In this document: positions 1 to 7,660 of the stretch, one piece after another
How the letters are laid out: each line of letters starts with the position of its first letter
Position numbering within the stretch: the stretch's first letter is position 1
Source: a virus
Taxonomy: Duplodnaviria; Heunggongvirae; Uroviricota; Caudoviricetes
IMG/VR virus record: IMGVR_UViG_2778261105_000004
Span: 1-7,660 of that record
Direction: 5' to 3' (one strand)
Length of the DNA stretch: 7,660 bases
Translations under genes and position numbers: made by a program
The notes under the pieces: model-generated
Told to the model about the DNA's origin: nothing
Databases searched by the model: none
The model's input: the letters and a program-made list of their open reading frames with translations, nothing else

Positions 1-419
1 TGCGTTGACTTCCCGTAGTCCCATTTACGCCCATTGTGCTCAAACGTGTAGTTCGCCGCTTCCATCGCATTACGCCACGCGTTTATTTCATCGCCCTTCA
101 TCCCTCGCGCTTTCTCCGCGGTCAGCAGGTCCGTGATTTTCTCCCCGTCAAAACCCCAGCGCCCGCTCAGGTCAATTTTCCGGTTCTCCGGGGTATCCGG
201 CACTTCTGCCACACTCTGGTTCACCGGCCACAGTAACGCAGTGTCCTTACCGTATCCCGTAATCACACCCCGGCTGTCATACACCACCTTCAGCGTCTCC
301 GGCGAAAACAACGCCTGACACTCATACCAGTCCTGACCATCCTCAGACTTCAGGTACATCGCGCCTGCAACATCCGGCTCCGCCGGGGTGTAATACGAAA
401 AATTTCTGATATGCATCAT
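1..419 (-). CDS. tfa: Tail fiber assembly protein (Tfa chaperone, Mu U / P2 G-like N-terminus); partial, C-terminus lies beyond position 1
   Basis: My own minus-strand translation from ATG 419..417 runs open to the window edge (about 139 codons): MMHIRNFSYYTPAEPDVAGAMYLKSEDGQDWYECQALFSPETLKVVYDSRGVITGYGKDTALLWPVNQSVAEVPD... This matches the remembered N-terminal pattern of P2 G / Mu U type assembly chaperones (MMHLKNI..., DGxNWYE, PDTxKxVYD, SVVEVPD). It lies directly downstream of stf as in lambdoid phages. It is not in the ORF track because it has no stop in the window. Confidence 0.7.
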   Translation of the reverse strand, partial: MMHIRNFSYYTPAEPDVAGAMYLKSEDGQDWYECQALFSPETLKVVYDSRGVITGYGKDTALLWPVNQSVAEVPDTPENRKIDLSGRWGFDGEKITDLLTAEKARGMKGDEINAWRNAMEAANYTFEHNGRKWDYGKST

Positions 420-640
420 GTTTCCGTGCCCTCCTCCGATACCGGCACCCAGACCGGCATTTTTTCCGCACCGACGCCCCGCTTCATACCTGCCGGTGCA
501 GCATCCGCTGCAAAGACTTTATACACCACATAATCCACCACAATACCGTCTTCCGGCCAGCGCCCTGCTGCCTCATAAACCGGCCGCAGGGACAGGGGAT
601 AAAACATATTCTCTGACGGTGAAAAAACATACTGTTCCAT
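416..640 (-). CDS. Small ORF (74 aa) resembling the N-terminal region of a second type of tail-fiber assembly chaperone; possible recombination remnant or small accessory protein
   Basis: ORF-track ORF MEQYVFSPSENMFYPLSLRPVYEAAGRWPEDGIVVDYVVYKVFAADAAPAGMKRGVGAEKMPVWVPVSEEGTET. It has a GAGGG SD 6 nt upstream of the ATG at 640..638. Its TGA (418..416) overlaps the tfa ATG (419..417) as ATGA, suggesting translational coupling. The motif FSxSENxFYP...YEAAGxWPxD...PxGxxRxxGxxGxPxW matches what I recall of the N-termini of one family of phage tail-fiber assembly proteins (memory, unverified). The ORF is in the same frame as stf, separated only by the stf TGA and three codons. Confidence 0.45.
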   Translation of the reverse strand: MEQYVFSPSENMFYPLSLRPVYEAAGRWPEDGIVVDYVVYKVFAADAAPAGMKRGVGAEKMPVWVPVSEEGTET

Positions 641-649
641 ACAATGCCC

Positions 650-2050
650 TCAGTATCCGATCGCTTCCCATGAAAACTTGCCGTAGCATCCCCTGACTGT
701 TATCAGAGTCACAGACACTAATGACGGATTCGACAGGGTATACATCTTAATGACGTTGGGGTCTCCCACTGCAGACACCTGAGCATTCAGAGCAGCAACC
801 GGAAAAGCGACAGGAAAACGGATAGAGTGTTGTGTCATAAGCTTACCATCATCCTCACTTACCTCAATACTGCCCCATTGCCGCAAACGACCGGTTACTT
901 CATCACGCTCCCAGCCATTTACTGTCAGGCTTGCTGTTGTGGGCTTGTTTTTTGTGCTGTAATCCACCCGCCAGTGAAAACGTTGTGTGTCTCCGTAAAC
1001 TGTACAGGTACAGACCGTGCCGTTCAGAAAACCATCGCCACCGTATTCGCCGATGGTGACCCGGACTATGGCTGCGTTATACGTCCCCATCACCTCAATG
1101 GCGCAGCCTCCCAGATTGAGTTTTCCCGGTCCGACATCCGTGATGACCTTATTAAATTCCGCAAGCAGTGATGCCTTCATCATCCAGTAAGGCTGGTCAA
1201 ATGCCCCCTTTTCTTTCAGCCTGGCCACAAACTCACTCGTGGTCCATTCACCGGTCTCCGTATGAATGTCCCGCCCGTATACTCTGGCTGCTCCCACGGT
1301 GTTCAGAAACTTCACCTTATCCGGGATATCGTCACCGTTTTTCGCTTTCTCCAGGCATCCGTCCGCTTTGTCCATTGCCGCTTTCACCGCTTTCGGGGTG
1401 GCTGCCTTCGTTTCATCATCACTGTCCGTTGCGCTGCTTAACTGCACAATTCCCTTCTGTGCCGTCGTCGCATCCGGTCCTCCCGGCTCGCCTTTTTCGC
1501 CCTTCTCTCCCCGTTCACCTTTCACACCCTGAAGCCCCTGTGGTCCTGTCTCACCACGCTCACCCTTTGGCCCACGCTCGCCGGTATCGCCTTTTGGCCC
1601 GGGAATACCCTGTGGCCCGGTGTCCCCCTTATCCCCCTTCGGTCCCCGCGCATTCTCTGCCCGTTTTTTTGCCTCCTCCGCACTGGCTGCGGACGCTTCC
1701 GCACGTTTCAGGATTTCCGCTGCCACCGCTTCCAGCTCTGCAAGGGCTTTCGGGTAATACTGTGCGTCTTCCAGGTCCATCAGATATTTATTCAGCGTTC
1801 CCGGTGCAGAATCCGCCTTCACCAGAATGTCACCCACATATGACGGCGCGTACCCTTCCGTGTTCAGCGTCACCCGGTACAACCCCGGCTCAACATCCAT
1901 ACTGTAACTGCCGGTTTCCCCCGGCTGACCATACGCCACCGTGGTGACAATCACCGTCTCCGTTGTGCGGCGCGCTTTCAGCTCTATCGTGCATCCCGGT
2001 ACCGCTTTTCCCGTACCATCCTTCAGCACACCCGATATTCTGACTGTCAT
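650..2050 (-). CDS. stf: Side tail fiber protein with collagen-like Gly-X-Y repeat (lambda Stf-like N-terminus)
   Basis: 466-aa ORF. The N-terminus [26 protein letters not shown]... resembles the lambda Stf N-terminus as remembered ([25 protein letters not shown]). It contains a Gly-X-Y repeat block ([55 protein letters not shown]) and the motif [12 protein letters not shown]...AATPKAVK that I also recall from lambda Stf. There is a GGGGGA SD upstream of the ATG at 2050..2048. Confidence 0.9.
1478..1645 (-). repeat. Collagen-like Gly-X-Y triplet-repeat coding block inside stf (about 19 triplets)
   Basis: Residues about 136-191 of the stf translation are uninterrupted G-X-Y triplets rich in Pro, Lys and Glu. 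The DNA here is a run of ggc/ccc-rich 9-nt periodic sequence on the plus strand. Confidence 0.8.
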
Positions 2051-2063
2051 GGATTTCCCCCAT

Positions 2064-2097
2064 AAAAAAACCGCAGGACCGGTTTCCCGGCCTGCGG
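2064..2097 (-). terminator. Rho-independent terminator (minus strand) ending the hok-like unit, immediately upstream of the stf SD and start
   Basis: Minus-strand reading is CCGCAGGCCGG-gaaa-CCGGTCCTGCGG followed by TTTTTTT (plus strand A7 at 2064..2070, hairpin 2071..2097). The GC-rich stem is about 11 bp with one bulge and a 4-nt loop, then a U7 tract, then atgggggaaatcc and the stf ATG. Confidence 0.6.
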
Positions 2098-2161
2098 TAA
2101 TATTTGTGGTTTGTTGGTGTTAAAACGGTGCCATCCGGCTGACCACCCTCAGCAACCGGTC

Positions 2162-2184
2162 GGCGGGGGATATTCTCCCCCGCC
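2162..2184 (-). other. Perfect 9-bp GC-rich palindromic hairpin 9 nt downstream of the hok-like stop codon (no U-tract)
   Basis: Plus strand ggcggggga (2162..2170), loop tattc, tcccccgcc (2176..2184). The arms are exact reverse complements. On the minus strand it follows TAA-gaaaccgtg and is not followed by a U run, so it is more likely an mRNA 3' stability or processing structure than a terminator. Confidence 0.4.
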
Positions 2185-2192
2185 ACGGTTTC

Positions 2193-2333
2193 TTACTGCT
2201 TACACTGTAAGAACGCCGCAATCTCCGCGCCCGCTATCCGGAACCGGAACTCGCACAGTGAAGTGTGGGTGATCCAGATAATGAGCACTACCGTGATACA
2301 AATCACGGTGGTTTTTAACGGTTTTTGCGACAT
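2193..2333 (-). CDS. hok: Hok/Gef-family type I toxin (46 aa small membrane peptide)
   Basis: My own minus-strand translation from ATG 2333..2331 to TAA 2195..2193 gives MSQKPLKTTVICITVVLIIWITHTSLCEFRFRIAGAEIAAFLQCKQ. It has a hydrophobic N-terminal helix (VICITVVLIIWI) followed by the SLCE-x-R...E-[IV]-AAF-[LM]-x-C signature that I recall as diagnostic for Hok/Gef/HokA-type peptides. The SD AAAAGGAG lies 9 nt upstream of the ATG and there is an in-frame TAA 6 codons upstream. The ORF is under 60 aa, so it is not in the supplied ORF track. Confidence 0.8.
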   Translation of the reverse strand: MSQKPLKTTVICITVVLIIWITHTSLCEFRFRIAGAEIAAFLQCKQ

Positions 2334-2486
2334 AAACGCTTGCTCCTTTTACGGAGAGGCGCTAACCTTTCACTTGCTTAGGATGAATGGTCAGGCCTCG
2401 GGTTAAACATGAATGTTTGTCCGGGGCCTTTTCACATCCGGCCTTCAGGTGTTCCCTCCGGCCATCAGCCAAAGGCACCCGCGCAT

Positions 2487-2515
2487 ACTGTACGGTTTTT
2501 GTCTCCTTCCGGCAA
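2487..2515 (-). promoter_or_regulatory. Candidate sigma70-like promoter for the hok-like transcript (TTGCCG - 17 nt - TACAGT)
   Basis: On the minus strand, TTGCCG (2515..2510), a 17-nt spacer, then TACAGT (2492..2487), located 17 nt downstream of the J stop codon. This predicts a leader of about 150 nt and an mRNA of about 415 nt ending at the 2064..2097 terminator. The hexamers match consensus only 4/6 each, so confidence is low. Confidence 0.3.
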
Positions 2516-2531
2516 TCCCGGGGCGCGATGT

Positions 2532-5500
2532 TCAGCGGATACTGATCCCCGCGCTGTTTTTCTTCACCACTATCGCCTGAAGGTTACTGATACGTGAACT
2601 GCCAAAACTCCCGTTCTGACGTCGTGAACTTACGGTAAAACTCAGGGTGATATGACCATGACCGGCTGGCATATCGATGATCCCGCTGAAAATTCCCGGC
2701 TCTGTCACTGACCTGCCTGAATAAATCCGGCGTCCGTTCTGATCAACATGCAGGAAGCACTCTGTCCAGATGTCATTACTGGTGCGGGATTCCTGTTTTG
2801 ACCCGACATAGATTATCGGCGGGATTATAATCTGCCGGTCAAAGCTGTGATCGTCATACACCGTCAGCGTTCGTGTACCGTTCGCAAGGTAACTACCATC
2901 CACCGGAAAAGCCACCCCTGCACATTTCACAAGATCACCAATAATGTTCTCCGCTTTCAGCGTGCCATTTATCGTACAGTTCTCCGCTATCACGACATTA
3001 TTCAGCGTGCCCGAGTTCGCACTGATATGTCCGCTGATGTCCGCATTGCGGGCCGTCAGCCTGCCCTCCGGCGTCAGGGAGAACGTCGGGGGATTGCCGG
3101 ACGAGGTGATGCTCACCGCAAACAGTCGCTTCAGGAACACATCGTTCATGAACAGCTGATTCCCCTGCGCCACAAACAGCGGCGTGGTGTTGCCGTTCTC
3201 CGGGTTAATCATCGCGATACGGTCCGCCTGCAGCAGTATATTGCTCAGGGGCTGGCCATCAGCATCCTCAATCCCCGCACCAATACCGGCAACATACGGA
3301 ATGCCGTTTTTTGTTTTCTGCACCTTCAGCATGTACAGCGCAGCCAGGTCGTTATTTGTGTCTGTCTGCACCCGCTGTATCTGCTGTATGGTGGCGCTCT
3401 GGTCTTCCAGGGTTTTACTGACCGTCTGCGTGATTTCATTGCGGGTTTCTGTGATGGTGGTCTTCATCTCCGCCATCTCATCATCAAGCTGGCTGTTATC
3501 AATCAGCTCCCACATCCCCTGTGCCAGATGCAGTTTTCCTATCTTTTCCCGAAACAGCCCCAGATACCCTTCCGCATCATTGCTGGCCCGGCCACTGGCT
3601 TCCACAAACGCAGATTTCCCCACCAGGTTGACGCTGCGCACATAAAACCAGAAATCCTTCCCCGGCTTAATGTGCGGGCCGGAGACACTCCACTGGCTGC
3701 CTGTCCCCAGATAACGGGCAGAGGTTTCCACCTGAGATGTGTCTGCGATTTTTGCCTCCGAAAACCAGAACTCAAATTGTACCGTCGGGTCATACACCGT
3801 AAGATGCGGGACCGCCGTTATCTGATAATACCCCGGCGTCAGTTCAATGCTGGCCGGTGCTGCCGGTGCGTTAATCCGGAACGTGGTGGTGGCAGGTTCG
3901 CCCTGCTGGCCGTAGCTGTTTATCGCCCTGACCGTCAGGGTGTATTCCCCGGGCGGCAGGCCACTGAAACGGTGCTCCGTGTCGGCAGTGATAGCGCTGG
4001 TCACCAGGCGGCTGTTTTCACCACTGCCACTGGTCAGGCGCAGACTGAAGCGCACGCCCTTCACCACCCGCGGCGTGTCCCATTTCGCCAGCGCCAGATA
4101 CTGGCCGTCTGAGGCACTCACCTCCACCGTGAGGTGCTGCACTGCCGGCGGGATGACGCTGTTCAGTGAACCGGTGAGCGGCTCAAAGGTGGCCCCGTTA
4201 TCCACGATGGCTTCTTTTTCCGGTACGTGCTGCACTGCCGTGATGGCAAAGGTGCCGTCCGTGTTTTCCCGGATGGAAACACAGCGGAACAGGCGACGAC
4301 GCAGTGACGGCAGGGAGAGTCCCCACACACCGTATGTCTCCACGCCATCAGGCAGGACGCTGACCTGTATCCGGTCAGGGGCGGGGTGTGCAGTGATGTC
4401 CACGCGCACCGGCTTACCGCTGCCGTTAATCAGGTTCACCGTCGATGTCCCTGCTTCCGGCAGTATCACCTCACGGTCCAGCGTCAGGGTACGGCTGGCG
4501 GCATCGATGGACAGGATGCGTCCACCGGTCAGGGTCCCGGCGTAGTCGTTATCACAGATTTCAATGATGTCACCGGGCGTGTGCCGCAGCCCCTGTGACC
4601 CGAGCGTGAAATCCACCGTCTGCGTTTCCAGCAGTTCTGTCTTTATCACCCACAGTCCGGCACGGTGGGCCTGACCGCGGCTGGTACAGCCGAACGCATC
4701 CATCTTCAGCAGATTGCGCCCGTAGCGCAGGATGGCGTCCGGGTCTTCCACCAGTTCCGTGGAGGTCTGCCAGCCGTTCTGCGGGTCGGTGTAATTCACC
4801 TCCACCGCCGTGTGCCGGTCCTTCAGGGCACTGAAGCTGTAGCGGAACCCCACGCCGTTATCATCCACCACCACATCGCTGTTGGTGTACGGCCACACCA
4901 CATCCGACGGACGGTCCTGAACGAACGTCAGCGTCTGGCCGTTCCATACCGGCATACAGCGCATCGCCGAGCAGAAATCCCCCAGGACATCCCACACCTT
5001 ACGCTGCTGTGACAGGTACGCATTGAAAGTCATCCGCGGCTCTGTTCCCCCGAAACCATCCGGGACCGTCTGGTCACAGTACTGCCCGATGGCATACAGT
5101 GCCCACTTGTCCACGTCCGCCGCCCCCAGGCGTTTTCCCATCCCGTAGCGCGGGTGGGTCAGCATGTCCCACAGGCACCAGGCCGGGTTATTGCTGTATG
5201 CCGGTTTCAGACTCCCGTCCCAGATACCGCTGTAGGTGCGTTTTTCCGGGTCATAGTTTGACGGCACCTGAATGATGCGACCACGGATATGGTAGTTCAC
5301 CGTCAGCTGCTGGCCACCAAACTGCTCCGCATCCACCTGCAGCCCCACAATCGCCGTGTTCGGGTAGCACTGTTTCACATCGATGATTTCGGTGTATGAC
5401 GACCACAGCGTTCTGTTCTGCAGCTGGTCCGTGGTGCTGTCCGCCGTCACCCTGACCATCCGGATGTTAAAGGGGCGCTCAGGGAGATTATTCAGAATCA

Positions 5501-5999
5501 CCGACGTCAGGTACTGCGAGGTGGTCTTGCCGTTAATGGTGACATCCTTCTCCGTCACCCAGTGCCCGTTACGCTCAAGCTGAATCAGCAGGCGGACAGA
5601 AGAGGGATTACGGTCACCCTTTGAGGTGGTCTCCACCAGTGACTGTACCCCGAAGGTGACCCGCAGACGGTCAATGTTCGCTGACGTGATGGTGCGCGTC
5701 ACCGGCTTTGCCTTCGTCACCTCCACGCCCAGTGCGGTTTCCGCCCCGGAGGACTCAAAGCCTTCCGGCGGTGTCTGCTCCTGCTCCCCGGCACGCCAGA
5801 CGGCGGTCACACCGTGTATCACGGGATTACCGTCCGTGTCCGTCAGCGGGGTTTTGTTCACCAGAATACTCTGCAGTCCCTTCACCGGACCTTCCACCGG
5901 TCCCTCACCAATGGCATCAATCACGCTCATCATCTGCGTGGATTTGAGATTGTCCTTCGCCTCACTCGGTGTGTGCCCCTTGCCGCCCCCTTTACCCAC
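2532..5999 (-). CDS. J: Host specificity protein J (tail tip / central tail fiber protein)
   Basis: 1155-aa ORF. The N-terminus (M)[36 protein letters not shown]... and long internal stretches (e.g. [95 protein letters not shown]) match lambda J as I remember it. The initiation codon is GTG (5999..5997), preceded by the SD GGAGAGGGGGA. It lies immediately downstream of I and upstream of stf. Confidence 0.95.
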
Positions 6000-6040
6000 T
6001 CTGTCCCCCTCTCCTGTCTGATGTCTGAATCTGTTTATGC

Positions 6041-6073
6041 CAGAAAACGACAGGCACCCCGGAGGGTGCCTGT
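6041..6073 (-). terminator. Candidate minus-strand hairpin with U-tract (attenuator or partial terminator) about 40 nt upstream of the J start
   Basis: Minus strand reads ACAGGCACCC-tccg-GGGTGCCTGT, a perfect 10-bp GC-rich stem with a 4-nt loop (plus strand 6050..6073), followed by CGTTTTCTG. The U-tract is interrupted, so termination efficiency is uncertain. Confidence 0.35.
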
Positions 6074-6099
6074 GTCATGACGGAATAAAATTTCTGAAA

Positions 6100-6138
6100 T
6101 TCTTCACATTTCCGGCAATTGCCTGTAGCCACTATAAT
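6100..6138 (+). promoter_or_regulatory. Unit A promoter-like element: conserved box TTCTTCACATT plus -10 hexamer TATAAT 33 nt downstream
   Basis: Box 6100..6110 and TATAAT 6133..6138 on the plus strand. The same box and a TATCAT hexamer occur at the identical 33-nt offset in unit B, although the intervening 22 nt are diverged. There is no good -35 (TTCCGG), which suggests an activator-dependent or non-canonical promoter. Confidence 0.35.
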
Positions 6139-6144
6139 GACGCA

Positions 6145-6247
6145 GCGTTACAGTTTTTTTGCTCAATAAAAGCAATAATTATCAGACCTCCTTAAGGTGA
6201 CTATTCGTCTCCCGTCAGTATCCGGCGATATTACGGGAGATTTTTTT
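6145..6247 (+). ncRNA. Candidate small RNA A (about 100 nt), antisense to the tail operon, in the I-J intergenic region
   Basis: Predicted start about 7 nt after the TATAAT. The 5' region GCGTTACAGTTTTTTTGCTCAATAAAAGCAATAA is conserved with unit B. It contains an anti-SD-like CCTCCTT and ends at a strong intrinsic terminator. There is no plausible ORF with an SD on this strand. Confidence 0.35.
6208..6247 (+). terminator. Rho-independent terminator of unit A (plus strand)
   Basis: TCTCCCGT-c-AGTATC-cggc-GATATT-ACGGGAGA (about 14 bp of stem with one bulge and a 4-nt loop, 6208..6240) followed by TTTTTTT (6241..6247). Confidence 0.7.
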
Positions 6248-6339
6248 GCTTCAGCCACACCACAACATCCTGCTCATTTACGCCACTGGTACCCTGGCGG
6301 TCATCCGTTCTGTAAACCTGCGACAGAAAAAGTCTGAAT

Positions 6340-6378
6340 TTCTTCACATTTTCTGTACGTTCCCGTGGCAGATATCAT
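6340..6378 (+). promoter_or_regulatory. Unit B promoter-like element: conserved box TTCTTCACATT plus -10-like hexamer TATCAT 33 nt downstream
   Basis: Box 6340..6350 and TATCAT 6373..6378, the same box-to-hexamer distance as unit A. The flanking GTCTGAATTTCTTCACATTTT is conserved with unit A (TCTGAAATTCTTCACATTT). Confidence 0.3.
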
Positions 6379-6384
6379 TCCGGG

Positions 6385-6484
6385 GCGTTACAGTTTTTTC
6401 GGGTCAATAAAAACAAAACTCCTTGAACGTTAATCTTCATCGGTTCTGTCCCGCAGCTCCGCTAACTCTGCGGGATTTTTTTTT
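6385..6484 (+). ncRNA. Candidate small RNA B (about 100 nt), paralog of unit A, antisense to the tail operon
   Basis: The conserved 5' region GGCGTTACAGTTTTTTCGGGTCAATAAAAACAAAACTCCTT aligns with unit A. It ends at a strong terminator 5 nt from the I stop codon. There is no plausible coding capacity. Confidence 0.35.
6449..6484 (+). terminator. Rho-independent terminator of unit B (plus strand)
   Basis: TCCCGCAG-ctccgctaact-CTGCGGGA (8-bp GC-rich stem, 6449..6475) followed by TTTTTTTTT (6476..6484). Confidence 0.7.
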
Positions 6485-6488
6485 ATTT

Positions 6489-7169
6489 TTATCCCCGCCC
6501 GATAACCACCACTTTCCCGTCTCCGCCCTCATCACGGGTGCTGATATCCTGGGATATCCGTCGTGAACCAACCAGCATTTCACCGTAAGGCACCGGCATC
6601 GGGTTACCCTGGGCAATCATGTTGTCCAGTGACGAAAAATACGTGTTCTGTTTACCGTTATCCGTACTTTTGTACTCCGGCGTCTTTGCCTTCGGGGCCA
6701 GCATCTGGGCCACACCACCCAGTATCATGCTGGCACCCAGTGAGAACAGCATCGTGGTGGCAGTCAGCCCTCCGGCACTCAGGGCTGCGCCCCATGCCGC
6801 CAGTGTTGCACCACCAGTGAAAAATGACCCGACAATCGCTGCAACCCCCAGCACCACCTGAAAAACACCATTTCCCCCGGCTCCGGCCAGTCGCGGCACA
6901 ATGTGGATGACCGCTCCCTCACCCAGTTGTTCGTGAAGACGGGCGTACACCGCCTCCGGTGCGGTATCCTCACCGGCAATACGTATCTGATACCAGCCTT
7001 CGTTCATCTGACCGCGGAATCCCGGCACCTGCAGCGACAGGGCACGGATGGCCTCCGCTGCCGTGTTCACATACAGGCTGATGCGGCGACCAAATCGTTG
7101 TAAATCCCCGTGAAGGCAGATGCGGACCAGTGGCGGTGACGCCAGACAGAATGCGTTCGTCGTTGCCAT
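6489..7169 (-). CDS. I: Tail tip assembly protein I
   Basis: 226-aa ORF MATTNAFCLASPPLVRICLHGDLQRFGRRISLYVNTAAEAIRAL...GKQNTYFSSLDNMIAQGN... It closely matches lambda gpI as I recall it (RFGRRI, IHIVPR, a Gly/Ala-rich hydrophobic segment, GKQNTYFSSLDNM). The SD GGGAGAGG lies upstream of the ATG at 7169..7167. Confidence 0.92.
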   Translation of the reverse strand: MATTNAFCLASPPLVRICLHGDLQRFGRRISLYVNTAAEAIRALSLQVPGFRGQMNEGWYQIRIAGEDTAPEAVYARLHEQLGEGAVIHIVPRLAGAGGNGVFQVVLGVAAIVGSFFTGGATLAAWGAALSAGGLTATTMLFSLGASMILGGVAQMLAPKAKTPEYKSTDNGKQNTYFSSLDNMIAQGNPMPVPYGEMLVGSRRISQDISTRDEGGDGKVVVIGRG

Positions 7170-7660
7170 TTTTCAGAATACCTCTCCCGTTTACTCAGTT
7201 GTTCAGGTATATGGTGAAGCAGTTCACCGTTGCCACAGTAAATGGCGGCATGATTCGGCACCGATGAACCAAAGCAGCACAGCAGGATATCGCCCGCCTG
7301 TGCACAGGACGGAGACACCCGGTAAAAGCCGTTGTCTGCCAGGTTGTCCAGGTACAGGTTCTGACCGTTGCGCCACCAGTCATCCTCACGCACAAAATCC
7401 GGCAGCGTTATCCCCGCCAGATGGTATGCATCCCGGAACAGGGTGTAACAGTCCGTCACACCGTGTTCAAAGCGCCGTCCGGTCAGGTGCGGCACACAGC
7501 GGAACCGGTGAATTTCACCCCGGCAGACCAGCCACCAGGGCAGGGCACTCTTTATCTGCAGCCGCCGGTCCGCCTCGCTCAGCCAGGGCAGACCACCGGG
7601 ATGACTGTGGACCAGCGCCACAATCTCCCCCTGCATCTGTGCCTGCAGCCAGTCTTCCGG
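7067..7660 (-). CDS. K: Tail tip assembly protein K (JAMM/MPN metalloprotease motif plus NlpC/P60-like Cys/His region); partial, N-terminus beyond the window edge
   Basis: The frame is open from the window edge (PEDWLQAQMQGEIVALVHSHPGGLPWLSEAD...). The JAMM signature H-S-H-x7-S-x2-D is at about 7568..7609, which is too close to the Met at 7636 for that Met to be the real start, so the gene must begin upstream of 7660. Downstream are DCYTLF (candidate catalytic Cys) and a conserved His region. The 3' end overlaps the I start by about 103 nt in another frame. Confidence 0.9.
   Translation of the reverse strand, partial: PEDWLQAQMQGEIVALVHSHPGGLPWLSEADRRLQIKSALPWWLVCRGEIHRFRCVPHLTGRRFEHGVTDCYTLFRDAYHLAGITLPDFVREDDWWRNGQNLYLDNLADNGFYRVSPSCAQAGDILLCCFGSSVPNHAAIYCGNGELLHHIPEQLSKRERYSEKWQRRTHSVWRHRHWSASAFTGIYNDLVAASACM

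What the first reader, a model, noticed from the sequence alone, without database searches (positions are those of the whole stretch)
416..652. 74-codon ORF between stf and tfa: in-frame continuation of stf after TGA, ATGA-coupled to tfa, resembling a chaperone N-terminus
The stf frame reads ...[46 protein letters not shown]..., so the small ORF is in the stf frame and separated by one stop codon. It has its own SD and its stop overlaps the tfa start (ATGA). Its sequence resembles the N-terminal region of a tail-fiber assembly protein family different from the downstream tfa. This suggests a mosaic junction left by tail-fiber module exchange that retained a translated fragment, a stf C-terminal extension made by TGA readthrough, or a small co-chaperone. 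Any of these bears on host-range evolution.
Basis: partly seen in the sequence, partly recalled or inferred. Interest (0 to 1): 0.5.

Follow-up and report, generated by a model that had tools for sequence, protein, structure and literature searches.

The report
Stand-alone tail-fibre chaperone domain gene
The 74-codon ORF is a real, conserved prophage gene that encodes only the fibre-tip-binding half of a tail-fibre assembly protein; it was swapped in together with the fibre tip it matches, so it is an ordinary product of host-range module exchange with one unusual feature, a chaperone that lacks its conserved half.

Summary
On the minus strand, stf ends at TGA 650-652. Nine bases follow (GGG CAT TGT), then a 74-codon ORF (640-416) in the stf frame. 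Its TGA overlaps the ATG of the next gene (ATGA, 416-419).

The ORF is not a decaying scar. Five diverged E. coli prophage lineages keep it intact at 70-74 codons, with dN/dS 0.14-0.24, the same as the neighbouring genes.

The protein is homologous to the N-terminal, fibre-binding domain of Caudo_TAP tail-fibre assembly proteins (Tfa). It stops at the interdomain linker, so the conserved C-terminal domain is absent. In all 14 loci examined, this domain type sits directly downstream of a fibre ending in a Gp53-like_C tip. A related phage, 1720a-02, lacks both the tip and the ORF. The swapped cassette is window 393-941, which is the tip plus the ORF.

The downstream gene is a different chaperone, with a Mu-U-type N-domain and a DUF4376 domain.

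TGA readthrough is not supported. The in-frame relation is lost in another lineage and occurs at about chance frequency across phages.

Best reading: a separately translated mini-Tfa that binds the Gp53-like tip. This function is inferred, not shown. It is a new variant of a known kind, of moderate interest.

The parts
650..2050 (-). stf side tail fibre gene (466 aa): phage_tail_N, collagen repeats, Phage_fiber_2, Mu S/S'-like middle, Gp53-like_C tip
   Evidence: ORF list; Pfam; PDB sequence hits 8JU3 (res 224-376, E 8e-42) and R-pyocin fibre 6CXB (res 369-444, E 2e-7)
653..895 (-). Gp53-like_C tip domain of Stf (residues 386-466)
   Evidence: PF21882 E 6.7e-07, 30.2 bits, above the 24.9-bit cut-off
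393..941 (-). Exchanged cassette relative to phage 1720a-02: Stf tip (codons ~370-466), the 74-codon ORF, and the first 9 codons of the DUF4376 gene
   Evidence: blastn window vs L003: homology only at 1-392 (85.5%) and 942-5099 (95.8%). L003 has neither the small ORF nor Gp53-like_C
641..652 (-). stf stop TGA (652-650), 9-nt spacer and SD-like GAGGG (651-647) for the small ORF
   Evidence: Sequence; related lineages have TGAGGAGGG at the same place
416..640 (-). 74-codon gene for a stand-alone Tfa N-terminal (fibre-tip-binding) domain
   Evidence: phrog_19350 E 4e-47 and phrog_188 E 1.7e-14; tblastn to Tfa N-termini; dN/dS 0.14-0.24; AF2 pLDDT 91 for residues 1-67
416..419 (-). ATGA stop/start overlap with the downstream chaperone gene
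   Evidence: Sequence. The same overlap is in L002 and L013. It is replaced by an 11-nt gap in L011 and a 5-nt gap in L007
1..419 (-). 5' part (139 codons) of the 224-aa downstream chaperone gene: Mu-U-type N-domain followed by DUF4376. It runs off the window.
   Evidence: Translation; full gene in L001 5745-6419. Pfam DUF4376 E 3.9e-18; 5YVQ_B E 3.3e-15 over res 19-106

Best explanation
The ORF is a separately translated gene for a 'mini-Tfa'. It encodes the N-terminal, fibre-tip-binding domain of a Caudo_TAP tail-fibre assembly protein and ends at the interdomain linker, without the conserved C-terminal oligomerisation domain. It entered this lambdoid prophage together with the Gp53-like_C receptor-binding tip of Stf, as one recombination cassette placed in front of the resident chaperone gene (Mu-U-type N-domain plus DUF4376). 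Shown here: homology, gene integrity, purifying selection, cassette boundaries, and strict co-occurrence with Gp53-like_C tips. Inferred: it is made from the stf operon mRNA from its own SD and ATG; it binds the Gp53-like_C tip as that tip folds (chaperone and/or cap); and it works either alone or with the DUF4376 protein supplying the trimerising or cap function in trans.
For: Homology. phrog_19350 matches over its full length (E 4e-47) and phrog_188 Tfa at E 1.7e-14. There is 35-45% identity to Tfa N-termini in 49 phage records. A profile search found 405 homologues. Of 146 cluster representatives, 110 hit Caudo_TAP, 12 Phage_tail_APC and 9 DUF4376. The alignment shows the ORF ends where the linker begins.

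Selection. Five lineages have intact 70-74-codon ORFs with dS 0.46-1.9 and dN/dS 0.14-0.24, Fisher p 1e-5 to 4e-8. This is the same range as the tip, the U-domain and the DUF4376 domain. Frameshifted variants are singletons, against clusters of 30, 23 and 4 intact sequences. In a library of representatives clustered at 50% identity, only one representative scores below E 1e-30, the 74-aa one. The next-best hits are near E 1e-17, so I found no close full-length relative.

Fold. AF2 gives pLDDT 91 and a compact fold for residues 1-67.

Co-occurrence. Gp53-like_C lies upstream in the window, L002, L013, L011, L007, L004, L005, L006, L015, L016, L017, L018, L021 and L022. It is absent from phage 1720a-02, which lacks the ORF.

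Recurrence. 44 of 158 sequences examined are stand-alone-sized. Six stand-alone cases were checked in context. Five show no C-domain gene following; the sixth contig ends just after the gene.

Literature. The Tfa N-domain binds the fibre tip and the conserved C-domain trimerises (North 2019, as summarised in PMC9608196). DUF4376 proteins are experimentally shown fibre chaperones (PMC7289586, PMC10579305).
Against: There is no direct evidence of expression, of binding to Stf, or of any phenotype. The published Tfa model treats the conserved C-terminal domain as central to function, and this protein lacks it. The window's SD (GAGGG) is weaker than in sister lineages. No isolated phage in the 50,697-record collection carries a close (>=60%) copy, so all close copies are in prophages whose viability is unknown. 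Divergence of the small ORF correlates about as well with the U-domain (r 0.71) as with the tip (r 0.82), so co-evolution with the tip is not resolved within E. coli. No solved structure matches the fold.
Confidence: 0.65

Rival explanations
1. Neutral recombination scar: a 5' fragment of a foreign tfa gene that came along with the new fibre tip. It may still be translated but does nothing, like the tfa fragments in cryptic prophages.
For: The cassette boundaries show it arrived by module exchange. It lacks the conserved Tfa C-domain. A complete chaperone gene follows it. A few frameshifted variants exist.
Against: dN/dS is 0.14-0.24 at dS up to ~1.9, and the ORF is intact in five lineages with the same end point. 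Its selection strength equals that of stf and the DUF4376 gene. Stand-alone copies recur in unrelated phage types.
Confidence: 0.1
2. C-terminal extension of Stf by UGA readthrough: a fraction of Stf chains carry the domain covalently, like an intramolecular chaperone.
For: The ORF is in frame with a single TGA in the window and in three sister lineages. Natural in-frame fibre-Tfa fusion proteins exist (P0069, P0072, P0127: Gp53-like_C followed by this domain), so covalent linkage is tolerated.
Against: The frame is not conserved. L007 has an 11-nt spacer. Among independent phage loci only about one third are in frame, which is the chance rate. Met1 is invariant and an SD is conserved. No readthrough-promoting signal was identified.
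Confidence: 0.05
3. Virion-retained tip accessory: the protein stays bound to the mature fibre tip and takes part in receptor recognition, as reported for Mu Tfa, rather than acting only during folding.
For: Mu and Ur-lambda Tfa proteins are reported to remain on mature virions and contribute to host recognition (PMC9608196, citing North 2019 and Hendrix & Duda 1992). The domain kept here is precisely the tip-binding one. It co-travels with the receptor-binding tip.
Against: No data on virion composition. The DUF4376-type chaperones studied so far are proposed to be transient caps (PMC10579305). This overlaps with the best explanation rather than excluding it.
Confidence: 0.15
4. Translational-coupling leader: the ORF matters only because its translation delivers ribosomes to the ATGA-overlapped DUF4376 gene.
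For: ATGA overlap in the window, L002 and L013.
Against: The overlap is replaced by an 11-nt gap in L011 and a 5-nt gap in L007. The amino-acid sequence, not just the open frame, is conserved, and it folds with high confidence. Phage 1720a-02 expresses the same downstream gene without any leader ORF.
Confidence: 0.05

Closest known systems
Caudo_TAP (PF02413) tail fibre assembly proteins, e.g. the 143-158-aa Tfa of Escherichia phages 500465-1 gp33, HeidiAbel Bas97_0016 and Mu_3F6
   Same: The gene lies immediately after a fibre gene with a Gp53-like_C tip. The N-terminal ~67 residues are homologous (37-41% identity).
   Different: Those proteins continue into the conserved C-terminal helical domain (…W..Y…L…DTS.AP.I.WP..P). 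The 74-aa protein stops at the linker and does not reach any Pfam threshold on its own.
Phage Mu Tfa U / P2 gpG (PDB 5YVQ chain B)
   Same: Same modular logic: a variable N-domain binds the fibre tip (PMC9608196, citing North 2019).
   Different: The Mu-U-type N-domain is a different domain type. It is found in the downstream gene here (E 3e-15), not in the 74-aa protein, whose model matches no solved structure.
DUF4376 tail fibre chaperones (Alteromonas phages V22 gp27 and A5 gp9)
   Same: The gene after the small ORF carries DUF4376. Single-chain proteins that join this N-domain type to DUF4376 exist (P0151: 39% identity to the small ORF and 51% to the C-terminal 126 aa of the downstream gene).
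   Different: In this locus the N-domain is a separate polypeptide, and the DUF4376 protein has its own, different N-domain.
tfa gene fragments in cryptic E. coli K-12 prophages (from my own knowledge; not tested here)
   Same: Truncated tfa reading frames next to stf genes, created by tail-fibre recombination.
   Different: Those are treated as pseudogene remnants. This one is intact and under purifying selection in five lineages.
Natural fibre-Tfa fusion proteins (P0069, P0072, P0127) and intramolecular C-terminal chaperone domains of phage fibres
   Same: A Gp53-like_C tip followed by the same N-domain type, the same order as stf then the small ORF.
   Different: Those are a single polypeptide and keep the Caudo_TAP C-domain. 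Here a stop codon, an SD and an ATG separate the two, and the C-domain is missing.

Membership tests
Tfa / Caudo_TAP (PF02413) | Gene immediately downstream of, and co-oriented with, a tail fibre gene | tested here: met
   9 nt after the stf stop, same strand
Tfa / Caudo_TAP (PF02413) | N-terminal fibre-binding domain homologous to family members | tested here: met
   phrog_188 E 1.7e-14; tblastn to Tfa N-termini E down to 8e-11; 110 of 146 profile-search homologues hit PF02413
Tfa / Caudo_TAP (PF02413) | Conserved C-terminal helical (oligomerisation) domain | tested here: not met
   The protein ends at residue 74, at the linker. There is no Pfam or NCBIfam hit for the 74-aa protein even at E<=1.
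Tfa / Caudo_TAP (PF02413) | Required for folding or trimerisation of the cognate fibre; binds its C-terminal tip | not testable with these tools
   Only indirect support: Gp53-like_C lies upstream in 14 of 14 loci examined
PHROG 19350 (70-aa phage proteins, unknown function) | Full-length match to the family profile | tested here: met
   E 4.1e-47, residues 1-70 to profile 1-70 of 70
Programmed stop-codon readthrough extension | Downstream frame conserved in frame with the upstream gene across relatives | tested here: not met
   L007 has an 11-nt spacer. L004, L006, L015, L016, L017, L021 and L022 are out of frame. Only the 9-nt-spacer E. coli group, L005 and L018 are in frame.
Programmed stop-codon readthrough extension | No independent initiation signal for the extension | tested here: not met
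   Met1 is invariant. An SD (GGAGG or GAGGG) lies 5-8 nt upstream in all five lineages.
Pseudogene / recombination remnant | Relaxed selection (dN/dS near 1) and disruptions among relatives | tested here: not met
   dN/dS 0.14-0.24; intact in five lineages
DUF4376 fibre chaperones (for the downstream gene) | PF14301 domain, gene downstream of the fibre gene | tested here: met
   E 3.9e-18, 66.3 bits against a 25-bit cut-off

The most novel reading that the evidence does not exclude
Stand-alone N-domain 'mini-Tfa' proteins are a recurrent functional class. For fibres with Gp53-like_C tips, the tip-binding domain alone is enough as a folding aid or tip cap, or it works in trans with an unrelated chaperone such as the DUF4376 protein. 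That would mean the conserved Tfa C-domain, held to be the core of Tfa function, is dispensable or replaceable. It would also mean that a tip plus mini-Tfa is the minimal portable host-range cassette.
Probability: 0.35. Interest if true: 0.55.

Novelty: new variant of a known kind. Interest (0 to 1): 0.4.

Why it matters
Tail-fibre tips and their chaperones set phage host range, and they are the parts exchanged when phages or tailocins are retargeted. The current model gives Tfa proteins a variable tip-binding N-domain and a conserved C-domain that drives assembly. A conserved gene encoding only the N-domain, always next to the same kind of tip, points to one of two things. The minimal transferable unit may be smaller than a full tfa gene, or chaperone function can be split between two proteins. 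Either is directly testable by co-expression. The result would guide how much DNA must be moved to transplant a Gp53-like tip. It would also improve annotation, because RefSeq currently labels this gene 'hypothetical protein', 'phage tail protein' or 'tail fiber assembly protein' in different genomes.

Tried and rejected
- Pfam and NCBIfam gave nothing for the 74-aa protein.
- A PDB sequence search gave only spurious annexin and selenium-binding-protein hits.
- BFVD gave only marginal hits to unnamed 133-157-aa viral proteins.
I sampled contexts with the look-up of encoding contigs instead.
- A correlation of divergences (small ORF against tip, U-domain and DUF4376 domain) did not discriminate, with only five lineages.
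- A -1 frameshift fusing the small ORF to the downstream gene was considered. Tandem-N-domain Tfas exist (P0021, P0027, P0103). I rejected it because there is no slippery heptamer before the stop and the overlap is not conserved.
- North & Davidson 2021 (PMC7811200) is not held, and North 2019 was available only through its summary in PMC9608196.
- One paper search failed on a too-short term. Searches for Caudo_TAP and for Tfa mosaicism found nothing on stand-alone N-domains.
Full report
**1. The observation**

All genes in the window are on the minus strand. They run in lambda-like tail order: a K-like C40 peptidase (7636-7067), I (7169-6489), J (5999-2532), a small Hok/Gef ORF, stf (2050-650), the 74-codon ORF (640-416), and a gene that starts at 419 and runs off the window.

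The ORF's TGA overlaps the ATG of MMHIRNFSYYTPAEPD... as ATGA at 419-416. An SD-like GAGGG sits 7 nt upstream of the ATG. No terminator-like site lies between stf, the ORF and the next gene.

**2. What the three proteins are**

- **Stf (466 aa).** It has a prophage tail-fibre N-domain, collagen repeats, a fibre repeat and a Gp53-like_C tip at residues 386-466. Its middle matches the Mu S/S' fibre (8JU3), and its tip region matches R-type pyocin fibres (6CXB).
- **The downstream gene (224 aa in the 99.4%-identical locus L001).** Its N-domain is homologous to Mu Tfa U (5YVQ_B, E 3e-15, residues 19-106). Its C-terminal domain is DUF4376 (E 4e-18). DUF4376 proteins of Alteromonas phages V22 and A5 are experimentally characterised fibre chaperones (PMC7289586, PMC10579305).
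- **The 74-aa protein.** It gets no Pfam or NCBIfam hit. It matches PHROG 19350 over the full length of that 70-position profile (E 4e-47) and PHROG 188 'tail fiber assembly protein' (E 1.7e-14). tblastn finds 35-45% identity over residues 1-67 to the N-termini of 143-158-aa Tfa proteins in 49 phage records: P2-like, Mu-like, APSE, Klebsiella, Yersinia and Pseudomonas phages.

The alignment shows that the 74-aa protein ends where those proteins pass through a short linker into the conserved Caudo_TAP C-terminal region. AlphaFold2 with a 53-sequence alignment gives pLDDT 91 and a compact mixed alpha/beta fold for residues 1-67, with a disordered tail. No solved structure resembles it.

The ORF is a Tfa N-domain of a type different from the one in the next gene.

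**3. Real gene or scar?**

Related E. coli prophages fall into five diverged lineages that all keep stf(Gp53-like_C), then a small ORF, then a DUF4376 gene:

| Lineage | Small ORF length |
|---|---|
| window / L001 | 74 aa |
| L002 | 74 aa |
| L013 | 74 aa |
| L011 / L012 | 70 aa |
| L007-L010 | 73 aa |

Nei-Gojobori estimates for the small ORF give dS 0.46-1.9 and dN/dS 0.14-0.24 for all pairs except the closest pair, L002 and L013 (dS 0.12, dN/dS 0.35). Synonymous changes are in significant excess (p 1e-5 to 4e-8). The Stf tip, the U-type N-domain and the DUF4376 domain show the same range, 0.1-0.25, apart from that same near-identical pair.

Frameshifted variants in the protein database are singletons, against clusters of 30, 23 and 4 intact sequences. 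In the library of representatives clustered at 50% identity, only one representative scores below E 1e-30, the 74-aa one. The next-best hits are near E 1e-17. I therefore found no close full-length relative. The truncated state appears ancestral to this clade and stably maintained. That is not how a neutral remnant behaves.

**4. Origin**

Against phage 1720a-02 (L003), homology runs over window 1-392 (85.5%) and 942-5099 (95.8%) and is absent in between. The non-homologous block, 393-941, contains Stf codons ~370-466, the small ORF, and the first nine codons of the DUF4376 gene. The Stf part is the tip, which starts where the pyocin-fibre homology starts.

1720a-02 has no Gp53-like_C domain and no small ORF. 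Its stf is followed directly by the same U-type/DUF4376 gene. The tip and the small ORF are therefore one exchange cassette, placed in front of a resident chaperone gene.

**5. Why it most likely binds the tip**

The literature model, taken from PMC9608196 summarising North et al. 2019, is that Tfa proteins are modular. A variable N-domain binds the fibre's distal end, and a conserved C-terminal helical domain trimerises.

In every locus I examined, this N-domain type lies directly downstream of a fibre ending in Gp53-like_C:

- five E. coli lambdoid lineages;
- three phages with full-length Tfas (L004, L005, L006);
- six unrelated contigs with stand-alone versions (L015, L016, L017, L018, L021, L022).

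Three cluster representatives are even single-chain fusions of a Gp53-like_C fibre with this domain.

The domain also combines with different C-terminal modules. Of 146 representatives, 110 hit Caudo_TAP, 12 Phage_tail_APC and 9 DUF4376. One of these, P0151, joins this N-domain (39% identity to the small ORF) to a DUF4376 domain that is 51% identical to the C-terminus of the downstream gene here.

Stand-alone-sized proteins make up 44 of the 158 sequences examined. Some of these are clearly frameshifted or internally deleted. Of the six I checked in context, none is followed by a DUF4376 gene. Five are followed by an unrelated gene, by no called gene, or by the convergent arm of an invertible segment. 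The sixth contig ends just after the gene.

I therefore conclude, by inference, that the 74-aa protein binds the Gp53-like_C tip of Stf as a chaperone and/or cap. Whether it works alone or with the DUF4376 protein is open. Within E. coli the divergence correlations do not settle whether it co-evolves with the tip or with the U-domain.

**6. Readthrough and other rivals**

The in-frame relation holds in the four lineages that share the 9-nt spacer, but not in L007, which has an 11-nt spacer. Across independent fibre-Tfa junctions it holds in roughly one third: the E. coli 9-nt group, L005 and L018. It does not hold in L004, L006, L007, L015, L016, L017, L021 and L022. That is the chance rate. 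Met1 is invariant and an SD is present in every lineage.

Readthrough as a designed feature is therefore not supported. A low level of accidental UGA readthrough cannot be excluded, and the natural fusions show it would probably be tolerated.

A pure coupling-leader role is contradicted in two ways. The ATGA overlap is lost in L011 and L007, and selection acts on the amino-acid sequence. I saw no slippery site for a frameshift fusion to the downstream gene.

**7. Comparison and novelty**

The protein works like, and is homologous to, the N-domain of Caudo_TAP Tfa proteins. It fails one defining feature of that family, the conserved C-domain, so I do not file it as a complete Tfa. It is a full-length member of PHROG 19350, a family with no assigned function. 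RefSeq labels it 'hypothetical protein', 'phage tail protein' or 'tail fiber assembly protein' in different genomes.

I found no paper describing N-domain-only Tfa genes. The library is incomplete, however, and North 2019 and North & Davidson 2021 could not be read directly.

Verdict: a new variant of a known kind. It is an ordinary product of tail-fibre module exchange, but a conserved one, and it questions whether the Tfa C-domain is always needed. Interest is moderate (0.4). The functional claim rests on inference only.

Noticed in passing
window 2193-2480, minus strand: A hok/sok-type toxin-antitoxin moron sits between J and stf, where lambda has lom. It consists of a 46-aa Hok/Gef-family ORF (2333-2193) and an Rfam 'sok antitoxin' match at 2480-2322 (55 bits, just under the 59-bit gathering score, E 2e-10). 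RefSeq annotates the protein in relatives.
   Followed up: partly
window 6000-6488 (I-J intergenic gap); repeats at 6087-6175 and 6327-6416: There is an unusual ~490-nt gap between tail genes I and J with no long ORF and no annotation in RefSeq relatives. It holds two ~90-nt direct-repeat copies (74-82% identity) spaced 240 nt apart. There is no Rfam hit. Similar sequence occurs in 781 of 5426 complete E. coli genomes, at a median of 3 places each. It could be prophage small-RNA or promoter elements.
   Followed up: partly
P0021, P0027, P0103 (proteins): Some Tfa proteins carry two N-domains in tandem before one conserved C-domain (for example P0021, with two copies of this domain type). This is the single-chain counterpart of the 'small ORF plus U-type/DUF4376' arrangement, and it suggests that cassette insertion upstream of a resident tfa is recurrent.
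   Followed up: partly
P0069, P0072, P0127 (proteins): Predicted single polypeptides of 504-572 aa fuse a Gp53-like_C-tipped fibre, a short linker after the usual ...AIGY end, this N-domain and a Caudo_TAP C-domain. They are natural fibre-chaperone fusions, or stop-codon losses.
   Followed up: partly
L022 592-1675: An invertase-associated invertible-segment-like locus has one arm with a Gp53-like_C tip plus a 67-aa stand-alone N-domain gene. The convergent arm carries a full 134-aa Caudo_TAP gene.
   Followed up: no
L001 1-5339 (outside the window, downstream of the DUF4376 gene): In the closest complete genome, the prophage end carries a YadA C-terminal-domain (Eib-like) protein and an S6-family autotransporter peptidase just after the tail-fibre chaperone gene. 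These are virulence-type cargo at the fibre end of the prophage.
   Followed up: no
L007 4920-5279: In the most diverged lineage, the DUF4376 gene is followed by a DUF1353 protein that matches phrog_1158 'tail assembly chaperone'. It is a possible third chaperone-like gene in the same module.
   Followed up: no

What the first reader, a model, noticed from the sequence alone, without database searches (positions are those of the whole stretch)
2193..2531. Hok-like gene lacks a mok-type overlapping reading frame; plus-strand hairpin with T-tracts lies inside the toxin coding region
In canonical hok/sok loci, hok translation is coupled to an overlapping mok frame and Sok pairs with the mok initiation region. 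Here the only frame overlapping the toxin ORF is closed by TAG (2364..2362) 30 nt upstream of the hok ATG and has no start codon, while the toxin has its own consensus SD. On the opposite strand, inside the toxin codons, there is a 7-bp hairpin CCGTGAT-acaa-ATCACGG (2291..2308) followed by TGGTTTTTAACGGTTTTT. This could be the terminator of an antitoxin RNA that pairs with the toxin coding region rather than with a leader, which would be a non-canonical regulatory layout for a Hok homolog. I could not find a convincing promoter for such an RNA, so this is weakly supported.
Basis: inference. Interest (0 to 1): 0.45.

Follow-up and report, generated by a model that had tools for sequence, protein, structure and literature searches.

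The report
Hok/Sok toxin module without mok
This is a hok/sok toxin-antitoxin cassette in an E. coli prophage that has an ordinary Sok antisense gene in its leader, but it and its whole clade of relatives lack the mok leader reading frame that the textbook system needs to translate the toxin.

Summary
Both observations are real. No mok-type frame reaches the hok start: stops lie at -18, -31 and -47, with no ATG/GTG/TTG after them. A 7-8 bp palindrome sits at 2290-2309, followed by T-runs on the + strand.

The proposed coding-region antitoxin is not supported. A canonical Sok gene lies in the leader on the + strand: -35 TTGCTC 2340-2345, -10 TAACCT 2363-2368, RNA about 2376-2432. This matches the layout of annotated sokW, sokB and sokC. 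The leader hits Rfam RF01794 end to end (55 bits, E 2e-10). The tac/fbi, tac/ucb and GAGGC/GCCUC pairings are all present.

The palindrome folds within the predicted hok mRNA structure. Its adjacent T-run comes from a Lys codon that most relatives lack.

The missing mok is general. None of 49 distinct leaders from Escherichia, Salmonella and Citrobacter prophages has a start codon after the conserved GAGG. The same test finds one in 44 of 46 HokW-type phage loci, and in hokA, hokB, hokC and an R1-type hok.

Hok is under purifying selection (dN/dS 0.15-0.62), so it is probably translated. How it is translated is unknown, because the predicted start-site accessibility is no higher than in mok-containing loci.

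Verdict: a new, mok-less variant of a known system.

The parts
2510..2515 (-). hok promoter -35 (TTGCCG)
   Evidence: Read from the sequence. ATTGCC is invariant in the window, 933W, P88 and PA2 despite different upstream genes. A 17-nt spacer separates it from the -10.
2487..2492 (-). hok promoter -10 (TACAGT)
   Evidence: Relatives carry TAAATT, TAGATT or TAGAAT at the same place, followed by 6-7 nt and then GGGTGCC. Inferred, not measured.
2064..2480 (-). Predicted full-length hok mRNA, from +1 at G2480 to the terminator T-run
   Evidence: Position 1 of Rfam RF01794 aligns to 2480. The 415-nt RNA folds at -186.3 kcal/mol, z -7.9. The terminator stem is 2071-2097 and the T-run 2064-2070.
2465..2480 (-). 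tac element at the 5' end (GGGUGCCUUUGGCUGA)
   Evidence: It pairs with fbi in the full-length minimum-energy fold. In the 27-sequence consensus fold it pairs with ucb, with one pair changing UA to CG in 7 sequences.
2422..2431 (-). ucb (AAAGGCCCCG)
   Evidence: It pairs with tac in the consensus fold. It pairs with GAGGCC in the full-length fold, forming the closed state.
2395..2399 (-). GAGGC, the former mok Shine-Dalgarno, with no start codon after it
   Evidence: It is conserved in the clade. Three of 27 distinct variants read GAGAC, with a compensating GUCUC partner. ATT replaces ATG 7 nt downstream.
2356..2399 (-). Sok target hairpin (GAGGC ... GCCUC) with a hypervariable apical stem
   Evidence: All 27 distinct variants fold alone into the same hairpin, at -12.6 to -22.0 kcal/mol, with compensated apical stems. 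The Rfam structure line agrees.
2362..2364 (-). TAG that closes the mok-equivalent frame
   Evidence: It lies inside the near-invariant block AGGTTAGCGCCTC. That block is also the Sok -10 on the other strand and the 3' arm of the target hairpin.
2343..2348 (-). hok Shine-Dalgarno (AAGGAG), 9 nt before the ATG
   Evidence: Read from the sequence. It pairs with CUCC (2353-2356) in every predicted state.
2193..2333 (-). hok toxin gene (46 aa plus stop)
   Evidence: Pfam PF01848, 6e-11. RefSeq names it a Hok/Gef family protein. dN/dS is 0.15-0.62 across the clade.
2290..2309 (.).
   Evidence: 78.2% of cells are paired across 27 relatives, and 6 of 8 pairs show changes on both sides. Both strands are supported equally: 169 against 171 of 216 cells.
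2213..2333 (-). Long-range helix AUGUCGCAA (2333-2325) with UUGCGGCGU (2221-2213) that buries the hok start codon
   Evidence: RNAalifold consensus fold of 27 relatives. Two U-G pairs are read on the hok strand. The helix is also in the single-sequence folds.
2162..2184 (-). 3' UTR stem-loop (GGCGGGGGAGAAUAUCCCCCGCC)
   Evidence: It lies in the 3' UTR, upstream of fbi. By recall, a similarly placed stem-loop ends the processed R1 mRNA.
2127..2144 (-). fbi (GGUCAGCCGGAUGGCACC), which pairs with the 5' tac
   Evidence: Full-length minimum-energy fold. TGGCACC is invariant in the window, 933W, P88 and PA2. DNA homology with 933W ends at 2123.
2340..2345 (+). Sok promoter -35 (TTGCTC)
   Evidence: It sits where sokW has TTGCCT, sokB TTGCCG and sokC TTGACC. 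The 933W-type relatives read TTGACT.
2363..2368 (+). Sok promoter -10 (TAACCT), 17 nt after the -35
   Evidence: The hexamer is identical to the one upstream of annotated sokW. It is near-invariant in the clade; two of the 27 representative relatives aligned read TATCCT instead.
2376..2432 (+). Predicted Sok antisense RNA (about 57 nt)
   Evidence: The start is placed by analogy with annotated sokW and sokB. The RNA has a free 5' tail and a 15-bp terminator hairpin followed by UUUU; it folds at -21.5 kcal/mol, z -2.8. Not measured.

Best explanation
Window 2064-2515 is a complete hok/sok-type type I toxin-antitoxin cassette. It is inserted as a moron between the J gene and the tail-fibre gene of a lambdoid E. 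coli prophage.

The toxin mRNA is made on the - strand from about 2480. It has the family's control elements. The 5' tac pairs either with the 3' fbi (inert full-length form) or with ucb. GAGGC pairs either with ucb or with GCCUC. A long-range helix buries the hok AUG.

The antitoxin is an ordinary cis-encoded Sok RNA, on the + strand at about 2376-2432. It comes from a TTGCTC-17-TAACCT promoter that overlaps the hok SD region. It is complementary to the leader target hairpin, 43-99 nt upstream of the hok AUG. By analogy with R1 and with hokW-sokW, pairing should lead to RNase III cleavage and decay of the processed mRNA (inferred).

What differs is that the mok reading frame is missing, here and in every relative of this clade. 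Hok must therefore start at its own SD and AUG without translational coupling. The former mok ribosome-binding site survives as a structural switch element, and perhaps as a landing site for ribosomes (inferred).

The palindrome at 2290-2309 is most simply a hairpin of the hok mRNA. It is not the terminator of a second antisense RNA.
For: Family membership:
- Pfam Hok/Gef match.
- Rfam RF01794 matches the - strand 2480-2322 over model positions 1-157, E 2e-10.
- The closest DNA relatives are E. coli prophages at 98-99.8% identity, and the unannotated locus downstream of lom in 933W at 77%.

Sok:
- The promoter hexamers, the spacing, the start and the GGCCUCGG...CCGGGGCC terminator line up with annotated sokW, sokB and sokC.
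- The predicted RNA fold is typical for Sok.

mRNA elements:
- tac/fbi, the SD hairpin, the AUG helix and the 3' stem-loop appear in the full-length fold, z -7.9.
- tac/ucb and the AUG helix appear in the consensus fold.
- The target hairpin is kept in 27 distinct variants through compensated changes.

No mok:
- All three frames are closed, with no start codon.
- 0 of 49 distinct leaders have an ORF that starts after GAGG and reaches the hok SD.
- The same kind of test gives 44 of 46 for HokW-type phage loci. It also finds an ATG for hokB, hokC, hokW, the R1-type hok and an intact hokA.
- A 1-nt indel (TTT or TT) just before the hok ATG is polymorphic among loci over 94% identical. No ORF across that junction can be under selection.

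Functional toxin gene: dN/dS is 0.15-0.62 at dS up to 1.3, with intact ORFs in 82 loci.
Against: There are no expression data of any kind. The Sok start, the hok start and the 3' processing are all inferred by homology.

The Rfam score (55 bits) is below the family's gathering score (59). Clade relatives score 36-54 bits.

In R1, premature mok stops upstream of the hok start abolish toxicity, which the authors attribute to Hok not being translated (PMC9841398). By that paradigm this locus should be silent.

Predicted accessibility of the hok SD, AUG and first codons is no higher than in mok-containing HokW loci (median 0.37 against 0.36). It hardly changes between the full-length, truncated and Sok-bound states. 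Folding therefore gives no explanation of how the start site opens.

The palindrome is equally compatible with either strand.
Confidence: 0.6

Rival explanations
1. A second, non-canonical antitoxin RNA is transcribed on the + strand across the hok codons. It terminates at the hairpin 2291-2308 with its T-tracts, and represses the toxin by pairing with the coding region.
For: The hairpin is real and is stronger on the + strand: -17.2 kcal/mol over 11 pairs, followed by UUUU AACGG UUUUU. It is the only such feature on the + strand of the window, against 0.17 expected. By recall, antitoxins antisense to a toxin's coding region exist in other type I families such as Ibs/Sib.
Against: No promoter-like site was found in 2000-2620. 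The best -10-like hexamer, GATAAT at 2277-2282, has no -35, would start the RNA inside the hairpin, and is not conserved (933W reads GATGGT). The adjacent T-run depends on Lys7 (AAA) and is absent in 15 of 27 representative relatives, while seven of those keep at least 7 of 8 hairpin pairs. A canonical Sok already accounts for the antitoxin.
Confidence: 0.04
2. Coupling persists through a cryptic upstream reading frame. Ribosomes would start at a near-cognate codon at the old mok site (ATT 2388, 7 nt after GAGG) or at the small ORF starting at ATG 2410. They would stop at TAG 2364-2362 or TAA 2380-2378, and in doing so open or re-initiate at the hok start 31-47 nt downstream.
For: ATT occupies exactly the position of the mokB, mokC and mokW ATG. 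The TAG lies 13 nt before the hok SD, so a terminating ribosome might melt part of the SD hairpin. In HokW-type loci the upstream ATG is kept whichever of the three frames it is in, and in four distinct loci the ORF ends at +1. Only the passage of ribosomes seems to matter.
Against: Neither start is conserved. 933W-type and many other leaders have no ATG/GTG/TTG or ATT/ATC/ATA/CTG 4-12 nt after GAGG. Where such codons exist, their ORFs stop anywhere from -47 to -17. The loop ATG 2410 is ACG, CTG or TTG in other subclades. In R1, premature mok stops upstream of the hok start abolish toxicity.
Confidence: 0.12
3. The cassette is translationally crippled. Loss of mok would be an inactivating or domesticating event that leaves a harmless, largely silent hok, like the inactivated chromosomal hok loci of E. 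coli K-12.
For: By the R1 rules, a mok start-codon mutation or an early mok stop is a loss-of-function mutation. The predicted hok start site stays buried in all modelled states. In K-12, IS elements lie within or right next to the hokA, hokC and hokE loci.
Against: The Hok ORF is intact in 82 loci, with dN/dS 0.15-0.62 across Escherichia, Salmonella and Citrobacter. The promoters, tac, ucb, fbi and the Sok target hairpin are all maintained, the last through compensating changes. Such maintenance is not expected if the toxin is never made. The cassette has also spread to at least three phage contexts: between J and the tail-fibre gene, downstream of lom, and in P2-like P88.
Confidence: 0.15

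Closest known systems
hokA/mokA/sokA of E. coli (intact allele, strain SF-088)
   Same: It has the closest Hok C-terminus among named paralogs (AAFLACK against AAFLQCK). The leader has the same plan: GGGTGC 5' end, AAAAGCCCC ucb, GAGGCC, and an AGGTTAGCCTC block carrying the TAACCT Sok -10.
   Different: hokA has ATG 7 nt after GAGG, at -60, in frame with hokA and reading through it. The window has ATT there and stops in all three frames.
hokW/mokW/sokW of phage 933W and Sakai prophage 5 (Takada et al. 2021, PMC8621323)
   Same: It is a phage-borne hok/sok and has been shown to act as a toxin-antitoxin pair. The Sok -10 hexamer (TAACCT) and the Sok geometry are identical.
   Different: It is a different locus and a different Hok type: 51 aa, HokC/HokD-like, 113.5 bits on RF01794. 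mokW is annotated, and an upstream ATG is present in 44 of 46 distinct loci. Phage 933W also carries a relative of the window's cassette, unannotated in that record, downstream of lom.
hok/mok/sok (parB) of plasmid R1
   Same: Same overall logic: an inert full-length mRNA locked by 5'-3' pairing, Sok antisense to the leader, an AAGGAG hok SD 9 nt before the AUG, and the hok AUG paired with the AAF(M/L) codons (mechanism from PMC9841398).
   Different: R1 needs mok translation up to the hok start site, and Sok blocks the mok start site. Here there is no mok. Sok pairs with a leader segment that holds no start codon and ends about 27 nt before the hok SD.
tisB/istR-1 and zorO/orzO (type I systems with a ribosome standby site; recalled from the literature, not tested here)
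   Same: The toxin start site is structured. The antitoxin pairs well upstream of it, to a site whose exposure depends on mRNA processing. No upstream ORF is involved.
   Different: The toxins and RNAs are unrelated. Standby binding is only a hypothesis here. In 3 of 27 variants GAGG is GAGA with a compensating partner, so the clear constraint is pairing rather than SD identity.

Membership tests
[quoted passage not shown] | A small hydrophobic Hok/Gef toxin (Pfam PF01848) | tested here: met
   42.2 bits against a cut-off of 22, E 6e-11, profile positions 8-42 of 42. The conserved SLCE and C-terminal Cys are present.
[quoted passage not shown] | The hok mRNA leader fold (Rfam RF01794, which runs from +1 to the hok AUG) | tested here: inconclusive
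   The match covers the full model (1-157) at 55 bits, E 2e-10, which is below the gathering score of 59. hokC, hokW and an R1-type hok score 118, 114 and 87 bits. Clade relatives score 36-54 bits.
[quoted passage not shown] | A cis-encoded Sok antisense RNA in the leader, with its own promoter and terminator | tested here: met
   Met at the sequence level only. TTGCTC-17-TAACCT, a start about 7 nt downstream and a terminator hairpin with UUUU sit at positions homologous to annotated sokW, sokB and sokC. Transcription was not testable.
[quoted passage not shown] | 5' tac pairing with 3' fbi in the full-length mRNA, and alternatively with ucb | tested here: met
   tac/fbi is in the minimum-energy fold. 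tac/ucb is in the 27-sequence consensus fold, with one compensated pair. The thermodynamic fold of the truncated RNA did not form tac/ucb on its own; forcing it cost 12 kcal/mol.
[quoted passage not shown] | A mok leader ORF that starts about 7-8 nt after GAGG and is translated through the hok start site | tested here: not met
   The window has no start codon, and stops lie at -18, -31 and -47. 0 of 49 distinct clade leaders meet the criterion, against 44 of 46 HokW-type loci.
[quoted passage not shown] | Toxicity of Hok, slow 3' processing, RNase III cleavage of the Sok duplex, post-segregational killing | not testable with these tools
   These need experiments. Purifying selection on Hok is the only indirect support.
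Type I antitoxins antisense to the toxin's coding region (Ibs/Sib-like layout) | A promoter and an intrinsic terminator for an RNA antisense to the toxin codons, both conserved in relatives | tested here: not met
   No promoter-like site was found. A hairpin is present, but its adjacent T-run is absent in 15 of 27 relatives.
Ribosome-standby type I systems (tisB/istR-1-like mechanism) | A structured toxin start site, an antitoxin target well upstream of it, and no upstream ORF | tested here: met
   Met by geometry and prediction only. P(unpaired) is 0.33-0.46 for the hok SD and 0.18-0.29 for the AUG. The Sok target spans -43 to -99. There is no ORF.
Ribosome-standby type I systems (tisB/istR-1-like mechanism) | 30S binding at the upstream site is required for toxin translation and is blocked by the antitoxin | not testable with these tools
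   This needs toeprinting or filter binding, plus reporter fusions.

The most novel reading that the evidence does not exclude
In this clade the mok ribosome-binding site has lost its start codon but is kept as a processing-gated landing (standby) site for 30S subunits. From there they reach the buried hok start about 45 nt downstream. Sok would then act by occupying that site as well as by triggering decay. This would be a natural hok/sok that works like tisB/istR-1, and it would show that mok translation is dispensable in the family.
Probability: 0.25. Interest if true: 0.7.

Novelty: new variant of a known kind. Interest (0 to 1): 0.5.

Why it matters
hok/sok is the textbook antisense-regulated killer system. 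Its accepted logic is that Sok controls hok only indirectly, by blocking translation of the overlapping mok frame.

This study finds a widespread natural clade that keeps the toxin under purifying selection. The clade occurs in lambdoid, Stx-converting and P2-like prophages of Escherichia, Salmonella and Citrobacter. Megablast finds a match to the cassette region in 1,530 of 5,426 complete E. coli genomes. The clade keeps every RNA switch element and the Sok gene, yet has no mok. Either hok can be translated and controlled without coupling, or these cassettes do something other than classic killing.

The most recent family-wide survey states that Mok was not analysed because it is hard to predict (bioRxiv 10.1101/2025.08.07.668861). 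Six full-text searches, including phrase searches for mok-less loci, found no report of one.

There is also a practical point. Clade members score below Rfam's gathering threshold, so standard annotation will miss their Sok genes.

Tried and rejected
1. Strand assignment of the coding hairpin from wobble pairs. The hok strand had 169 of 216 cells paired and the opposite strand 171 of 216, so the test does not discriminate.

2. The 933W and P88 types form a hairpin shifted by one codon. Sliding the partners by +3 columns gives 63% paired.

3. Looking for a more open hok start site that would make up for the loss of mok. Predicted accessibility equals that of HokW-type loci for the AUG and for the whole start region, and the SD is slightly less open. 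It barely changes between the full-length, truncated, Sok-blocked and tac/ucb-forced states.

4. Looking for any conserved alternative upstream ORF. Only patchy ORFs exist, from unrelated starts: L009, L029, L077/80/84/86, L037/41, L028/52 and L066/72/93. None is shared between subclades.

5. The consensus promoter scan found nothing in 2000-2620. That includes the hok and Sok promoters, so the scan is insensitive here and its negative result for the + strand is weak.

6. I first assumed the 933W relative was the published hokW. The primer sequences and the 51-aa length in Takada et al. show that hokW is a different locus.

An alignment was used instead.

8. Steif and Meyer's 'The hok mRNA family' and the older Gerdes-laboratory papers are not in the library. 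What they say about mok in other homologs could not be checked.

Full report
CONTEXT

The window is the tail region of a lambdoid E. coli prophage, with all named genes on the - strand:
- K-like gene, 7067-7636.
- I-like gene, 6489-7169.
- J, 2532-5999, with ten Pfam J-protein domains.
- A 46-aa Hok/Gef ORF, 2193-2333.
- A tail-fibre gene, 650-2050.

The 511 nt around the hok ORF are 98-99.8% identical to prophages in complete E. coli genomes and to phage 1720a-02. They are about 77% identical, over window 2123-2501, to an unannotated locus downstream of lom in 933W and other Stx phages, and to a locus in the P2-like phage P88. The cassette therefore moves between phage contexts together with its own promoter region.

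THE OBSERVATION

Both parts are in the sequence.
- The frame equivalent to R1 mok is closed by TAG 2364-2362 and has no canonical start before +32. The hok frame and the third frame are closed at -18 and -47.
- The palindrome CCGTGAT-acaa-ATCACGG is at 2291-2308 and T-runs follow it on the + strand.
- It is the only hairpin-plus-T-tail of its kind on the + strand of the window, against 0.17 expected.
- It is stable on either strand: -17.2 and -12.6 kcal/mol.

A CANONICAL SOK GENE IS PRESENT

Rfam RF01794 is named 'sok' but actually models the hok mRNA leader from +1 to the hok AUG. It matches the - strand 2480-2322 over all 157 model positions (55 bits, E 2e-10, gathering score 59).

I set the + strand beside the annotated sokW (933W) and sokB, sokC and sokE (K-12). 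The window has TTGCTC (2340-2345), 17 nt, TAACCT (2363-2368), 7 nt, then GCUUAGG.... This is followed by the GGCCUCGG...CCGGGGCC hairpin and UUUU (2429-2432). sokW has TTGCCT-17-TAACCT-6-G, and sokB starts GCUAGG.... The predicted 57-nt RNA has a free 5' tail and a strong terminator hairpin.

Sok is thus complementary to hok mRNA positions -43 to -99. This is the usual place, not the coding region.

THE HOK mRNA IS OTHERWISE CANONICAL

The 415-nt RNA (2480-2064) folds at -186.3 kcal/mol (z -7.9). The fold contains:
- 5' GGUGCC/GGCUGA paired to 3' UCAGCC/GGCACC (tac/fbi).
- GGCCCC (ucb) paired to GAGGCC.
- The hok SD paired to CUCC.
- The hok AUG buried in a helix with the AAF codons.
- A 3' UTR stem-loop and a terminator.

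The consensus fold of 27 relatives recovers tac/ucb, with one UA-to-CG compensated pair, and the AUG helix, with U-G pairs on the hok strand.

All 27 distinct versions of the segment GAGGC...GCCUC fold into one long hairpin. Its apical stem is hypervariable but compensated. Three variants change GAGGC/GCCUC to GAGAC/GUCUC.

THE CODING HAIRPIN

In the window's register, 78% of cells pair across the 27 relatives, against 73.4 +/- 1.2 in shuffles. Six of the eight pairs show changes on both sides. Examples are CGTGAT/ATCACG in the window, CGCGGT/ACCGCG in a Citrobacter locus and CGCAAT/ATTGCG in another subclade. The 933W and P88 types use a register shifted by one codon.

Wobble pairs do not favour either strand.

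The T-run next to the hairpin is the complement of TTA AAA ACC (Leu6-Lys7-Thr8). Fifteen of 27 relatives lack it, yet seven of those keep at least 7 of 8 pairs. The second T-run is the complement of the invariant CAA AAA, which is itself part of the AUG helix. No promoter-like site precedes the hairpin on the + strand (and inspection).

The simplest reading is a hairpin of the hok mRNA whose antisense happens to resemble a terminator in this subclade.

mok IS MISSING FROM THE WHOLE CLADE

I collected 91 loci encoding relatives of this Hok from GTDB genomes and IMG/VR. They gave 49 distinct leaders, from Escherichia, E. albertii, Salmonella and Citrobacter prophages.
- None has an ORF that starts with ATG/GTG/TTG 4-12 nt after the conserved GAGG and reaches the hok SD. 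One has a TTG whose ORF stops at -38.
- Near-cognate codons are not conserved either.
- Among loci more than 94% identical to the window, a 1-nt indel (GCGTTTATG or GCGTTATG) shifts the leader relative to hok. No frame across that junction can be selected.

Controls run with the same kind of test:
- hokB, hokC, hokW, an R1-type plasmid hok and an intact hokA all have ATG 7-8 nt after GAGG, reading through hok.
- 44 of 46 distinct HokW/HokD-type phage loci have it too.
- In those controls the ATG is kept whether it is in frame 0, -1 or -2 relative to hok. This fits the published view that passage of ribosomes matters, not the Mok peptide.

The TAG itself is not the cause. hokW and hokA carry the same AGGTTAGCC block, which holds the Sok -10 and one hairpin arm, but read it in a frame that avoids the stop.

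IS THE TOXIN GENE ALIVE?

Pairwise dN/dS is 0.15-0.62, with dS up to 1.3, and the ORF is intact in 82 loci with 32 distinct coding sequences. Both promoters and all pairing elements are conserved. This argues against a decaying relic.

WHAT REMAINS UNEXPLAINED

Here the hok start site is predicted to be as buried as in mok-containing loci (median P(unpaired) 0.37 against 0.36). It hardly changes between modelled states. How ribosomes reach it is therefore open.

I commit to mok-independent initiation at hok's own SD, with Sok acting mainly through duplex formation and decay. Ribosome standby at the orphan GAGG site is the most interesting sub-model. Each is listed with what would refute it.

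LITERATURE

- The published hokW-sokW of Sakai prophage 5 is a different locus, of HokC/HokD type with mokW.
- The 2025-26 survey of Hok diversity reports enrichment in prophages, and says Mok was not analysed because its prediction is ambiguous.
- Six full-text searches found no report of mok-less hok loci. The older Gerdes-laboratory comparative papers are not in the library.

VERDICT

The coding-region antitoxin interpretation is rejected. The absence of mok is real, holds across the clade and is not explained by current models. This is a new variant of a known kind, of moderate interest.

Noticed in passing
window 6000-6488: About 490 nt separate the I-like tail-assembly gene from J, and RefSeq genomes annotate no gene there. 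The stretch holds a strong terminator-like hairpin with T8 on the + strand (6437-6483; a weak Rfam hit that is only a terminator). It also holds a 7-9 bp hairpin with a T-rich tail on the - strand (6053-6070). Prophage Pas sRNAs are reported next to capsid or tail structural genes, and one of them (PasA) often has Rfam 'Sok' hits in its flanks, so this could be a small RNA gene or moron.
   Followed up: partly
window 2369-2392, and the same segment in L001-L095: The apical stem and loop of the Sok target hairpin are hypervariable, with 27 distinct versions, yet always compensated. The flanking blocks are nearly invariant. Genomes carry up to 7 places matching the cassette. This looks like diversification of Sok/hok recognition that keeps paralogous copies from cross-reacting.
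   Followed up: partly
L001 1501-1880 (933W record 45490-45869, downstream of lom): Phage 933W and many Stx phages carry a second hok/sok cassette, of the window's mok-less type. The 933W records consulted (NC_000924.1) annotate nothing there. It is separate from the annotated hokW/mokW/sokW at 58460-58734. RefSeq phage records label the small ORF 'MokW-like host killing', which is a misnomer.
   Followed up: yes
L098 (IncFII plasmid pMTY1886), 57 nt upstream of hok: In this plasmid the Hok protein is identical to R1 Hok, but the upstream ATG is in frame with hok. The result is a 71-codon N-terminally extended ORF rather than an overlapping out-of-frame mok. mokC, mokW and mokA are in frame too. 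The 'overlapping frame' picture of mok does not hold generally; only the upstream start is conserved.
   Followed up: partly
window 2162-2184: The complement of the hok 3' UTR stem-loop scores as a terminator-like site on the + strand (GGCGGGGGATATTCTCCCCCGCC followed by ACGGTTTCTT). Together with the 2290-2309 hairpin, it could stop antisense read-through into the cassette.
   Followed up: no
window 2532-2534 to 2480, and 2050-2097: No terminator lies between the J stop codon and the hok promoter. The hok terminator ends 14 nt before the tail-fibre ATG. Antiterminated late phage transcripts would therefore carry hok internally, which may matter for toxin expression during lytic growth.
   Followed up: no
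window 650-2050: The tail-fibre protein combines a prophage tail-fibre N-terminal domain, collagen triple-helix repeats (residues 135-190), a phage fibre repeat and a gp53-like C-terminal domain.
   Followed up: no

What the first reader, a model, noticed from the sequence alone, without database searches (positions are those of the whole stretch)
6085..6488. Expanded I-J intergenic region with two tandem paralogous promoter-to-terminator units: candidate pair of small RNAs antisense to the tail operon
I and J are separated by about 490 bp here, versus about 60 bp in lambda as I recall it. The insert contains two diverged direct copies (about 6093..6247 and 6333..6484) sharing (a) the box TCTGAA(A/T)TTCTTCACATTT, (b) a -10-like hexamer (TATAAT / TATCAT) exactly 33 nt after the box start despite a diverged 22-nt spacer, (c) a conserved predicted transcript 5' end GCGTTACAGTTTTTT...TCAATAAAA.CAA, (d) a CUCCUU anti-SD-like motif and (e) a strong intrinsic terminator on the plus strand, which is the strand opposite the tail genes. 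Conservation concentrated at box, -10 and +1 with drift elsewhere is the pattern expected for functional promoters driving two non-coding RNAs of about 100 nt. Neither unit has a credible ORF with an SD. Prophage-encoded sRNAs are established in lambdoid prophages of E. coli and Salmonella, but I do not recognise this unit as a named family.
Basis: partly seen in the sequence, partly recalled or inferred. Interest (0 to 1): 0.78.

Follow-up and report, generated by a model that had tools for sequence, protein, structure and literature searches.

The report
Tandem PasB-family prophage small RNA genes
The enlarged gap between tail genes I and J holds two side-by-side copies of a known prophage small-RNA gene (PasB in EPEC, EcOnc22-24 in EHEC O157); the gene family is known, but the tandem arrangement with different target-binding regions appears not to have been described.

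Summary
The I-J gap (6000-6488, 489 nt) holds two diverged promoter-to-terminator units on the strand opposite the tail genes.

The units are not an unnamed family. They belong to the family of PasB (EPEC E2348/69: RIL-seq, Northern, Hfq-dependent, 83 nt) and EcOnc22/23/24 (EHEC Sakai: Hfq-CRAC, Northern ~85 nt, destabilised without Hfq). Both published RNAs map to the I-J gap of their prophages, opposite the tail genes. A covariance model built without window sequences hits unit 2 at 90.7 bits and unit 1 at 32 bits. Rfam 15 has no model for the family.

New points:
- Related prophages carry arrays of 1 to 4 units. The window's pair equals a 3-unit array minus one unit, with the junction in a terminator arm.
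- Unit 1 belongs to a diverged subtype with its own invariant 21-nt candidate seed.
- Every unit keeps an invariant TCTGA-N6-TCACA box at a fixed distance from the -10. It resembles a CRP site.

Verdict: the sRNA interpretation is supported. This is a new member and a new arrangement of a known kind, of moderate interest.

The parts
2532..5999 (-). Tail tip protein J gene (flank). Its GTG start at 5997-5999 bounds the gap.
   Evidence: ORF list. Pfam GpJ domains, E 1e-36 to 1e-41.
6050..6073 (.). Perfect 10-bp inverted repeat ACAGGCACCC/GGGTGCCTGT. On the minus strand it is followed by CGTTTTCTGG, which is terminator-like, just upstream of the J ribosome-binding site. It occurs once per gap, not once per unit.
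   Evidence: Present in the Sakai, BP-4795, E2348/69 and RM10042 gaps.
6087..6111 (+). Unit 1 upstream box. The core TCTGA-N6-TCACA is at 6093-6108. It is a candidate activator (CRP-like) site.
   Evidence: The half-sites are intact in every unit of every related gap that has a unit, while N6 positions vary.
6133..6138 (+). Unit 1 -10 hexamer TATAAT (candidate promoter A). The predicted +1 is about 6145.
   Evidence: Sequence. A hexamer sits at this fixed offset of 40 in 42 of 45 distinct units, and 41 of 45 have a good -10 there.
6149..6154 (+). Unit 1 second -10-like hexamer TACAGT (candidate promoter B). The predicted +1 is G6161, which matches the 5' ends mapped for the homologues.
   Evidence: By my reading of the listing, a TAnnnT hexamer at offset 55-56 is kept in all 45 units, including those that lost promoter A. 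PasB 5' end. EcOnc22 peak after coordinate calibration.
6145..6247 (+). Unit 1 predicted sRNA at its longest extent. The alternative 5' end is 6161, giving 87 nt. It is a diverged PasB-family paralogue.
   Evidence: Covariance model R1: 32 bits, E 9e-5, full length. Fold -25.2 kcal/mol, z -2.97.
6188..6208 (+). Unit 1 candidate seed CTCCTTAAGGTGACTATTCGT, which includes the anti-SD-like CUCCUU.
   Evidence: These 21 nt are identical in WIN_u1, L089_u1 and RM10042_u2, which are otherwise 75-77% identical.
6207..6247 (+). Unit 1 intrinsic terminator: a 15-bp interrupted stem followed by U7.
6248..6326 (.). Inter-unit spacer of unknown origin.
   Evidence: Found only in the 23 genomes that carry this array type. 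No similarity to I-gene ends.
6327..6351 (+). Unit 2 upstream box, with core 6333-6348.
6373..6378 (+). Unit 2 -10 hexamer TATCAT (candidate promoter A). The predicted +1 is about 6385.
6389..6394 (+). Unit 2 second -10-like hexamer TACAGT (candidate promoter B). The predicted +1 is G6401.
6385..6484 (+). Unit 2 predicted sRNA at its longest extent. The alternative 5' end is 6401, giving 84 nt. It is a PasB/EcOnc22-type sRNA.
   Evidence: Covariance model R1: 90.7 bits, E 8e-16. It is 82% identical to Sakai EcOnc22 and 77% to PasB. 21 of the probe's 23 matching bases recur at window 6429-6452.
6418..6440 (+). Unit 2 conserved single-stranded region ACUCCUUGAACGUUAAUCUUCAU, the candidate seed.
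   Evidence: Low entropy across 38 units. Unpaired in the centroid fold. Zhu et al. place the PasB seed just upstream of the terminator.
6448..6484 (+). Unit 2 intrinsic terminator GUCCCGCAG...CUGCGGGAU followed by U9. It ends 5 nt before the I stop codon.
   Evidence: The stem is nearly invariant in the family.
6489..7169 (-). Tail assembly protein I gene (flank).
   Evidence: Pfam Lambda_tail_I, E 3e-16.

Best explanation
The I-J gap carries two tandem, independently transcribed genes for Hfq-dependent base-pairing small RNAs of the PasB / EcOnc22-24 family. They are moron-type inserts on the strand opposite the late tail operon.

Each unit has four parts:
- An invariant TCTGA-N6-TCACA box.
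- A promoter, with two overlapping -10 candidates 16 nt apart.
- A body of roughly 85-100 nt with an A-rich stretch and a single-stranded conserved region carrying an anti-Shine-Dalgarno-like CUCCUU.
- A strong intrinsic terminator with a U tail.

Inferred mechanism: in the lysogen each RNA is made from its own promoter, bound by Hfq, and pairs through the conserved single-stranded region with host or prophage mRNAs, probably near ribosome-binding sites. The two units share the upstream control region but differ in seed and terminator, so the pair would put two target sets under one signal. The box most resembles a CRP site, so cAMP-CRP control is my leading but unproven guess (about 0.35).

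The pair is one state of a repeat array of 1 to 4 units that expands and contracts by recombination between units.

Shown here: the anatomy, homology, synteny, array variation, and the deletion junction.
Taken from papers on the homologues: expression, size and Hfq dependence.
Inferred: expression of these two copies, their targets, and the regulator.
For: Locus and strand identity with validated sRNAs:
- The EcOnc22/23/24 peaks lie in the I-J gaps of Sakai Sp15, Sp14 and Sp11 on the anti-tail strand.
- 23 nt of their Northern probe match the Sakai unit exactly, and 21 of those 23 bases are kept in window unit 2.
- The PasB coordinates and probe map to the I-J gap of E2348/69 PP6.

Published properties of the homologues:
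- EcOnc22 gives a Northern band of ~85 nt and is destabilised in a hfq deletion.
- PasB is 83 nt, has 37 RIL-seq interactions, and drops by log2 -6.8 in a hfq deletion.

Homology: a model built without window sequences scores 90.7 bits (unit 2) and 32 bits (unit 1), both full length.

Conservation is modular. Box half-sites have entropy 0, the -10 0.47, GCGTTA 0.23, the seed about 0.5 and the terminator arms 0.03-0.28, against 0.9-1.2 in the spacers. The box-to-(-10) distance is fixed in 42 of 45 distinct units despite variable spacer sequence.

Unit 1 type: the 21-nt candidate seed is invariant among variants that are 75-77% identical.

Non-coding: frames are not conserved and there are no Pfam hits.

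Arrays: gaps with 1, 2, 3 and 4 units exist. The window gap is identical to the 3-unit L088 gap for its first 457 nt, then continues with the terminator of L088 unit 3.

CRP idea:
- 9 of 10 core positions match TGTGA-N6-TCACA. The window has 3 one-mismatch matches against 0.34 expected; two are the paralogous boxes and the third, at 698-713, is unrelated.
- Variation is confined to the N6 spacer.
- The box centre is at -60.5 relative to G6161/G6401.
- PasB is higher in overnight LB culture than in DMEM.
Against: - No expression data exist for this window's copies. Unit 1 scores only 32 bits and could be weakly expressed or silent.
- There is no covariation support, because the terminator stem is almost invariant.
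- Unit 2 does not fold better than shuffles overall (z -0.99).
- The transcription start is unresolved. The strong TATAAT predicts +1 at 6145/6385, but PasB's annotated 5' end and the calibrated EcOnc22 Hfq peak start about 16 nt downstream.
- For CRP, the box would sit at -44.5 relative to the TATAAT promoter, which is off-phase for a class II site. One half-site carries C in place of the consensus G. The LB-versus-DMEM difference also involves growth phase.
- Targets are unknown, and a cis-antisense role during lytic growth is not excluded.
Confidence: 0.85

Rival explanations
1. Only unit 2 is a working sRNA gene. Unit 1 is a decaying duplicate left by recombination and is not expressed or not functional.
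For: Unit 1 scores 32 bits against 90.7 for unit 2. It is 63-68% identical to the validated members. The unit-1 type was seen only inside multi-unit arrays in the loci examined.
Against: Unit 1 has a perfect TATAAT, an intact box, and the stronger terminator and better fold (z -2.97). Its 21-nt single-stranded core is invariant across three variants that are otherwise 75-77% identical. Its 111-nt body (6140-6250) matches in 100 genomes, 26 of them over at least 80% of its length.
Confidence: 0.15
2. The RNAs act mainly in cis as antisense regulators of the late tail transcript. They would pair with the I-J intercistronic RNA to trigger cleavage or change J expression during lytic growth.
For: They are fully complementary to the intercistronic part of the late transcript and run convergent to it. 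The position between I and J is conserved in most relatives.
Against: The RNA bodies do not overlap the J start region, which lies about 145 nt or more from the nearest +1, or the I coding sequence. PasB has 37 trans partners on Hfq. In 14 of 77 relatives the same body sits behind sodC, so the promoter context is dispensable. The position is also a general insertion hot spot.
Confidence: 0.12
3. The region is a decayed or small protein-coding gene, or merely duplicated terminators with no promoter.
For: Short ORFs of 46-54 aa exist on both strands.
Against: There are no Pfam hits. The recurrent ATG frame ranges from 14 to 66 aa through frameshifts among relatives. Indels among units are of many different lengths, most not multiples of three. 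The promoter-side elements are the best-conserved parts.
Confidence: 0.02

Closest known systems
PasB (EPEC E2348/69 prophage PP6; Pearl Mizrahi et al. 2021, PMC8550237; surveyed by Zhu, Shabalina and Storz 2026, bioRxiv 10.64898/2026.05.13.724894)
   Same: Same locus (I-J gap) and same strand relative to the tail genes. It has the same box, -10, GCGTTA, T-run, CUCCUU...AUCUUCAU region and CCCGCAG/CUGCGGG terminator. It scores 99.9 bits with the family model.
   Different: PasB is a single unit in a 240-nt gap. Window unit 2 is 77% identical and unit 1 is 68% identical to it. The survey reports PasB as usually single-copy with at least 28 kb between copies, and does not mention tandem arrays, a promoter or EcOnc22.
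EcOnc22/23/24 (EHEC O157:H7 Sakai prophages Sp15, Sp14, Sp11; Tree et al. 2014, PMC4104026)
   Same: Same locus and strand. It is 82% identical to window unit 2. 21 of the probe's 23 matching bases are kept in window unit 2.
   Different: There is one unit per prophage. Its promoter half resembles window unit 1 and its body resembles unit 2, so it is a mosaic. Its function was listed as unknown in the 2021 review.
Tandem paralogous sRNAs such as OmrA/OmrB, PrrF1/PrrF2 and Qrr1-5 (own knowledge; cited)
   Same: Adjacent duplicated sRNA genes with a shared upstream regulatory site and partly different bodies.
   Different: Those are core-genome genes with fixed copy number. Here the array sits in a prophage tail operon and varies from 1 to 4 units between strains.
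HnrS (EcOnc10-12), and AgvB / AsxR anti-sRNAs and Esr41 of EHEC prophages
   Same: Short Hfq-binding sRNAs encoded in lambdoid prophages of the same strains.
   Different: HnrS lies after the lysis genes and has a different sequence. The Rfam models for AgvB, AsxR and Esr41 do not hit the window.

Membership tests
PasB / EcOnc22-24 prophage sRNA family | Encoded in the gap between tail genes I and J, on the strand opposite to them. | tested here: met
   Window ORFs and Pfam. The same arrangement holds for PasB and EcOnc22/23/24.
PasB / EcOnc22-24 prophage sRNA family | Sequence homology to the validated members over the whole RNA. | tested here: met
   Model R1, built from 18 units that include PasB and EcOnc22 and exclude window sequences, gives unit 2 90.7 bits (E 8e-16) and unit 1 32 bits (E 9e-5), both over model positions 1-96. 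Unit 1 is a distant member.
PasB / EcOnc22-24 prophage sRNA family | Rho-independent terminator with a U tail, preceded by a single-stranded conserved region. | tested here: met
   Folds and conservation profile.
PasB / EcOnc22-24 prophage sRNA family | Expressed as an RNA of about 83-85 nt that binds Hfq and depends on it for stability. | not testable with these tools
   Known only for the homologues. No transcript data exist for this window.
Rfam families, including AgvB RF02702, AsxR RF02703 and Esr41 RF02676 | A match to the family covariance model. | tested here: not met
   cmscan at E up to 1 gives nothing in 6000-6488 except a 19.6-bit terminator-only match to anti-hemB, whose gathering score is 49.5.
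HnrS (EcOnc10-12) | A 66-nt sRNA downstream of the lysis genes with a CUUCU seed against hha. | tested here: not met
   HnrS maps after the endopeptidase gene in Sp10 and has an unrelated sequence.
CRP-dependent promoter | A TGTGA-N6-TCACA site. | tested here: met
   TCTGA-N6-TCACA matches 9 of 10 core positions in both units, and the right half with its flank TCACATTT is perfect. The window has 3 matches against 0.34 expected. The half-sites are invariant and N6 is variable in all units.
CRP-dependent promoter | Site centred near -41.5 (class II) or near -61.5, -72.5 and so on (class I) relative to the start. This spacing rule is from established knowledge. | tested here: inconclusive
   The centre is at -44.5 from the TATAAT-predicted start and at -60.5 from the start implied by the PasB and EcOnc22 5' ends. 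The true start is unknown.
CRP-dependent promoter | CRP-cAMP binding and crp-dependent activity. | not testable with these tools
   There is only a weak hint: PasB is higher in overnight LB culture than in DMEM.
Moron (autonomous insert in a phage operon) | Own promoter and terminator, inserted between two phage genes that are adjacent in lambda. | tested here: met
   See the anatomy above. As I recall it, the lambda I-J gap is about 60 bp. Relatives carry 1-4 units, or sodC plus the sRNA body, at the same site.
Small protein gene | A conserved open reading frame. | tested here: not met

The most novel reading that the evidence does not exclude
The I-J gap of lambdoid prophages in pathogenic E. 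coli is an expandable small-RNA array. It holds 1 to 4 tandem PasB-type genes that all keep one invariant operator (a CRP-like box at a fixed distance from the promoter) but have diversified seeds. Units are gained and lost by recombination between them. A prophage could therefore change how many host mRNA sets it connects to a single, possibly carbon-source, signal.

The papers I could search describe PasB as essentially single-copy and do not link it to EcOnc22-24. They also do not describe the operator or the arrays.
Probability: 0.4. Interest if true: 0.55.

Novelty: new member of a known kind. Interest (0 to 1): 0.38.

Why it matters
Prophage sRNAs are among the most abundant Hfq ligands in EHEC and EPEC, and they tie horizontally acquired DNA into host regulation.

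This window links two separately named sRNAs, PasB and EcOnc22-24, to one family at one conserved phage locus.

It also gives three testable leads:
- Copy number and seed content at this locus vary between STEC strains from 1 to 4 units.
- There is a diverged subtype with its own conserved seed and unknown targets.
- A strictly conserved operator suggests which signal controls the family.

None of these changes how prophage sRNAs are understood in general. The value is incremental, and useful mainly for annotation (there is no Rfam model) and for people working on PasB.

Tried and rejected
- **Rfam:** a scan of the whole window gave no family for the gap.
- **AgvB or HnrS identity:** I first suspected one of these. 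AgvB's Rfam model does not hit, and HnrS maps to the lysis region.
- **Box pattern scan of one genome per species:** 82 hits, almost all chance matches. Only E. albertii and a few short contigs that look like contamination were real, so the family appears confined to Escherichia.
- **Spacer 6248-6326 as a remnant of another I-gene 3' end:** there is no DNA or protein similarity. The spacer occurs only in the 23 genomes with this array type. Alignment to I is no better than shuffles (fraction 0.29-0.67). The spacers of the 4-unit array share only an 11-nt TTTTTATCCCC with I ends. Their origin stays unexplained.
- **Covariation support for structure:** none is available, because the terminator stem is nearly invariant.
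- **LexA-box reading of the box:** rejected by eye, because the critical CAG is CAT and the invariant bases fit CRP half-sites better.
- **Exact start site from published dRNA-seq:** the supplementary data are not held. I could only calibrate old Sakai coordinates to about +135, which places the EcOnc22 Hfq peak immediately after the T-run.
- **PasB target list:** I did not extract it from the large RIL-seq table.
Full report
**Context.** All large ORFs of the window run on the minus strand and are lambda-type tail genes. They are K (7067-7636), I (6489-7169), J (2532-5999) and a tail fibre gene (650-2050). The I-J gap is 6000-6488, which is 489 nt.

**Checking the observation.** The repeat finder gives 6087-6159 against 6327-6399 at 74% identity and a spacing of 240. 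Shorter in-register repeats follow over the downstream body and terminator.
- Both copies carry TCTGA-N6-TCACA (6093-6108, 6333-6348).
- Both carry a -10-like hexamer 40 nt after the TCTGA start (TATAAT 6133-6138, TATCAT 6373-6378).
- Both carry GCGTTACAGTTTTTT and CTCCTT.
- Both end in a plus-strand hairpin with a T-run (6207-6247, 6448-6484).
- The simple sigma-70 scan finds no -35/-10 pair, so any promoter here lacks a good -35.

**What it is.** Rfam 15 has nothing for the gap. BLAST shows the sequence in about 780-800 of 5426 complete E. coli genomes, with a median of three places per genome. It also occurs in 147 deposited phages, mostly Stx-converting, always unannotated and usually as a single unit of about 240 bp.

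The literature then supplied names.
- Tree et al. 2014 list the Hfq-CRAC peaks EcOnc22/23/24 in Sakai prophages Sp15, Sp14 and Sp11. They report a Northern band of ~85 nt that is destabilised in a hfq deletion.
- All three coordinates fall in the I-J gaps of those prophages, on the anti-tail strand.
- 23 nt of the published Northern probe match the Sakai unit exactly. 21 of those 23 bases recur at window 6429-6452.
- Pearl Mizrahi et al. 2021 list PasB of EPEC E2348/69 as 83 nt, with a Northern probe and 37 RIL-seq interactions, and strongly reduced in a hfq deletion.
- Its coordinates lie in the I-J gap of prophage PP6, again opposite the tail genes. The probe is the reverse complement of the family terminator.

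So PasB and EcOnc22-24 are one family, and the window units belong to it. The papers I could search do not make this link. HnrS (EcOnc10-12), which I suspected at first, maps after the lysis genes and is unrelated.

**Formal membership test.** I collected 80 related loci through the I protein, extracted the I-J gaps and aligned 38 distinct units. A covariance model was built from 18 units, including PasB and EcOnc22 but no window sequence or identical copy. It hits the window only at 6385-6482 (90.7 bits, E 8e-16) and 6145-6247 (32 bits, E 9e-5), both over the full model. Unit 2 is 82% identical to EcOnc22 and 77% to PasB. Unit 1 is 63-68% identical to them.

**Coding is excluded.** The one recurrent ATG frame varies from 14 to 66 aa through frameshifts, and the window's short ORFs have no Pfam hits.

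**Conservation pattern.** Mean column entropy across the 38 distinct units:

| Element | Entropy (bits) |
|---|---|
| Two box half-sites | 0 |
| N6 between them | 0.36 |
| Box-to-(-10) spacer | 0.93 |
| -10 | 0.47 |
| GCGTTA | 0.23 |
| CUCCUU and AUCUUCAU regions | about 0.5 |
| Linkers and terminator loop | 1.0-1.2 |
| Terminator arms | 0.03-0.28 |

The half-site value is partly by construction, because I located units with the box pattern. However, every gap that has a unit at all has the intact pattern, and no unit lacks it. The four units of the RM10042 array also keep both half-sites while N6 differs in each. The terminator stem is too invariant to give covariation. The support for an RNA is therefore homology plus modular conservation, not covariation.

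**Where transcription starts.** There are two candidates.

- The hexamer sits at a fixed offset of 40 in 42 of 45 distinct units, and 41 of 45 have a good -10 there.
- In PasB itself it is preceded by TTCACA at 16 bp.
- It predicts +1 at 6145/6385 and RNAs of about 100 nt.

*Promoter B* is a TAnnnT hexamer inside the conserved GCGTTAcagT, 16 nt downstream.
- By my reading of the listing it is present in all 45 units. That includes the three that have lost promoter A (L089_u1, L091_u1, RM10042_u3).
- It predicts +1 at the G after the T-run (6161/6401) and RNAs of 84-87 nt.

Two independent data sets favour a 5' end after the T-run.
- PasB's annotated 5' end is there.
- I calibrated the old Sakai coordinates to about +135, using the published PR' start and tR' of the Stx1 phage. 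The HnrS terminator is consistent with this offset. After calibration the EcOnc22 Hfq peak begins at the G after the T-run.

Either promoter B is the main start, or a promoter A transcript is trimmed. I cannot decide this here.

**The box.** TCTGA-N6-TCACA with flanking TTT matches the CRP consensus TGTGA-N6-TCACA at 9 of 10 core positions. One-mismatch matches number 3 in the window against 0.34 expected. Two of these are the paralogous boxes, which are not independent. The third, at 698-713, is unrelated.

Three things are what a dimeric activator site looks like: invariant half-sites, a variable centre, and a fixed distance to the promoter across an otherwise variable spacer. The centre lies at -60.5 from the promoter B start, within 1 bp of the classical class I position. 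It lies at -44.5 from the promoter A start, which is off-phase for class II. PasB is more abundant in overnight LB cultures than in DMEM. That fits CRP but also fits growth phase. I rate CRP control at about 0.35. It is an inference, not a finding.

**Array variation.** Gap lengths among relatives fall into classes:

| Gap length (nt) | Content |
|---|---|
| about 235-260 | one unit (the majority) |
| about 340 | one unit plus another hairpin |
| 418-423 | two units |
| 712 | three units |
| 848-851 | no box; sodC plus an sRNA body |

- E. coli RM10042 has 909 nt with four complete units, including a unit-1-type copy and a third seed type.
- 67 complete genomes cover at least 80% of the 4-unit gap, and 43 cover at least 80% of the 3-unit gap.
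- No deposited phage covers at least 80% of the window's gap.
- The window gap is identical to the 3-unit gap of L088 for its first 457 nt, up to the CCCGCAG arm of unit 2's terminator. It then continues with the loop and 3' arm of L088 unit 3.
- The window's pair therefore equals the triple array minus one unit, with the junction in the shared terminator arm. This is a recombination between repeats, and the direction (loss or gain) is not determined.
- The Pas survey reports PasB as mostly single-copy with at least 28 kb between copies, and says nothing on tandem copies, a promoter or CRP.

**Unit 1.** It belongs to a diverged subtype. Its 111-nt body (6140-6250) matches in 100 genomes, 26 of them over at least 80% of its length and most of the rest at 80-90% identity. 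The 21 nt CTCCTTAAGGTGACTATTCGT are identical in three variants that are otherwise 75-77% identical. This argues for selection on a seed, and against unit 1 being a dead copy.

**Mechanism, with status.**
- Shown: two promoter-to-terminator units of the PasB family on the anti-tail strand, their modular conservation, their array behaviour and their non-coding nature.
- From the literature on homologues: expression in lysogens, a size of about 83-85 nt, Hfq binding and dependence, and many mRNA partners.
- Inferred: both window copies are expressed, they act in trans through the conserved single-stranded region (probably at ribosome-binding sites, given the CUCCUU), the two seeds give different target sets, and the box is a CRP site.

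A cis-antisense effect on the late transcript remains possible but is not favoured. The RNA bodies overlap neither the J start region nor the I coding sequence.

**Dead ends.** The inter-unit spacer (6248-6326) is not a recognisable remnant of an I-gene end, and its origin is unexplained. The pattern scan across species found the family essentially only in Escherichia.

**Verdict.** The family is already known from experiments under two names, though it is absent from Rfam. What is new is modest:
- the identity of PasB with EcOnc22-24;
- the tandem arrays and the origin of this window's pair;
- the diverged unit-1 subtype;
- the invariant CRP-like operator.

Noticed in passing
window 2193-2480 (-): A hok/sok-type toxin-antitoxin module lies between J and the tail fibre gene. 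The 46-aa ORF at 2193-2333 matches Pfam HOK_GEF (E 6e-11). Positions 2322-2480 match Rfam sok RF01794 at 55 bits, just under the gathering score of 59 (E 2e-10).
   Followed up: partly
L119 and 13 other IMG/VR loci (I-J gap of 848-851 nt): In 14 of 77 related loci the gap carries a Cu,Zn superoxide dismutase gene (sodC; Pfam Sod_Cu, E 4e-32) on the anti-tail strand. It is followed directly by a PasB-type body and terminator (75.6 bits) that lacks the box and the TATAAT. There the sRNA would be the 3' end of the sodC transcript.
   Followed up: partly
L170 323-1231 (E. coli O43 RM10042): This I-J gap is 909 nt and holds four complete tandem units, including a third seed type (ACGCCAACAGGUUAGUCAACAUCG). 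67 complete E. coli genomes cover at least 80% of this gap.
   Followed up: partly
window 6050-6073: A perfect 10-bp hairpin that on the minus strand is followed by CGTTTTCTGG, so it looks like a terminator, right before the J ribosome-binding site. It is conserved in most relatives and occurs once per gap. In the ~340-nt gap class a different hairpin with U-rich flanks takes its place. Its role is unknown.
   Followed up: no
window 6248-6326; L088 and L170 inter-unit spacers: The inter-unit spacers are 65-80 nt long, come in at least three sequence types, and have no detectable relatives outside the arrays. Two types begin with TTATCCCC, like the end of gene I.
   Followed up: yes
L002, L005, L169 (Sakai NC_002695.2): Coordinates published against NC_002695.1 are shifted by about +135 in NC_002695.2 at 2.93 Mb, and by a consistent amount at 1.95 Mb. 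Anyone mapping the EcOnc tables onto the current record needs to apply this shift.
   Followed up: yes
window 2062-2105: A GC-rich hairpin CCGCAG...CTGCGG flanked by A and T runs lies between the hok-like ORF and the tail fibre gene. It is a likely two-way terminator. It gives only a weak terminator-level match to the sRNA model (8.7 bits).
   Followed up: no
window 698-713 (+): A third one-mismatch match to TGTGA-N6-TCACA (TGTTATCAGAGTCACA) lies inside the 3' end of the tail fibre ORF. It is probably chance.
   Followed up: no
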